A DNA stretch of 64,000 nt from Candidatus Eiseniibacteriota bacterium (GTDB lineage Bacteria > Eisenbacteria > RBG-16-71-46 > CAIMUX01 > VGJL01), in NCBI GenBank assembly GCA_041946735.1, contig JBHGAY010000008.1:1-64000 (forward strand), written 5' to 3'. This document shows positions 1-64,000 of this stretch, piece by piece; the first letter of the stretch is position 1; each line of letters starts with the position of its first letter. The translations under genes were made by a program, and so were the position numbers. The notes beneath the pieces were generated by a model that was not told the DNA's origin, ran no database searches, and saw only the letters and a program-made list of their open reading frames with translations.

Positions 1-1
1 C

Positions 2-553
2 CGGGAGAACGACCGCAAGATCGCCGAGACGATCGCACCGCTGCTGCGCGACGGAGACTGGCTTGTGTTCGTCGGCCCCTCGCGCCCATCGATCGATTAC
101 TACCTGAGCGGCGGGCGCCCCGCGCGTCCCGATCCGCGCTACGTCAAGCTCCACTTCCCGGCGGTCACGGCCGGGAATCCCGCGTCGGAATACCCGGTTC
201 CCATCGACAGCCTGCGCGCGTGGGAAGCGGAGGCGCAGCGCGTGCGCCGGGAGTTCGAGGACGGGGCGGGCCCGGCGGACCGGCGCCTCTTCGTCGTCGG
301 TCCCATCGAGCGCGAGAAGCCTCGGCGTCCGAGCGCGCAGGACCTTCTCTATCCGGGGAACCTGCTCGTCTACACCCTCTGCGGGCTCGGACCGATCGAT
401 CCGATCGTGCGCCTCCCGGGCGACGAGGTGTTCTGCGACTGGATGGTCTTCGCGGTCCGGCGCGACGCGCTGATCCCGTGGGAGGACCTGCAGCCTGCGC
501 GGACGGAGGAATCGACCGGCGATCGCAGCGCCGCCGGCGGCGGCGCTCCGTAG
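2..553 (+). CDS. Hypothetical protein, 5'-truncated by the window edge (possibly the C-terminal part of a membrane glycosyltransferase)
   Basis: Frame is open from position 2 (RENDRKIAETIAPLLRDGDWLVFVGPSRPSIDYYL...) to TAG at 551-553, with GC3-rich codons. Function is a guess. Confidence 0.55.
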   Translation, partial: RENDRKIAETIAPLLRDGDWLVFVGPSRPSIDYYLSGGRPARPDPRYVKLHFPAVTAGNPASEYPVPIDSLRAWEAEAQRVRREFEDGAGPADRRLFVVGPIEREKPRRPSAQDLLYPGNLLVYTLCGLGPIDPIVRLPGDEVFCDWMVFAVRRDALIPWEDLQPARTEESTGDRSAAGGGAP

Positions 554-787
554 GGCGTTTCGCTTCCCTGACTCCCTCGCGCTTCGGTGATCCGACCGCA
601 ATTCGCTCCTGCGATTCCTTCGCGCACATCGATTACACATTCGACAGACAATCCGCTCGTCCTTGTGGGAACGGAACGATTGGACAAGAGTGAAAGAGAG
701 AGAGCGCGCGCAGTGTGGTTTCGCCAGGGGCGCGTGAGCAAGCGATGGGGCGATCGGGCGATCGAGAAGAGACGCGAGGAGGCGGCG

Positions 788-2158
788 ATGGACGGCAGGG
801 CAATGGATAGCGGCGCCATGGACGGCAGAGTGAGAGCCGCCTGGACGGACGCCGTTCGCCGCGCCGCCCGCCCGCTCGGAAGCATGCACGAGGGGTACGA
901 CAAGCTCCTGGAGCGGATCGGCGAGGCGCGGCTCGTGCTGATCGGCGAAGGATCGCATGGCACGCACGAGTTCTACAGAGAGAGAGTGGCGATCACGAGA
1001 CGGCTGATCGTCGAGAAGGGATTTCATGCAGTCGCGGTGGAAGCCGACTGGCCCGATGCCTACCGCGTGAACCGCTTCGTTCGCGGGTCGAACGAAAATC
1101 CGGACGCGGATCGTGCGTTGTCCGGCTTCCGCCGCTTTCCGACCTGGATGTGGCGCAACCGCGAGGTCCTCGATTTCGTCGAATGGCTACGCGCGCACAA
1201 CGACGCGCTGCCTCCCGGAGCCGAGCGAGTCGGCTTCTACGGGCTGGACCTCTACAGCCTGTACAGCTCGATCGAGAAGGTCCTCGCCTATCTCGCGCGG
1301 ATCGATCCTGTCGCTGCCCGAGTGGCTCGCGAGCGCTACGCCTGCTTCGACCACTTCTCCGAGGCGCAGGACTACGGCTTCTCCTCAGTCTTCGGGCGGC
1401 ACGAGTCGTGCGAGTCGGAGGTTGTCCAGGAGCTCGAGGAGATGCGCCGGAACGCTTGGGAGTACGAACGGCGGGACGGCCGGGCGGCCGCCGACGACTT
1501 CTTCGTCGCGGTTCAGAACGCGCACGTCGTGAAGAACGCCGAGGCGTACTACCGCGCGATGTTCCATGGCAGGAAATCGTCCTGGAACCTGCGGGACGAG
1601 CACATGGTCGAGACGCTCGGGGACCTGATCGACCACCTGGCGCGAACCGTCCCGCAACCGCGAGTCGTCGTGTGGGCGCACAACTCGCACCTGGGCGATG
1701 CGCGTGCCACCGAGATGGGCGAGCACGGGGAGCTGAACGTCGGACAGCTCGTACGCCAGCGATGGGGAGGCGATGCCTTCCTCATCGGGCAAACGACCTA
1801 CGAAGGTGCCGTTACGGCAGCGAACGACTGGGACGAGCCCGCCACTCGGATGAAGGTCGTCCCGGGCATGGAGGGCAGCTACGAGAGGCTCTTCCACGAC
1901 GCGGGAATCGGCGACTTCCTCTTGCTGGCTACGGACCCCGATGCCGGGGGCATTCCGGTCCGCCGGCTCGAGCGGGCGATCGGGGTCGTGTACCGGCCGC
2001 GCACCGAACGGATCAGCCACTACTTCGAAGCGGAGGTGACGCGGCAGTTCGACGCGGTTCTGCACTTCGATCGCACGCGAGCGGTCGAGCCGCTCGAGAG
2101 GGGCGTTGCTTGGAGCGAGGAGCGGGAGGCGGAGGAGACCTACCCGTCGGGGCTGTAG
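788..2158 (+). CDS. Erythromycin esterase (EreA/B-like, Rv2030c C-terminal-type) family protein
   Basis: Motifs LIGEGSHGTHEFY, AVEADWPD, FPTWMWRN, FYGLDLYSL, SWNLRDEHM, VVWAHNSHLGDARAT, RAIGVVY. ATG 788 follows a GAGGAGG RBS. Confidence 0.9.
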   Translation: MDGRAMDSGAMDGRVRAAWTDAVRRAARPLGSMHEGYDKLLERIGEARLVLIGEGSHGTHEFYRERVAITRRLIVEKGFHAVAVEADWPDAYRVNRFVRGSNENPDADRALSGFRRFPTWMWRNREVLDFVEWLRAHNDALPPGAERVGFYGLDLYSLYSSIEKVLAYLARIDPVAARVARERYACFDHFSEAQDYGFSSVFGRHESCESEVVQELEEMRRNAWEYERRDGRAAADDFFVAVQNAHVVKNAEAYYRAMFHGRKSSWNLRDEHMVETLGDLIDHLARTVPQPRVVVWAHNSHLGDARATEMGEHGELNVGQLVRQRWGGDAFLIGQTTYEGAVTAANDWDEPATRMKVVPGMEGSYERLFHDAGIGDFLLLATDPDAGGIPVRRLERAIGVVYRPRTERISHYFEAEVTRQFDAVLHFDRTRAVEPLERGVAWSEEREAEETYPSGL

Positions 2159-2224
2159 CGGCATGTAGCGGCACTGGCAGCGTGGAGCAGCGGGGGCGCG
2201 GCGGAGCATGGACCAGGAGGGAAC

Positions 2225-2650
2225 ATGCGTGAGATAGACATTCCCCGGGCGGGATGGAACGAGTTCCTTCCCGCGTTCGCGCAGATGCACTCGGGATGGC
2301 TGGTCGAAGTCGCTACGGTCGGCGCCGGCGCACGCGTTCGGCCGCTGGCGGCCGGGCCTCCGGCCGAGCCTCTCGCGCTCGAGGAGATTCGCGTGCGCGA
2401 CCGGGACGAACTGGCGGACGTAACCCTGCGGCTGTCAAGACCGCCTCGAGAGGGAGGCGGTCCTAGTCCGAAGAGAGGCGGTCCTGAAGACTCGGAGGCG
2501 CAGATTTCGGTTCCCGGAGTGGTGCGCGTGGTTCTCGAGCGTGACGACGAAGGGGTTGATGCGGGCCTCCAGCTTCTCCAGGGCTCCGGAAGTGTGGCGT
2601 CGATACGATTCCGGGTGGCCTTGCGTCCGGAGATGCTGGATGGCGCATGA
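2225..2650 (+). CDS. DUF5335-like family protein
   Basis: N-terminus EIDIPRAGWNEFLPAFAQMHSGWLVEV fits the family pattern. AGGAGG RBS. Confidence 0.6.
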   Translation: MREIDIPRAGWNEFLPAFAQMHSGWLVEVATVGAGARVRPLAAGPPAEPLALEEIRVRDRDELADVTLRLSRPPREGGGPSPKRGGPEDSEAQISVPGVVRVVLERDDEGVDAGLQLLQGSGSVASIRFRVALRPEMLDGA

Positions 2651-2689
2651 GGCCGCGCCGCGACGACGATCGGAAAGGAGCGTGAAACG

Positions 2690-3127
2690 ATGACCTGTCG
2701 TGATCTCATGACGGAAAACCCTGTCTACTGCACCAAGAGCGACATCGTCGTCCAGCCGGCCCGGCTGATGCGCGACGAGCAGGTGGGACCGATCCCCGTG
2801 GTGGAAGACCCCTCGAGCCGCCGCCTGATCGGAATCGTGACGGACCGCGATCTGGCGCTCAAGGTCGTCGCCGAAGGGCGGGACCCGAACTCCACGCGGG
2901 TCGAGGCGGTGATGACGAGGGATCCGATCACCTGCCATCCGGACGACGACGTAAAGGAGGCGATGTCGGCCATGGAGGATCATCAGCTTCGCAGGATCCC
3001 GATCGTCGAGGATGGGGACCGGCTGGTGGGAATCATCGCGCAGGCGGATATCGCCCGGAAGAAGGGGAAGGGGGACACGGCGGAGGTCGTGAAGTCGGTG
3101 TCAGAGCCGCAGGGGAAGAAGCACTAG
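2690..3127 (+). CDS. CBS domain pair protein (Hrp1/Rv2626c-like)
   Basis: Tandem CBS motifs GPIPVVED..LIGIVTDRDL and RRIPIVED..LVGIIAQADI. AAGGAG RBS. Confidence 0.92.
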   Translation: MTCRDLMTENPVYCTKSDIVVQPARLMRDEQVGPIPVVEDPSSRRLIGIVTDRDLALKVVAEGRDPNSTRVEAVMTRDPITCHPDDDVKEAMSAMEDHQLRRIPIVEDGDRLVGIIAQADIARKKGKGDTAEVVKSVSEPQGKKH

Positions 3128-4521
3128 TCCCCCGGGCTCGACCTCCTCGATGGCGCGGGGCGGGCCGCCCCCGCGCCGCCAACCGCTCGCGCGCTACTCG
3201 ATCCTCCGTCCCGCTCGAGAATCTCCCGGTAAACCGCGACGGTCTTCGCGGCGACGCTGTCGGGATGGAAGCGGCGCGCGGCCGCGTCGCGCGCATGCCC
3301 GGACATCGCGGCGCGGCGCCCATCGTCGCCGTGGATCGCCGCGATGGCGGCGGCGCAGGCTTCGGCGTCGCCGGGCGGATAGACGAGGCCGCACCGTCCC
3401 GCATCGAGCATGTCGGAGACTCCTCCAACGTCCGCCGAAACGACGGGCAGCCCGCACGCCATCGCCTGCGCGATCACCTGCGGGGCGGTTTCCTCGCGCG
3501 AGGCGAGCAGTAGGATCTCCGCCGTCCGGTATTCCTCGAGCAACTGCTCGTGCGATACGCCCCCGGTGAGCGTCACGGAATCGCCGATGCCCGCGACCGC
3601 GATCGCCTGGCGCACGGCTGCTTCGTACACGTCGCCGAAGAGCGGGCCCACGATTCGCAGCTCGTACGGCGAGGGGCGGGCGCCCCCCGCGGCCGTGACG
3701 AGACGCGCGAGGGCGGCGATCAGGATGGTGACCTGTTTGCGCGGTACGACCGTTCCGACGAACAGCAGCCGGCCGGCGACCGGCCGCCGCTCGAGGCGGA
3801 AGAATGTTTCGTCGATCGGATTGTCGATCGGGTGCGCACGCGCGGTGAGGAGCGTTCCGTAGGCCTGGCGCAGGTAGGGGGAGATCAGGATCATGTCGGG
3901 CGCGCAGCGGAAGACCTCGCGCTCGTTGCCGTCCATCATCCCTTTCTTGATGGCGCCTTTGAGATCGAGCACGCCGCGGCGTTGCAAGCCGCTCTCGACG
4001 AAGATCACCCCGTGGGGAGTGACGACGCAGGGCAGGCCGCATCGTACGGCGGCGAGGCCGTGACGGTCCTGGCCCTGGCCATGCACGATCTCAGGGCCGA
4101 GCGCGCGGATTCGGCGCACGAGACGCGGGACGTCCCAGGCCCGGCAGGTCGCGAGCCGCGGGAGCGGCGGGCGCGCGACGAAGTGGACGCGCAGGCGTCC
4201 CGCCGTCCTGTCGAGCGGGCCGGCACCGGCCGGGATGCGGGTGGCGCACACGACGTGGCACTCGACGTCGTCGCGTCGGGCGAGGGCGTGGGCCAGCACA
4301 TGCGTGACGGACTGGACGCCGCCGCCGTGGATCTCGTTCTCGCGCACCGGATACTCGCCGCAGAGAGCTACGCGGATCGGCTTGCCGGCCCGTCCGCCGC
4401 CGGATGCCTCGGTCTCGCTCGAAGCGTCGGTCTCGCGGCAAGCGTCGATCCCGCTCGAAGCGTCGGTCCCGCCGGAAGCGTCTGTCCCGCCGGGTGGCCG
4501 CGCAATCACGCCGGCTTCCAT
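3124..4521 (-). CDS. Glycosyltransferase family 4 (GT-B)
   Basis: GGVQSVTHVLA N-terminal motif, LFVGTVVPRKQV and ETAPQVIAQAMACGLPVV (EX7E-like). Start at ATG 4521 or GTG 4509, overlapping the upstream gene end. Confidence 0.88.
   Translation of the reverse strand: MEAGVIARPPGGTDASGGTDASSGIDACRETDASSETEASGGGRAGKPIRVALCGEYPVRENEIHGGGVQSVTHVLAHALARRDDVECHVVCATRIPAGAGPLDRTAGRLRVHFVARPPLPRLATCRAWDVPRLVRRIRALGPEIVHGQGQDRHGLAAVRCGLPCVVTPHGVIFVESGLQRRGVLDLKGAIKKGMMDGNEREVFRCAPDMILISPYLRQAYGTLLTARAHPIDNPIDETFFRLERRPVAGRLLFVGTVVPRKQVTILIAALARLVTAAGGARPSPYELRIVGPLFGDVYEAAVRQAIAVAGIGDSVTLTGGVSHEQLLEEYRTAEILLLASREETAPQVIAQAMACGLPVVSADVGGVSDMLDAGRCGLVYPPGDAEACAAAIAAIHGDDGRRAAMSGHARDAAARRFHPDSVAAKTVAVYREILERDGGSSSARAVGGAGAARPAPSRRSSPGD
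4404..4492. repeat. 18-bp degenerate tandem repeat (~5 copies) encoding GGTDAS-like hexapeptides at the GT4 N-terminus
   Basis: gaagcgtcggtctcgcgg / caagcgtcgatcccgctc / gaagcgtcggtcccgccg / gaagcgtctgtcccgccg. Confidence 0.8.
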
Positions 4522-5477
4522 CCCAGGTCGGCCGCGAGCCTTCTCAGGCCCTCTTCCATCGAGACTTTCGGCTCCCAGCCCGTCGAGCGAAGTGCCGCGA
4601 CGTCTCCGGACAGGACGTCGATGTCTCCCTTCCAGGAGGGAAGGCCGTAGACGACCTCGGTCCCCTCGATCGCGAGAGTGCGCAGGATCAGCCCCACGAG
4701 CTCCCGGATCGAGATGGTGCGGCCGCCCGACACGTTCCAAACCGCGGGTTCCCCGCCGTCGAGCGGATGGAGCGAGGCGAGCCGGAAGGCGGCGACGGTG
4801 TCGGAGACGAAGCAGTAGTCCCGGCGCTGCTCGCCGTCGCCGAGGACCTCCAGGCGGCGCCGATCGCGCGCGAGCTTCTGCATGAGGTCGTAGGCGACGT
4901 AGCGCCGCTGGCGCGGCCCGTAGGTGTTGAAAATGCGCAGGATCGCCAGCTCGAAGCCGAAGGTGCGCGCGTAGGCGTAGAGCATCCGCTCCGCCGCGAC
5001 CTTCGATCCTCCATAGGGTGAGATAGGCAGAAGCGGATGGCTTTCCGCAACCGGGATGGTCCGCGGGGGACCGTAGACCGCCGCGCTGGAAGCGAAGACG
5101 ATGCGCCGCACGCCATGGCGGACGGCCGCGTCCGCGACGTGGAACGTCCCGCCGGCGTTCGTCGCGAAGTCGTAGCCCCGATCCTCGACCGAAGCGGGGA
5201 CGGACGCGTTCGCACCAAGATGGAAGACGACCGAGCAGCCGGAAACGGCGGCATCGACGGCGGCTGGGTCGCGCAAGTCGCCGGTCCGGAGATCGATCCG
5301 ATGGCGGACGCCCGCCAGGTTCTCGAGCGATCCGGCTTGCAGGTTGTCGAGGACGCGGACCTCGAGGCCCTCCTCGACGAGCCGGTCGACCAGGTGCGAG
5401 CCGAGGAATCCCGCTCCTCCCGTGACCAGGACCCGCTCTCCATGCGTTCTCTCGATCATCCGGTGCGCCTCCTTCAT
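4506..5477 (-). CDS. NAD-dependent epimerase/dehydratase (UDP-glucose 4-epimerase-like extended SDR)
   Basis: VLVTGGAGFLGSHL, ASSAAVYG, SPYGGSK (YxxxK), RIFNTYGPRQ. Start at 5477 or 5459. Confidence 0.92.
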   Translation of the reverse strand: MKEAHRMIERTHGERVLVTGGAGFLGSHLVDRLVEEGLEVRVLDNLQAGSLENLAGVRHRIDLRTGDLRDPAAVDAAVSGCSVVFHLGANASVPASVEDRGYDFATNAGGTFHVADAAVRHGVRRIVFASSAAVYGPPRTIPVAESHPLLPISPYGGSKVAAERMLYAYARTFGFELAILRIFNTYGPRQRRYVAYDLMQKLARDRRRLEVLGDGEQRRDYCFVSDTVAAFRLASLHPLDGGEPAVWNVSGGRTISIRELVGLILRTLAIEGTEVVYGLPSWKGDIDVLSGDVAALRSTGWEPKVSMEEGLRRLAADLGWKPA

Positions 5478-5610
5478 GTCCAGCGCCTCCTCCGCGGCAG
5501 CACGCGCGAGTCGACTGGGCTCGCGTGATCGTACAAGAGTGAGAGCGCGCGGGGAAGGGCGCCGCGCGCGTGCCCGCACGAACCCGCTCCTACCCGCCCG
5601 GACCTCGCAT

Positions 5611-6336
5611 CTACAGGATCCGCGAGAGGAACGCAGCCGTCCGCTTCTCGCGCGGGTGGTCGAAGATCTCCTGCGGACTTCCCGCCTCGACGATCTCCCC
5701 CCGGTCGAGGAACAGCACTTGCGTGGCCACTTCCCGCGCGAAGCCCATCTCGTGCGTGGCGACCGCCATCGTCATTCCGCTTCTCGCAAGATGGCGCATG
5801 ACATCCAGCACCTCGTGGATCATTTCGGGATCCAGGGCGGACGTCGGCTCGTCGAACAGCAGGATCTTCGGCCGCATCGCGAGCGCGCGCGCGATCGCCA
5901 CCCGCTGCTGCTCGCCTCCCGAGAGCCGGCGCGGCTTTCGCTCCTCCTTGCCGGCGAGGCCGACCCGCGCGAGGATCTCCCGCGCCTCCCTCTCCGCCTC
6001 CTCGCGCCGCTTGCGACGGACCACTTGCGGGCCGAGCGCGACGTTGCGAAGCGCCGTCAGATGCGGGAAGAGATGGAAGTGCTGGAAGACCATTCCGGTC
6101 TCGGCCCGGATCTCATGGATCGTCCGCGCTTCGCGGTCGAGAGGGACGCCGTCGAGGATCACGCGCCCCTCGTCGAGCCGCTCGAGGCCATTGACGAGCC
6201 GCAGCACGGTGCTCTTGCCGCTTCCCGACGGCCCGATCAGCACCGTGGTCGTCCCCTTTGGGATCACGAAGCTCACGTTCCGGACGGCTGTCACGCCTCC
6301 GAACCGCTTCGTGATCCCTTCGGCGCGAACCATCAC
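5611..6336 (-). CDS. Polar amino acid ABC transporter ATP-binding protein (GlnQ-like)
   Basis: Walker [10 protein letters not shown], signature [35 protein letters not shown]. Confidence 0.95.
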
Positions 6337-7010
6337 GCTTCTCCGGCATGGAGCCGCCGCTCGAGAAGGGCGGAGAGGCGGGAGAGGACGAGCGTCATCG
6401 CCAGGTAGAGCAGAGCGACGATCGTCCAGGTCTGGAAGTCAGAGAAGGTGGCGGAGTAGTACTCGCGGCCGGCGCGGGTGAGCTCCCGCAGGCCGAGGAT
6501 CGAAACGAGCGAGGAGTCCTTCAGGCACGCGACGAAGTCGTTCAAGACCGGAGGGATCACGATCCGCATCGCTTGCGGCAGGACGACGTGGCGCAGGCAC
6601 TGTGGTGTGGTCAGCCCGAGCGAGCGCGCCGCCTCCCATTGCCCGGCCGGGACCGCCTGGATCCCGGCGCGGATCGTCTCGCCGATGTAGGCGCTGTAGC
6701 CGATGCCGATCGCCAGGACGCCGGCCGGAAATCGGTCCAGCGAGAGGATCCGGCCGAGCCCGAAGTAGAGGAAGAAGATCTGCACGAGCAGCGGGATGCC
6801 GCGCAACGCGTCGACGTACACGGTAGCGGCGGCCCGCAGAGGACGATGGGAGCCGGTGCGCAGGATCCCGATCGCCACGCCTAGCACGAGGGCGATCGCG
6901 AAGGCGGCGAGCGTGATCTGCAGTGTCGCGGGGACGGCGGGAAGGAGATACACCAGGATGCGGCCGAGAAGCCGCGCCTGATCGACGATCGCCTGCCAGG
7001 CTTCCGTCAC
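6333..7010 (-). CDS. Polar amino acid ABC transporter permease
   Basis: [35 protein letters not shown] (EAA loop), VVLPQA, KDSSLVS. 4-nt overlap with the ATPase gene. Confidence 0.95.
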
Positions 7011-7025
7011 GCGGTCCTCACCCCT

Positions 7026-7835
7026 TCAAGGCGCCGGGAGCTTCCACGCTTCTCGGAGCGCGGCGATCTTCCCCTCGCGCTCCATCGCCTCGAGCGCCGC
7101 GTCGATCGCCGCCGCCAGATCGGGATCGGTCTTGCGCATCGCGATCCCGTACGACTCGCGCGTGATCGGCTCGCCGGTCAAGCGGATGTCGGGATGGTCC
7201 GAGGCGAAGAGCCGGGCGGTCGGCGTGTCGGCGATGACCGCGTCGAGGTGCCCGTTGCGGAGGTCGAGGAACGCGGCGCCGATCGCATCGAAGCTGACCA
7301 CGCTCGCCTCCGCAATTGTCTTCGCGGTCCGCTCCCCGGTCGTTCCAAGCTGGACGCCGATCCGTTTGCCCCGCAGCTCCTCGGGTGTCTCGATCGCGCT
7401 GCCGGCGGCGACGCAGATCGATTGGCCGGCCGCGTAGTACGGCCGGCTGAACTGCACCTCGCGCGCGCGTTCCTCGGTGATCGTCATCGCGGAGATCACC
7501 GCGTCGTACTTCCCGGACCGGAGCGCCGGCAGGATTCCCTCGAACGGTACGTTCTCGAAGCGGGCCTCCGCTCCCAGGCGGACCGCCACCTCGCGCATCA
7601 GGTCGATGTCGAAGCCGGCGGGGCGCGCGGTCGCCGGGTCGATCGATTCGAACGGCGGATAGGTCGCATCGGTGCCGACCTCGAGCACTCGCGTCCGCTG
7701 GATCCGCGCGAGGGTCGTCTCGGACGCCGGCCGGCCGCACGAGAGAAGGGAAGGGGAGAGCACCAGCCACAGGACGACAGGAAGCGCCGCTTTTCGATGC
7801 ATCGAGTCGCGGCCTCGGCGGGGAGAATCGTTCAT
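7026..7835 (-). CDS. Basic/polar amino acid ABC transporter substrate-binding lipoprotein (SBP_bac_3)
   Basis: Lipobox [37 protein letters not shown]. Confidence 0.93.
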
Positions 7836-7843
7836 GCGCGGTC

Positions 7844-7872
7844 ACGGTAGGTGCCGGCCGGGAGCCTGTCAA
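7844..7872 (-). promoter_or_regulatory. Sigma70-type promoter of the ABC operon (TTGACA-N17-TACCGT)
   Basis: Perfect -35 (7872-7867) and a TAnnnT -10 (7849-7844) at 17-nt spacing, 8 nt before ATG 7835. Confidence 0.65.
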
Positions 7873-7965
7873 CGTCGCCGGCGGCTTGACCGGCCCGGCG
7901 CCGGCAGGGGAAGATCGGCTCTCGCATGCGCGCGGCAGGCTCCGCGCGGGAAAGGGGTGAAGCCG

Positions 7966-8559
7966 ATGAGGAGTCCTGCCAGTGGACTCGCAGGTCTGGG
8001 AATCACCGCAGCCCTCGCGATCGCCCTTGTGGGTTGCGGAGGCCGAAAGGACGCGGGATCGGGCAACCTGTCGCAGGGGGAGTCGCAAGAGCGCCAGCAG
8101 CAGCAGGCGCAGCAGGAGCAAGCGCAGCCGCAGGCGCAGCAGGAGGCGCCGCCAGCGGCCGAGCAGGCGCCGGCCACGACTCCCGGACCGCCCCCGCTCA
8201 CCACGGAACAGGAGGCGCGCATGGTCACGACGAAGACCGGCTTGAAGTACGTGGACGTCGTCGAGGGGACCGGTCCCAGCCCGTCTGCCGGGCAGAAAGT
8301 GTCGGTGCACTACACCGGATGGCTCGCGGATGGCACGAAGTTCGACAGTTCGGTCGACCGGGGCCAGCCGTTCCAGTTCGTCCTCGGCCAGGGGATGGTC
8401 ATCAAGGGGTGGGACGAAGGGGTCGCGACGATGAAGGTCGGCGGGAAGCGTCGGTTGATCATTCCGGGCAACCTCGCCTACGGGCCGAAGGGCTATCCCG
8501 GCGTCATCCCTCCCAACGCGGAACTGACCTTCGACGTGCAGCTTCTCGGGATTCAGTGA
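7966..8559 (+). CDS. FKBP-type peptidyl-prolyl cis-trans isomerase, lipoprotein
   Basis: Lipobox LVGC, Q/A/P-rich linker, [42 protein letters not shown]. Confidence 0.95.
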
Positions 8560-8614
8560 CCGGCGGCTCGCGCGGGGCTCGTCGGGATCCCTGATCGGCG
8601 GATTGGATCCGTGA

Positions 8615-8653
8615 TCGCCTGATCCTGCCGGTCGCCTGATCCTGCCGGTCGCC
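8615..8653. repeat. 17-bp tandem duplication in a convergent intergenic gap
   Basis: tcgcctgatcctgccgg x2 plus tcgcc. Confidence 0.85.
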
Positions 8654-8706
8654 CGGGCCGCCGACCCGGCGGCCGCCCCGACGCGTGGTCCGGACGAGCC
8701 CGCGCG

Positions 8707-9354
8707 CTACCGCCGAAGGAACTCGAGCGTTCGCTCCCACGCGAGCGCCGCCGCCGGTTCATCGTAGGCGTCCGCGCGATCCGGCTCGCAGAACCAGTGC
8801 CCCGTCCCCGCATAGCGGTGGAACGTCACCGGCCGCCCGGCTTTGCGCAGCGACTCCTCGAGCTCATCGACGTTCGACGCCGGCTCGTAGGGGTCGTTCT
8901 CCGCGAAGTGCCCGAGGTAGGCGGCACGCGACCGGCTCGGATCGACGCCGCCCGTTCCGTAGTAGAGGACGACCGAACGGATCCGCTCCGGTTCGGACGC
9001 CGCCAGCGCGAGCGCGTAGTAGGTGCCGAGCGAGAATCCGATGACGGCAAGCCCCGGGTGCCCGGCCGCTGGCGACAGCCCTTCGAGATAGCGAACCGCT
9101 GCGGCGACCTCCGCCATCGCTTCCCGCTCGCGCGCATCCAACGCGCGGCCGAGCATCGTCGCCCGCTCGATCGTGTCGGCGACCTCCCCGTGGTAGAGGT
9201 CCGGCGCGAACGCCACGAAGCCCGAATCGGCGAGTCGTGAGCAGAGGCGTTTCATCGTGTCGTTCAGCCCCCACCAGGCGTGAAGGACGAGAACGCCGGA
9301 GCCCTCGCCGTCCGGGGGGACGGCCAGGAACCCTTGCGGACGAGGATCGGTCAT
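8707..9354 (-). CDS. Dienelactone hydrolase family protein
   Basis: LVLHAWWGLN, FVAFAPDLY, nucleophile elbow GFSLG, GHFAENDPY, YAGTGHWF. Confidence 0.9.
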   Translation of the reverse strand: MTDPRPQGFLAVPPDGEGSGVLVLHAWWGLNDTMKRLCSRLADSGFVAFAPDLYHGEVADTIERATMLGRALDAREREAMAEVAAAVRYLEGLSPAAGHPGLAVIGFSLGTYYALALAASEPERIRSVVLYYGTGGVDPSRSRAAYLGHFAENDPYEPASNVDELEESLRKAGRPVTFHRYAGTGHWFCEPDRADAYDEPAAALAWERTLEFLRR

Positions 9355-9410
9355 CGAACCTCCGACAGCGTCTCCGCGGCGCGCCTGCATGCCGGCGCTC
9401 CCGCGTACGC

Positions 9411-10595
9411 TCAATACCGAAAGACGGCCGCCGCCTCCTGCGCCTCGGGAACCTCGTCCGACCGGACGGCATAGACCGCCCCTCCGGTTCGGAACGTCTG
9501 CTTCGCCACGTACTCGAGCAGGTCCTCCGCATCCCCTCCCGCGGTCACCGCTTGCGCGCCGGGGATGGGGCGCTCGACCATCCCGGTCGCGGGATCGAAG
9601 CGGCCGGGGACGCAACGGTCGGTCGCCACGAACAGCGCGTCGACGCGGCCCTGGAAGGCGCACAGGGCGATCGTCGCGAGATCGCGCGAGGCGAGAGCTT
9701 CGTCCCGCGCGAGCAGTCCGCGGAGGCGCGCCTCGGCGCGCTCCTGCCCCTTGCGGAAGTGCTGGTGGACGATCGACCAGGCCCGAGCTTGCAGCTCTTC
9801 TGCCTTCAGGCCGTCCGGATTGCCGAGGATCGCCTCGGGCAACACGTTCGCCACCCGGTTCGCCTCCCGGTAGATCGGGATCAGGTAATCGACTCCCGCG
9901 AGGACGACGGGCGTTGCGGAGTCACCCTTCAGCAGCTCCGCCATCCCTGCGTCGATCTGCTGGAAATAGCGCAGGATGTCGGTCTTCTGATCGTCACGCC
10001 CGACGCCGTGTCCGTGGTAGTACGCCTGATGGCCGCCTCCGCCGACGGTCGATCCGGTCGTCGCGTGCCACTGCGTCTGCTTTTCCTGCTGGTCGTACTT
10101 CAGGGCGTCGGAAAGGCTTTTCGGGATCGAATCGACCCGGATCTCTTCGACGCTGTGACGGGATCCGCGAAGCAGCCGCGCCCGTCCCTGGCTCAATGCG
10201 AGAATGTAGAACGGACCGTCGTTGACGAGCAGGGGAAGGAGCGGCCGCATCACGAACTCCTGTCCGATCGCAATCCGCTCCTCCAAAGGAATCGGCAGCC
10301 GCAAGACTCGCGAGAAACCCGGCGCGAGCAGCACCGCCAACCCTTCCTCGGGCTTCTGCCAGAACAGATCGTCGCCCAGCACGCGGCGCGCCGGCTCGAG
10401 GATCTCGGCGATCTGGTTGTCGCGATACCGCCGGCTTCGAAGCTTCTCCTCGGCCTGCTTGATGAGGTTGCCAAAACGGATCGGGTTCTGCTGCTGGTCG
10501 GTGCCAGCCCGCAGGGTCGGCATCGTGAACGTGAGGCAGGGCGTGGCGCGGAGATCGATCAGCTGCCTCGCTTCATCGCGGGAGAGAGTGTTCAT
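9411..10595 (-). CDS. Bacterial archaeo-eukaryotic release factor-like protein (baeRF3/6/7-type)
   Basis: QNPIRFGNL, FYILALSQGRARLL, HGHG loop, PVVLAGVDYL, C-terminal L7Ae-like GRVDALFV...GGAVY...AAVFRY. AAGGAGG RBS. Confidence 0.8.
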   Translation of the reverse strand: MNTLSRDEARQLIDLRATPCLTFTMPTLRAGTDQQQNPIRFGNLIKQAEEKLRSRRYRDNQIAEILEPARRVLGDDLFWQKPEEGLAVLLAPGFSRVLRLPIPLEERIAIGQEFVMRPLLPLLVNDGPFYILALSQGRARLLRGSRHSVEEIRVDSIPKSLSDALKYDQQEKQTQWHATTGSTVGGGGHQAYYHGHGVGRDDQKTDILRYFQQIDAGMAELLKGDSATPVVLAGVDYLIPIYREANRVANVLPEAILGNPDGLKAEELQARAWSIVHQHFRKGQERAEARLRGLLARDEALASRDLATIALCAFQGRVDALFVATDRCVPGRFDPATGMVERPIPGAQAVTAGGDAEDLLEYVAKQTFRTGGAVYAVRSDEVPEAQEAAAVFRY

Positions 10596-10730
10596 GAATC
10601 CCTCCTTGGGTGCTGCTTCCCCTCGAACCGCGCGAACCGTCTTCCGGTGTGAGGCGGTCCCTGTTCCCACAACCTAGCACTGCGGCGCTTCCATGGGCAG
10701 GGTGGGCCGGTGCGCGGCGGGAGGGACGAG

Positions 10731-10801
10731 CGGGGCCGGAGATCACGGGACCGGATTACCGGGGACCGGGGCCGGAGATCACGGGACCGGATTACCGGGA
10801 C
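10731..10801. repeat. 36-bp near-perfect tandem duplication
   Basis: cggggccggagatcacgggaccggattaccggggac followed by the same unit lacking one G. Confidence 0.9.
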
Positions 10802-10824
10802 CGACGGGCTGAGCCCGACGCCAA

Positions 10825-10854
10825 CGGCCCCGGAGGAGGTCTCCCCCGGGGCCG
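10825..10854 (-). terminator. GC-rich hairpin downstream of the M16 gene (putative terminator)
   Basis: cggccccgg ... ccggggccg inverted repeat 23 nt after the stop. Weak U-tract. Confidence 0.5.
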
Positions 10855-10876
10855 CAACCGCAACGAAAGCTTGCGA

Positions 10877-13735
10877 CTAGTTCTTCGGAACCGCTTCCGA
10901 CCGCTGGGGCGGCTGCTCCGCTTTGGTGAAGCTCCCGGCCCGGACGATCGAGATGCGGGCCGGATCGTAGTAGCGCTTCATCGCCGCATGGATCTCCTCC
11001 GGCGTCAGAGCGGCGACCTTCTTCTCGAGTTGCTCATCCCACGCGAGCGTGCGCCCCTCGTACTCCCGGTTTTGCAGAGTGCCGGCAAGCTCGCGGTCGT
11101 TCGACCGGGACACTTTGCGCTGCTGCAGCCAGCCGGATTTCGCCTCCTCAACCTCTTCCGGCGTGAAGCCTTTCGCGACGATCGACGTCATCTCCTCCTG
11201 GAACGCCTGCTGCAGCCGCTGATCGTTCTGCGGCGCGTAGATCGCGTAGGCGCCGAAGTTGGCGTACGGGTCGAAATGGTCCGCGAAGAACCAGGCGCCG
11301 ACTCCATACGAAAGGCCTTCCTTCTGGCGAATCCGTGTGGCGAGGCGCGAATGGAGGAAGCCGCCGCCCGTCATGTAATTGCCGAGCACGAGAGCCGGAT
11401 AGTCGGCGTCCTCGTCGCGCAACTCGAACGGCATGCTCGCGGAGAAGACCGCGCTCTCCTTGTCGGGGACTTCGATCGCCTGGTTGATCGGCTCGACGTC
11501 GAATACCTTCTGGGCGACCCGCGTGTACGGTTTCGGGCTCTTCCAGTCGCCGAACAGCTCGGTCACCAGCGCCGTCACTTCCTTCGGATCGAAGTCGCCG
11601 ACGACCGCGATCTCTCCGTTCGAGCTTCCGTAGTAGTCATCGTGGAACTTCGCGAGTTGTTCCGCGGTCACAGCCTGGGTCGAGGCGATCTCCTCGTCCG
11701 GGGTTGGCGTGTAGCGCACGTCGTCGGCCGGCCACTTCGAGAGATGACGCATCAGCGCGACCTGCGCGAGGCTGCGCGGATCGGTCTTCGACTCCTCGAG
11801 GTCGTGGATCCGCTCCTGCTTCATCTGATCGACCTCGGTCGCCGGGTAGGACGGCTCCCTCATGACCTCCGCCAGAAGGCGAAGCACTTCGGTCAGATTC
11901 TCGCGCGTCGTCTCGAATCCGCCCGAAACGCCCTGCGCGCCCCCGTAGACGAAGAGGCGGGTCTGCAGCTTGTCCGTCAAGTCGGAGATTTCCTGGCGCG
12001 TGTGCTTCTTCGTCCCTCGCATCAGCATGTCCGCGGCGAAGTCGCCCACGGTGCGTAGGCCCTTCACGCTCTGCTCGTCTCCGAAGTGGAACGAGATCGA
12101 GGCCTGCACCGTTTGCCCGCGCGTCTTCTTCGGCAGCAGGACGAGCTTCGCGCCCGAAGGCAGCGTCTGGCGGATCGTGCGCGACTCGATGTTGGCGACC
12201 GTCGCCTCGAACTCCTCGCCCTGGGCGAGCGCCTCGCCTCCCTTGTATCCGGCCACCATCTCCGCGATGTCGGGCGTTGCCGGGATCTCGACACGCTGCG
12301 GCTCCTTGGTGGGAAGAAAGACGCCCGAGGTCCGGTTGTTGCGGACGAGATAGGTCTTGGCCACCCGCGCGACGTCGGCGGCCGTCACCTGCTTGGTCCG
12401 ATCCCGGTGGAGGAACATCAATCGCCAATCGCCCATCGCGGCCCACTCGGACAGCCCGATCGCCGCCCACTGGGAGTTGCGCATCGCCATCTCCCAGCCG
12501 CGGATCATCTGCTCGCGCGCCCGCGCGACCTCTTCCTCGGAAGGCGCGACCGACCAGTTCTCCGCGACGTCGATGATCTCGTCCCGCACCTGCTCGGCCG
12601 ACTGACCGGCCGGAATCCGGGCGGTGATCGTCAGCAGGCACGGATCGCGGAACTGCTCCGCCCGCGCGGAGACGCTCGTGGCCTTCTTGGTCTCGACGAG
12701 CGCTTTGTAGAGCCGGCCCGAAGGGGTGTCGCCCAGGACGATCGCGAGCGCCTCGAGAGCGACGAAGTCCGGATGCGCGCCCGCGGGAATGTGATACGAC
12801 ACGCACGCCGCCTGCGTCTCGCCCACGCGGCGGAGCGTGACGGTCCGCTCGCCGTCCTGCGCAGGCTCGGTCGTGTAGGTGACCGGCAGCGTCCGGTCCG
12901 GCTTCGGAATCGCGCCGAACTTCTGCTGCACGAGTCCGAGCGTCTTCTCTTTGTCGAACTTGCCCGACACGACGAGGATCGCGTTGTCCGGCTGGTACCA
13001 GGTGCGGTAGAACGCCTGGAGCCGATCGATCGGGACGTTCTCGATGTCGGAGCGGGCGCCGATCGTCGACTTGCCGTAGTTGTGCCACAGGTAGGCGGTC
13101 GAGGTGACGCGCTCCTCGAGGATCGATTCCGGTTCGTTCTCGCCGACCTCGAACTCGTTGCGGACGACTGTCATCTCCGAATCGAGATCCTTCTTCGCGA
13201 TGAAGCTGTTCACCATGCGGTCGGCTTCCATGTCGAGCGCCCAGACGAGGTTCTCGTCACTGGCCGCGAACGTCTCGAAGTAGTTCGTGCGGTCGAGCCA
13301 GGTGGAGCCGTTGGGCCGGCAGCCGTGGGAGGTCAGTTCCGCGGCGATGTCGGTGTGCTTCGTCGAGCCCTTGAACATGAGGTGCTCGAGAAGATGGGCC
13401 ATTCCCGTCTCGCCGTAGTTCTCGTTCCTCGATCCGACGAGGTAGGTGACGTTGACCGTGATCGTCTCCTTCGTCGGGTCGGGAAAGAGCAGGACGCGAA
13501 GTCCGTTGCCGAGCTGGTACTCCTCGATCCCCTCGACCGAAGCCACCGGCTGCAAGGAGCCGCGGCCCCCTGCCGGCGCCGCTCCGGACGCGGGCGGGGG
13601 ATCGGCGGCTTCGACCGGAAGAACGGCCGCGAGGAAGGCGAGGCAGAGGCAGAGGGCGGGGATCACGACCGGCCAAGCGAGGGTCGCCGGCCGTTCGCCG
13701 GCTTCGCGCCGGACATGGTTACGCAGTGGGGACAT
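10877..13735 (-). CDS. M16 family zinc peptidase, single-chain (PqqL/pitrilysin-like), exported
   Basis: GMAHLLEHLMFKGS (HxxEH), NGST..DRTNYFE, C-terminal half with SRL...IRQKEGLSYG (R/Y pair), hydrophobic signal peptide ending VEA. Confidence 0.93.
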   Translation of the reverse strand: MSPLRNHVRREAGERPATLAWPVVIPALCLCLAFLAAVLPVEAADPPPASGAAPAGGRGSLQPVASVEGIEEYQLGNGLRVLLFPDPTKETITVNVTYLVGSRNENYGETGMAHLLEHLMFKGSTKHTDIAAELTSHGCRPNGSTWLDRTNYFETFAASDENLVWALDMEADRMVNSFIAKKDLDSEMTVVRNEFEVGENEPESILEERVTSTAYLWHNYGKSTIGARSDIENVPIDRLQAFYRTWYQPDNAILVVSGKFDKEKTLGLVQQKFGAIPKPDRTLPVTYTTEPAQDGERTVTLRRVGETQAACVSYHIPAGAHPDFVALEALAIVLGDTPSGRLYKALVETKKATSVSARAEQFRDPCLLTITARIPAGQSAEQVRDEIIDVAENWSVAPSEEEVARAREQMIRGWEMAMRNSQWAAIGLSEWAAMGDWRLMFLHRDRTKQVTAADVARVAKTYLVRNNRTSGVFLPTKEPQRVEIPATPDIAEMVAGYKGGEALAQGEEFEATVANIESRTIRQTLPSGAKLVLLPKKTRGQTVQASISFHFGDEQSVKGLRTVGDFAADMLMRGTKKHTRQEISDLTDKLQTRLFVYGGAQGVSGGFETTRENLTEVLRLLAEVMREPSYPATEVDQMKQERIHDLEESKTDPRSLAQVALMRHLSKWPADDVRYTPTPDEEIASTQAVTAEQLAKFHDDYYGSSNGEIAVVGDFDPKEVTALVTELFGDWKSPKPYTRVAQKVFDVEPINQAIEVPDKESAVFSASMPFELRDEDADYPALVLGNYMTGGGFLHSRLATRIRQKEGLSYGVGAWFFADHFDPYANFGAYAIYAPQNDQRLQQAFQEEMTSIVAKGFTPEEVEEAKSGWLQQRKVSRSNDRELAGTLQNREYEGRTLAWDEQLEKKVAALTPEEIHAAMKRYYDPARISIVRAGSFTKAEQPPQRSEAVPKN

Positions 13736-13811
13736 CGGACTTCTCCTCGGAGTTCTGAGGTTTCGCGACGCCCGGGACCCTGGTGGTCCCGGGCATCGCG
13801 GCGCGCCTTGG

Positions 13812-13920
13812 GACGAACGGAAATGGTACCGGAGACGAGCGGAAATGGTACCGGAGACGAACGGAAATGCCACGGAGAACGGGCGGCAATGCCACCGGAG
13901 ATGGCGGAAATGCCACCGGA
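13812..13920. repeat. 21-23-bp tandem repeat, 5 copies
   Basis: gacgaacggaaatggtaccgga / gacgagcggaaatggtaccgga / gacgaacggaaatgccacgga / gaacgggcggcaatgccaccgga / gatggcggaaatgccaccgga. Confidence 0.9.
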
Positions 13921-13959
13921 AGCGAGCGGCATCTCGAAAGCCCGGGCAAACGCCGCAAT

Positions 13960-15018
13960 TCAGCGTCCGGCCACCCGGGGGATCGAAAGACGGCGGCACA
14001 CCTCCCCGGCCTGCGGAAAGGCGGACTCGGGAATGCGCGCGAGAAGCGCCCGCCATCGGCCGTTTCGCCGGATCGCCTCCGCCGCGTCGCTTGCCGCCTC
14101 CTCGAGCCGTCCGGTCCCGGCGTACATCGAAGCCCGCCAGAAGAGGATCTCGTCATTGTCCGGCTGGAGGCGCAGCGCGCCGTCGTAGAGGCGGAAAGCG
14201 TCGGCGAACAGCTTCCGGGCGAAGGCCGCGTCGCCCTCATCCGCCAGGCGATAGGCCTCGTGAATCCGGTAGAGGCGCCGGATCTCGACGATCGGGTCCG
14301 GATGGTCCTCCACCCGGAGGTCGACGATCCGGTTCTTCCATGGCCGCTGGGGATCGACGGCGCGCTCGACGAGGAGGGCGGCCGATTGCATGCCGCGGGA
14401 GTCGCCGCCGGCAGCCTGCCCCGCCTCGAGCGCCGCGAGCAGCCGCTCGGCGAGCGGTCCGGTCGTCCGAGTGAACGCGGCGGACATCGAATCCCAGACC
14501 CCGGGCGCGGCGAGGAGATTCCCGGCGCAGGCGTGGTCCTTGCCGACGCGATGGCCGGCGTACGGGATACACTCCTCGCCCGTGTACGCGCCGGTGTTGC
14601 CGCGCATGTCGATCGCGAGCACCTGGCGGACGGAGCGAAGCGAGTCGGCGTCGGTCTCGGCGGCGAGCGCGCCGGTCGCGCGCTCCCCGTGCTCGATCCG
14701 ATCGAGGATCCGCGGGCCGTAGGCGGGCTCGACGAACGACTGCGTCGCCACCGCCCCGACTCCGGCGCGCGCCCAGGGAACCATCGAGCCGACGGAGAAC
14801 CAGTGCGACTGCACCGCCACGCCCGCCTCGCCGGTCGCGGTGTCGATCGCGACGATCGAGAATGTCGCGCAGAGGCGTGGGGGAGAGCCCGCAAGACGTG
14901 GGGTGCCGCTCGCCGGTTGCACGGAGTCGCCGGGGCATACCGCCCGCGCGGTCCACAGGGCAGTGACCGGTAGCAGGAGCGCCGCCATCGCGGCCGCCGC
15001 CGCTCCGCGCGCCGTCAT
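13960..15018 (-). CDS. DUF1028 (Ntn-hydrolase-like) protein with C-terminal TPR repeats, exported
   Basis: ATFSIVAID..GEAGVAVQSHWFSVG, GAVATQS, AGGDSRGMQSAAL, DLRVEDHPDP, followed by TPR-like helices. ATGA overlap with the upstream gene. Confidence 0.85.
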   Translation of the reverse strand: MTARGAAAAAMAALLLPVTALWTARAVCPGDSVQPASGTPRLAGSPPRLCATFSIVAIDTATGEAGVAVQSHWFSVGSMVPWARAGVGAVATQSFVEPAYGPRILDRIEHGERATGALAAETDADSLRSVRQVLAIDMRGNTGAYTGEECIPYAGHRVGKDHACAGNLLAAPGVWDSMSAAFTRTTGPLAERLLAALEAGQAAGGDSRGMQSAALLVERAVDPQRPWKNRIVDLRVEDHPDPIVEIRRLYRIHEAYRLADEGDAAFARKLFADAFRLYDGALRLQPDNDEILFWRASMYAGTGRLEEAASDAAEAIRRNGRWRALLARIPESAFPQAGEVCRRLSIPRVAGR

Positions 15019-15629
15019 CGCAAGAGCGAGATCAGGAAGTTGAGCCGCCCGATCAGGAGCGAGACGCGCCCCATGACCGTGTAGCCGAAGGCCGCGCCGA
15101 AGCCGAGCATCAGGAACCAGACCCCGAGGCGGCTCGCTCCTCCGACGACTCCCTTGTGCTCCACCGAGAAGAAGAAGTAGACGAGGACCGAGAGCACCCC
15201 GACCAGCAGGATCACATTGTTCAGCACGCCGAGCATTCCCGCCGAAGCGGCGAACGGCACGATGGTGCTCTGCATCTGCGGCAGCACCTCGCCGTGCAGC
15301 TTCTGCACCATATTGATCCCGACGTAGTAGCCGATGTAGATCGCGAGCGACGCGCGGGCCCACCACGCGATCTTCGGGATGTAGCGGGTGTAGAGGTTCA
15401 GCCCGATCAGGGCGGGGATCAGGAGGTCCGCGTTGCCGGCAAAGTCCTGCCGCAACGGATCGATCAGATTCGGCCGGATGGTCTGGCTCGCCTCGTTGCC
15501 GATGTAATAGCCGAGCGAGACGCCGGCGAAGAGCGACTCCGCGAAGCGGAAGAACGGGTTGTCCTTGTACAGGAAGCTGAAGATGCAGAGGGTCAGGAAC
15601 GCCGCGATCCAGAGTCCGAGAATCGTCAT
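15015..15629 (-). CDS. Uncharacterised multi-pass membrane protein (DUF6754-cluster component)
   Basis: WIAAFLTLCIFSFLYKDNPFFRFAE..., ~6 TM segments, FGAAFGYTVMGRVSLLIGRL. ATGA-coupled on both sides. Confidence 0.8.
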   Translation of the reverse strand: MTILGLWIAAFLTLCIFSFLYKDNPFFRFAESLFAGVSLGYYIGNEASQTIRPNLIDPLRQDFAGNADLLIPALIGLNLYTRYIPKIAWWARASLAIYIGYYVGINMVQKLHGEVLPQMQSTIVPFAASAGMLGVLNNVILLVGVLSVLVYFFFSVEHKGVVGGASRLGVWFLMLGFGAAFGYTVMGRVSLLIGRLNFLISLLR

Positions 15630-16513
15630 CGTCCCGTCCCCCCGAAGCGCGTGCGCCGGCGACCGAGCACGAACGCCAGGTTGCCGAGGATGATGAACAC
15701 CAGGATGACCGTGTGGTCGATCGTCTGGGCGTCCATCCCCTTGATCGCGGTGTAGAGACCGGCCCGGTCGTAGACGGTGTGGAAGTTCGGGTAACCGCCG
15801 AGCAGGAGCGCCTCGTACTCGGAGGCGCCCTTCAGCCCTCCGAGGAGGCCGACCATCTGCCCGGCCTGCAGGAACGCGTAATACTTCGGCGCGGAGACGG
15901 CCGTGCAGCCGACCGCCACCGGGATGTGGAACTGGGCGTTGATCAGGTTCGCCCACCACTCGCCGATGATGCCGGTGGCGAAGCTGACGACCAGACGCAT
16001 GTCGTCGTAGTTGTGCACCTCCGCCATGAGCGGCAGGGTTTCGAGCGGGGTGCCGTAGCGATCGGTCGGGAACACTCCTCGGATCTCCTCGCCGATCTGT
16101 TTCATCGACGCCTGTCCGCCGGACTTGTACCCGAGGTGCACGTAGTCCACGCCGTAGGTCAGGCCGGGGAAGTCGGGCGTCACGCGGGCGAGCGACTGAT
16201 CCGCCATCGCGAGGCCGCCGATCGGGTAGAGCGCGAGGATGACGACACGCAACTTTTTCGAGAAGGCGTGGCGCAGAACGGCGTCGGCCATCGGGTCGTT
16301 CTCCGGCGCGGTCGAGGGACCGTAGTCGAAGGAGACCAGGATCACCTGGCCCGCCTCCATCTTCTCGATCCGGTCGTAGAGCGCCGACACCGACGGGGTC
16401 ACGGAGACCCGGAATCCGATCGGGAAGAGGATCGGCAGTGCCGTGCCCACGCCGATCAGCAGGAAGATCCACCTGCGATCGATCGACATGATCCGGTTGA
16501 GCAGGGCGAGCAT
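15626..16513 (-). CDS. Uncharacterised membrane-anchored protein (N- and C-terminal TMs, soluble alpha/beta core; DUF6754-cluster component)
   Basis: DRRWIFLLI, SFDYGPSTAPENDPM, GQMVGLLGGLKGASEYE, GMDAQTIDH. AGGAGG RBS. Confidence 0.8.
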   Translation of the reverse strand: MLALLNRIMSIDRRWIFLLIGVGTALPILFPIGFRVSVTPSVSALYDRIEKMEAGQVILVSFDYGPSTAPENDPMADAVLRHAFSKKLRVVILALYPIGGLAMADQSLARVTPDFPGLTYGVDYVHLGYKSGGQASMKQIGEEIRGVFPTDRYGTPLETLPLMAEVHNYDDMRLVVSFATGIIGEWWANLINAQFHIPVAVGCTAVSAPKYYAFLQAGQMVGLLGGLKGASEYEALLLGGYPNFHTVYDRAGLYTAIKGMDAQTIDHTVILVFIILGNLAFVLGRRRTRFGGTGR

Positions 16514-16525
16514 TGCGGCCTCCTC

Positions 16526-17218
16526 CTAGTCCGTCTTCTCGAGACCGAGGTGGGAGCGCTCGATCCCGGTGATGACGCGAAGCGAGAGGCTGGCCGCTCC
16601 GAGCGCCGCGCCGATGATGATCCCTCGCTGGGCGGCGGCATTCGGCCAGTTGACGAGCCAGTCGGTGAACGCAGAGAGGTACGGTCGGCCGCCGAGGATC
16701 GATTCGCCGAGCGGGATCCGGCCGAGCATGACGACGCCGGCGGCGACCAAGAGGATCGTCGCCTCGAGATTGCGGGCGCGGAAGGCTCGGAAGGCGGCCG
16801 ATGCCATGAAGAAGGCGAGGAGGCTGAACATCGTCGCCTGGAGCGGCGTGAAGATGAAGTCCGTCCCCCACTGGAACGGCGTGCGCCCCCCGTCCGGCGT
16901 GTAGCCGATCCCCTGGAGGCCGAAGAGCTGGAAGGCGCCGGCGAGCCCTGCGATCGCCATGCCGAAGAGGCCCGCGAGCAGGAAGGCTCCATATGGCCAC
17001 CCGCTCTGGCGCCGCTCGATCTTGCGGATGTTCGACTGCACGACGTTGACGACGCCGAGCAGGATCGCGAACGAAGCGATGATCACCATGTAGCGCTCGA
17101 CCCGGTCCCGCCCGTTCGACACCCAACCCACGCTTGGGTCGATGAAGAAGGAGACGATCGGGACGAGGCCGGCGATCGCGGTCAAGAGCAGCGGGAACTG
17201 CAGCCGAAAGAACGCCAT
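16526..17218 (-). CDS. Uncharacterised multi-pass membrane protein (DUF6754-cluster component)
   Basis: ~6 TMs, PLQATMFSLLAFFMASAAFRAFRARN, AAQRGIIIGAALG...LRVITGIER. AGGAG RBS. Confidence 0.8.
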   Translation of the reverse strand: MAFFRLQFPLLLTAIAGLVPIVSFFIDPSVGWVSNGRDRVERYMVIIASFAILLGVVNVVQSNIRKIERRQSGWPYGAFLLAGLFGMAIAGLAGAFQLFGLQGIGYTPDGGRTPFQWGTDFIFTPLQATMFSLLAFFMASAAFRAFRARNLEATILLVAAGVVMLGRIPLGESILGGRPYLSAFTDWLVNWPNAAAQRGIIIGAALGAASLSLRVITGIERSHLGLEKTD

Positions 17219-17273
17219 TCCTCTCCTACCTCCGGTCTTTCCTTGCTTCTCGAGCCTCGAACTTCCACCCGCG

Positions 17274-18050
17274 CTACTGGATCGTCAGGATTTCGCGAAG
17301 CCGCGTCACCCCGAACGCGAGGAGCGCCGTGGCGATGACGATGTAGAGCCCGACGACCGCCTTCGTGATGTCCTGTCCTTTGATGCTTCCGAGCTGCGCG
17401 GGCTCTCGCGACAGGTACGCTCCCGCCGCGTACAGCTCCTCTCCGATCAACGTGTAGTCGCAGGCGCAGACGAAGAACGGCAGCTGCGCGATTTCCGCCG
17501 TCCCGGCGATCTGGATCGCTCCGGTCGACTGGCCCGTTTCGGCCAGGAGCAGGCTCTCCGCGTAGAAAGAGCCGATCAGGAAGTTCGCCGCCGGCTTCTC
17601 GCGGACCATCTGGCCCGAGACCGAGGCGGTGTAGGCGAATTGGTCATAGGTGACGTAGTGGACGAGGCTGTCGCGGAAGAGATCGGGCCGGCCTTCCTGC
17701 GTGTACGCCTCGCGGACCGTCTCCCGGGCGGCCGCGAATGTCAGCGGATCCTTGTTGGGGACATCGAGCTCGGTGTTGTAGCGAGCGGTCATTCGCGCCA
17801 CGTGGCCCAGCACGGCGAGACTCGCGATCGTCTGGTTCTCGTCCAGGCTCATGATCCCCGGGACGTAGAGCACCTTCTTGCCCAGTTCCGTCGCGCGCCC
17901 GACCGCCTCGTCGATCGCGTTCAGCCCGGCGATCTTGCGGATGAACAGCTTCCCGCCGCGCCGTGCGCGGGAGATGTAGGTGAGAACCAGGATGCAGAAG
18001 AGCAAGAAGAGGATAAGGGCGTTCAGGCGGTCGAAGTTCAAGAAATCCAT
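17274..18050 (-). CDS. DUF6754-like domain protein
   Basis: N-terminal TM, FIRKIAGLNAIDEAVGRATELGK, FYAESLLLAETG, QLPFFVCACDYTLIGEELYAAGAYLS. Confidence 0.75.
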   Translation of the reverse strand: MDFLNFDRLNALILFLLFCILVLTYISRARRGGKLFIRKIAGLNAIDEAVGRATELGKKVLYVPGIMSLDENQTIASLAVLGHVARMTARYNTELDVPNKDPLTFAAARETVREAYTQEGRPDLFRDSLVHYVTYDQFAYTASVSGQMVREKPAANFLIGSFYAESLLLAETGQSTGAIQIAGTAEIAQLPFFVCACDYTLIGEELYAAGAYLSREPAQLGSIKGQDITKAVVGLYIVIATALLAFGVTRLREILTIQ

Positions 18051-18102
18051 CGCGTCTCCTCTTCGGCTCCCTTCGAGGGCCAGGCAGGCGGTCGCCGTCG
18101 CC

Positions 18103-19698
18103 TCACGGCTTCGACTCGGTCTCGATGCGCGGGAAGAGCGGCGCTCCCGGGCGGATCTTCACGCCGGGCGCGAGCAGTCCCCAGGCGATCCGGTCGGAGG
18201 CGAGCGGCGTCGAGACGAGCGCGCCCGGATCGTCGAGCACGCCGAGCCGGTAGAGAGCCTCGCCGCACTTCGCCGGCATCACGGGCGAGAGGAGCGTCGC
18301 GGCGAGGCGCAGCGCCTCCGCCGCCGTCCAGAGCGTCGGTCCGATCGCCTCCGCTCCCTCGGTCTTGACCGCCTTCCAAGGCGCCTTCTCCTCGAGGTAG
18401 CGGTTCGTCGCCCGCACCATCTGGAGCGTCTCCTCGATCGCCGCGTGGAGCTTCAGCTCCGCGATCATGCCCGGGACGGCCGAAGCGGTCGCCTCGCCGA
18501 TCGCGCCGAGCCGCCCCTCGGGGCTGTCGGGCTCCGCGATGCCTGCCGGGCTCGCCGCGCCGCTGCCCGCCGGGCCGGGCATCGTCCCGCCGAAGTAGTT
18601 CTGCACCATCCTCTCGACCCGGTTCAGCGCGTTGCCGAGGTCGTTGGCCAGGTCGGAGTTGATCCGATGGATCAAGGCCTCCTCGCTGAAGCTCGAGTCC
18701 TGACCGAGGACCATGTCGCGCATCAGGAAGTAGCGGAACGCGTCGTGCCCATGGCGCTCCGCCATGTCGATCGGCTTCACCACGTTGCCGAGCGACTTGC
18801 CCATCTTCGTCTCCCCGACCAGCCACCATCCGTGGGCGAGGATCTGGCGCGGCATCGGAAGGCCGGCGCTCTTCAGCAGCGTCGGCCAGTAGACCGTGTG
18901 GGTCGTCAGGATGTCCTTCCCCATCAGGTGCAGATCGGCCGGCCACCACGGCGATCCGTCGGGCCGCGTGCGCCCCTCGACCGCGCTCACATAATTGACG
19001 AGCGCGTCCAGCCACACGTAGGTGACGTAGTCCGGATCGAAGGGCAGGGGGATTCCCCATTCGAGTCGGCTGCGCGGGCGGCTGATGCAAAGATCGCCGA
19101 GCGGCTTGCGCAGGAAGCCGAGCACCTCGTTGCGCCGGGTCTCGGGGAGGATGAAGTCCGGGTGGCTCTCGATGTGCTCGATGAGCCAGTCCTGGTACTT
19201 CGACATCCGGAAGAAATAGTTCTTCTCGGAGAGCTTCTGCGTGGGACGGTTGCAGAGCGGGCAGAGATTGCCGGGCAGGAGGTCCTTCTCCGTCCAGAAC
19301 CGCTCGTCCGGTTCGCAATACCATCCCTCGTACTGATCCTCGTAGACGTCGCCGGCGGCCCGGATCCGCTCGATGAACCAGGCGACCACCTTCTTGTGGC
19401 GCTCTTCGGTCGTGCGGATGAAGTCGTCGTTGTGGATCTCGAGGCGCTTCCAGAGAGCCTTGTAGCGGACGGCCATCTCGTCGCAATGAGTGAGGGGATC
19501 GACGCCGCGCGCGCGCGCCGCGTTCTGCACCTTCTGGCCGTGCTCGTCGACGCCTGTCAGGAAGAACGTGGCGTCGCCCATGAGGCGATGGAAGCGGGAG
19601 AGGACGTCGGCAAGGACCGTGGTGTAGGCATGCCCGATGTGCGGCTCGTCGTTGACGTAGTAGATCGGCGTCGTTACGTAGAATGAGCCTTCGGGCAT
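18103..19698 (-). CDS. metG: Methionine--tRNA ligase (MetRS1-type, short form without the C-terminal tRNA-binding domain)
   Basis: YVTTPIYYVNDEPHIGHAYTT (HIGH), GVDEHGQK, YVWLDAL, GKDI, KMGKS, LFPRI end. Confidence 0.97.
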   Translation of the reverse strand: MPEGSFYVTTPIYYVNDEPHIGHAYTTVLADVLSRFHRLMGDATFFLTGVDEHGQKVQNAARARGVDPLTHCDEMAVRYKALWKRLEIHNDDFIRTTEERHKKVVAWFIERIRAAGDVYEDQYEGWYCEPDERFWTEKDLLPGNLCPLCNRPTQKLSEKNYFFRMSKYQDWLIEHIESHPDFILPETRRNEVLGFLRKPLGDLCISRPRSRLEWGIPLPFDPDYVTYVWLDALVNYVSAVEGRTRPDGSPWWPADLHLMGKDILTTHTVYWPTLLKSAGLPMPRQILAHGWWLVGETKMGKSLGNVVKPIDMAERHGHDAFRYFLMRDMVLGQDSSFSEEALIHRINSDLANDLGNALNRVERMVQNYFGGTMPGPAGSGAASPAGIAEPDSPEGRLGAIGEATASAVPGMIAELKLHAAIEETLQMVRATNRYLEEKAPWKAVKTEGAEAIGPTLWTAAEALRLAATLLSPVMPAKCGEALYRLGVLDDPGALVSTPLASDRIAWGLLAPGVKIRPGAPLFPRIETESKP

Positions 19699-19869
19699 TG
19701 GCCCCCCTCTCCCTCCTTCGAGTCGGCGAACGCGCTCCGCCCGGCCACGGCTCGAGTGCGGGCCGCGGGCGCGGGTGCGGGCGCATGCGCGCGAGGCTAC
19801 ACGGTCTTCACGTTCCCGATCAAGGAAACGGGGCTGCGGAAGGAAAAGACTCCCGCCGTCCGCCTTCTC

Positions 19870-19998
19870 GCGCCTTTCCGGCAGGTCGCTCGCGCCAGTC
19901 CGGCGCGCCCGCTGGCGCCAGTCCAGCGCGCCCGCCGGCGCCTGTCCGGGCTGCCGCTCACGCCTGTCCGGCGGGCCGTTCGCGCCTGTCCGGCCGGC
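19870..19998. repeat. ~22-bp degenerate tandem repeat, 6 copies, upstream of metG
   Basis: Core gcgcc(t/a)gtccgg recurs every 22-23 nt. Confidence 0.75.
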
Positions 19999-20546
19999 TA
20001 TCGGCGCGAGGCGGCGTCGAGCGCGATCGCCACCGCGTCCGCTTCGTCGCGCGCCCGGAGCGTCTCCTCGCCGGTCGTCGATCGATCGGCGGGCCGCATC
20101 TCCCAGGAGTCGAGGAGCACGACCGGACGTCCCGTCTTGCGCGCGAGGGCGATCTCACTCAACGTGCCCCATCCTCCGCCGATCGCGACTACCGCGTCGG
20201 CGGTCAAGACGAGGATCGCGTTGCGCGCTTCGCCCATCCCGGTGAAGACGCACAGCTCGACCGATTCGTTGGGAGGAGAGTCGTGACGATCGCGTCCCGG
20301 GAGGACGGCCAGCGTCCGGCCCCCCTCTGCGCGCGCGCCGCGGCAGGCCGCCTCCATCACCCCTCCTCGCCCGCCTGTCAGGACGACCGCCCCCGAGCGG
20401 GCGAGCAGTCGGCCGACGGATTCGGCGCGCGCGAGCACGGCGGGGGACGGCGCTTCGCCTGGACCGGAGACGAGAATCACAGGGGCGCGAGCGTGCACGG
20501 GAGCGGGATCAAGGACGCGATCGAGAGGCGGCGTCGGTTCTCCCAT
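19998..20546 (-). CDS. TIGR00725 / LOG-like (SLOG) family protein
   Basis: LTGGRGGVMEAACRGA, TGMGEARNAILV, AIGGGWGTLSEIALA. AAGGAGG RBS. Confidence 0.88.
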   Translation of the reverse strand: MGEPTPPLDRVLDPAPVHARAPVILVSGPGEAPSPAVLARAESVGRLLARSGAVVLTGGRGGVMEAACRGARAEGGRTLAVLPGRDRHDSPPNESVELCVFTGMGEARNAILVLTADAVVAIGGGWGTLSEIALARKTGRPVVLLDSWEMRPADRSTTGEETLRARDEADAVAIALDAASRR

Positions 20547-20563
20547 CGGCCGGAATCCTCCTT

Positions 20564-20657
20564 GGCGGTTGCGCCGTTGCTGTTGTGAGGCGGTTGCGCC
20601 GTTGCTGTTGCGAGGCGGTTGCGCCGTCGCGGTTGTGAGGTGGTTGCGCCGTCGCGC
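20564..20657. repeat. 25-bp tandem repeat, ~3.7 copies
   Basis: ggcggttgcgccgttgctgttgtga / ...gcga / ggcggttgcgccgtcgcggttgtga / ggtggttgcgccgtcgcg. Confidence 0.9.
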
Positions 20658-20848
20658 GCTCGCCTTCACTGCTTCTGCGCGGCCGACATGCGCCGCGCGG
20701 CGCGCGCGCGTGGCGGCGCGACGCGAGCGCCCGCGCCGGGGCGCCGGCCGCCGCCGAGGCTCGGCGCCGGCACGCGTGCTAGTATCGCCCTTCCCGGGTA
20801 GCGTGGCGAATGCCAGGGACGAACAGGATGCCGAACGAAGGGAGATCC

Positions 20849-22102
20849 ATGCGGGAACGTGTGCGCGAGTCCTCGCTCGACAACGGTTTGACGATCCTCA
20901 CCGTCGAGAATCCTGTCAGCCCCACCGCAAGCCTTCAGGTCTGGTACAAGGTCGGCTCGCGCAATGAGCGGCCCGGAATCACCGGCGCTTCGCACATCTT
21001 CGAGCACATGATGTTCAAGGGGACGGCGAAGTACCCGGCCGGCGCCTTCGATCGCGTCGTGCAAGAGAACGGAATGGGCTACAACGCCTTCACGAGCCAT
21101 GACTACACGGCGTACTTCGAGACGTTCGCGCGGGACCGGCTCGAGGTGGCGATGGATCTCGAGTCGGACCGGATGCAGGGGCTGCTTCTCGATCCGGAGG
21201 AGTTCGCGAGCGAGCTCTCGGTGATCCGGGAGGAGCGACGCGAGACCTGCGAGGACCCGCCGTACGGGATCCTCTCGGAGGAGCTCGAGGCGGCGATGTT
21301 CCTCGTCCATCCCTACCACTGGCCGATCATCGGCTGGATGAGCGATCTCGAGCGGATCACGCGCGAGGAGATCGCGGCCTACTACCGCGTCTACTACCGC
21401 CCGAACAATGCGGTCCTCGTCGTCGCCGGCGACGTGAAGCACGACGATGTGGTGCGAATGGCGGAGCGCTCCTTCGGCAGGATCGAGCCCGGCCCTCCGG
21501 TCCCCGAGGTCGTGGCGAAGGAGCCGCCGCAGCGCGGGGAACGAACGGTCCGCGTGCACAAAGACGTGCAGCTTCCCGGCGTGATCGTGGCCTGGCGGAT
21601 CCCGGAGGCGGTGCATCCCGATCTGCCCGCGCTGCAGGTGGCGGAGACGGTCCTCTTCCGCGGCCGCTCGAGCCGGCTCTACCAGCGGCTGATCTACGAG
21701 GAGCCGCTCGCGACCGATCTAGGGGGCGGCCTCCACGTCCGCAAGGATCCGTCGGCGTTCTTCGTGCGCGCGACCGCGCGCCCCGGCGTCGAGATCGAGG
21801 CGGTCCGCGAGGCGATCCTGGAGACGATCGACACGCTCCGCACCCATCCTCCGACCGAGCGCGAGCTGGAGAAGGCACGCAACCAGATCACGGGCGACTT
21901 CGTCTTCGGGCAGGAGCACAACTTCGATCTCGGACGCGCGCTCGGCGCTGAGGAGTGCACCTCGTCCTGGGAGGACTTCTTCCTCTTCTACGATCGCTCC
22001 ATGGCCGCCACCGCCGAAGAGGTCGCCGCCGCGGCCGCCGCCTGGCTGCACGATCGCGGCCGGGTGACCGGGTATCTCATCCCGGAGAAGGAGTCGACAT
22101 GA
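20849..22102 (+). CDS. M16B peptidase, catalytic (HxxEH) subunit, cytoplasmic
   Basis: VWYKVGSRNE..GITGASHIFEHMMFKGT, NAFTSHDYTAYFE, HPYHWPIIGW. No signal peptide. Alternative start at 20810. Confidence 0.92.
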   Translation: MRERVRESSLDNGLTILTVENPVSPTASLQVWYKVGSRNERPGITGASHIFEHMMFKGTAKYPAGAFDRVVQENGMGYNAFTSHDYTAYFETFARDRLEVAMDLESDRMQGLLLDPEEFASELSVIREERRETCEDPPYGILSEELEAAMFLVHPYHWPIIGWMSDLERITREEIAAYYRVYYRPNNAVLVVAGDVKHDDVVRMAERSFGRIEPGPPVPEVVAKEPPQRGERTVRVHKDVQLPGVIVAWRIPEAVHPDLPALQVAETVLFRGRSSRLYQRLIYEEPLATDLGGGLHVRKDPSAFFVRATARPGVEIEAVREAILETIDTLRTHPPTERELEKARNQITGDFVFGQEHNFDLGRALGAEECTSSWEDFFLFYDRSMAATAEEVAAAAAAWLHDRGRVTGYLIPEKEST

Positions 22103-23403
22103 ACACGCCGCCGCCGCCCGTCCAGCCGGAACGGCTCCGACATGTCCTCCACAACGGCCTCGTCGTTCTGGTGATGGAGCGGCCGCATCTGCCGATCGTA
22201 TCGGCGACGCTGCTCTTGCCGGCCGGCGTGGCCCACGAGCCGGCGGAGCAGCCGGGGACCGCGTTCTTCGCCTCGCAGCTTCTGCCTCTCGGGACGATCC
22301 ATCGCTCGGCGACCGCGCTTGCCGAGGAGGTCGACGGTCTCGGCGGGCACCTGTCGACCGGCTGCGACTACGACTATGCGACGGTGGAGGTCAGCGGACT
22401 CGCGAGGACGGCGCCCGAGCTGCTCGAGATCCTCGCCGACGTGACGACGCGCGCCGCGCTGCTGGACGAGGAGGTCGAGCGCCGGCGCTCCCAGATCCTC
22501 GGGATCCTCGAGCGACGCAAGGACGACCACAACGAGGTCGTGCGCAGCCGCTTCTACCAGGCGATCTACGGGAGCCATCCGTACGGCCGGCGCAAGGAGG
22601 GGACGGAGGACTCGGTGCGCGCGCTTCCGCGCGAGACGATCGCCGGCTTCTATCGCGAGCGGTATGGCCCGCGCGGCGGAATCCTCGCGATCGTCGGCGA
22701 CGTGAAGGGACCCGACGTGGTGCGACTCGTCGAGACGCACTTCGGCGCCTGGACCTCCGCGTCGAGCAAGACGCCGATCGTCCCGGAAGTGCCCGAGGGG
22801 ACCGGCACGCGGCGCCGTCAGAGGATCGCGATTCCCGACGAGGACGTGACGCAGGCGTACATCCGCGTAGGCAACGTCGGCATCGCGCGCGACGATCCCG
22901 CGCGCAACGAGATCGTCCTGTTGAACTACATCCTCGGCGGAGCCGGCTTCGGCAGCCGTCTGATGAAGAGCCTCCGCGAGGAGCAGGGACTGACCTACGG
23001 CGCCTACTCCGCCTTTCGCGCGCGCAAGCGGGCCGGCCCGTTCGTCGCCACGACGCAGACGCGGATCGAGACGATGAACCAGGCGCTCCGCTCGATGCTC
23101 GAGGTGATCGATCAGTTCCGCGAGCAGGGACCGACCGAAGAGGAGATGGTCTGGGCGAAGCGCTTCTTCACCGGCAGCCTCCCGCTCACGCTCGAGACGA
23201 ACGATCAGCTTGCGCAGAAGCTCCTCGAGCAGGAGTTCTACGGTCTGCCCGACGAGTTCTGGCTGCGCGACCTCGAGGAGATGCAGGGGGTGAGCGCGGC
23301 GCAGGTCCGCGAAGCGGCGCGCCGGCACATCCGTCCCGAGGAGTTCGCGATCGTCGTGCTCGCGGACTTCTCCAAGGCGGAGCTGGAGCCCGAGGGCGCA
23401 TAG
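22099..23403 (+). CDS. M16B peptidase, non-catalytic partner subunit
   Basis: No HxxEH. Has LGGAGFGSRLMKSLREEQGLTYG (R/Y pair). ATGA overlap. Confidence 0.9.
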   Translation: MNTPPPPVQPERLRHVLHNGLVVLVMERPHLPIVSATLLLPAGVAHEPAEQPGTAFFASQLLPLGTIHRSATALAEEVDGLGGHLSTGCDYDYATVEVSGLARTAPELLEILADVTTRAALLDEEVERRRSQILGILERRKDDHNEVVRSRFYQAIYGSHPYGRRKEGTEDSVRALPRETIAGFYRERYGPRGGILAIVGDVKGPDVVRLVETHFGAWTSASSKTPIVPEVPEGTGTRRRQRIAIPDEDVTQAYIRVGNVGIARDDPARNEIVLLNYILGGAGFGSRLMKSLREEQGLTYGAYSAFRARKRAGPFVATTQTRIETMNQALRSMLEVIDQFREQGPTEEEMVWAKRFFTGSLPLTLETNDQLAQKLLEQEFYGLPDEFWLRDLEEMQGVSAAQVREAARRHIRPEEFAIVVLADFSKAELEPEGA

Positions 23404-24598
23404 CCCGGCCCGCGCAGGGGCCCGGCGCGGCGCGCCCAGCTTGGCTGCCCTCCCTCGACGGCTCGCGGACGATCGCGACACGCAGCTCGCCGATCGTCGA
23501 CCCCTGCGCGCAGCCGAGGTCGCGAATTTGCGCGACGCGCCAGATCTCCGCGGCCTGCGGCGGTCCCGTCGATCGCTCCACGAAGATGCGAGCGCGTCCC
23601 TCGCGCACCGCGAGCGTCTCCCCTTCGCCGCCGACCCATCGCACCTCGATCCTGTCGATCTCGGCTTGCATCCGCGACGCGTCCCCGGCGTCGAGCGGCT
23701 CGAGCGAAGCGATGCGCCATGAGAAGCGGACGAAACCGGCCGGGAGCGCGAGGCCGGCCGCTCTCGCGAACGCCTCCTCGGCCGCCGCGTCCCACGCGGC
23801 CGGGATCGAGGGATCGGCGAGCCGGTCGTCTGGACAGAAGACGAAGCGGAAGTCGGCGCCGAGCAGAGCGGCGTAGCCGTCCGCGCGGCGCGCGAGCGAC
23901 CGCCACCGGAGCGACTCGATCGCGCCCGCCGGCGTCGCCCCGTCGTCGTCGAAGGCCTCGATCTCCTCTTCGATGCGCGCGGCTCGCCCCCAACGGTCTC
24001 GCGCGACGATCGTGAGACGGTGACGGCCGGCGATGAGCGCGCTCGCCGGGATGGCCGTCCCTTGGCCGGCGGGCCCCTGCAAGTCGGACCACCATGCGAT
24101 CGCGGCGCCGCGGAGCCGCCCGTCCTCCGGATCGATCGCATCGACGCGCAGCGAGTCGCCACCCCCGCGACCGACGAGCAGGCGCGGCCCGAGGAAGAGG
24201 ACCTTGGGGGGCTCGTCGGGCGACCAGAAGATCCGTCGCGGCTCGGCCTCGATCCGTCCGCTGTCGGGATTCACTCCCCATGCATCAAGCGCGATCTCGC
24301 CCGGGCGGTCTCCCTCCGGCAGGACGGAGAAGCGCCAGGGCGGTCCGGAGCCGCGAGCGGCGAGGACGGCCGTCCGCCCGGCGACGGCGGCGGCGACGCG
24401 GCACGGACGCTCCTCGGTCCCCTCGATCGAGAGGGAGATCCGGATCGTGTCGGCGATCGAGTCGCCGGCGACGGGGGAGAGCCAGATGAGGCGCGGCGAT
24501 GGCGGCGGCGCGACCGGGGGAGGATCCGCGCAGGCGCTGCAGAGAACGGCAAGCGCCGTCGAGGCAGACGCGACGATGCGAAGCGGCGTCCGTTGCAT
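23186..24598 (-). CDS. Hypothetical lipoprotein with Ig/PKD-like and NTF2-like domains
   Basis: Lipobox-like LCSAC, DPEDGRL..AIAWWSDLQG (PKD-like), YAALLGADFRFVF. The last ~70 codons overlap the convergent gene, so the 3' end is doubtful. Confidence 0.6.
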   Translation of the reverse strand: MQRTPLRIVASASTALAVLCSACADPPPVAPPPSPRLIWLSPVAGDSIADTIRISLSIEGTEERPCRVAAAVAGRTAVLAARGSGPPWRFSVLPEGDRPGEIALDAWGVNPDSGRIEAEPRRIFWSPDEPPKVLFLGPRLLVGRGGGDSLRVDAIDPEDGRLRGAAIAWWSDLQGPAGQGTAIPASALIAGRHRLTIVARDRWGRAARIEEEIEAFDDDGATPAGAIESLRWRSLARRADGYAALLGADFRFVFCPDDRLADPSIPAAWDAAAEEAFARAAGLALPAGFVRFSWRIASLEPLDAGDASRMQAEIDRIEVRWVGGEGETLAVREGRARIFVERSTGPPQAAEIWRVAQIRDLGCAQGSTIGELRVAIVREPSREGSQAGRAAPGPCAGRAMRPRAPAPPWRSPRARRSRTPRDGCAGAPLRGPAPRSPPASPRGRAARTRRADRRTPARGASAQADRSSRA

Positions 24599-24665
24599 GC
24601 AAATCCTCCCCGATGCGGAAGCGAGCAAGCGGGATGCCACTGCCGCGGCCACCACCGCGGCGATC

Positions 24666-24710
24666 GAGCGCGCCGCGACGGAGCGCGCCGCGACGGAGCG
24701 CTCCGCGACG
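24666..24710. repeat. 15-bp tandem repeat x3
   Basis: gagcgcgccgcgacg x2 plus gagcgctccgcgacg. Confidence 0.85.
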
Positions 24711-24715
24711 GCGCC

Positions 24716-26560
24716 TCAGCGAGCCGGTTGCTGGAGCGAGCCGCGCAGCGTCCGGATCGAAGCCGCTTCGGGAGCGTCGGGGAAGCGAGCGAGGAAAGCG
24801 TCCGCTTCGCGGCGGGCCGCCGCATCGTCCCTCATCACCTCGGCCAGCAGATGGATCAGGTTGATGCGCGCCGGCGCGTAGCGGGGATCGTCGGCGATCG
24901 CCGCCTCGAACTCGCGACGCGCGTCGGCCGGGCGGCCGAGGAGGCGCAGCGCGAGGCCGCGATTGTTCCGCATTCCGGGGGTCGGCGTCAGGCCTCGCGT
25001 CGCCTCGTCGAGCGTCGCGAGCCCTTCCGCGAGCCGTCCCTGCCGCATCTGCGCGCTCGCGAGGTTTGACAGCAGCGTCGGCGTCCGCTTCCAGGTTCGC
25101 GCGAGGTCCGCGAAGGTCGCCTCCGCCTGCGCGACGCGCCCGGAGTTCAGCCAGACCAGCGCTTGCTGATAGCGGATGCGCGGGTGCTGCGGCGCCATGG
25201 CGGCGGTCTCCGCGACGATCGGCGCCGCCTCGCCGATCCGTCCCTCGTTGAGCAGATGCCCCGCCCATTGCAGGCGCGCCCGTATGCTGCGCGGCTGGCG
25301 CTCGAACTCCCGCCCGAAGAGGATCGTGTCGCTTCGCCACTCGCTCGCGCGCAGCCCGGCGCCCACGGCGAGAAGCAGCGAGAGGACGGCGAGCGCGGCG
25401 TCCGGCACGCGGCGCGCGCGCGCGATCGCCGCGCCGATCCCGAGCAGCAGTCCCGCGGCCGGCAGGTAGAGGAAGCGGCCGCCGAAAAGATCGCTCGTCG
25501 GAACGATCTGAAGGACGGGCAAAAGGGCGGTGAGCGCGAGCAGGAAGCCGGCCGCGAGCGACCGCGCTGCCGGCGACCGCGCGGCCAGCGAGCCAGCCGC
25601 CAGCGAGCTCGCCGCCGGCCGGCCGGCGCCCCTCCCGCCGTGCGCGAGCGCGACGATGGACAGGATGGCCAGCGCCGACGCTCCCGCGATCCCGACAAGG
25701 CCGGTGATCGCCACCCCGCGAGCCAGCACCCAGGGGGGCGGCTCGAGCGTCGGCCGCAGCGGCACCAGCAAACGTGCGATGTCGATCAGCAGCAGCCGAC
25801 CGATCAAGACGATGCGCGACGCCTCGACGCCGGGCGGCCAGTCGGCCGCTCCCCGCGAAAAACCGGGGCCTGCCGCGCGAAGCGCGAGGTAGATCACGAG
25901 CGCCCCGGCGATCCCGGCGGCGGCCGGCCTGGCGCGCGCGGGCAGCCAGGCGCCTTCGGTCCATCGCCAGACGAGAGGGAACCAGAGGAGCGCGGCGATG
26001 GCCGACTCCTTCGAGAGCAGCGCAAGCAGCACGAGCAGGCCGGCGAGGAGCGGCCGGGAGGATCTCTTGGCGGTCCCGTCGCTCGTCGTCGCCGCCATCA
26101 GCGCGCCGATCACGAACCCCGTCGCGAGCAGATCGGGAAACGCGGAGATCCAGGCGAAGGCGTCGGCGAGCGCGGGATGCAGCGCGAAGAGGACCGCGCC
26201 CCACGCGGCCTTCGGCGAGAGGCGGCGCAGCCAGAGTCCGAGCAGGAGCGAGGTGCCGGCGTGCGCCGCCGCCGAAAGGATCCGGAACGGCATCGCGTGC
26301 GGACCGATGGCGAGGAGCAGGAGCCCGTGCAGCAGCGCGGGCAGCGGGCGCCAGTACGTCCCGCCCTCGTCCGGAGGGAGCATGGTCCCCCAGCCGTGTC
26401 CCTTCAGCAGCAGGCGGGGAAGCGCGCCAGGATTGCCGCGCAGCGGGCTCTGCAGGATCGTCCATCGGTCGTCCCACACGAAGCCGCCGCCGATCGCCGG
26501 CAGGCAGACGGCGAGGGCGGCCAGCGCGGCGAGCCAGGGGAGTCTGTTGCGCATCTCCAT
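24716..26560 (-). CDS. TMTC-like GT-C membrane glycosyltransferase with C-terminal TPRs (putative protein O-mannosyltransferase)
   Basis: GFVWDD acidic motif after TM1, YWRPL, LFALHP, ALLSKESA, RFLYLP, W.SD..LF, followed by TPR repeats. Confidence 0.8.
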   Translation of the reverse strand: MEMRNRLPWLAALAALAVCLPAIGGGFVWDDRWTILQSPLRGNPGALPRLLLKGHGWGTMLPPDEGGTYWRPLPALLHGLLLLAIGPHAMPFRILSAAAHAGTSLLLGLWLRRLSPKAAWGAVLFALHPALADAFAWISAFPDLLATGFVIGALMAATTSDGTAKRSSRPLLAGLLVLLALLSKESAIAALLWFPLVWRWTEGAWLPARARPAAAGIAGALVIYLALRAAGPGFSRGAADWPPGVEASRIVLIGRLLLIDIARLLVPLRPTLEPPPWVLARGVAITGLVGIAGASALAILSIVALAHGGRGAGRPAASSLAAGSLAARSPAARSLAAGFLLALTALLPVLQIVPTSDLFGGRFLYLPAAGLLLGIGAAIARARRVPDAALAVLSLLLAVGAGLRASEWRSDTILFGREFERQPRSIRARLQWAGHLLNEGRIGEAAPIVAETAAMAPQHPRIRYQQALVWLNSGRVAQAEATFADLARTWKRTPTLLSNLASAQMRQGRLAEGLATLDEATRGLTPTPGMRNNRGLALRLLGRPADARREFEAAIADDPRYAPARINLIHLLAEVMRDDAAARREADAFLARFPDAPEAASIRTLRGSLQQPAR

Positions 26561-26730
26561 CGCCGCGGATCCTAATCGATCTGCAACGCGGCGTCGCCAC
26601 CCGGGCCGTCCTCGCGCGCGGTGCCTTCCGTCCTCGCGGCGCGGCGCCTTCCCTCGCCGCGCCTCGCCGCGCCTCGCCGCACCCCGCGGCCCCGCCCGCC
26701 TCCCCGGCCGCGCCGCCCTGCAGGCGGCCC

Positions 26731-26736
26731 TATACT
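26731..26736 (+). promoter_or_regulatory. -10 box (TATACT) 6 nt before ATG; leaderless-type promoter
   Basis: TATACT-cctcgg-ATG with no SD sequence. Confidence 0.6.
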
Positions 26737-26742
26737 CCTCGG

Positions 26743-27789
26743 ATGCGCCTTCGCGTGATCCCGGAAGGATGGCTCGAGCGGATCGCCTTCCGCCTGGGCC
26801 TCGTCCCGATCCCGGTCCTCGAATCGACGGGAGGGGCGCTGCTCGCCCGCGCGATCCTCGCCGGCGTCCAGGCCGGCCTCTTCGAAGATCTGGCGCGCCA
26901 CGGTCCGTCCGAGCCCGACGAGATCGCCACGCGCCTCCGTCTCTCGCCCGGCGGCACGCGCGCGCTCCTCGCCGCCCTGCGAAGCTCGGGCTATCTCGTC
27001 CTGCATCGAGCCGCCCGTTACGGCAATGCCCCGCTTGCGACCCGCTGGCTCGTCTCCGACCGGCCCGACTCGGCCGTGCCGTACCTCCGCTTCATGATCG
27101 ATCAGTGGGGCTGGATCACGCGCACCGAGGAGATCCTCGCCAGCGGCCGCCCGATCGACATCCATTCCGCCGGCCAGGATCCTGCGTACTGGCAGCGCTA
27201 CATGGAGGCGCTCGCCGCGATCGCCCGCTCGAGCGCGCCCGACATCGTCCGAGCGATTCCGATGCCCCGCGCTCCCCGGCGCCTCCTCGACGTCGCGGGC
27301 GGCCACGGCGTCTTCAGTGCGGCCGCCTGCCGCCTCCATCCGCAGCTGACCGCCGAGATCCTCGATCTCGAGGATCCGGCGCGCGCGGGCCGCGTCCTCG
27401 TCGAGCGCGAAGGGATGGCCGAGCGCGTGCGCTACCGCACGGGGGACCTGCGCACGACCTCGTGGGGAGAGGGATACGACGCCATTCTCTACTTCAACAT
27501 CGCGCACCATCTCGACGAGAGGGAGAACCGCGACGCGTTCGCGCGCGCCCGCGCCGCGCTCGTCCCGGGCGGCGTCTTCGCCCTGTGGGACTTCGAAGCG
27601 CAGGAAGACGCGCGCGGCTCCAGCCAGATCGGCGGGCTGATGAGCCTCTTCTTCTTCCTGACGAGCGGGCGGTCCGCGCACCCGCAACGATCGCTTCGCG
27701 ACTGGCTGGCCGGCGCCGGCTTCCGCGACATCCGCTCGCGACGCATCCGAAAGGCGCCGTTCGGCTTCCTCCTCACCGGCCGGGCGTGA
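26743..27789 (+). CDS. SAM-dependent O-methyltransferase (Methyltransf_2 with dimerisation/wHTH domain)
   Basis: N-terminal wHTH (GLFEDL...EIATRL), LLDVAGGHG, YRTGDL, NIAHH, ALVPGG. Confidence 0.9.
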   Translation: MRLRVIPEGWLERIAFRLGLVPIPVLESTGGALLARAILAGVQAGLFEDLARHGPSEPDEIATRLRLSPGGTRALLAALRSSGYLVLHRAARYGNAPLATRWLVSDRPDSAVPYLRFMIDQWGWITRTEEILASGRPIDIHSAGQDPAYWQRYMEALAAIARSSAPDIVRAIPMPRAPRRLLDVAGGHGVFSAAACRLHPQLTAEILDLEDPARAGRVLVEREGMAERVRYRTGDLRTTSWGEGYDAILYFNIAHHLDERENRDAFARARAALVPGGVFALWDFEAQEDARGSSQIGGLMSLFFFLTSGRSAHPQRSLRDWLAGAGFRDIRSRRIRKAPFGFLLTGRA

Positions 27790-27930
27790 CCGGGCCGGGT
27801 TCGCCGCCGTGCTCGGAAATCCTGTTGACCGGGCCGGCGTCGATGCGGGATAGCTTCCTGTTCCGACGACGAAGAGGCGGGAGAAGCAAAGGAAAGGACC
27901 CCGGGCCGCGTGTCTGGGGGAGGGAGAGCA

Positions 27931-28596
27931 ATGACAAAGCGATCGATCGCAACGGCTCTCGCGGTCCTGGCGCTCGCGGGCTCGGGGTGCTCGCAGAACC
28001 GTGGTTCCGTCGAGGACGAGGGATCTTCGGCGGGTTCGCAAGGGACCCAGGAGCAGCAGAGCCCGGGCGGCGCTTCGCCTCAGCAGAACCCGCACGAGAT
28101 GGGAGCGGCCGGGGAGAACCAGGCGGCCGGTCTCGCGTGGGACGCGCCGGCAGGCCTCGAGCGCGCGACGCCGACGAGCCCGATGCGCATCGCGCAGTAC
28201 ATGATCCCGGCGGAGGGGCCCGGCAAGGCGGGCGAACTGACCCTCTTCTTCTTCGGCGCCGGCCAGGGAGGCGGGACCGATGCGAACCTGCAGCGGTGGG
28301 CCGGGCAGTTCGGGCAAGCGGACGGCAGCGATCCGATGTCGAAGGCGAAGACGGAGACGTTCACGAATCCGCATGGGCTGAAGGTGACCACGATCGAACT
28401 TTCCGGGCGCTACGTCACCGGCGGGATGGGCGGAGGCCCGAGCTATGACGAGCCGGGCTGGAAGCTCTACGGCGCGGTCGTCGAAGGGCAGGGCGGCCCC
28501 TGGTTCTGGAAGGGCGTCGGTCCCGAGGCGACGATGGACGCGCACCGCGACCAACTCCACGAGCTGTTCCTCAGCTTGCGTCCCGCGGCCGACTAA
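27931..28596 (+). CDS. Hypothetical lipoprotein
   Basis: Signal ending GSGC, disordered linker, domain WDAPAG..MRIAQY...GGGTDANLQRWAGQF...GPWFWKGVGP. Confidence 0.75.
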   Translation: MTKRSIATALAVLALAGSGCSQNRGSVEDEGSSAGSQGTQEQQSPGGASPQQNPHEMGAAGENQAAGLAWDAPAGLERATPTSPMRIAQYMIPAEGPGKAGELTLFFFGAGQGGGTDANLQRWAGQFGQADGSDPMSKAKTETFTNPHGLKVTTIELSGRYVTGGMGGGPSYDEPGWKLYGAVVEGQGGPWFWKGVGPEATMDAHRDQLHELFLSLRPAAD

Positions 28597-28687
28597 CGGC
28601 CGCGGCGGAACGAGTGCCGGACAGCGGCGCGCAAGAACCGCTCGAGAGGCGGGCTCCGTCGGCGCGCCGCAGCACGGCCGGCTCCGG

Positions 28688-29704
28688 TCAGATCTTCACT
28701 TCCGTCCCGACTCCTGCCGCGCGCGCGCGGTCGTAGACGCGCGCCGCCGTTGCCGCATCCTGCACCGCGAGACCGACCGACTTGAACAGCGTGATTTCGC
28801 GGTCGCTCTCGCGAGCCGTGCGGATCCCGGCGACGACCTCGCCAAGCGATGCGTGCACCTTGCTCTCGTCATATGCGCCGTCGGAGATCGGCAGCATCAG
28901 CTCGCCCGCCTCCTTGAGGCACGCGGGCAGGAAGTCCACCACGACCTTCGAACGCAACATCGTCTCGGTATCCAGCTCGCGCGCTTCCGGCGAGTGGGCC
29001 CCGATGCCATTCAGATGCGTGCCGGGTCGCAGCAACGCTCCATTGAAGAGCGGCGTGCGGCTCGACGACGCCGCGACGACGATGTCGCAGGCGAGGCAGT
29101 CTTCCGGAGCGCGGGCCGCGTGCACCGGCGCGCCGCCGATCTTCGCGGACATCTCGTCCGCGAACCGCTCGCGCGTCTCGACGGCCGGGTCGCAGACGAC
29201 GACCCGCTCGATCGGCCGCACCTCGGCCATCGCAAGCAGCTGCATGCGCGCCATCGCCCCGGCGCCGAAGATCCCGACCGTGTGCGCGTCCTTGCGGGCC
29301 AGGTACTTCGTGGCGACGCCCGACACCGCGCCGGTCCGCATTCCGGTCAGAAAGCCTGCGTCCATGATCGCCAGGAGCGCGCCCGTTCGCGGGTCGTTGA
29401 GCAGAAGGGTGCCGATCGTCGTCGGCAGGTGGTACTTCGCCGGATTGTCCGGGTAGACGGTGACCACCTTGACCGCGAGCACCTCGGTGCCGCCGTCATC
29501 CTCCGAGCCGTTGCCCGCCTTGCCGCCCACGTGCGCCGGCATCGCGAGGTGCAGGCCGTGATGGTCGGCGATCCGGATCGCCGTCCTCTGCGGCATCGTC
29601 ACCTTCCCGAGCGCGAGCTGGCGGAACCCCTCCTCGACCGCCGCGATCGCGTCCTTCATCGACAGGACGCGCGCGACCTCTTCACGTGTCAGCAGAAGCG
29701 GCAT
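28688..29704 (-). CDS. Ornithine cyclodeaminase / mu-crystallin / archaeal-type alanine dehydrogenase family
   Basis: MPA, VKVVTVYPDNP, LTGMRTGA, GAGAMA, GTHLNGIGA...RELD, LFKSVGLAVQD. Confidence 0.92.
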   Translation of the reverse strand: MPLLLTREEVARVLSMKDAIAAVEEGFRQLALGKVTMPQRTAIRIADHHGLHLAMPAHVGGKAGNGSEDDGGTEVLAVKVVTVYPDNPAKYHLPTTIGTLLLNDPRTGALLAIMDAGFLTGMRTGAVSGVATKYLARKDAHTVGIFGAGAMARMQLLAMAEVRPIERVVVCDPAVETRERFADEMSAKIGGAPVHAARAPEDCLACDIVVAASSSRTPLFNGALLRPGTHLNGIGAHSPEARELDTETMLRSKVVVDFLPACLKEAGELMLPISDGAYDESKVHASLGEVVAGIRTARESDREITLFKSVGLAVQDAATAARVYDRARAAGVGTEVKI

Positions 29705-29779
29705 CCAACCCCTTCCCTTTCTCGCCGGAATCTGCGGCCGGCGCAATGCGGACGCGATGCGAACCTTCTCCTGGCGCGG

Positions 29780-30259
29780 TCACGGGACGTCGAAGCGCGC
29801 GCGCAGCGAGCGGAGCCCCTCGTCGAGCCTCGACTCCTCGAAGACGCACGAGACGGAGGAGATCGAGGTGGAGATCGCGAGGATGTTGATCCCCGCGTCG
29901 GCGAACGACCGGAAGATGCGCGCCGCGACGTTCGGGATCTCGCGGAAGTGGGGGCCGAAGACGGCGACGGAACAGAGATCGCTCCGCGTGACGACCTTCT
30001 GCGCCTCCACCTCGTCCTGCACCCGTTCGACCGCGGAGAGCGCCTCGTCGAAATGGCGCGCCTCGACGCAGATGCAGATCGTGTCGCCTCCTCCCACCTC
30101 CGGGCAGCAGGAAATGAAGTCGACGTTGATCTGCTTCTCCCCGAGCGCCTCGAGGACCGTTCCCGCGATGCCGGGATGGTGGGGCGCCCCTTCGAGACAG
30201 ATCATCGAGAGGTCCTGCGAGACCAGGATCCCGCCGATCTTCATCCGCCCCGTCGTCAT
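29780..30259 (-). CDS. Stand-alone tandem ACT-domain protein (aspartokinase beta-subunit-like)
   Basis: HHPGIAGTVLEALGEKQINVDFI and PNVAARIFRSFADAGINILAISTSISSVSCV. GGAGG RBS. Confidence 0.85.
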   Translation of the reverse strand: MTTGRMKIGGILVSQDLSMICLEGAPHHPGIAGTVLEALGEKQINVDFISCCPEVGGGDTICICVEARHFDEALSAVERVQDEVEAQKVVTRSDLCSVAVFGPHFREIPNVAARIFRSFADAGINILAISTSISSVSCVFEESRLDEGLRSLRARFDVP

Positions 30260-30366
30260 GGCCGCCTCCGCGGCTCCCCGTGACGCTGCACGGGCCTCGC
30301 CGCCCCGTCGTCCCTCGTCTGCGCCCGCCTCGTCTGCGCCCCCCGCCTCCGCGCTTCGCGCGGCCG

Positions 30367-31614
30367 TCAGGCGTGCGGCAGCAGAACCTCCACCTGCGTT
30401 CCCTTTCCCTCCGTGCTCTCGATCCGCAGCCGCCCCTCGTACTTGCGCACGAGCTTCTGCACGAGCGCGAGCCCCAGCCCCGTCCCATGCTTTTCGACGA
30501 GCCGCGCATTCGACGCGCGGAAGTACTGGGTGAAGAGGTGCGGCATCGCCTCCTTCGGGATTCCGATTCCGGTGTCCTGCACGCGGAAGACGATCCCGCC
30601 CGGCGAGTCGCTCAACGTCACCTGGATGCGACCGCCGCGCGGCGTGTACTTGACCGCGTTGGAGAGCAGGTTGCCGATCAGGTTCTCGAGGTCCCCTTGC
30701 GCCGCCATTCGCATGAACGATCCCTCGGGACGGCACGCGCGGATGTCGATCCCCTTCGCCTCGCAGCCCGCCCGCGCCGCCTCGACCTGCTTGTCGAAGA
30801 CCGCCGCGAGCGAGACGGGGATCGGCTCTCGCATCTTGCCCGGCTCCTGGTCCTCCACCGCGAGGTCGAGGAGGTCGGAGAGCAGCTCGAGCAGGTGCGT
30901 CGCCCGACCGTGGATCTTCTCGATCAGCTCGCGCGGCTTCTCCGGGACCGCCCCGGCGTAGCCTTCGCGCATCACCTGCGCGAGCTGCTCGATCGTAGAC
31001 ACCGGCGCCCGGAGGTCGTGCGTGGTCGCGAGGATGAAGCGGCGCTTGTCTTCCTCCGCTTGCTCGAGCGCATGGCGCTGGATCCGGTACTGGGCGGCGA
31101 TCGCGACGAGCTGCGCGAGCAGCCGCACGACGTGCAGCTCCCGCAGGTTCAACGACCGGGATGGCGACTCGGCAACGCGGAACTCGCCGAGGAGCTGATC
31201 GTCCAGTCGGATCGGGATCGAGAGGATGGAGCCGAATCCCTCTCCGGCCGGATCCTTCACGGGACGGCTCGCCTCCTCCATTCCGACCGGGATGCGGCCG
31301 GAGCAGATCCCCGCCGGTTCCCCCTCGCCCTCGGGCGGGCGGACGAAGATGCAGATCCCTTCGACCTCGAGGAGGGAGCACGCCTCCTGGGCGATCCGTT
31401 CGACGGTACCCGTGAGCTGTCCGGGAGTGAGGATGCGAGTCGCCGACTCCTCGGCGAGGATCAAGCCGCGGAGGATGCGCGCCTGGCCTTCCTCGATGCG
31501 GACCATCTCCTCGCACAGACGACGTCGCTCGGCCCGGCAGCGGAGCGCCACACCGAACGCGACGATGGCCGCGACGAACAGCGCCGTCACGGCCATCCAG
31601 AGAAACACGATCAT
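30367..31614 (-). CDS. Sensor histidine kinase (1 TM, GAF-like, HisKA, HATPase)
   Basis: THDLRAPV (H box), NLLSNAVKYT, VQDTGIGIP, LFTQYFR, GTGLGLA. Confidence 0.93.
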   Translation of the reverse strand: MIVFLWMAVTALFVAAIVAFGVALRCRAERRRLCEEMVRIEEGQARILRGLILAEESATRILTPGQLTGTVERIAQEACSLLEVEGICIFVRPPEGEGEPAGICSGRIPVGMEEASRPVKDPAGEGFGSILSIPIRLDDQLLGEFRVAESPSRSLNLRELHVVRLLAQLVAIAAQYRIQRHALEQAEEDKRRFILATTHDLRAPVSTIEQLAQVMREGYAGAVPEKPRELIEKIHGRATHLLELLSDLLDLAVEDQEPGKMREPIPVSLAAVFDKQVEAARAGCEAKGIDIRACRPEGSFMRMAAQGDLENLIGNLLSNAVKYTPRGGRIQVTLSDSPGGIVFRVQDTGIGIPKEAMPHLFTQYFRASNARLVEKHGTGLGLALVQKLVRKYEGRLRIESTEGKGTQVEVLLPHA

Positions 31615-31629
31615 TTGTCCTGGAGAGGG

Positions 31630-32046
31630 CTACTTGCTGCCCTTCACCCGCGCGAGGAGCTGCTCGACCTTCGCGAGAAGCTCCTTGGGTTGCACCGGTT
31701 TCTCGAGGAACTCCTCGACCGGAAGGTAGTCGGAGTCCGCTTGCGGGTCGAACTTCATGCCGGTTCGCTGCCCGATCGCGGTCAGCATGATGATCGGCAT
31801 GCGAGAGAACGGCTCCAGGCCGGGCTCGGGCTTGCGAATCCTGTAAGCGACATGGAATCCCTCGGTGAGGTCGTCCATCATCACGTCCAGCACCATGAGA
31901 TCCGGCTTCTCCTTGGGGATCGCCTCCATGGCCCTCGTCCCGTTGGAGGCGTGCACGCATTCGTAGCCGTTGCCTTCCAGGACCAGGCGCATCGCCTCCA
32001 CGAGGTCCGGATCGTCGTCCACCAGTAAAATCTTCGCCTTGCTCAT
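31630..32046 (-). CDS. Single-domain response regulator (receiver only)
   Basis: ILLVDDD, PDLMVLDVMM, IIMLTA, FLEKP. AAGGAG RBS. Confidence 0.92.
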   Translation of the reverse strand: MSKAKILLVDDDPDLVEAMRLVLEGNGYECVHASNGTRAMEAIPKEKPDLMVLDVMMDDLTEGFHVAYRIRKPEPGLEPFSRMPIIMLTAIGQRTGMKFDPQADSDYLPVEEFLEKPVQPKELLAKVEQLLARVKGSK

Positions 32047-32160
32047 CGTCTGGCAGCGCTCCTTCATCGGCGCCCGAGCCCGGGGCCGAGTGACCGGGAC
32101 TCCGTCCCCCGTCTTCGGATGACGGAGCCCGTCCCATGGTGTGCCGGCTGAGGCGAGTTC

Positions 32161-32189
32161 ATAATAGAGGCTGACTTCGGACGCCACAA
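32161..32189 (-). promoter_or_regulatory. Putative sigma70 promoter for the RR-HK operon (TTGTGG-N17-TATTAT)
   Basis: AT-rich intergenic patch with consensus-like boxes at 17-nt spacing. Confidence 0.4.
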
Positions 32190-32237
32190 GTAGATCGATT
32201 TTGCTAATCCTGCGTAGGGGGGAAGTGGGGGGGAACA

Positions 32238-32267
32238 TTGACAGGCTGTCAGGGGTGCCCGTAGAGT
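32238..32267 (+). promoter_or_regulatory. Putative sigma70 promoter (TTGACA-N18-TAGAGT) with palindrome TGACAG-G-CTGTCA over the -35
   Basis: Read directly from the sequence at 32238-32267. Confidence 0.55.
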
Positions 32268-32346
32268 CGGCGCAACATGGCAAGGCGGGTGCCGGCCCGA
32301 ACCCGGACGGGTGCGCATCCGTGCACGAAAAACTGAAGAGGAGTCG

Positions 32347-34269
32347 ATGAATCAACTTCTGCTGGCGGCACTCGCCGTCTCCGGGGCGTTCGATCTGGTT
32401 GCTGGAATCTGGGCAATCGTACGCCCGTCGAATTTCGCATCGTTCTGGCTCGGGACTGACGTAGCCGAGCCCTCCCTTGTCATCCCGATCGTCGCCGTCG
32501 GCCTCGGCGCCCTGGCGCTCTCCCTCCTCCATCTCCTCGCCATCCACTGGCTCCGAAAGGAGAAGAAGGAAGCCTACGGCCTTTCGATCTCGCTCGGCGG
32601 CGGTCTCACCGTCGCCGCTTTGTTTCTCGTCCTGTACCGAGTCCTTGGGCACCAGCCTCTGAATCTCGCGCTCGAACTGATCGCCGAAGGAGCACGAGGC
32701 GCGGCGCTCGCCGTGATCGGTATCGCCGCCCGCAACGCTCCCGCGACCGTGAAGGAACTCCGTCTGCCGAAGGAACGTGTCCGCGAGGCTCGCGGCCGGG
32801 ACCGGCGGATGGATCAGCGCGAGGTGCGAGGGGGTGGGCGGGGCGGCCGCAGTGGCGGCCATGGCCGCGACAGGGATCGGGATCGGGAACATGATTTCGG
32901 CCAGCGCAGGGAAAGGGGCAGGCGCGGCGGCAGAGAGGGCCGAGAAGCAGCCGCACCCCGCGGAGCCGGCGGCCCTGGGCAGGACCGGCGAGAGCCGGCC
33001 GTAACGTCCAGCGCCTCCTCCCATACCGCGCGCAGGGAACCTCGCGAGTCCGTCTCTTCGCCTTCCGTACCCGGGATCCGTCCGGCGCGCCCGGCCGCTG
33101 GTCCCAGCGCGGGCGAGCGGGAGGGGCGCGACCGCTGGTCGTCCCGCCGCGGCCGGGATCGCGAACAGGATCATGATCGTGATCACACGACGCCCGTGAC
33201 CGAAGACGTCCGCTCGCTCGGGGTGGTCGTGACCGGAAAGCCGCCCGTCGGGCTCCGGCAGGACCGCCCTCGGGTCGAGAGTCCTGCAGAGACCGAGGAG
33301 GTCATTCCGCGCGCGCCGATGGTGCCTCGTCTCCGGGCCGAAAGCCTGGTTGCCCGCCCGCTCCCTCCCGATGACGAGGAGCAGGATGCGGGGACCGGCG
33401 AGGGAAGCTCGGACCGCCGCCGCCGTCGTCGTCGCCGTCGCTCCTCCCGTGGATCGTCCGGAGCCGAAGCGCTTTTCGCCTCCGAGCCGTCGCCCACCGT
33501 CGAACCGGCGGAGAGCTTCGCGATCCCGCGTCCCACGCCGCCGTCGATCCGCGAGCCGCGCCCTGAGCGTGTCGAGCGGCCCGGCGAGCGGCACGAACGC
33601 GCCGATCGTCCGGAGCGCTTCGACGGGGCGGAGCGAGCCGAGCGACCGGAGCGGCCGGAGCGCGCCGAGCGACCGGAGCGAGAGGAGCGGCCGGACCGTC
33701 CGGAGCGCCGTGAGCGACCGGAACGGCCGGAACGCCAGGAGCGCTTCGACCGGTCGGAACGCTTCGACCGACCGGAGCGCCACGCAGAGGAGTTCCCACG
33801 AGAGCTGGATCGGCCTGTTGCGGAACCCATGGCGGGCCGCGACCATCCGCTCTTCCATGAGCCACCCGCCGCCTTCGAGCCTGAGCGCTTGATCCGGGAA
33901 GATGTCAGGCCGGCGGCGGAAGCCGGGGAAGGCCAGGAGCCGATCGACATGCTCTCTGCATTCGGGAACCGCGAATCGTCCGCCGAGGCGGCAGCCTCGT
34001 CCCCGTACGGCCGTCACAAGCGCCCGTTCTCCCCGCATCGCAAGGGGAAGCAGGTGAAGCCGCGGGAGACGAAGGTCCATCACTCGCTCGGCGGCGGAGG
34101 ATACACGCCGGAACCCGCTCCGACTCCTGCCGCTGACGCTGGGGAGGAGCCGGCTCCCGCCGCGCCTCCGGAGCGTCCGAAGCGGATCGCCGTCGAGGGG
34201 AGGATCGGCCCGGCCGATGGCATCGGCCCGATCGACTTGACCGACGACAGCGATCGACAGGAGCCCTGA
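32347..34269 (+). CDS. Hypothetical protein: ~4 N-terminal TMs plus a ~500-aa R/E/P-rich disordered tail
   Basis: GAGGAG RBS, hydrophobic N-terminal ~130 aa, then an RGG-rich segment, poly-R and (ERP/ERF/ERA)n repeats. Confidence 0.75.
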   Translation: MNQLLLAALAVSGAFDLVAGIWAIVRPSNFASFWLGTDVAEPSLVIPIVAVGLGALALSLLHLLAIHWLRKEKKEAYGLSISLGGGLTVAALFLVLYRVLGHQPLNLALELIAEGARGAALAVIGIAARNAPATVKELRLPKERVREARGRDRRMDQREVRGGGRGGRSGGHGRDRDRDREHDFGQRRERGRRGGREGREAAAPRGAGGPGQDRREPAVTSSASSHTARREPRESVSSPSVPGIRPARPAAGPSAGEREGRDRWSSRRGRDREQDHDRDHTTPVTEDVRSLGVVVTGKPPVGLRQDRPRVESPAETEEVIPRAPMVPRLRAESLVARPLPPDDEEQDAGTGEGSSDRRRRRRRRRSSRGSSGAEALFASEPSPTVEPAESFAIPRPTPPSIREPRPERVERPGERHERADRPERFDGAERAERPERPERAERPEREERPDRPERRERPERPERQERFDRSERFDRPERHAEEFPRELDRPVAEPMAGRDHPLFHEPPAAFEPERLIREDVRPAAEAGEGQEPIDMLSAFGNRESSAEAAASSPYGRHKRPFSPHRKGKQVKPRETKVHHSLGGGGYTPEPAPTPAADAGEEPAPAAPPERPKRIAVEGRIGPADGIGPIDLTDDSDRQEP

Positions 34270-34312
34270 CCCAAAGCCAGGGACGACGGAAAGTCTCGCT
34301 CGGTTCGAACGA

Positions 34313-34352
34313 AGAGCGCCCGCGAATCCTCGAAAGAGGCCGCGGGCGCTCT
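34313..34352. terminator. Hairpin between convergent genes (probable bidirectional terminator)
   Basis: agagcgcccgcg-aat-cctc-GAAA-gagg-c-cgcgggcgctct. Confidence 0.75.
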
Positions 34353-34379
34353 CGTTACCGTGCCGGAGCGGAGATCCGG

Positions 34380-36290
34380 CTACATCCGGTCGGGCGCCTC
34401 GACGGTGAGAATCCCGAGGCCTCGCCGCAGCGCCTGCGCGACGCAGAGCGAGAGCTGCAGGCGGGCAAGCACGGTCGCCTCCTCCGGCGCGTCGAGCACG
34501 CGGTGCGCGTGGTAGAAGCGGGCGTAGGCGCGGGTGAGCTCGAGGAGGTGGTTCGCGACCGGAGCGGCCGAGAGCTGCCTCCAGCCGAGATGGATCATCG
34601 TGGGGAATTCGAGAAGCCGCAGGGCCAGCTCCCGCTCCTCGGGCGAGCCGAGGCGGGCGTAATCGACCCGCTCCGGCCGCACGGCCGCGTAGACCCCGGC
34701 CGGCGCGTCGGTCGCCGGCACGAGGTCCTCCTCGCGGATCGTCCCTCGCTCGAGCCCCTTGCGCACGATGCCGCAGATCCGCGCGTGGCTGTATTGAATC
34801 GCGGGCCCGGTGTCCCCCTCGAACGAGAGCTTCTCCTTCGGATCGAAGACGATGTTCTTCTCGTTGCTCACCTGCAGCAGGTAGACCTTGACCGCTCCCT
34901 GGCCGATCGCCTCCGCCGTCGTCTCGATCCGCTCCGGATCGTCCCCGCAGTACCCGCCCTCGACGATGCGCGCCCGCGCCTCGCCGTGCAGCAGATCGAG
35001 CAGCTCGTCGATGTCGACCGCCGTCCCTTCCCGGGACTTGAGCTTGCCGAGCCCGCCGGGAAGGTTCACCAGGCCGTAGGAGACGTGCTGCAGACCGGAG
35101 GCCCACGGATGCCCGAGCAGCTCGAGGATCGCGAAGAGATTCCTGAAGTGCAGGTCCTGCTCCGAGGCGACGACGTAGAGCGAGCGCGCGGCCGCGTAGT
35201 CGCGCTGCTTCTGCACCGCCGTCCCGATATCCTGGGTGATGTAGACCGCCGTGCCGTCGGATCGCAGGACGAGCTTGTCCTGCAGGCCCTTCGTCTCGAG
35301 CTTCGCCCAGACGGAGCCGTCCTCCTTGCGGTAGAAGACTCCCTTCGCAAGACCGCGCTCCACCTCCGCCTTGCCGACGAGCCAGGTGGCGCTTTCGAAG
35401 TACCAGCGATCGAAGCGGCAGCCGAGCCGCTCGTACGTCTCGCGGAAACCTTCGTAGACCCACTCGTTCATCATCGCCCAGAGCTTGAGGATCTGCGGAT
35501 CGCCGTCCTCCCAGCGGCGCAGGATCGCCTGCGCCTTGCCCATCCATTCGGATACGGCGAGGAAGCGCTCCTCCACCTCCTCGCGCCGCTCGCGATCGAG
35601 CTTCGAGAGGTCGATCCCCTCACGCTCGAGCCACGCCGCCTGCTCCTCCTTCAGGGCGGCATTGAAACGGACGTAGTAGCGTCCGACGAAATGGTCCCCC
35701 TTCTCGCCGGTCTTCGACGGCGTCTCCTCGCCGCCCCACGTCATGTAGGCGAGCATCGACCGGCAGATGTGGATGCCGCGATCGTTCACGAGATTCAGCC
35801 GCACGACCTCGTGCCCCGCCGCTTCCAGCAGGTTGGAGAGGCTCATGCCGATCGCGCTGTTTCGCACGTGCCCGAGATGGAGCGGCTTGTTCGTGTTCGG
35901 GCTCGAATACTCGACGAGCACGCGGGAGCCGGCGCCTGCCGTCAGGCTGCCGAAGGAGGCCCCTTCCTCGGCCGCGCAGCGGCAGACGGCCGCGAGCAGC
36001 GAGTCGGTCCGGAAGCGAAGGTTCACGAAGCCGCCGGCCGGGCGGGCCCATTCGAGGATGAGGCCGGGCGCCATCTCCTTCCCCGGCGCCAGGGCCTCGC
36101 TCCATCGAGCGGCGATCTCCTGGGGGGGCCGGCCGAGCGCGCGCGCGAGCGGGAACGCGGCGATCGCGACGTCCCCCAGATCGAGCGAGGGAGGGCGTGT
36201 GAGGACCGGCTCGAAATCGGCGACCGGCTCCGGAAGCCGGCGGACCAGCTCCTCCTTCAGGGCTTTGAGGATCTCCTCGATGCGGGGCAT
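34380..36290 (-). CDS. argS: Arginine--tRNA ligase
   Basis: VEYSSPNTNKPLHLGHVRN, VNDRGIHIC, RSDGTAVYITQDIG, KLKSREG, FEGDTGPAIQYSHARI, PDRM end. Confidence 0.97.
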   Translation of the reverse strand: MPRIEEILKALKEELVRRLPEPVADFEPVLTRPPSLDLGDVAIAAFPLARALGRPPQEIAARWSEALAPGKEMAPGLILEWARPAGGFVNLRFRTDSLLAAVCRCAAEEGASFGSLTAGAGSRVLVEYSSPNTNKPLHLGHVRNSAIGMSLSNLLEAAGHEVVRLNLVNDRGIHICRSMLAYMTWGGEETPSKTGEKGDHFVGRYYVRFNAALKEEQAAWLEREGIDLSKLDRERREEVEERFLAVSEWMGKAQAILRRWEDGDPQILKLWAMMNEWVYEGFRETYERLGCRFDRWYFESATWLVGKAEVERGLAKGVFYRKEDGSVWAKLETKGLQDKLVLRSDGTAVYITQDIGTAVQKQRDYAAARSLYVVASEQDLHFRNLFAILELLGHPWASGLQHVSYGLVNLPGGLGKLKSREGTAVDIDELLDLLHGEARARIVEGGYCGDDPERIETTAEAIGQGAVKVYLLQVSNEKNIVFDPKEKLSFEGDTGPAIQYSHARICGIVRKGLERGTIREEDLVPATDAPAGVYAAVRPERVDYARLGSPEERELALRLLEFPTMIHLGWRQLSAAPVANHLLELTRAYARFYHAHRVLDAPEEATVLARLQLSLCVAQALRRGLGILTVEAPDRM

Positions 36291-36336
36291 CTCTTCTCCT
36301 GTCTTCGGGAACGAAGCGGCAACAGCGAGGAACTAT

Positions 36337-36392
36337 AGCATGCGATGCCGGGCGAGCACTCGATGCCGGGCGAGCATGCGATGCCGGGGAGC
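36337..36392. repeat. 18-bp tandem repeat x3 abutting a TATAGT -10-like box upstream of argS
   Basis: agcatgcgatgccgggcg / agcactcgatgccgggcg / agcatgcgatgccgggg. Minus-strand TATAGT at 36337-36332. Confidence 0.85.
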
Positions 36393-36555
36393 GCCCGACA
36401 GGCGATTCGCGGCGCGGCCGGCACGCGCCGCCGTTGTCGAGCCGCCGTCGTCAATTCGATTGCCGCGATCGGGGCGGCTCTGACAACCTGAATGGCGCTT
36501 GCCCGCGGGTGACGATCCTGCGCGAGCGGTATGGGGACGAGAAGAGGAGGGGTCG

Positions 36556-38142
36556 ATGAGACGGTTCTGGATCAGGGTCCCCGGGATCCGTGCGATTCCC
36601 GGGACTCTCGGCATTCTCGGGGTGTTGGGGATTCTCGCCCTTCTGCCGGCCGCGCATCCCGCGGTCGCGGCGAAGGCGCAGGCGAAGGGTCAAGACGGCT
36701 TCGCCGCTCTCGAGAAGCAGGTCGAGACGTTCACGCTTCCCAACGGTCTGACCTTCCTCGTGCTGGAGCGGCACGAAGCGCCGATCTTCGGCTTCCGCAC
36801 CTACGTGGATGCGGGAGGCGTCGACGAGATCAGCGGCGCGACCGGGTTGGCCCACATGTTCGAGCACATGGCGTTCAAGGGGACGACCCACGTCGGGACG
36901 ACCGACTACGCGAAGGAACGTCCCGCGCTGGAAGCGGTGGACCGGGCGTGGGAGGCGCTGAAGGCGGAGCGTGACAAGGGCAGGCACGCCGACTCGACGA
37001 AGATCGCTTCTCTCGAAGCGGCGTTCAAGGCGGCGCAGGAGGAGGCGGGCCGCTACGTCGTCGCGAACGAGTTCGGCCGCGTGATCGAGCAGAACGGCGG
37101 CGTCGGCCTGAACGCCGGGACCGGCACCGACGCGACGCAGTACATGTACGACCTCCCATCGAATCGCGCCGAGCTGTGGGCGCTGATGGAAGGGGACCGC
37201 CTGACGCAGCCGGTCCTCCGCGAGTTCTACAAAGAGCGGGACGTCGTCATCGAGGAGCGCCGCATGCGGACCGAGTCGACGCCGAGCGGCCGCCTCTTCG
37301 AGGAGTTCCTCACCGCCGCCTTTCTGGCCCACCCCTACGGCAAGGGGGTGATCGGCTGGCGGAGCGACCTCGAGACCCTGAGCCGCGAAGAGGCGGAGGC
37401 GTTCTGGAAGGAGCACTACGTCGCGAAGAACATGGTGATCGCGGTCGTCGGGGACGTGAAGGCGCCGGAGATCCGCCAGCTCGCTGAGAAGTACTTCTCC
37501 ACCGTGTCCGACGGGCCGGTGCCGCCTCCGGTCCATACGGTGGAGCCGCCGCAGCACGTGGAGCGGACGGTGGTGATGGAGGACGAAGCGCAGCCGCTCA
37601 TCTTCCTCGGCTATCACATTCCCGACTTCAACGATCCCGACTGGTTCGCCTACGCCGCGCTCTCCGACCTGCTGGGGGAGGGGAGATCGAGCCGCCTCTA
37701 CACCCGTCTCGTCAAGGAGGCGAAGGTCGCCGTGCAGGCGGGTACGGGGGCCGGGTTCCCGGGCGAGAAGTATCCGAACCTGATGTTCGGCTTCATCGTC
37801 CCGGCGACCGGCGTCGATCCCGATTCCGCGCTCGCCGTCTTCGACGACGAGGTGGAGAAGATGTTCGACGAGAAGCCGATCACGCAGGAGGAGCTCGACG
37901 GAGTGAAGACGCGCGTCCGTGCGCGCTTCTGGCAGCAGATCCAGTCGAATCAGGGGATGGCGGGGCAGCTCGCCTACTTCCAGGCGATGACGGGCGACTA
38001 CCGGAACCTGTTCCGTCAGGTGGAGAAGGTGGAGGCGGTGACGATCGACGACGTGAAGAGGGTCGCGCGTGAGACCCTCCGCAAGGACAATCGGACGGTC
38101 GCGATCCTGCGCAACCGCCCCGCCGCCGGGGACGCGTCGTGA
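36556..38142 (+). CDS. M16B peptidase, catalytic subunit, exported
   Basis: Signal peptide (..AHPAVA), TGLAHMFEHMAFKGT, FYKERDVVIEERRMR, HPYG..VIGW. GAGGAGG RBS. Confidence 0.92.
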   Translation: MRRFWIRVPGIRAIPGTLGILGVLGILALLPAAHPAVAAKAQAKGQDGFAALEKQVETFTLPNGLTFLVLERHEAPIFGFRTYVDAGGVDEISGATGLAHMFEHMAFKGTTHVGTTDYAKERPALEAVDRAWEALKAERDKGRHADSTKIASLEAAFKAAQEEAGRYVVANEFGRVIEQNGGVGLNAGTGTDATQYMYDLPSNRAELWALMEGDRLTQPVLREFYKERDVVIEERRMRTESTPSGRLFEEFLTAAFLAHPYGKGVIGWRSDLETLSREEAEAFWKEHYVAKNMVIAVVGDVKAPEIRQLAEKYFSTVSDGPVPPPVHTVEPPQHVERTVVMEDEAQPLIFLGYHIPDFNDPDWFAYAALSDLLGEGRSSRLYTRLVKEAKVAVQAGTGAGFPGEKYPNLMFGFIVPATGVDPDSALAVFDDEVEKMFDEKPITQEELDGVKTRVRARFWQQIQSNQGMAGQLAYFQAMTGDYRNLFRQVEKVEAVTIDDVKRVARETLRKDNRTVAILRNRPAAGDAS

Positions 38143-38156
38143 GAGGGAAGGGGAGG

Positions 38157-40349
38157 ATGACGATGAGGAGGATTCTCGAACGGCGCTCGCTTTCGGGCGC
38201 GCTCTTCGCCGGTCTCGTCGTGGCGATGGCCGTCTCGCTCGGCCTGTCGCTCGCGCCGCAGACCGCCTCGGCGCAATCCGCGGCCCTCTGGGACCGCGAC
38301 CGGCTGCAGTTCCCGCCGCTCCGCGAGATCCAGCTGCCGAACGTGCAGCGGACCGTCCTGCCGAACGGAATGGTCCTCTACATTCTCGAGGACCATGAGT
38401 TTCCCGTCGTGCAGGGACGGGTGCTGATCCGCGCCGGCTCGATGCTCGATCCCGACGGGAAGGACGGACTCGCCCGCATGGTCGCCGACGTGCTGCGGAC
38501 CGGCGGCAGCGCGAAGTACCCGGGGGACGAGCTGGACCGGACGCTCGAGGGGATCGGTGCGCGGATCGAGACCTCGCCGGGGCAGATGATGACCTCGGCG
38601 GTCTTCTGGTCGCTTCGCGAGAACGCGAACGACGTGCTCGCGATGCTCGCCGACCTGCTCCGGCGTCCCGCCTTCCCGGCGGAGAAGATCGATCTCTCGA
38701 AGATCGAGATCCGGCAGGAGATCGCGAGCCGCAACGACCAGCCGATGGACATTCTCGGGCGCGTCATGGAGCAGCAGATCTGGGGGAAGGGCCATCCGTA
38801 TGCCCGCTACCCCGAGTACGCGACCATCGAGGCGATCCAACCGGGAGATCTCGCCGCGTTCCATGGCCAGTACTACTTCCCCGACCGGATCTACCTGACC
38901 GTCTGGGGAGACTTCGACGCCGCGCAGATGAAGAAGAGGATCGAATCGCTCTTCGGCGACTGGAAGGCGTCCGGAAAGCCGGCGCCCGAGCTGCCGAAGG
39001 TCGCGCCGATCGTGCCGGGCGGGAGCATCGCCTACGCCGAGAAGACCGGGACGACGAATACCTGGATCGTCGCCGGTCACGTCGGGCTGCGCGGAGACGA
39101 TCCGGACTACGCCGCGATGAACGTCCTGAACGAAATTCTCGGCGGAGGGTTCTCGTCGAGATTGTTCAACGAGATCCGCACGCGGCGCGGTCTCGCCTAC
39201 GCGACGGGCAGCAGCTCGGGGACCGACATCCCGCGGCCGGGGGTGTTCTTCGGCTACGCGGGAACGCGCAGCGACTCGGCGCTCGTCGTCCTCGACATCT
39301 TGAAGGAGGAGATCGCGCGGGTGACCCAGGAGCCGCCCTCCGCGGACGAGATGCAGAAAGCGAAGGACTCGATCCTGAACTCCTACGTCTTCCAGTTCGC
39401 CTCCAAGGGGCAGATCGCGAGCCGCATGGCGATGCTCGACTTCTGGGGATATCCGGAGGACTTCACCGCCCGGTATCCGGAGATGGTGAAGGCGCTGACG
39501 CCGGAGCAGATCCTGGAGGCGGCGAAGCGCAACATCCATCCCGGCGACCTGCAGGTCGTCCTCGTCGGCGACAAGAAGGACTTCGCGAAGCCCCTCTCCT
39601 CGCTCGGCCAGGTTCAGACGATCGACCTGACGATTCCGCCGCCCCCCTCGAAGGCGGGCGCGGTGCCCGAGGCGGGACCCGAGGCGCAGGCGAAAGGGCG
39701 CGAGATCCTCGCGAAGGCTGCGCAAGCGACCGGCGGCCAGGCCAACTGGGCCGCGGTGAAGAGCGTCGAGAAGCAGACGACCGTCACCGTCACGATGCAG
39801 GGACAGACGGTCCCGATCACCTCCGAGACGATCGAGACGGTCGACGGCAAGACCTACGTCCACCAGAAGCTGCCGTTCGGCGAGATGACCATGGCGAGCG
39901 CCGGCGGCGCGGGTTGGATGAAGATCCCGGGCGGCGTGCAGGACCTTCCGCCGAGCCAGGCGGGGGAGATGCAGAGCGACCGGGCGCGGCAGTTCTGGAT
40001 GCTCTTCGCGAATCCCGAGTCGTACGACGCCCAGGCGGTGGCGGACGAGACCATCGACGGCAAGAAGCTCGCGGGCGTGCTCCTGAAGAAGGAAGGAGTC
40101 GACCCGTTCTTCCTTTTCGTCGATCCAGCCACTGGACGGCCCGCGGCGATCCGCTACCAGGGAAGCGGGCAGCAGGGTCCGACCGAAATGACGGAGATCT
40201 ACGACGGCTATGGCGAGTACGGATCGCTCCTGCTGCCGGACTCGATCCGGATTCTGAGCGAGGGGCAGCCGTTCGCTACGAGCAAGGTGACGAAGCTCGT
40301 CGTGAACGGGCCGGTCGACCCGAAGCTGTTCGAGAAGCCGGCGATGTAG
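38157..40349 (+). CDS. M16B non-catalytic subunit with an extra C-terminal beta-rich (LolA-fold-like) domain, exported
   Basis: Signal peptide (..TASA), no HxxEH, LGGGFSSRLFNEIRTRRGLAY, proline linker, then ~230 aa 'ILAKAAQATGG..W' ending VDPKLFEKP. Confidence 0.85.
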   Translation: MTMRRILERRSLSGALFAGLVVAMAVSLGLSLAPQTASAQSAALWDRDRLQFPPLREIQLPNVQRTVLPNGMVLYILEDHEFPVVQGRVLIRAGSMLDPDGKDGLARMVADVLRTGGSAKYPGDELDRTLEGIGARIETSPGQMMTSAVFWSLRENANDVLAMLADLLRRPAFPAEKIDLSKIEIRQEIASRNDQPMDILGRVMEQQIWGKGHPYARYPEYATIEAIQPGDLAAFHGQYYFPDRIYLTVWGDFDAAQMKKRIESLFGDWKASGKPAPELPKVAPIVPGGSIAYAEKTGTTNTWIVAGHVGLRGDDPDYAAMNVLNEILGGGFSSRLFNEIRTRRGLAYATGSSSGTDIPRPGVFFGYAGTRSDSALVVLDILKEEIARVTQEPPSADEMQKAKDSILNSYVFQFASKGQIASRMAMLDFWGYPEDFTARYPEMVKALTPEQILEAAKRNIHPGDLQVVLVGDKKDFAKPLSSLGQVQTIDLTIPPPPSKAGAVPEAGPEAQAKGREILAKAAQATGGQANWAAVKSVEKQTTVTVTMQGQTVPITSETIETVDGKTYVHQKLPFGEMTMASAGGAGWMKIPGGVQDLPPSQAGEMQSDRARQFWMLFANPESYDAQAVADETIDGKKLAGVLLKKEGVDPFFLFVDPATGRPAAIRYQGSGQQGPTEMTEIYDGYGEYGSLLLPDSIRILSEGQPFATSKVTKLVVNGPVDPKLFEKPAM

Positions 40350-40470
40350 CAGCCGCAGCGGGGGACGAACCGTTGCGGCGAGAAGGAACGGCGGGCGGCG
40401 GGACCCGAGCGTCACGTTGCCCGCCGCCGTCCATTCGATCGAAAGCGATGAGGAATCGAAGGCGGTCCGG

Positions 40471-41550
40471 ATGACGAAGCATCGGCGGATGGTCCCCCCG
40501 GCGGGAGTCGCCGCGGGACTGCTCGCCGCAGCGCTCTTCGGAGCGAGCACGCCCGCCTCGAAGGTCCTCCTCGCCACGCTCGATCCGCTCACGCTCGCGG
40601 CGAGCCTCTACCTCGGGGCTGGCCTGGCTCTGAGCCTCGCGCGCATCGCACGGCGCCGCCGGGAAGACCTGCCGGCCGAGGCGCCCCTACAGCGGCGCGA
40701 CGTCCCCTTGCTCGTCGCCGTCGTCGCCCTGGGAGGAGTGGTGGGGCCGGTGATGATGCTGTCCGGCCTCTCGCGGCTCACCGCGACCACGGGTTCCCTG
40801 CTCCTCAATCTCGAGGTGACGTTCACCATCCTGATCGCGGTCCTGCTCTTCGGAGAACATCTGGGACGCCGCGAGGCGGCCAGCGCGCTGCTGGTGATCG
40901 CCGGCGTGGCGGCTCTTGCCTATGACCCGGGTCGTCTCGGCGGCCGGCCGCTCGGTGTTCTGGCCATCGTCACGGCGTGTCTCGCCTGGGCGTTCGACAA
41001 CAACTTCACGCAGAGGCTCTCCCTGCGCGACCCTGTGGCCTTGATGCACGTCAAGACCCTCGGTTCCGGCGCGTTGATGGCGGCGATGGCGGTTTCGATG
41101 GATGGGCTTCCGGGCGGCGCGTGGCCGGCGGTCGGAGCGGCGCTCGGGATCGGCAGCTTGAGCTATGGAGCCAGCCTCGTCCTCCATGCCCGGGCTCTGC
41201 GCCTTCTCGGTGCGGCCCGCCAGGCCGTCCTCTTCGGGACCGCGCCGTTCCTCGGCTTCCTTCTCTCCGTCGTATTCCTGAAGGAACGGCCCGGGGCGAT
41301 CGATCTCGCCGCGGCGCTTTCGATGTTGGCCGGGATCGCCCTTCTGACGAGCCGCGCGCACGCCCACTGGCATAACCATGCAGCGCTCGAACACGAGCAT
41401 GCCCACGTCCATGACGAGCATCACGCACACCGCCACGGGCATGCGGGGGAGATCGCCGAGCCGCATTCACACCCCCACGCGCACGCTCCGATCGCGCACG
41501 AGCATCCCCATGCATCGGACGAGCATCATCGGCACCGGCACGGCGAGTGA
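40471..41550 (+). CDS. EamA/DMT family transporter with a His-rich C-terminal tail
   Basis: ~10 TMs, LFGASTPASK, WAFDNNFT. Tail HAHWHNHAALEHEHAHVHDEHHAHRH...HHRHRH. Confidence 0.9.
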   Translation: MTKHRRMVPPAGVAAGLLAAALFGASTPASKVLLATLDPLTLAASLYLGAGLALSLARIARRRREDLPAEAPLQRRDVPLLVAVVALGGVVGPVMMLSGLSRLTATTGSLLLNLEVTFTILIAVLLFGEHLGRREAASALLVIAGVAALAYDPGRLGGRPLGVLAIVTACLAWAFDNNFTQRLSLRDPVALMHVKTLGSGALMAAMAVSMDGLPGGAWPAVGAALGIGSLSYGASLVLHARALRLLGAARQAVLFGTAPFLGFLLSVVFLKERPGAIDLAAALSMLAGIALLTSRAHAHWHNHAALEHEHAHVHDEHHAHRHGHAGEIAEPHSHPHAHAPIAHEHPHASDEHHRHRHGE

Positions 41551-41566
41551 GGGGGACGATCGGCGC

Positions 41567-42508
41567 TCAGCGCGCGTCCGGCAGCTCGACGCCGAGCGCT
41601 TTGGCGAGGCGGCGGATCGGACCGCCGAGGCGCCGCCGGGCGGCCAGCGCGGCGAGGCGCGTCACGTCGGGACGGGCGGCAGGCTCCAGGTCGACGGGGA
41701 CGGTCGCGCGCACCGGCACCACGTCGCGCATTGCCACGATGTAGTCGCGTGCCGCGCGTAGCGACCCGGCCGGCCGTGGCGGCAGCTCGGCGCGCTCCGC
41801 CGCTTCGAGCAGAGCGTCGAGCGTCGGATACGCCTGGACGAGCTGCGCCGCCGTCTTCGGGCCGATCCCCCGGACGCCGGGAAGGCCGTCCGACGGGTCG
41901 CCCCGAAGCGTGGCGAAGTCGGTGTAGCGTTGCGGCGGGACTCCGTAACGGTCGAGGACCATCGCCTCGTCGAAGCACGCCAGCTCGGAGACGCCACGCA
42001 GCGTGAACAGCACGCGGACCGCGGATCGCGGCTTCGCGCCACCGCGGGCGTCGCGAACGAGCTGAAGCAGGTCGCGGTCGCCGGTCACGATGTCGACCGC
42101 CGCTCCGCTCTCCTCGGCGAAGCGGGCGCACAAGGCGCCGATGGCATCGTCCGCTTCCCAGCCGATCGCGCGGGCGCGTGGCAATCCCGCTGCCGTCAGC
42201 ACCTCCTCGAGCAGGTCGAACTGCTCCGGAAGCCCTTCCGGATCGGGACGCCGCTGCGCTTTGTAGGCGGGATACGCCCGGGCGCGCTCCACCGGGACGA
42301 TGGCGTCGTCGAAGACGTGGAAGACCGCGGCGGGACTCAGCAGCCCGGGCGCCGCCGGCAGCTCTCCGGAAAGCAGCCGCGTCGTCATGTCGAGGTAACC
42401 GTGGACGGCATTGACGGGACGGCCGGCATCGTCGCGGATCGTCGCGGGCAGCGCGAAGTAGGCACGGTACATCAGGCTCGAGGTGTCGAGCAGAAGGCGG
42501 TCGGGCAT
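41567..42508 (-). CDS. Stand-alone 5'-3' exonuclease / flap endonuclease (PolA N-terminal-like)
   Basis: LLLDTSSLMYRAYFA, YKAQR, EADDAIG, VTGDRDLLQL, GDPSDGLPGVRGIGPKTA (H3TH). Confidence 0.93.
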   Translation of the reverse strand: MPDRLLLDTSSLMYRAYFALPATIRDDAGRPVNAVHGYLDMTTRLLSGELPAAPGLLSPAAVFHVFDDAIVPVERARAYPAYKAQRRPDPEGLPEQFDLLEEVLTAAGLPRARAIGWEADDAIGALCARFAEESGAAVDIVTGDRDLLQLVRDARGGAKPRSAVRVLFTLRGVSELACFDEAMVLDRYGVPPQRYTDFATLRGDPSDGLPGVRGIGPKTAAQLVQAYPTLDALLEAAERAELPPRPAGSLRAARDYIVAMRDVVPVRATVPVDLEPAARPDVTRLAALAARRRLGGPIRRLAKALGVELPDAR

Positions 42509-42594
42509 CTACGTCCTCGCTCTCCCTTCCAGGAAGCTTCGTGTCCGCCCGATCCTATCAGCTCAGACGCGCGCCACGTTGCGCGCCCGCCGGC

Positions 42595-43062
42595 TCAGAG
42601 CCAGCGGCGCACCCGCTTGCGGTAGCTGCGGTACTCCTCCGCGAAGCGTCCTTCCAGGTAGCGCTCTTCCTTCGGAATGATCACGAAGTTCACGAGAAGC
42701 AGCGCCGGGACCGCCATCGCGAGGATCGGCGCCGAGTTCGCGGCCAGCGCGATACCGCAATAGAGGAGCGTCTGACCCAGGTAGTCGGGATTGCGGCTGA
42801 ATCGGTAGGGGCCGGTCACGACGAGCGCGCGAGTCGGCCGCCACGGCGTCACGGGAGTTCGCGCCTCGCCAAAGCGGCGCATGACGCTCCCGCTCAGGAA
42901 GATCCCGAGGACGATCAGCGCGGCGCCGGCGAGCCGGCCGAGCCACGCGCGGCCCAGGAGCCGGGCCGGCTCATGGATCTGGAGGACGACCCCCACCGAA
43001 AGTGCGGCGAGAAAGAGGACCGGCGGGGGAACGAGGATCCCGGGTCCCTTTCCGCGTTCCAT
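42595..43062 (-). CDS. Isoprenylcysteine carboxyl methyltransferase (ICMT/PEMT) family membrane protein
   Basis: LVVTGPYRFSRNPDYLG, EERYL..RF.EEY..Y...VRRWL. Confidence 0.9.
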   Translation of the reverse strand: MERGKGPGILVPPPVLFLAALSVGVVLQIHEPARLLGRAWLGRLAGAALIVLGIFLSGSVMRRFGEARTPVTPWRPTRALVVTGPYRFSRNPDYLGQTLLYCGIALAANSAPILAMAVPALLLVNFVIIPKEERYLEGRFAEEYRSYRKRVRRWL

Positions 43063-43100
43063 GGGAGTAGTCAAGCGCGCCGGCCGAGGAGGTCGCAAGG

Positions 43101-43156
43101 GGAGCGGCTGCCCGGCAGCGGTTGCCCGGGAGCGGTTGCCGGGGAGCGGCTATCGG
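43101..43156. repeat. 14-bp tandem repeat x4
   Basis: ggagcggctgcccg / gcagcggttgcccg / ggagcggttgccgg / ggagcggctatcgg. Confidence 0.8.
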
Positions 43157-43283
43157 GCGCGACGAGGACGCGGCAAACGATCGTCGCCATCCCGGCGCTG
43201 CGTCACCTGGCCCGGTCGCCGCCACGAATTTCCACGTTTGCGCGGCGGACGCGTTACCATGCGCCGGAAGGGAGGCGGCTCGA

Positions 43284-43670
43284 ATGGCGATCCGTGTCGT
43301 CCGGCTCGGGACTCCGAGGACGCCCGGCGAGGGGCTGCGCGTCGGAACGGTGCGGCGCCCTCCGCGCGGCGTCCTCAAGTCCGAGTTCTCCAAACGCAAC
43401 TACTACGACGTCTGGCTTCCCGATCTTTCGCCTTCCGAGGATCTGGTCAAACAGGCTCTCCAGGCCGAGGACGAGCGCGACTGGCGCGCCTTCGTGCGGA
43501 AGTACCGCGCGGAGATGAAGCGTCCGGAGCCGGCGCGGCTGCTCGAGCTGCTCTCCGCGCTTTCGCACCAGACGAACTTCTCGGTCGGCTGCTATTGCGA
43601 GGACGAGTCCCGTTGCCACCGCTCCGTTCTCAGGGAGCTGTTGGAGGAGCACGGGGCGAAGCTCGCGTGA
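43284..43670 (+). CDS. DUF488 (YeaO-like) family protein
   Basis: GLRVGTVRRPPRGV.K, DVWLPDLSPS, VGCYCEDESRCHRSVL. GGAGG RBS. Confidence 0.88.
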   Translation: MAIRVVRLGTPRTPGEGLRVGTVRRPPRGVLKSEFSKRNYYDVWLPDLSPSEDLVKQALQAEDERDWRAFVRKYRAEMKRPEPARLLELLSALSHQTNFSVGCYCEDESRCHRSVLRELLEEHGAKLA

Positions 43671-43689
43671 GCTAGAGGAGGGCAGCTGG

Positions 43690-44226
43690 ATGCGTACTCT
43701 CGGGGCCGCGGCGGCGGCGCTGTTCTTCGTGTTGATTCTCGCCCAGGCTGCCTGCGGGCCGGCCGGTGACGGGCCCGGCGCCCGCACGGCGGCCTCCCTG
43801 CCCCTCCGCGACGGCCTCTACCCGGTTCTCTGGGAATCGGCGAACGCGGACTCCGCCGCGCTGCGGGCGCCCGGCCACGTGGTCCTTCCCTACGATCGGC
43901 TCTACACCGGCTCGAAGGAGCGGGAGCCTCGCACCTGGCTCGCGATCGACACGACGTCGACGGTCCCGCTCCTCCTGGAAGGGGAGCCCGAGGCGCGCGC
44001 GGACGAAACGGGCCGCGCCCTGCTGAGCGTGACGCTCGCGCACGAGCAGGTGGGACCGCTCGAGAGCTTCACGCGGGACCATCTCGGCAGGCCGGTCGCC
44101 ATCCTTCTCGACGGCGAGGTGGTGACGATGCACAAGGTCCGCACCGTGATCCAGGACGGAAGGATGCAGATCACGCGCTGCGACAGCAACACTTGCGAAG
44201 TGCTGCGCTCGAGGCTGCTCGACTAG
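43690..44226 (+). CDS. Lipoprotein with a SecD/SecDF P1-head-like domain
   Basis: Lipobox AQAAC. FTRDHLGRPVAILLDGEVVTMHKVRTVIQDGRMQIT resembles SecD 'T..N.G..LAIVLDG.V.SAP.I...I.GG...IT'. Confidence 0.65.
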   Translation: MRTLGAAAAALFFVLILAQAACGPAGDGPGARTAASLPLRDGLYPVLWESANADSAALRAPGHVVLPYDRLYTGSKEREPRTWLAIDTTSTVPLLLEGEPEARADETGRALLSVTLAHEQVGPLESFTRDHLGRPVAILLDGEVVTMHKVRTVIQDGRMQITRCDSNTCEVLRSRLLD

Positions 44227-44244
44227 CTCGAGGCTGCTCGACTA
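44207..44244. repeat. Perfect 19-bp tandem duplication spanning the stop codon
   Basis: gctcgaggctgctcgacta x2. Confidence 0.9.
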
Positions 44245-44296
44245 GCGGACCGGGGGCGGGGTGCCGCGCGCTGCGTCACGGTCCGCACTCAGCTGG

Positions 44297-45454
44297 TCAG
44301 CCTCCCACCGCCTTTTCCCATCCTGCCGCGAGGGCCCGCGCTGCCTCCAGGATCTGCACCTCGTCGTTGCCATGCCCGAGGCTCAAGCGCACCGATCCCA
44401 GCGCGGCGGCCTCGTCGATCCCCAACGCGAGGATCGCGGCCGGCGCTTCGTCGCGCCCCGCATGGCAGGCGGAGCCGGTCGACGCGGCGATCTCCGGCGT
44501 GGCGTTCAGCAGCGCGTTGCCCGTCACGCCGGGGAAGCGGACGTGCAGCGTGTTCGGCAGCGTGGCGACGCGCGGAGCGGTCCACACGATGCCGGGAATC
44601 AGCGACTCCAGCTCGCTCCAGAGGCGATCGCGCAGCGCGCGCAGCCGATCCGATTCTCCGGCCGCGAGACGCCGGGCGGCGAGGCGGCAGGCGGCGCCGA
44701 GACCGACGATGCCCGGGACGTTTTCCGTCCCGCCGCGAAGACCGCGCTCTTGCCCTGCGCCCGGGAGAACGGGGAGCAGCTCGACCCCAGAGCGGACGTA
44801 GAGCGCTCCGACTCCCTTGGGCGCGTAGAGCTTGTGCCCCGCGATCGTCAGCAGGTCGCAGCCGATCGCCGTGACGTGCAGCGGAATCTTGCCGGCCGTC
44901 TGCGCCGCGTCGACGTGGAAGAGAGTGCCGCGGCTCCTCGCCATCCTGCCGACCATGTCGACCGGCTGGAGGACGCCGATCTCGTTCTGTGCGTGCATCA
45001 GGCTGACGATGTCCGGCTGCGTCGTCAGCTGCCAGGTCTCGAGCATCTTGTCGAGCCGCACGATCCCCTCCGGGTCGGGAGGCACGAGATGCACCGTGTC
45101 TCCCTTGGCCCGGAGCGCTTCGAGCGGCTGCAGGGTGGCCGGATGCTCGAGGGTGAAGGAGACGAACGAGAGGCGCCGGCCGCCCGAGCGGGCGCGGATC
45201 GCCTCCGCCCCTCCCACGAGCGCCAGAAGGCTCGCTTCGGTGCCGCCCGAGGTGAAGACGATCTCTTCGACATGGGCCCCGATCAGCGAGGCGACGTCCG
45301 CCCGGGCGTTCTCGACCGCCTGGCGGGCCCGCCGGCCGAAGGGATGGCTGCTCGACGGATTGCCGAAGTCCGAGCGCAAATAGGGCAGCATCGCGTCGAG
45401 GACCTCGGGATCGACCGGCGTCGTCGCATTGTGATCGAGGTAGATCGGATCCAT
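44297..45454 (-). CDS. Cysteine desulfurase, group I (IscS/NifS-like; PLP-dependent)
   Basis: IYLDHNATTP, FGNPSS, FTSGGTE, HVDAAQ, AGHKLYAPKG (PLP Lys), RGGTEN, STGSACH (catalytic Cys). Confidence 0.93.
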   Translation of the reverse strand: MDPIYLDHNATTPVDPEVLDAMLPYLRSDFGNPSSSHPFGRRARQAVENARADVASLIGAHVEEIVFTSGGTEASLLALVGGAEAIRARSGGRRLSFVSFTLEHPATLQPLEALRAKGDTVHLVPPDPEGIVRLDKMLETWQLTTQPDIVSLMHAQNEIGVLQPVDMVGRMARSRGTLFHVDAAQTAGKIPLHVTAIGCDLLTIAGHKLYAPKGVGALYVRSGVELLPVLPGAGQERGLRGGTENVPGIVGLGAACRLAARRLAAGESDRLRALRDRLWSELESLIPGIVWTAPRVATLPNTLHVRFPGVTGNALLNATPEIAASTGSACHAGRDEAPAAILALGIDEAAALGSVRLSLGHGNDEVQILEAARALAAGWEKAVGG

Positions 45455-45579
45455 CGGCCCCTTCCTTGTGGGATCCCTTGCCAGACGCCTCCTCGCGCCC
45501 GCTCCCGGCCGCCCGGTCATGCCTCCGTCCCGTTCGGTCGCGGGGCCAGATCGGCGCGTGCGGTCGCGCGGGTAGGGTC

Positions 45580-45585
45580 TAGAAT
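45580..45585 (+). promoter_or_regulatory. -10 box (TAGAAT) 6 nt before GTG; leaderless-type promoter
   Basis: TAGAAT-accggc-GTG(45592) with no SD sequence. Confidence 0.55.
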
Positions 45586-45591
45586 ACCGGC

Positions 45592-46875
45592 GTGGAGATC
45601 CCCTACAAGCAGATGCGAGATCAGTTTCGAGCCGAGATTCGAGCCGAGATGCGAGCCGGCACGCAGCGGCCATTCGGGCCGCCGGACTCGGAGGAAGCGC
45701 AGCGGGCCGAAGGCGCCGCCGGCGAAACGCGCTCACGCGAACGGGCGCCGGGCCGTGTGAGCCTGGCGCAGGCGTCCGCCTGGCTGGCCGCCGCCCGCGA
45801 GGACCCTTCGCTCCTCGATGAGCTCGGCGCCGTCGCGGGCGCAGCGCGTGACGCGATCCACGGCAGGCGGATCCGCCTGTTCGCCCCGCTCTACTATGCG
45901 AACGTCTGCGTGAACGACTGCCTCTACTGCGGCTTCCGGCGCGAGAACCGCACGGCCAACCGGCGCGTGCTCTCGCCCGGGGAAATCGCGGCGGAGGCCG
46001 AAGCGCTCCTCGAGATGGGCCACCGGCGCATCCTGCTCGTCGCATCGGAGGACCCGAGCGCGCGCGGCCGCGCTCTCGTGCTCGACGCGGCCCGCGCCGT
46101 TCGATCCGCGCGCCACGGCGGCGCCTCGGCATCCCAGGTCGCGATGGAAGTCGCTCCGGGGACGATCGCCGATTTTCGCGCCATGGCGGAGGCCGGAGTC
46201 GACGCCTATGTGCTGTTCCAGGAGACCTACGATCGAAGGCTCTACGGACGCGTGCATGTTTCGGGCCCGAAAAGCGATTTCGACTGGCGGCTCGGGGCGC
46301 CGGAACGCGCCCTCGCCGGCGGCATCCCGCACGTCGGGCTCGGAGTCCTCCTCGGGCTCGGAGATCCGCGACGCGAGGTGCTCGGCCTGATCGGCCATGC
46401 GCGGCGGATCGAGCGGCGCTCGGGGCGCCCGCCGCGGACCGTTTCGCTGCCGCGACTCCGTCCCGCCGAGGGATCGGACCTCTCGCGTCATCCGTATCGT
46501 CCCGTCAGCGACGAGTTGCTGCTCGCGGCGATCGCCGTGGTGCGCCTCGCGCTCCCGCGCACCGGTATCGTGCTCTCCTCGCGCGAGCCGGCGGCGTTGC
46601 GGGATCGCGCGCTCGACTTCGGCGTCACCGAGCTTTCCGCCGGATCCCGAACCGATCCGGGGGGGTATACCGCCGAACGAAAGGGCACGCCGGGGCGGGA
46701 TGTGGCGCTGGCGCAATTCGAGGTGGAGGATAGGCGGGGGTTCGATTCCATGGTGACCGTGCTTCGCGACCGGGGCTACGAACCGCTCTTGGATGGCGAT
46801 CCGTCCGATCCAGTTGCGGCGGGAAGGTCCTTGGCGTCGCCCATGCGCGATTCGCGATCCCTGAGCGGCAGTTGA
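45592..46875 (+). CDS. thiH: Radical SAM tyrosine lyase, ThiH-like (2-iminoacetate synthase; BATS domain)
   Basis: FAPLYYANVCVNDCLYCGF (CxxxCxxC), LFQETYD, VSLPRLRPA, SSRE...RD, SAGSRTDPGGY, QFEVEDRR. Confidence 0.75.
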   Translation: MEIPYKQMRDQFRAEIRAEMRAGTQRPFGPPDSEEAQRAEGAAGETRSRERAPGRVSLAQASAWLAAAREDPSLLDELGAVAGAARDAIHGRRIRLFAPLYYANVCVNDCLYCGFRRENRTANRRVLSPGEIAAEAEALLEMGHRRILLVASEDPSARGRALVLDAARAVRSARHGGASASQVAMEVAPGTIADFRAMAEAGVDAYVLFQETYDRRLYGRVHVSGPKSDFDWRLGAPERALAGGIPHVGLGVLLGLGDPRREVLGLIGHARRIERRSGRPPRTVSLPRLRPAEGSDLSRHPYRPVSDELLLAAIAVVRLALPRTGIVLSSREPAALRDRALDFGVTELSAGSRTDPGGYTAERKGTPGRDVALAQFEVEDRRGFDSMVTVLRDRGYEPLLDGDPSDPVAAGRSLASPMRDSRSLSGS

Positions 46876-49220
46876 GCAGCGCGCCGCCTCCCACGCTTCC
46901 GCCCGGCCGGATTCCGCCGCCGCCGCCCCGCGCGAAGAAGCGCCACTCGCACCCGCGCCTGCGGGCGCTCTCCTATCTCGCCGTCGGCATCCTTCTGCTG
47001 CTGCTCATCCTCGCCGTCGGATCCTGCATGACGGTCCGCATCCCGGCGAGCGGATCGCGCCAGACCGTCCTGTTCTTCTCCGTCCCGACCGATCTGGCGC
47101 CCGGCTCCCGGATCGATCGCGATGAGCTGGAGAACCGGCTCCGCCGTCTCGGCTACCGCGCCTCCACGACCCTCCAGCCGGGCGAGTACCGGATGGTGAG
47201 CGGAGGCGCGGAGATCCATCTCCGTCCGTTCCGCTATCCCTCGCGCTTCTATCCGGGCGGGATCGCCCGCGTCTGGATTTCCGGCGGGACGGTCCGGCGC
47301 ATCGAAACCGACGAGGCCCTCGACCCGGACCAGGTCGCTCTCGAGCCGGAGCGGCTGGCGGGTTACGAGGGGCAGATCGGGGCGTTCCTGCATCCTCTAC
47401 GCTTGAAGGACGCGCCTCCGCTGCTCGTCAAGGCGATCGTCGCGGTCGAGGACCGGCGCTTCTACAGCCACCCGGGGATCGATCCGATCGGGACCGCCCG
47501 CGCCGTGTGGACCGACCTGCGGCGCGGCGAGCACGCGCAGGGCGGCTCGACGATCACGCAGCAGCTCGCGCGCTCGCTCTACCTGCACAATCAGAAGACG
47601 TTCGGACGGAAGCTGCGCGAGGCGGTCATCGCCCTCGGCCTCGAGCTGCGCTATTCCAAGGACGAGATCCTCGAGGCGTACCTGAACGCCGTCTACTGGG
47701 GCTACTGGGGATCGATGGAGATCCGCGGCGTGCGCGAGGCTTCGAGCTACTACCTCGGCAAGGAGGTCGACGACCTCGATCCGGCCGGGATCGCCCTGCT
47801 CGTCGGTTTGATCCGGGCGCCCAACGCCTACTCCCCCTACAGTTCGGCCGAGAAGGCGAAGAAGCGGCGTGACGTCGTCCTGCGGCTGCTGATGCAGCAG
47901 GGGATCCTGAGCGAAGCGGAAGGGAAGAAGGCGCTCGCGCAGCCCGTCCGCGCGAAGCGCCCGCCGGACCGTCCCGCTGACGCCGCCTACTTCCTCGACG
48001 CGGCCCGCAAGGAGGTCGAGCGCCGGGCGCCGCGCGGCACGTTGGAAAAGCCGGGAACGATGATCTTCACGACGCTCGACCCGCGCGACCAGGCGGCCGT
48101 CGTCGCATCGCTACGCAAGGGTCTCGAGGATCTCGAGAAGGACCATCGCAGCCTGCGGCGCAAGAAGGACCGGCTGCAGGGGGCGGCGATCGTGATGGAT
48201 CCGACCTCCGGCGAGGTGCGGGCGCTCGTGGGCGGGCGCGACTACGCGGCGAGCCCCTTCAACCGAGCCATCGACGCGCAGCGCCAGCCCGGCTCGCTGT
48301 TCAAGCCGTTCGTCTATCTCGCCGCATTCCAGAATCCCCGGCGACGGGGCGGCGGCTACTGGACCCCGGCAACCGTCGTGAAGGACGAGCCGATCGAGAT
48401 CCGCGCCGGACGGAAGATGTGGAGGCCGAAGAACTATGACCGTCAGTACCGCGGCGAGGTGACGGTGCGGCAGGCGCTCGCGCAGTCGCTCAACGTGCCG
48501 ACCGCCTACGTCGCGAACCTGGTCGGGATCCGCAAGGTCGCCGAGGCGGCGCACGATCTGGGGATCGAGAGCGAGTTGGACGAAGTCCCGTCGCTGAGCC
48601 TCGGCACCTCGGAGGTCACGCTCCTCGAGATCTGCTCCGCCTATGCCGCGCTCGCCGACGAGGGGCGCTCTCACGCTCCGACGATGCTTCGCGGAATCCT
48701 CGACGGGTCGGGCAAGATGGTGATGCTCGATCCGCTCGATGATCCGCCCGGAGTCGGCGCGCCGGAGGCGTACCTGGTGACGCGCCTGCTCGAGGGGGTC
48801 ATCGACAACGGGACGGGACGCCGCGCGCGGTCGATGGGGATCGGCGGCGACGTCGCGGGGAAGACGGGAACGACCGACGACTACCGGGATGCCTGGTTCA
48901 TCGGCTTCACGCCGCGCCGGCTCGCCGGCGTCTGGGTCGGATACGACAGGAAGGAAGTGATCGGGCTATCGGGCTCGGCGGCGGCGCTGCCGATCTGGGG
49001 AAAGGTGATGCTCGCGATCCGTCCCGATCGCGGGGATGGCGAGTTCCAGCGTCCGCCCGGCATCGTCACGGTCGCGATCGATCCGGAGTCGGGGATGCTC
49101 GCCACGTCCGACTGTCCGGGATGGCGCGAGGAGGAGTTCCTCGAAGGGACCGAGCCCCAGGAGGAGTGCGACAGGCACGGCGGCTTCTTCGACTCGATCC
49201 GGGAGTTCTTCCACTTGTAG
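46872..49220 (+). CDS. mrcB: Class A penicillin-binding protein, PBP1B-like (UB2H-like insert + transglycosylase + transpeptidase)
   Basis: One TM, L.RLGYR...PGEY (UB2H-like), VEDRRF, QGGSTITQQL, RKLRE, GSLFK (SxxK), SLN, KTG. TTG start overlaps the thiH stop. Confidence 0.88.
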   Translation: MSSAPPPTLPPGRIPPPPPRAKKRHSHPRLRALSYLAVGILLLLLILAVGSCMTVRIPASGSRQTVLFFSVPTDLAPGSRIDRDELENRLRRLGYRASTTLQPGEYRMVSGGAEIHLRPFRYPSRFYPGGIARVWISGGTVRRIETDEALDPDQVALEPERLAGYEGQIGAFLHPLRLKDAPPLLVKAIVAVEDRRFYSHPGIDPIGTARAVWTDLRRGEHAQGGSTITQQLARSLYLHNQKTFGRKLREAVIALGLELRYSKDEILEAYLNAVYWGYWGSMEIRGVREASSYYLGKEVDDLDPAGIALLVGLIRAPNAYSPYSSAEKAKKRRDVVLRLLMQQGILSEAEGKKALAQPVRAKRPPDRPADAAYFLDAARKEVERRAPRGTLEKPGTMIFTTLDPRDQAAVVASLRKGLEDLEKDHRSLRRKKDRLQGAAIVMDPTSGEVRALVGGRDYAASPFNRAIDAQRQPGSLFKPFVYLAAFQNPRRRGGGYWTPATVVKDEPIEIRAGRKMWRPKNYDRQYRGEVTVRQALAQSLNVPTAYVANLVGIRKVAEAAHDLGIESELDEVPSLSLGTSEVTLLEICSAYAALADEGRSHAPTMLRGILDGSGKMVMLDPLDDPPGVGAPEAYLVTRLLEGVIDNGTGRRARSMGIGGDVAGKTGTTDDYRDAWFIGFTPRRLAGVWVGYDRKEVIGLSGSAAALPIWGKVMLAIRPDRGDGEFQRPPGIVTVAIDPESGMLATSDCPGWREEEFLEGTEPQEECDRHGGFFDSIREFFHL

Positions 49221-49247
49221 GGGATCGATCAGCCTGCAGGGGATCGA

Positions 49248-50825
49248 TCAGCCCCGCCCGCCGCCTCCGCGGCCGCCCGGACGGCGGCGCCGCCTGCCTC
49301 CCCGGCCGCCGCCTCCGCTCGAGCCTCCGCTGCCGACCCCTCCGCGGAATCGCTCTTCCCGCTCCCCGGGCGGCGCCTCGTAAGCGAAGTCCGATTGGCC
49401 CGGCTCCGGCCCCGGCTGCCGCTCTGCCCCCGACTCCCGCTCCGGCCCCGGCTCCCGCTCGTACACCCGCTCTCGCTCCCGCTCGTGTACCCGCTCTCGA
49501 TCCCGCCCGCGGTCGTGCCCGCGGCCTCTGTCGCGATCCCGGCGATCGCGATCCCGATCTCGATCGCGGTCTCGGTCCCGATCTCCGTATCCGCCCGACT
49601 CTTCGTAGCGGTCCTCGTCGCGCTCGCGCGGAGGAATCTGCCGCACCACGACGCGCCGCACCCACGCGCTGTGATCGATCGGCGGCTCGCCGGTCTTCTC
49701 GCGGCGGATGCGGTCCTCTTCGAGCGTCCACTCCAACTCGACCTCGGCCAGGTCCGGCATGGCCGCCATCGCCTGGCGGTCCCCGAGCAGCGCTCGGGCG
49801 CGCGAGAGCACGAGGTCGCGGCCGCGCAGCCGGTCGGTCCATCGCGCGGGGATCGCCCGGATTCCCTGATAAGCGCCGCACAGCGCCCCGACCACAGCTC
49901 CGACCGTGTCGGTGTCGCCGCCCCAGCGGATCGCCTCCTCCAGCGCCACCTCGAACTCGCCGCGGAAGTGGAGGAAGAAGTAGATCGCCGAGACGATTCC
50001 GGCCGGCGCGAAGCCGCGGCAGGGATGCTCGATCATGTATCCCGCCAGATCCGAGGCGCGCGTCGCGATCCCGGGCAGGACATCCTCGGGGGAACGGCTC
50101 GTCTGCCCGGCAATTCCAGCGAGCGCCTCGCTCATGTGATGCAGGACGGGACGGCTGTCGCGCGCCAGGTGGCGTCCATGCGCTTCGAGGAGCCAGTCCT
50201 CCGAGCGCCGGAGGAAGTGGATCTCCTCTTCCAGGAACGGCTCGGGATGGAGCGGCTCGGGATGGAACCAGGCGAGACGGCCGATCGAGTGGGCCACGAC
50301 GCAGCTCGCAGCGACGGCGCGCGGGTCGTTGTGGGTGACGAGGGCTTGCAGCGCCGCGTTGCTCCGCACGGCCGCATCGTCCAAGCCGAAAGCGAGACCG
50401 ACGGGCGCGACGCGCATCGTCGCGCCGACGCCGGCCGTGTGCCGGGAGCCGTGATTCCAGCTCGCCCCTTCGCGCAACGCCTGGATCGTGTAGCGGAAGT
50501 TGCGACCGGCCCCGCGATGGGCACCGAGGATCAGGTGGGGAGGGCCTTCGGCGAGATCGAGGAACTTCTGGCACAACACGTCGGGGTCGGCGCGGCCCGC
50601 CTCGATCAGGGTGTCGGCGACGACGAGCGCTTGCTGGGTGTCATCGGAGTGGAGCCCGGGGAGGCGCCACTTCTCTGGCGGCTCGGTCGGCGGCTCGACG
50701 TAGTCGCGGACCGGCCCATAGCGTGCCTGGATCTGCTCCTGCGTCCATCCTTCGATGGGATAGCCGAGAGCGTCTCCCACGGCGAGCCCCATCAGACAAC
50801 CCAGGAATCGGTCGGAACGCGACAT
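49248..50825 (-). CDS. ADP-ribosylglycohydrolase (DraG/ARH family) with a mixed-charge RD/RE low-complexity tail
   Basis: GLAVGDALG, HSDDT, G.GATMR, THND, GGDTDTVGA. GAGGAG RBS. Confidence 0.9.
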   Translation of the reverse strand: MSRSDRFLGCLMGLAVGDALGYPIEGWTQEQIQARYGPVRDYVEPPTEPPEKWRLPGLHSDDTQQALVVADTLIEAGRADPDVLCQKFLDLAEGPPHLILGAHRGAGRNFRYTIQALREGASWNHGSRHTAGVGATMRVAPVGLAFGLDDAAVRSNAALQALVTHNDPRAVAASCVVAHSIGRLAWFHPEPLHPEPFLEEEIHFLRRSEDWLLEAHGRHLARDSRPVLHHMSEALAGIAGQTSRSPEDVLPGIATRASDLAGYMIEHPCRGFAPAGIVSAIYFFLHFRGEFEVALEEAIRWGGDTDTVGAVVGALCGAYQGIRAIPARWTDRLRGRDLVLSRARALLGDRQAMAAMPDLAEVELEWTLEEDRIRREKTGEPPIDHSAWVRRVVVRQIPPRERDEDRYEESGGYGDRDRDRDRDRDRDRRDRDRGRGHDRGRDRERVHERERERVYEREPGPERESGAERQPGPEPGQSDFAYEAPPGEREERFRGGVGSGGSSGGGGRGGRRRRRPGGRGGGGRG

Positions 50826-51067
50826 CGTTCGTTCGTCTCCTCAGCGAGTCCTTCGCGAGCCCGCCGGGTGGGCGAGTCGCGCCCGCGAAATCCCTCTGGG
50901 AATCCTCGGGCGGCTCGGCGAAAACGATCCGGAGCCTACGGGCAAGTACGGGCAGAGCCTAGACGATCCCCCCGAGTGAGGAAAGGGTACGGGGCGTGGA
51001 TTTGCCCGGTGTCGTCGATGGGAGGACCACCGGTCGATGCGAGGACCACTGGCACGGCTGTGGCGCG

Positions 51068-51121
51068 AAGGCTGGCGGCCGCTCGCGAGGGCTCACAAAG
51101 GCTGGCGGCGGCTCGCGAGGG
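51068..51121. repeat. 24-bp direct repeat (30-bp period)
   Basis: aaggctggcggccgctcgcgaggg and aaggctggcggcggctcgcgaggg. Confidence 0.8.
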
Positions 51122-51241
51122 GTTCGCGACGGCGAAGGCTCGGAGATCCGCGGCTGCCCCCGGCCGATCCTTCGGCTAAGATCGGGGCTCGGTCCGAGGG
51201 GCGGGCAAGAGCAGCGGCCGGGCGTGGACCGGGAGGTGTGA

Positions 51242-52390
51242 TTGGCGGAGCGACCGATGACCGAAGGCCGGGCGAGACCGCTTCCCGGAGGGTTCGCCGG
51301 CTACTACTTCGATGCGATCGGTCTCGACGGGCGCCACGTTCTGGTCGCCTGCTGGTACTCGGGCTTCCTCTTCTCCCCGCGTTACTACGACGAGGTGCTG
51401 GAGCTGCGGGACCGCAAAGGCGTGCAGCCCGAGGAGGGAATCGTCCTTGCGGACCCCTCCAACCACGGCGCCTTCTCCCTCGCCCTCTATGACCAGGGCC
51501 GCACCGTCGCATACCTGGTCGCCGAGGAACCGCTCGCTCGCGGCGAGTCCGACCCGTGGTTCCCGGCGCTGCATGCCGGGGAGCCGGGACTGTCCGGCGC
51601 CATGCCGCCCCCCGGAGCGAAGATGGGGATCGGCGACAACCGCGTGACGCGTACCGCCGACGGCGCCTACGAGCTCGAGTTCGCCGACCGCTCGAAGTGG
51701 TTCCGCGCTTCGTTCGAGGGGAAGGTCCGCTTTCGGCCGCTAGGAGGCGCCAGCGCCGTCGTGCCGCTTGCGCCGAGCGGAGGACCCCCTTCCGAGGCGG
51801 AGCAGCATTGGCAGATTCTCTGCTCGCGAGCGGAGGTCACCGGCAAGATCCGCTGGAACGATCCGATCAGCCGCAAGCAGAACTCGCTCGATCTGCAGGC
51901 GCTGGGATACGTCGACCGCAACGCCGGCCGGCTGCCAATCAGCCCTCGCGTGGGTCGCTGGCTCTGGGGGCGCTTCCAGGGCAGCGGCAAGATGCTCGCC
52001 TACTACCGGCTCGACCCGGCGGAGCCGGAGCCGGCGGATGCGAAGAGCGGCCCGCGGCCCGGCCCGCTGAGCTTCCTCTACACGAGCGATCGGGAGCGCG
52101 AAGGTCTCATGCCCGGCGCCCAGATCGTGCCGCACCGCGTCCATCGCAACCGGTGGGGGATGCCGCATCCGCTCGAGATCGAAGGGACGGGCGGTGATCT
52201 CGCTTTCCGCGCGCACACGGTCCGGATCGTCGATCGTGGCCCGTTCTACGTCCGCACCCTCTCCCGCCTTTCCTGCGCGGACCCCTCGCTCGACGGCCTG
52301 CTCGGGATCACCGAGTGCTTCCTCCCCTCGCGATGGGACGTTCCGCTCTACCGCTTGATGGCGCGCGGCCGCATCCGGCGCGGACCGTGA
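51242..52390 (+). CDS. CrtC-like (carotenoid 1,2-hydratase / AttH double-barrel) protein
   Basis: PGGFAGYYFDAIGLDG...GFLFSPRY, HWQI, GYVDRNAG, WLWGRF, GPFYVR resemble CrtC motifs. TTG start after GGAGGT. Confidence 0.6.
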   Translation: MAERPMTEGRARPLPGGFAGYYFDAIGLDGRHVLVACWYSGFLFSPRYYDEVLELRDRKGVQPEEGIVLADPSNHGAFSLALYDQGRTVAYLVAEEPLARGESDPWFPALHAGEPGLSGAMPPPGAKMGIGDNRVTRTADGAYELEFADRSKWFRASFEGKVRFRPLGGASAVVPLAPSGGPPSEAEQHWQILCSRAEVTGKIRWNDPISRKQNSLDLQALGYVDRNAGRLPISPRVGRWLWGRFQGSGKMLAYYRLDPAEPEPADAKSGPRPGPLSFLYTSDREREGLMPGAQIVPHRVHRNRWGMPHPLEIEGTGGDLAFRAHTVRIVDRGPFYVRTLSRLSCADPSLDGLLGITECFLPSRWDVPLYRLMARGRIRRGP

Positions 52391-52403
52391 GAGAGTCCCT
52401 CCC

Positions 52404-53126
52404 GTGTCTTCGCGGATCCTGATCTTCGACAACGACGGCACGCTCGTCCCCTCGCACCTGGTGGCGAATCCGGCCATCCAGGAGGCGTTCGCCCGCTTCA
52501 GCGAGGAGCGCCGGCTGGGACTACCCGCGCCGAGCGATGCGCGCATCCGCGAGCTGACGGGACAGCCTGGAGACGCGTTCTACCGCGCGCTCCTTCCCGA
52601 ACGGCTGCAGCACCTCGCGGCAGAGCTGCGCAACTTCTGCCTCGATCGGGAGGTCGCGGAGATGCGACGTGCAGCGACCTTCTATCCCGGGATCGAGGAG
52701 ATGCTGCACGCTTGCCGGGCGAGGGGGGACCGGCTCGTGCTGGCAAGCCACGGGGGAGAGCGCTACATCGGAGCGGTCGCGGAGCGGCTGCGCTACGCGG
52801 ATCTCTTCGACCGCGTCTACCACCACGGCTTCGAGGGGATGCAGGAGAAGACGGAGATGGCGCGGCGCGCGCGGAGCGAGCTGGGCCCGGGCCGTCCCGC
52901 CGTCTTTGCCGGAGACCGGCGCGCCGACCTGCTCGCCGCTCGTGCAGCGGGAACGCGGTTCGTCGGCTGCCTCTACGGATACGGCAGCCGCGAGGAGCTG
53001 GAGGGAGCGGACGCGCTTGCCGCCACGCCCGCCGGGCTTGCGGCGATCCTGCTGAATGGAGAAGAGGCGGAAGGTCCTGGCGTCCGTCCAGGGGAGGATC
53101 CCGCCATCAGCGAAGGGGGCGCGTGA
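52404..53126 (+). CDS. HAD-superfamily hydrolase (phosphoglycolate-phosphatase-like)
   Basis: IFDNDGTL (motif I), YPGIEEML, LASHG, K, AGDRRADLLAA, YGYG. Confidence 0.9.
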   Translation: MSSRILIFDNDGTLVPSHLVANPAIQEAFARFSEERRLGLPAPSDARIRELTGQPGDAFYRALLPERLQHLAAELRNFCLDREVAEMRRAATFYPGIEEMLHACRARGDRLVLASHGGERYIGAVAERLRYADLFDRVYHHGFEGMQEKTEMARRARSELGPGRPAVFAGDRRADLLAARAAGTRFVGCLYGYGSREELEGADALAATPAGLAAILLNGEEAEGPGVRPGEDPAISEGGA

Positions 53127-53229
53127 GGGTCCGTTGACAGCGGGCACGCGACGTGCCGGCCCTCACGCGGACTGAGGCGGCGGCCCGCCGGCGCACCCGA
53201 GCCGCCCGGCCAAGTGGAAGGGGGTCGCG

Positions 53230-54321
53230 ATGTCGTTGCAGATGGGGATCGTCGGGCTTCCGAACGTCGGCAAGTCGACCCTGCTGAACGCTCTGACCCG
53301 GGCGCACGCCGAAGCGTCGAACTATCCGTTCTGCACGATCGACAAGAACGTGGGGGCCGCGTCGATCGACGATCCGCTGCTCGAGCGGCTGGCGGCGCGC
53401 CTGCACCCGAAGGAGGTGCTCCCCGCCTCCATCCAGTTCGTCGACATTGCCGGCCTGGTGCGCGGCGCGAGCAAAGGGGAGGGACTCGGCAACCAATTCC
53501 TCGGACACGTCCGCGAGGTCGATGCCCTCGTGCACGTCGTCCGCTGCTTCGACGACGGCTCCATCGTCCATGTGGAGGGTTCGATCGATCCCGTCCGAGA
53601 CGTGGAGCTGGTGGAGACCGAGCTCTTGCTCGCCGACCTCGATGCGGTCGAGCGCCACCGCAGGAAGGTGGAGCACGCAGCGAAGGGGAATCCGAAGAAG
53701 GCGGCCGCCGATCTCGACGCGCTCGAGCGGCTCGCCGAGGACCTGAAGCGGGCCACTCCGCTCCGGCACCGCTCGCTCGAGGCGGAGGAGGCTGAGAAGG
53801 TGCGCGAGCTCTCGCTGCTCTCCGCGAAGCCGGTCGTCTTCCTGGCGAACGTATCGGAGGACGACCCGCGCGGGGAGGGGCCGGCCGTGCGCCGCCTCAG
53901 GGAACGCGTGCAGGGGGAGCCGATCCTGCCGCTCGCGATCCGGATCGAGGAGGAGATGGCGCAGCTCGACGAGCCGGATCGCCTCGCATTCCTCGCCGAC
54001 CTCGGTCTTCCGGCGAAGGGGCTCGACCGCTTGCTCGAAATCTCGCGCGAGCTGCTCGACCTGATCACGTTCTACACGAGCGCGCACGAGAAGCTGCAGG
54101 CGTGGCTGCTGCCGCGCGGGACGAAGGCCCCGCGCGCGGCAGGCCGCATCCACACCGACATGGAGAAGGGGTTCATCCGCGTCGAGGTCTTTCAGCCGGA
54201 CGATCTCGAAACGTTCGGAACGCGCGCCGAGCTGCACAAGCACGGCCGCTTGCGGGTCGAGGGGAAGGAGTACGAGATCCGTGACCGGGACATCTGCCAC
54301 TTCCTCTTCCAGCCGGCTTGA
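53230..54321 (+). CDS. ychF: Redox-regulated ATPase YchF (Obg family)
   Basis: GIVGLPNVGKSTL, NYPFCTI, DIAGLVRGASKGEGLGNQFL, NVSE (NxxE), TGS domain AAGRIHTD. Confidence 0.97.
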   Translation: MSLQMGIVGLPNVGKSTLLNALTRAHAEASNYPFCTIDKNVGAASIDDPLLERLAARLHPKEVLPASIQFVDIAGLVRGASKGEGLGNQFLGHVREVDALVHVVRCFDDGSIVHVEGSIDPVRDVELVETELLLADLDAVERHRRKVEHAAKGNPKKAAADLDALERLAEDLKRATPLRHRSLEAEEAEKVRELSLLSAKPVVFLANVSEDDPRGEGPAVRRLRERVQGEPILPLAIRIEEEMAQLDEPDRLAFLADLGLPAKGLDRLLEISRELLDLITFYTSAHEKLQAWLLPRGTKAPRAAGRIHTDMEKGFIRVEVFQPDDLETFGTRAELHKHGRLRVEGKEYEIRDRDICHFLFQPA

Positions 54322-54404
54322 CGCAGCGTCCGGCCGGATCCCTTGCGCAGGGACCTCTCGCTTTCCCGTTGGCTTGAAGCAGCCGGCTTGATGCCTTTCG
54401 ACCG

Positions 54405-54427
54405 GCATGACACCGCCCCTGTCATGC
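54405..54427. promoter_or_regulatory. Perfect inverted repeat GCATGACA-N7-TGTCATGC (putative operator or hairpin)
   Basis: Seen directly. Lies upstream of an extended -10-like TGgTATCCT at 54490-54498. Confidence 0.45.
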
Positions 54428-54534
54428 GAGCTGACTTATAGGTCTTGAGTCTCTGATTCAGCTTTTCTTCTGGACTACTCCCTCCCGGCTGGTATCCTTC
54501 GAGCGGGCTGACCGTGCGGGTTCCGGGAGGGGAG

Positions 54535-56280
54535 ATGAGTCGTCCCGACGCTGAGCTGGCATTCGATCGATTCGCCGATCGCGTGTTCGACGCGCTGCTC
54601 AGCGGCAACCCGATCCTTGCGACGACGCTGGGGATCCACGGCCCTCACGACTCGATGCTGCCGTCGCGCACGGCATCCGCAGCGCAATCTTCGGAGCGGA
54701 TGCTCACCGAACTCCTGCAGGAGGCCGAGAGCTTCCACGAGCGAGAGCTGTCGATCGAGCGGCTCGTCGATCTTCGCCTCGTGCGGTCCGGCCTTGCCGC
54801 CGCGCTTCTACGCGGGCAAAAGAGACCGCTCTGGCGCGTCTGCCCATGCTCCTACGTCAACGACGCGGTCTACGGACTCTACTCGCTGATGGTCCATGAC
54901 TTCGCTCCGCTGCCCGATCGGGCGAGCGCGGTCGGCGGACGCCTCCATGACGTGCCGCGGCTGCTCGACCAGGGACGGGCGAACGTCGAGAATCCTTCGC
55001 CGGTCTTCACCGAGATGGCGTCGCTCAGCGTCCGTGGAGCGGTTCACTTCCTCGACGAGACGGTGGCGCCCTTCCTGGAGGAGGCGGGCGATGTCGTCCT
55101 CCGCGGCCGGCTGGAGGGGGAACGGGTGCGCGCGCGGGAGGCGTTCCTCAAGTACGGGGAGTGGCTGGAAGCGGACCTGATGCCGCGCAGCAACGGACGG
55201 TTCGCGATCGGACGGAGCGCGTACGAGCGCCTCATGATCGAGGAGCAGGGCCTGCGCTGGACGACCGATCAGCTGATCGCGCTCGGACAGAGGATCTATA
55301 CGGAGACGCTGCGCGAGTCGAAGCGGGTCGCCTCCCGCCTCCTGCCCGGCAAGCCGTGGAGCCGCGTGTTCGAGGCGATCAAGACCGAGCATCCGGAGCC
55401 GGAAGGGCTGCTCTCGAGCTACGCGGCGGAAGTGGCCCGGGCGAAGGCGTTCCTGCAGCAGCACGACCTGATCACGATCCCGGAGGACGAGTCGATTTCG
55501 ATCGCCGCGACCCCCGACTTCGCGCGGCCGCTGATCCCGTATGCCGGCTACGTCGGACCGGCGCCCTTCGAGGGCGAGACCGCCGGCACGTTCTGGGTGA
55601 CGACGCCCGACCCGAATCTCGATGAGGGCCACCAGCTCTCGCAGATGAAGGGTCACTCCTATCCGCGGATCACGGTCACCTCGATCCACGACGGCTACCC
55701 GGGGCACCATGTGCAGGCGCTGCATGCCAATCGCCGGACCGACCGGAAGCTGCGCCTGCTCTTTCCCTGCAGCACGATGGTCGAGGGGTGGGCGCTCTAC
55801 TGCGAGGAGATGATGTACGGGCAGGGGTTCTTCCGGAGCGAGAAGGTCCGCCTGCTCCAGCTTCGCGATCTCCTCTGGCGCGCGTGCCGGGTCATCATCG
55901 ACATCGAGCTGCAGACCGGACGAATGGGATTCAACGAGGCAGTCTCCTTCCTGGTGCGCAAGGCGCATCTCGAGCGGCCGAGCGCGGTCGCGGAGGTCCG
56001 CCGGCACTGCGCGTATCCCACGCAGCCGATGAGCTACATCGCGGGGAAGGCTCTGATCGAGGAGCTTCTGCGGGACTATCGTGCGGCGCGGGGCTCCCGC
56101 TTCCGCCTGCGCGAGTTCCACGACGATCTGCTCTCCCATGGGCCGATCCCGATCGATCTGATCCGGCTGGAGATGGGGATCGAGCGGCGCCCCCGCGGCC
56201 GGCCGGGCCGGGCGCCGCTGGAGCGGGCGGAGCCTGCGCGGTCGCGCACGTCAGCCGGCGGACGCAGCCTCTCGGGCTGA
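54535..56280 (+). CDS. DUF885 family protein (putative metallopeptidase)
   Basis: P..AT.LG.H, FAIG...Y, HDGYPGHHVQ, VEGWALYCE, LWRACRVIID, YPTQPMSY..G, FHDDLLSHG. GGAGG RBS. Confidence 0.9.
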   Translation: MSRPDAELAFDRFADRVFDALLSGNPILATTLGIHGPHDSMLPSRTASAAQSSERMLTELLQEAESFHERELSIERLVDLRLVRSGLAAALLRGQKRPLWRVCPCSYVNDAVYGLYSLMVHDFAPLPDRASAVGGRLHDVPRLLDQGRANVENPSPVFTEMASLSVRGAVHFLDETVAPFLEEAGDVVLRGRLEGERVRAREAFLKYGEWLEADLMPRSNGRFAIGRSAYERLMIEEQGLRWTTDQLIALGQRIYTETLRESKRVASRLLPGKPWSRVFEAIKTEHPEPEGLLSSYAAEVARAKAFLQQHDLITIPEDESISIAATPDFARPLIPYAGYVGPAPFEGETAGTFWVTTPDPNLDEGHQLSQMKGHSYPRITVTSIHDGYPGHHVQALHANRRTDRKLRLLFPCSTMVEGWALYCEEMMYGQGFFRSEKVRLLQLRDLLWRACRVIIDIELQTGRMGFNEAVSFLVRKAHLERPSAVAEVRRHCAYPTQPMSYIAGKALIEELLRDYRAARGSRFRLREFHDDLLSHGPIPIDLIRLEMGIERRPRGRPGRAPLERAEPARSRTSAGGRSLSG

Positions 56281-56390
56281 TCCGTTTTCGCGGAGGCCCT
56301 GCCGCGCCCGGAGCGGCGTCACGGTTGCGCGCCTGCTCGACGCTCGTCCTTCCCAGCGATCCCTCAAGCAGCCGCCTGCGCAGGCCGATC

Positions 56391-57125
56391 ATGGGACCGA
56401 TGCCCACGCGCGCCCGCTCCTCGGTACCGCCCGTTGCCGTCGTCGCCCTCGGCGATCTTCGTATGGGGGACGACGGCGTCGCCTTGCGCGTGATGGGCCG
56501 CGTCCGTCCCCTGCTCGGCGAAATCGCGCTCACCGGTTGCGAGCCGACGCCGGACCTTCCGAAGAAGGGCAGCCGCCGGATCGCGTTCTACGGAGGTTCC
56601 GGGGACGGCTCGCGCCGGGTGCTGACGCGCAAGGACCTCCAGGCGCTCGCCGCGCGCCGCGCAGCATCGAAAGGTCCGAAGCCGCTCTGCCGCGTGGTCG
56701 ACTGGGTCGAAGGACGGACATCGATCGAGGCGGTCCGACCCCACCTGCGCGACCGCAAGCGCGTCGTGCTGATCGACGCGATCGCGACCGGAGTGAGCCC
56801 GGGGACCGTGCGCCACTGGCATCTCGAGAGGACGAAGAAGCGCGATCTCAGCGTGATCCGCTTCTACCAGCCGGTCCCGATCGAAGCGCACGACCACCTC
56901 TGCTTCTGGATGGAGGACGACCTTCCCCCTCATGGGACCGATCTGATCGCGATCGAGCCGTATCGGATCGCTCCGGGGGACCAGCTCTCCGCCGTCCTGC
57001 GCTCCCGCCTGGCGGCGATCACGTCGCAGGTCGGCGGGCTGCTCCTCCGGATTCTCGAGGAGGAGGGCTGGCGCTTCGACGAAGAGCCGCGGCCTGCCCG
57101 GCGCGGGGCTTCGCGCACCGCCTGA
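56391..57125 (+). CDS. Hydrogenase maturation protease-like protein (HyaD/HybD fold), divergent
   Basis: VVALGDLRMGDDGVALRV, VVLIDAI..G.SPGTV, LIAIEP...GDQLS. Confidence 0.65.
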   Translation: MGPMPTRARSSVPPVAVVALGDLRMGDDGVALRVMGRVRPLLGEIALTGCEPTPDLPKKGSRRIAFYGGSGDGSRRVLTRKDLQALAARRAASKGPKPLCRVVDWVEGRTSIEAVRPHLRDRKRVVLIDAIATGVSPGTVRHWHLERTKKRDLSVIRFYQPVPIEAHDHLCFWMEDDLPPHGTDLIAIEPYRIAPGDQLSAVLRSRLAAITSQVGGLLLRILEEEGWRFDEEPRPARRGASRTA

Positions 57126-57296
57126 TCGGATCCTCGTCCGCCCATCCGAATACCTGTCGCGCCGACTTTGCGAGTGCCGCCCGCGCCGCCCGAACCGCTC
57201 GCGCCGCTTTGGCGCGTGGCGCTGGCGCATTTGCTACCATCCCCGCGGCCCGTTCCGCGACTTCCGATCGCTGGGATCACGAAGGAGGGATCGATC

Positions 57297-58175
57297 ATGG
57301 ATCCGAACGCCGATCCGCCGGCCCCGAAGCCTGGCGAGCCGCTCACGATGCCCGTCCCGCCGCCGGACGGGATGGAGGAGGTGCGGAGGCGCCACGAGGC
57401 GAATCGCGCGAGCTGGAACGAGGCGGCCGAGCGCTACCGCGAGGAGATCGAGGAGACGATCCGGTTTCTGCGGGAGGGCCGTAGCAATCTCCATCCGATC
57501 GAGCGGCGGAACCTCGGGGAGTTGCGGCGGTGGTGCCGGCGGGCGATCCATCTGCAATGCGCTTCGGGGCGCGACACACTCTCCCTCGTCAACGAGGGGG
57601 TCGCCGAGGTGGCAGGGGTCGACATCTCCGACCTACACATCGAGAACGCGAGAAGGACGAGCGAGGCGCTCGGAATCCCGGCGCGATGGTTCCGGTGCGA
57701 CGTGCTCGAGACGCCGCACGAGCTGGACGGCTGGGCGGACCTCGTCTACACGGGACGCGGCGCCGTCTGCTGGATGCACGACCTCGACGCCTGGGCGGCG
57801 GTCGCGTACCGCTTGCTCCGGAAGGGGGGAGTGTTCCACGTGTTCGACGGCCATCCCTCCACCTACCTGTTCGACTTCGACGCGAGCGAGGTGCGATGGA
57901 GCGGGCTCCACTACTTCCGCTACTGCGAGGTCTCGCGCGGCTGGTCGCCCGGTTATCTCGGCAATCTCGGCAAGCCGGTAGAGGAAGAGGCGCCGAAGTA
58001 CGAGCGGCTCTGGACGATCGCTGACGTCTTCATGGCGCTCCGGGGAGCCGGCTTCGACGTCGAGCGGATCGGCGAGCACCCCGATCCGTACTTCAACGCG
58101 TTTCCGAATCTCTCCGCAGATGCCTGTGCGCGGTTGCCAATGACCTTCTCCGTTCTCGCCCGCCGGCCGCGATAG
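57297..58175 (+). CDS. Class I SAM-dependent methyltransferase
   Basis: NRASWNE, IHLQCASGRDTLSL, GVDIS, DLVYTGRGAVCW, LLRKGG, DGHP. AAGGAGG RBS. Confidence 0.9.
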   Translation: MDPNADPPAPKPGEPLTMPVPPPDGMEEVRRRHEANRASWNEAAERYREEIEETIRFLREGRSNLHPIERRNLGELRRWCRRAIHLQCASGRDTLSLVNEGVAEVAGVDISDLHIENARRTSEALGIPARWFRCDVLETPHELDGWADLVYTGRGAVCWMHDLDAWAAVAYRLLRKGGVFHVFDGHPSTYLFDFDASEVRWSGLHYFRYCEVSRGWSPGYLGNLGKPVEEEAPKYERLWTIADVFMALRGAGFDVERIGEHPDPYFNAFPNLSADACARLPMTFSVLARRPR

Positions 58176-58370
58176 CCAAGATTTTCGCCGCCGAGGCGAA
58201 TCTTCCTTCGCAAGTTCGTTGTCCGGATGCTACTATCGACGGTTCGCTTCCTTGCGCCTTGCTCGACTGCCGAGCGGGGAGGCTCTCCTCCTCACGCCGA
58301 TCGAGCCGGCGCGACCGGGAACCGCGGCCGCCGGTCCCTTCGACTTCCGGGATGCAAAGGGAGTAGATCG

Positions 58371-59453
58371 ATGATGACGATGCGACCGCGCCTCCGCTTC
58401 GCCCTGCCCGCCCGTCTGGCTTCCCTCGCGACTCTCTGTCTGCTCATCGTCGCCGCCGCCAGCGTTCCCGCCGCGCGCGCGGGCGTTCCTCGCGTCATGG
58501 TCGGGGAGGACTTCGGCGCCACCTGGTGACTCTACTGCCTCTATGCCCGGTGCGGGCTTCAGGAAGTGCAGGAGGAGATGGGGCAGGAGATGGTGCATTG
58601 GGAGCTGCACCTCGCCGACGTGTTCGAGATTCCGGAGACGATCGCGCGCGCCGACTTCTACGAGCTGTACGGCCATCCTTACGTCCTGATCGATGGGACG
58701 ATCGGCGCCTTCGGGGCTCTCGACTGCGCGACCGCCGCCGACACCTACCGTCAGATGGTCCAGCAGCGGATCGAGGAAACCGGAGGGATGAGCCCGGTGG
58801 CGATCCAGGGAAGCTGGACGGTCGAGAACGGGACGATCTCGCTGCGTGCCGTGCATCGCGCTGTCGATCCGATGCCCGGATACCCGCTGCGGGCCACCTT
58901 CCTGATCTACGAGGACGGGATCCCGTGGTGTTGCGGGCACGGGCAGGACGTCTGGGACGGAGTGGTGCGACGAATTCGCGACATTCCGGTCGAGCTTGCC
59001 GCTCCCGGCGATTCCGTGGTCGTCACGGCCGAAGTGCCGGTCGAGGCGGACTGGAACGTCGACAGCCTGCACGCCGTCGCCTACCTGCAGGGCTCGGACC
59101 GGGACCGCGACATCCTGCAAGCCACCGTGCTCATCCGCGAACTGCCGGCGTTCGCGGCGGATCCTGGCGCAATGGCAGGGAAGAGCCGGTTTCTGACCCT
59201 GCCGAATCCGCTCCGGCCGGGTTCCCCGGTCTCGTTTCTCGTCTCGGAGCGTGCGGCGGGCTGGCCATTGCGCCTCGAGCTGTTCGACGCCGCCGGCCGC
59301 CTGCTCTACGAGCATCACGAGGGGGAGGCGGCCGCTGGCGTCCGCTCCTGGACGATCCCGCTGGACTTCCCGCGGAACCATCACGGAGTTTCGTTTCTGC
59401 GCCTCTCGACGCGTGACGGCGCGGTGGCGCGCAAGATCGTGCGCCTGGACTGA
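58371..59453 (+). CDS. Putative secreted selenoprotein: signal peptide + Omp28/thioredoxin-like domain (W-U-L-Y-C) + T9SS/FlgD-like C-terminal domain; in-frame TGA 58527-58529 read as Sec
   Basis: ORFs 58227-58529 and 58566-59453 share a frame. Joined they read RVMVGEDFGATW*LYCLYARCGLQEVQEE. A cis-Pro-like GHPYVLIDG motif follows, a hairpin lies just after the TGA, and the C-terminus reads PNP...LELFDAAGRLL...GVSFLRL...RKIVRLD. Confidence 0.8.
58535..58571 (+). promoter_or_regulatory. Putative bacterial SECIS element
   Basis: GCCCG-GUG-CGGGC stem-loop (58545-58557) with a G-initiated loop ~20 nt 3' of UGA. Possible lower stem CUGC(58535-38)/GCAG(58568-71). Confidence 0.6.
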
Positions 59454-59751
59454 TGCCGCGCGCCGCGGCCACGCGGCTGGCGGCGCGCCACTCGCGATGA
59501 CGCGCTCGTAATGTATAAGCGACGATCGCGCGATCGCCTCATCCGTTTCCCGTGTGGCTTCTTCTCCGCTCCCTCCGCGGGATCGACATACGAATTCCTG
59601 TTGCCGTTCGGCAGGCGCGGTGCCCTATAGTGCTCGGTTCCGACGCGGAGCGCCGAAGCCGTAGAGGATCTAGCCACTCCGAGGACCTCCTCCCCGCAAC
59701 TCCGCTCCGCTGCATGCGACCATCCCCCCTCGCTCAGGAGGCAAGAACGGA

Positions 59752-61377
59752 ATGTCGAAGAAGGGCCGCCGCCTTCGGCGTGCGCTCGCGATCCTCGTCT
59801 CTTCGCTCGTCCCGCTCGTTCCGTGCGCGCTCGTCTCGCTCGTTTCGCGCGACGCGGCGGCGGCGCGCGATCCGGTGATCGCCAACCCGGACAGCGCCCT
59901 GGCGATCGCGCTGGCCGGCATCGCCGGGGCTCCGCTCTCCCTCGAGGAGGCGCAGCGGCTCGCGATCGACCGATCGACCGATCTGGGGCAGGCTCGTGCC
60001 GCGCGGGTCGCGGCCGAGGGGGCGGCGCGCCGCGAAAGCGGCAAGTTCGATCCGGAGCTGTTCGCCGAGGTGTCGCACACGCAAGAGGACGCGTCGAGCG
60101 CCTCGCCGTTTGCCGGCGCGGATCTCCTGCGGACGAAGACGACGCTCGGTCTCGCCGGAGCGCGCATGCAGCTTCCGCTCGGAACGCGCCTGGAAGCGGC
60201 GATGACGACGACGCGTCTGCGAACGAACTCCGGCTTCGCGGCGCTCGACCCCGAATACGACGCGTTCGGCTCGCTCTCGATCACCCAGCCCCTGCTGCAA
60301 GGGTTCGGGGCCGGAACGCGGGCGCCTCTCGCCGCCGCGCAGATCGGGGAGCAGGCCGCGCGATCGCGTGAGGACGAAGCGACGCGTGCCGTGCAGGCCG
60401 ATGTGCAGATCGCCTACTGGGACCTCTATGCGGCCGAGCGGGACTACGCAGTGCAGAAGCTGATCGTCGGTCAGGCCGAGGCGCTCCTCGAGGAGACCCG
60501 CACGCGGGCCGGCGCCGGCCTGGTCGGCCCGAGCGAAGTCGCCAACGCGCGCGTGTTCCTGGCGGAGCAGAGGCAGGCGCAGCTCGATCGCGAGGAAGAC
60601 CTTGACCGTCTCTCCGACCGGATGGCCAGACTGATCGGCTCACGCCCGCAAGGCCAGGAAGGACGCTTCCGGCCGACCGACGAGCCGCCGAGCCGGTTCC
60701 CGATCGCCGGCGCCGACTCGCTCGTCAGGGTCGCGATCGAGCGGAACGAGGGGCTCCAGGCGATGCGCGAGGACGTGGTCGCCACGCGCACCCTCGCTCG
60801 CGGCGCCGCGTGGAACGCGCTCCCAGCGCTCGACCTCGTCGCCTCGGTAGGCGGCAACGGCCTCTCCGGGACGCCGCGAAGCGTGATCTTCGGCTCCGAC
60901 ACGCTCCGCACCTCGATTTCCGGGAGCGCTTCGGACGCCTGGTCCGATGTCTTCGGGCGGGACAATCCCACCTGGTCGGTCGGCCTGCGGATGTCGGTGC
61001 CGATCGGCAGCCGCGAAGGACGCGGCGAGCGCGACCGTCTTCGCGCCGAACAGGAGCGGGCGCGGTGGGCGGTCGAGGACGCCTCGCGCCGGCTCGCCGA
61101 TCAGGTCCGCGAGACGCATCGCGAGCTGGTCAACGCGTCGCGAAGGCTCGAGGCGGCGCGCGACGGCGTCGACGCCGCGCAGGAGCAGGTCCGGATCGGG
61201 ATGATCGAATACCGCAACGGACGGACGACCGCCTTCGAGCTCGTGCGGCTCGGAGCCGACGTGGCCTCCGCGCAACGCCGCTACTCGCAGGCGCTCGTCC
61301 GCGCCGCGCAGGCGGCCGCCAAGCTGTCGCTTCTCACCTCGGGCGGGTATCCGGGGGAAACAGGAGGATCCCGATGA
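59752..61377 (+). CDS. TolC family outer membrane efflux protein
   Basis: Signal peptide, LSLEEAQRLAI, ITQPLLQG, AYWDL, W.VGL.MSVPIG, YRNGRTT.FEL. Confidence 0.9.
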   Translation: MSKKGRRLRRALAILVSSLVPLVPCALVSLVSRDAAAARDPVIANPDSALAIALAGIAGAPLSLEEAQRLAIDRSTDLGQARAARVAAEGAARRESGKFDPELFAEVSHTQEDASSASPFAGADLLRTKTTLGLAGARMQLPLGTRLEAAMTTTRLRTNSGFAALDPEYDAFGSLSITQPLLQGFGAGTRAPLAAAQIGEQAARSREDEATRAVQADVQIAYWDLYAAERDYAVQKLIVGQAEALLEETRTRAGAGLVGPSEVANARVFLAEQRQAQLDREEDLDRLSDRMARLIGSRPQGQEGRFRPTDEPPSRFPIAGADSLVRVAIERNEGLQAMREDVVATRTLARGAAWNALPALDLVASVGGNGLSGTPRSVIFGSDTLRTSISGSASDAWSDVFGRDNPTWSVGLRMSVPIGSREGRGERDRLRAEQERARWAVEDASRRLADQVRETHRELVNASRRLEAARDGVDAAQEQVRIGMIEYRNGRTTAFELVRLGADVASAQRRYSQALVRAAQAAAKLSLLTSGGYPGETGGSR

Positions 61378-62600
61378 AGCCGATGCGGAAGCCGTTGTCT
61401 CTGTCGCTGCCGCTGCCGCTGCTGCTTGCGGTGCTCGCGCTCCCGATGGCTCTGTCCTTCGGCTGCTCGAAGAAGGAGGCGGGAAAGAAGGGGGCCGCCT
61501 TCGCGATGCCCCCCACGCCGGTCGAGATCGCGGTCGCCGGCTCGCGGAGCGTTGCCGACGTCTTCGAGGCGGTCGGCACGATCGAGGCGAGAAACGCGAT
61601 CACCGTCGTCTCCGAGATCGACGGCGTCGTCCGGGAGATCCCGTTTCGGGAGGGGGATCCGATCCGCAAGGGAATGCTGATCGCGCGCATCGACGACGAC
61701 CAGCTCGCGGCGGAGGTCGCGAGGACGGAGGCGCTGCGCGATCAGAGCCGTTCGAACTACGAACGGGTGAAGGCGGTCGTCGAGCAGGGAGCGGGAGCTT
61801 CTCAGGACCTCGACGACGCCGCGGCGGCGTTGAAGGTCGCCGAGGCGAATCTCTCCTACGCCCAGGCGCGATTGAAGAAGGCGCGGATCACGGCGCCGTT
61901 CGACGGCGTCATCGGATCGCGGCGGGTGAGTCCCGGGGCGTTCGTCCGGGCGGGCGATGCGCTCACCGATCTCGCGCAGCTCGACCATATCCGCGTGCAC
62001 TTCGCAGTCCCGGAGCGTTACCTGGGCAAGCTGTCGAAGGGAGCGGCGGTGGCGATCTCGACGACCGCCTATCCTGGCGAGCACCTCGACGGGACGATCG
62101 AGGTCATCGATCCGGTGCTCGATCCGGACACGCGCTCCGCGCAGATCGTGGCGGATGCCGAGAACCTGGGAGGGAGGTTCCGCCCAGGAATGTCGGCGAA
62201 CGTGCAGGCGGTGCTCAGCCAGCGGGCGAACGCGCTCACGATCCCCAACGAGGCGGTCTTCGTCGAGGGAAGCCAGGCGTTCGTCTTCGTGATCCAGGCG
62301 GACAGCACGGTCACACGCGCGCCGCTGCAGCTCGGAACGAGGCAGGCGGACGTGGTCGAGGTTCTTCAGGGCCTCGAGCCGGGCGCCCGGGTCGTGCGCG
62401 CCGGTCACCAGAAGCTCTACGACGGGGCGAAGGTGATGCCGGTCGTCAGTCAGCCGGCCCAGGCGTCGGACGCCGGCTCGAACACTGGCGCCGCCGGTGG
62501 CGCGGGCGGCGACGGGGGCGGCACCGCTGGCACCGCGAGCGGCGATGAAGACGCCGCCGCGGACGGCAAGGGAGTCGTGATGGAGGCGGCCTCGCGATGA
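61374..62600 (+). CDS. RND efflux periplasmic adaptor (MFP) lipoprotein
   Basis: Lipobox SFGC, VVSEIDGVV..IPFREG, ITAPFDGVIG, IDPVLDPDTRS, FRPGM, GLEPGARVV..G. ATGA overlap. Confidence 0.93.
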   Translation: MKPMRKPLSLSLPLPLLLAVLALPMALSFGCSKKEAGKKGAAFAMPPTPVEIAVAGSRSVADVFEAVGTIEARNAITVVSEIDGVVREIPFREGDPIRKGMLIARIDDDQLAAEVARTEALRDQSRSNYERVKAVVEQGAGASQDLDDAAAALKVAEANLSYAQARLKKARITAPFDGVIGSRRVSPGAFVRAGDALTDLAQLDHIRVHFAVPERYLGKLSKGAAVAISTTAYPGEHLDGTIEVIDPVLDPDTRSAQIVADAENLGGRFRPGMSANVQAVLSQRANALTIPNEAVFVEGSQAFVFVIQADSTVTRAPLQLGTRQADVVEVLQGLEPGARVVRAGHQKLYDGAKVMPVVSQPAQASDAGSNTGAAGGAGGDGGGTAGTASGDEDAAADGKGVVMEAASR

Positions 62601-64000
62601 AGCTCTCCGAGATTTCGATCCATCGTCCCGTCTTCGCGACGGTCATGAGTCTCGCGATCCTCCTCTTCGGGGTGATCTCGTTCCTGCGGCTGCCGGTCCG
62701 CGAGTATCCCGACATCGATCCGCCGATCGTCTCGATCACGACGTTCTATCGGGGCGCGAGCCCGAGCGTGGTCGAGACGGAGATCACCAACGTGCTCGAG
62801 GAGCAGCTCGCGACGATCGAGGGGGTCAAGACCCTGACCTCGTCGAGCCGCGAGCAGGGATCGGTCATCACGATCGAGTTCGAGCTGGGGCGCGATGTCG
62901 ACGAAGCGTCGAACGACGTCCGCGACCGCGTCTCGCGCGTGCGTAGCTCGCTCCCGCGCGAGGCGGATGATCCGGTCGTCGCCAAGATCGACGCCGACGC
63001 CCAGCCGATCTTCTGGATCGCGCTCTCGAGCGAGCGGCACGATGGGCTGGAGCTGAGCGACGTGGCCGATCGGATTCTGAAGGAGCGCGTGCAGAGGCTG
63101 CCGGGCGTCGGATCGGTCATCATCGGCGGCGAGCGCCGCTACGCGATGCGCGTCTGGCTCGATCCGATGCGGATGGCGGCGCACGGGCTCACGACCCAGG
63201 ACGTCGAGCGGGCGATCGCCGCCGAGAACGCGGAGATCCCGGGAGGCCGCGTCGAGGGGAGCGAGCGCGAGTTCTCGGTCCGCACGCGTGGAGACCTGCG
63301 GACGCCCGAGGAGTTCGGCGCGATCATCGTCTCGCAGAAGGGGAACGAGGCGGTGCACCTCGACGACATTGCCGAGGTGTCGGTCGGGGCGGAGGACGAG
63401 CGCACGGTGGCCCGCTTCCTCGGCAAGCAGGCGGTGGGATTGGGGATCGTGAAGCAGTCGACGGCCAGCACGCTCGACGTCGCGCGCGAGGTGCGCGACG
63501 CGATCCCGAGCCTGCAGGCGGCGCTCCCGGAGGGGATGACGCTGAACGTCGCCTACGACTCCTCCATCTTCATCACCGAGTCGATCCACGAGGTGCGCGA
63601 CACGCTCCTGATCGCCGCCTGTCTGGTGATCCTCGTGATCCTCGTGTTCCTGAAGAGCGTGCGCGCGACCACGATCCCGACGATGGCGATCCCCGTCTCG
63701 ATCGTCGGCGCGTTCGCCGTCGCCTACTTCCTCGGATTCACCGTGAACATCCTGACGCTGCTCGCCCTCGTGCTCGCGATCGGGCTCGTCGTCGACGACG
63801 CGATCGTGATGCTCGAGAACATCTTCCGCCATCTCGAGATGGGGAAGTCCCGCCGGCAGGCGGCGCTCGACGGGGCGAAGGAGATCGGCTTCGCCGTCGT
63901 CGCGACGACGATCGCGCTCGTCGCCGTCTTCATCCCGGTCGCGTTTCTGACCGGCACGGTCGGCCGCCTCTTTCGCGAGTTCGGGATCACCGTCGCCGTA
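62597..64000 (+). CDS. RND efflux permease (AcrB/MdtBC-like), 3'-truncated by the window edge
   Basis: Translated by hand: MKLSEISIHRPVFATVMSL...LPVREYPDID...YRGASP.VVE...AIGLVVDDAIVMLENI. Absent from the ORF track because there is no stop inside the window. Confidence 0.95.
   Translation, partial: MKLSEISIHRPVFATVMSLAILLFGVISFLRLPVREYPDIDPPIVSITTFYRGASPSVVETEITNVLEEQLATIEGVKTLTSSSREQGSVITIEFELGRDVDEASNDVRDRVSRVRSSLPREADDPVVAKIDADAQPIFWIALSSERHDGLELSDVADRILKERVQRLPGVGSVIIGGERRYAMRVWLDPMRMAAHGLTTQDVERAIAAENAEIPGGRVEGSEREFSVRTRGDLRTPEEFGAIIVSQKGNEAVHLDDIAEVSVGAEDERTVARFLGKQAVGLGIVKQSTASTLDVAREVRDAIPSLQAALPEGMTLNVAYDSSIFITESIHEVRDTLLIAACLVILVILVFLKSVRATTIPTMAIPVSIVGAFAVAYFLGFTVNILTLLALVLAIGLVVDDAIVMLENIFRHLEMGKSRRQAALDGAKEIGFAVVATTIALVAVFIPVAFLTGTVGRLFREFGITVAV

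Follow-up and report, generated by a model that had tools for sequence, protein, structure and literature searches.

Here we report that positions 58,371-59,453 of the window (the whole stretch of DNA analysed, 64,000 nucleotides) read as one gene for a putatively exported selenoprotein of 360 residues, an interpretation to which we assign a probability of roughly 0.92. Its internal TGA is almost certainly a codon for selenocysteine (Sec) in the active site of what is predicted to be an exported thioredoxin-like protein. Judged by its profile scores, the gene is distantly related to a selenoprotein group that was predicted in 2008, and it founds no new category.

The open reading frames at 58,227-58,529 and 58,566-59,453 share a frame (339 = 113 × 3) and, as the first-pass annotation had observed, are split by a TGA, which the letters place at 58,527-58,529 within TGG TGA CTC TAC TGC (58,524-58,538). 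When TGA is translated as U, a single frame of 360 codons extends from the ATG at 58,371 to the TGA at 59,451-59,453, with one internal TGA (U53) and no further internal stop. The protein reads MMTMRPRLRF...AARAGVPRVMVGEDFGATW-U-LYC..., and its active-site context is GATW-U-LYC, that is U53-L-Y-C56; the UxxC motif is thus present, the signal peptide precedes TGA and LYC in the order originally described, and GHPYVLIDG occupies residues 101-109. The predicted signal peptide consists of an Arg-rich n-region, a hydrophobic core and A-R-A followed by G38, and the structural model has a helix at 14-30 in this region. Its cleavage site was placed by eye, at a position consistent with the AxA that immediately precedes a conserved [GS]VP[KR]V in the alignment of homologues. 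The coordinates of these and other features are given in Table 1.

Table 1. Features of the predicted selenoprotein gene, with positions in the window and the basis of each assignment
Feature	Positions	Strand	Basis
Shine-Dalgarno-like AGGGAG, 7 nt 5' of the ATG	58357..58363	+	Letters read directly; function inferred
Predicted selenoprotein gene at full length: 360 codons, Sec53 among them, and the terminal TGA	58371..59453	+	TGA=U translation; match 1-360 with 1 TGA
Putative signal peptide of Sec type (SPase I), residues 1-37	58371..58481	+	By-eye reading
Thioredoxin-fold domain, residues 38-137	58482..58781	+	AlphaFold2 secondary structure; profile matches 1fo5, 1nho and HBP35 across CxxC
Predicted selenocysteine codon UGA (U53), opening UxxC	58527..58529	+	Homologue column TGA/TGC; Cys in representatives; contigs from three further studies
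Second residue (Cys56) of the redox pair in UxxC	58536..58538	+	Translation; aligns with second Cys of HBP35 CxxC
Bacterial SECIS-type hairpin core GCCCG-GUG-CGGGC, codons A59-R60-C61-G62-L63	58545..58557	+	Folding; 43-gene alignment
Internal ATG (Met74), start used by gene callers for the 287-aa product	58590..58592	+	Database entry match
Ig-like beta-sandwich, Omp28-like part, residues 143-253	58797..59129	+	Model strands 143-253; NF045500 alignment
C-terminal beta-sandwich resembling FlgD-Ig and T9SS type-A sorting domains, residues 273-360	59187..59450	+	Model; profile matches
Terminal TGA, genuine stop	59451..59453	+	Translation; letters

The active-site column is occupied by TGA or by a Cys codon throughout the 48 homologous genes read (loci L021-L060), with TGA in 43 and TGC in five, and the frame is continuous through the column in 43/43 Sec genes. 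An exhaustive search was assessed on its best 150 representatives out of 1.84 billion, 36 of which cover the column (34 Cys, one Ala, one Ser). This agrees with the earlier expectation of either Cys or a conserved TGA at this place. Among the 101 matches at E<=3.9e-21, a hand count finds exactly one TGA in 93, and the genome itself holds six paralogues with U at the active-site column, this gene included, and one with Cys. A single-protein locus search yielded nine loci, with the Cys form in all whose motif was read; since its back-translated patterns demand a Cys codon, this result is silent on the frequency of the Sec form.

The selenocysteine machinery, on whose presence the original proposal hung, was found in the genome by profile search: selA (478.9 bits), selB (349.1 bits), selD (388 bits, itself interrupted by an in-frame TGA, read as ...ACAG-U-ASK) and a tRNA-Sec with anticodon tca (72.1 bits), 4/4 above their curated cut-offs. 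The frames of selA and selB are open under translation table 11, without an internal stop, and both this gene and the paralogue C18 end at TGA; UGA is therefore a stop in this genome, and a UGA-reassigned genetic code was rejected.

Past the UGA lies a hairpin with a stem of 5 bp and the loop GUG (MFE -8.2 kcal/mol in this gene), the core of which stands at a fixed spacing of 15 nt and the apical loop of which begins 20 nt past the UGA with G as its first base. It falls within the limits for bacterial SECIS elements as set out in the Fig. 2 legend of PMC13188914 (loop of 3-9 nt, >=4 bp, G in loop positions 1-2, spacing of 16-37 nt, MFE <= -7.5), and an MFE <= -7.5 is reached in 39 of the 43 Sec genes. 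In the ungapped alignment of these 43 genes (A1), where T10 and G11 of the Cys56 codon are invariant, the core helix (columns 19-23 with 27-31) shows compensatory changes: pair 21-29 is CG in 32 genes, GC in 11 and broken in none. The neighbouring pairs are CG in 42/43 (22-28), GC in 41, AU in one and GU in one (23-27), CG in 37/43 (20-30), and GC in 28, GU in four, AU in three and other combinations in eight (19-31). The covariation score was 0.223 against a shuffled mean of 0.095, with 0/500 shuffles as high and all slid controls lower.

Column 24 holds the loop G in 42/43 Sec genes versus 0/5 Cys genes, columns 23-26 read GGUG in 41/43 Sec genes (AGUG in L031 and GUUG in L057 being the exceptions), and the Arg codon is CGG in the Sec genes versus CGC in the three Cys genes where Arg is retained. 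In selD of the same genome the hairpin loop likewise occupies positions 24-26 past the UGA. When the whole 4.89-Mb genome was searched for TGA, 15 nt and the hairpin core, the six hits were precisely the six U paralogues, which places the combined pattern beyond chance; spacings of 12-14 and 16-19 nt gave 0-1 hits each, the hairpin core alone 35, and no hairpin of the U53 kind was found 15 nt behind the terminal TGA. Folded singly, the 60 nt past the UGA were not more stable than shuffles (z 0.24; 100/200 fold as well), and RNAalifold predicted 3 pairs only on A1. A 9-bp stem proposed at first was abandoned, its four outer pairs being unpaired in most genes while the inner five hold (69.5% of cells pair). 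Part of the hairpin conservation could reside at the protein level, because the element overlaps the conserved A-R-C-G/A motif. Rfam gave nothing at gathering score on the whole window, a result of little weight for SECIS elements. On the strength of its sequence features, the hairpin has the form of a bacterial SECIS element.

The alternative that survives best, and still a very improbable one, is that the UGA is decoded as something other than Sec, either through near-cognate readthrough (Trp or Cys) or through genome-wide reassignment. Computation alone does not distinguish the inserted residue, and hairpins past stop codons can stimulate ordinary readthrough too. Reassignment, however, is contradicted by the terminal TGA codons and by the open frames of selA and selB; the column is Cys in nearly all covering representatives and never Trp or Gly; the full Sec pathway is present; and the hairpin keeps both the loop G and the spacing of bacterial SECIS elements, the latter as in selD.

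The thioredoxin fold proposed in the first-pass annotation is borne out by an AlphaFold2 model of the whole protein (pLDDT 90.8), and so is the conserved proline. In the thioredoxin domain, beta1 spans residues 43-49, U53 lies at the N-terminus of helix 54-73, and Pro103, conserved at >=90% in the alignment, stands ahead of beta3, directly preceding strand 104-107. The beta-alpha-beta-alpha-beta-beta-alpha core, the dyad where helix 1 starts and the conserved Pro before strand 3 are all common to this protein and thioredoxin, and a profile match to the MJ0307-type thioredoxin (PDB 1fo5; E 1.4e-8) aligns CPHCP to CtyCp. The protein differs from 1fo5 and the classical thioredoxins in its predicted export, in two added beta-sandwich domains and in Sec in place of the first Cys. 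Its C-terminal domain gave profile matches to FlgD Ig domains, the PorU C-terminus and PG93. The Por_Secre_tail profile is weak in this protein (E 0.061, 13.3 bits versus a cut-off of 23) and is matched by 42/88 family members at E<=0.01; Pfam returned no family at E<=1 for the read-through protein. Components of a type IX secretion system (T9SS) are encoded in the genome, with PorU at 596 bits (cut-off 420) and SprA at 356+128 bits (cut-off 200).

Two further explanations take the TGA as a true stop, and both appear highly improbable. In one, a nonsense mutation has struck a former CxxC gene, leaving a downstream part that either decays or has Met74 as its sole start of expression. This is how gene callers read the locus, as a product of 287 aa starting at Met74 plus an orphan of 52 aa, and one relative (in L051) is split in two pieces; but the same mutation would be needed in 43/48 genes across an order, the whole-protein model is of high confidence, and the Met74 product would be devoid of signal peptide, strand 1 and active site. 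Relaxed selection downstream, which had been named as the mark of a pseudogene, is not what five orthologue pairs show: purifying selection acts on both sides of the TGA, at dN/dS 0.20-0.26 upstream and 0.16-0.24 downstream. In the other, there are two real genes, one for an exported peptide of 52 residues that stops at the TGA, the other for a cytoplasmic protein that starts downstream, and each piece has its own database entry. Against this, the frame is continuous in every Sec gene and the Cys forms run through the column as one polypeptide each, Met74 is preceded by neither a Shine-Dalgarno-like run nor a conserved start, the N-termini of representatives scatter over query positions 53-164 among the best 150, and the modelled thioredoxin fold would need strand 1 and helix 1 from opposite sides of the TGA. 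A sequencing or assembly error concealing TGC or TGT, for which a single A/C base error in this metagenome-type assembly would do, carries a negligible probability, given that contigs from runs X2, X3 and X4 of three other studies span 58,527-58,529 with 0 differences, while runs X5-X7 match parts of the stretch only, X5 without the TGA, and that TGA recurs in six genome paralogues and 37 further genes of relatives.

A selenoprotein group of comparable design was predicted from ocean metagenomes as the hypothetical protein GOS_C, described as a UxxC protein with a Trx-like fold, a bacterial SECIS element past the UGA, and, in GOS, 74 sequences with Sec beside 312 with Cys (Zhang & Gladyshev 2008, PMC2398784); a table in PMC13188914 equates it with the NCBIfam model NF045500, 'Omp28-related selenoprotein'. 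The UxxC motif, the Trx-like fold, the SECIS element past the UGA and the many Cys homologues in that description are common to GOS_C and the present gene; the samples described there are oceanic, whereas the runs holding the present stretch carry the labels of soil, industrial waste, landfill, mangrove and rhizosphere metagenomes. In this protein the NF045500 alignment spans residues 41-270, and 80/88 family members match the model at E<=0.01 (best E 3e-24 among the 88), but at 22.2 bits here and <=53.9 bits in this genome's paralogues the curated cut-off of 200 is not reached; the model applied at its cut-off does not name these genes, and the distance between 22 and 200 bits marks this gene's group as a divergent branch. 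Of the earlier label 'Omp28-related', distant homology through NF045500 therefore stands, and a direct Pfam assignment of this protein does not: Pfam Omp28 (PF11551) has no match to it at E<=1, and gives 34.2 bits (residues 80-227) for the paralogue labelled C23, against a gathering threshold of 34.9, the match falling on the part that corresponds to the Ig-like beta-sandwich. The Omp28 lipoprotein model NF033782 is matched by 53/88 family members at E<=0.01, with 10.8 bits for this protein; on reading the sequence no lipobox fits around or before Cys23, so by the lipobox criterion the protein is not a lipoprotein, and that reading was rejected. A literature search of limited scope returned nothing on Omp28 selenoproteins by name, nor on Eisenbacteria selenoproteins.

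Structurally, the best Foldseek match over the whole length is HBP35 of Porphyromonas gingivalis (PDB 5y1a; E 3.1e-13, 356 columns, TMq 0.52 / TMt 0.59, rmsd 9.1, identity 15%). This 35-kDa hemin-binding protein reduces insulin, and its C48S/C51S mutant does not, as stated in PMC2907840. Both proteins have the same domain order, from a thioredoxin-like domain with an active-site dyad through a beta-sandwich to a C-terminal domain for surface export, a role predicted in the present protein, and in the profile alignment WCGYCP of HBP35 falls on the family motif W-[U/C]-x-x-C-P, the dyad being Cys/Cys there and Sec/Cys here. The significant sequence-profile match is limited to residues 19-76 and the homology is remote; neither hemin binding, nor a role in heme acquisition, nor a specific substrate is implied for the present protein.

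A plausible mechanism would begin with SelB-GTP-Sec-tRNA(Sec) binding the hairpin at 58,545-57 while the ribosome stands at the UGA, so that selenocysteine would be inserted. In the product, U53 and C56 of the U53-x-x-C56 motif would form a selenenylsulfide/selenol-thiol redox centre where helix 1 of the thioredoxin fold begins. The signal peptide would direct the unfolded chain across the Sec translocon, and the C-terminal sorting-type domain may then hand it over to the genome-encoded type IX secretion system; with this export and handover, the protein would come to lie on or outside the cell surface. By analogy with HBP35, it may act there as a surface thiol-disulfide oxidoreductase, its reactivity raised by Sec.

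The practical value of the finding lies in annotation. As the first-pass annotation foresaw, standard gene callers split or shorten the gene: the 287-aa database product equals query residues 74-360 at 100% identity, the 52-aa N-terminal piece is a separate entry, and a word-indexed protein search returned only the window's own truncated product. Among the best 150 representatives, 113 begin past the Sec column, 112 of them within their own first 30 residues, and one, apart from the 36 covering the column, is a 52-aa N-terminal fragment. In this lineage a putatively exported redox family is stored in public protein sets stripped of signal peptide and active site, in truncated entries that misdirect function prediction. 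With so many representatives truncated and the curated NCBI model missing the genes, these soil- and waste-associated bacteria are credited with too small a selenoproteome.

The clade to which the gene belongs was found in 35/35 genomes searched of its order, and in this genome the branch has expanded to six Sec paralogues, with short forms and forms of ~700 aa fused to further domains. In a quick-search, midpoint-rooted tree of the 88 family rows, one clade with SH-aLRT 99 unites all 42 Sec rows with 18 truncated database rows and nine Cys rows, and each of the 19 rows outside it has Cys. A single Cys-to-Sec change probably gave rise to the clade, with several reversions to Cys afterwards, a direction that a quick tree with a midpoint root does not prove. 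A Cys at +8 from Sec occurs in the Sec clade only. A more detailed scenario is possible, with the odds somewhat against it: one Cys-to-Sec switch at the base of this order-level lineage may have led to several surface-exported, T9SS-tagged Sec oxidoreductases per genome and to at least four reversions to Cys, the SECIS-imposed Arg-Cys-Gly/Ala motif of helix 1 being kept in the revertants as a fossil. If this is true, much of the lineage's selenium would go into redox chemistry outside the cell, where selenoproteins are unusual, and current annotation shows none of it. The Sec forms, the nested Cys forms that are probable revertants and the outgroup Cys forms make up a clean natural series for direct comparison, in which the constraint that a coding-region SECIS element places on its protein is visible in CGG versus CGC for Arg, in a Gly/Ala exchange under which a base pair is preserved and in the +8 Cys, and which raises the question of why Sec should be favoured in an extracytoplasmic oxidoreductase.

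The gene at 58371-59453 (+) is, on the sequence comparisons assembled here, almost certainly a real selenoprotein gene that has been mis-annotated. The first-pass annotation proposed a UGA-recoded selenoprotein, and this is supported: UGA stands at a Cys position and is followed by a conserved hairpin, the genome carries selenocysteine (Sec) machinery, and both the fold and purifying selection have been shown. Its two open-reading-frame fragments (58227-58529 and 58566-59453) are both listed and share a frame; with the intervening TGA (58527-58529, context GGC GCC ACC TGG TGA CTC TAC TGC) translated as U, the frame yields 360 residues, contains no other internal TGA than this one (U53) and stops at TGA 59451-59453. 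As also claimed, gene callers split the gene, which appears in public protein sets as a 287-aa product from Met74 and a 52-aa orphan. An antisense open frame of 383 codons (58233-59384, -) spans the whole gene and has no Pfam match; the 68% G+C most likely accounts for it. Upstream neighbours encode YchF, DUF885 and a methyltransferase, and an efflux operon adjoins downstream (59752-64000, +); neither set offers a functional hint or an evident link to the selenoprotein.

Decay into a pseudogene would relax selection beyond the TGA; dN/dS in five orthologue pairs is low on both sides (0.20-0.26 upstream, 0.16-0.24 downstream), indicating purifying selection and rejecting this reading. A sequencing error is dismissed by contigs of runs from three other studies (X2, X3 and X4), which cover 58527-58529 with zero differences.

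All four Sec components were found in the genome containing the window (G000; 4.89 Mb, 68.4% G+C, 94.8% complete): selA (478.9 bits), selB (349.1 bits), selD (388 bits) and tRNA-Sec (72.1 bits; called tRNA-SeC with anticodon tca by ARAGORN). The selD gene (G000:C2:108941-109867, -; locus L001) is a selenoprotein gene itself, with an in-frame TGA in …MAACAG-U-ASKIAPGDL… and an 8-bp hairpin with its GGA loop at positions 24-26 after UGA, spaced as in the present gene. A general use of UGA as a sense codon is contradicted in this genome: TGA terminates both the present gene and its paralogue on contig C18, and under table 11 neither selA nor selB is interrupted. SelB would bind the hairpin and deliver Sec-tRNA(Sec) at the UGA.

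A six-frame search of 61 genomes gave matches in 59, strong in all 35 of the same order (best E <= 1.4e-26) and weak among the 26 of the same class (best E >= 2.7e-11; two without any). At E <= 3.9e-21 there are 101 matches; by hand count, 93 contain exactly one internal TGA and eight contain none. When the column was read directly in 48 genes from 40 fetched loci, homologues carried either TGA (43) or TGC (5), always followed by x-x-Cys. G000 holds six paralogues with U (on C71, C18, C23 and C8, and two on C24) and one Cys form (C12). Sec paralogues are frequently arranged in tandem, two to six genes to an array, and many are long forms of ~700 aa with a Trx/Ig module, a ~350-aa middle region (weakly matching DUF4159 in the C12 paralogue) and a sorting-type tail. 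One Sec-form gene of a relative, L051:2610-3280 (-) (G004:C6:972109-972827), gave two separate matches (query 3-67 and 71-221) with 12 nt between them; a frameshift, or a copy in decay inside a tandem array, may explain this.

Among 1.84 billion protein representatives searched exhaustively, 550 matched at E <= 0.001. Within the best 150 of these, 113 start after the Sec column, and for 112 of these the start falls inside the first 30 residues of the protein itself, marking them as truncated gene calls; 36 span the column (34 Cys, 1 Ala, 1 Ser), and one is the 52-aa N-terminal fragment. The representatives with Ala or Ser, P0006 and P0039, retain the clade-specific motif as ARC/SRC; Sec may really have been replaced by Ala or Ser in them, or the residue may stem from the way the records were translated.

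From the TGA onward the alignment of the 43 Sec genes is free of gaps, and they share a hairpin that overlaps a conserved peptide motif. Covariation in this hairpin scores 0.223, where shuffles average 0.095 (0/500 as high) and every slid control stays lower. The swap at pair 21-29 alters the protein (Ala-GCC...Gly-GGG to Ala-GCG...Ala-GCG); the base pair is retained at the expense of an amino-acid change. G24, the first loop base, is present in 42/43 Sec genes versus 0/5 Cys genes. Sec genes encode the Arg in the hairpin by CGG; the three Cys genes with Arg retained use CGC. In the present gene the 5-bp stem and 3-nt loop (G then U first), 20 nt from the UGA, have an energy of -8.2 kcal/mol (<= -7.5 in 39/43 Sec genes) and lie within the bacterial SECIS limits given in a published figure legend (PMC13188914, Fig. 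2). TGA plus 15 nt plus the core occurs six times across G000, exactly in the six U paralogues, and other spacings give 0-1 matches. Folding of the 60 nt after UGA was no better than shuffles (z 0.24), and RNAalifold on the Sec-gene alignment returned three pairs only. A 9-bp stem was rejected, its outer four pairs not being kept across the family. One Sec-form gene (L057:4421-4474, +) has loop GUUG instead of GGUG and Arg codon CGT; it is either a natural variant that tests whether the loop G is required or a copy in which Sec decoding is being lost.

Features of the selenoprotein gene, its product, its surroundings and its paralogues (hairpin columns count the T of TGA as 1; n = 43 Sec genes)
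Feature	Position	Strand	Remark
Start codon, best candidate	ATG 58371	+	7 nt 3' of AGGGAG run
Putative SPase-I-like signal peptide	N-terminus	+	MMTMRPRLRFALPARLASLATLCLLIVAAASVPAARA, then GVPRV...; judged by eye
TolC-like outer membrane factor	59752-61377	+	efflux operon
HlyD-type membrane fusion protein	within 60810-62600	+	efflux operon
AcrB-type RND pump	62597 to window end	+	efflux operon
Tandem Sec paralogue arrays	G000:C24:1-5000 (L041); G022:C10:35364-48801; G015:C7:841346-853342; G020:C21:78704-89161		G022, G015, G020: related genomes
Hairpin core	columns 19-31	+	GCCCG-GUG-CGGGC
Hairpin pair	19-31		GC 28, GU 4, AU 3, other 8
Hairpin pair	20-30		CG 37, other 6
Hairpin pair	21-29		CG 32, GC 11, broken 0
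Hairpin pair	22-28		CG 42/43
Hairpin pair	23-27		GC 41, AU 1, GU 1
Signal helix	residues 14-30		AlphaFold2 model
Thioredoxin-fold core, first half	strand 43-49, helix 54-73 (U53 at start), strand 74-80		AlphaFold2 model
Thioredoxin-fold core, second half	helix 88-96, strands 104-107 and 111-114, helix 119-137		AlphaFold2 model
All-beta sandwich	residues 143-253		AlphaFold2 model
Disordered linker	residues 261-269		AlphaFold2 model
C-terminal beta-sandwich	residues 273-358		AlphaFold2 model

A quick maximum-likelihood tree (88 rows, 208 columns, active-site columns excluded) places all 42 Sec rows in one clade (SH-aLRT 99) with nine Cys rows and 18 truncated database rows, two of which are near-identical to fetched read-through genes; the 19 rows outside are all Cys. 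At least five U/C changes are required, and under a provisional midpoint root the pattern reads as one Sec gain followed by at least four reversions. The UGC codon of Cys at +8 (Cys61 here) supplies the end of the loop and the closing pair in the hairpin; this Cys occurs in 43/43 Sec and 4/5 TGC genes of the loci, and in 8/36 column-covering representatives, of which the remaining 28 have none. This fits a SECIS-imposed residue retained as a relic, with a role at the protein level a conceivable alternative.

An AlphaFold2 model built with the 88-row alignment (pLDDT 90.8, pTM 0.71) bears out the thioredoxin-like assignment, with U53 at a helix start and Pro103 (>= 90% conserved) directly before strand 3. 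The best Foldseek match in the PDB was HBP35 of Porphyromonas gingivalis (5y1a; E 3.1e-13, 356 columns, TM 0.52/0.59), followed by the thioredoxin-like 2axo. The family profile also finds HBP35 by sequence (E 1.1e-7), aligning its ...FTAEWCGYCPGGK... with ...fgatwCtyCpaAr..., and matches the MJ0307-type thioredoxin 1fo5 (E 1.4e-8). HBP35 is described as combining a thioredoxin-like motif with a C-terminal domain for surface export, and as reducing insulin, an activity abolished in C48S/C51S (PMC2907840). Omp28 kinship held only as a remote alignment: NCBIfam NF045500, 'Omp28-related selenoprotein', aligns with residues 41-270, yet scores 22.2 bits against a 200-bit cut-off (best G000 paralogue 53.9), and the Pfam Omp28 model does not recognise the protein either. 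The protein is thus a distant relative and a non-member by the curated criterion, while 80/88 family members match NF045500 at E <= 0.01 (best 3e-24). A published table equates NF045500 with GOS_C (PMC13188914), which was described as a UxxC family of Trx-like fold, represented by 74 Sec sequences and 312 Cys homologues, with no function assigned (Zhang & Gladyshev 2008, PMC2398784). The nearest titled contig record is a Candidatus Eisenbacteria MAG, and Cys forms at greater distance come from Cloacimonadota and Bacteroidota; among the papers searched, none combined Omp28 or Eisenbacteria with selenoprotein. The gene is a divergent, lineage-expanded branch of the already predicted Omp28-related/Trx-like UxxC kind, with HBP35-like architecture.

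Profile matches of the C-terminal domain include FlgD Ig-like domains, the PorU C-terminus and PG93; a sorting-domain HMM is sub-threshold on the protein (13.3 bits, cut-off 23) and matches 42/88 relatives at E <= 0.01. G000 encodes the T9SS components PorU (596 bits, cut-off 420) and SprA (356+128 bits, cut-off 200), together with dozens of proteins whose C-terminal domain is of this type. At some 45 places on many contigs the match to the PorU model is confined to its C-terminal ~80 positions, as sorting-type domains, which indicates a large predicted T9SS cargo repertoire in this organism. The selenoprotein would cross the inner membrane through the Sec translocon, pass on to the T9SS for export, and act as an extracytoplasmic thiol-disulfide oxidoreductase whose U53/C56 pair alternates between selenenylsulfide and selenol/thiol. 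The main value of the finding lies in annotation, and in a natural series for the study of SECIS-protein co-constraint.
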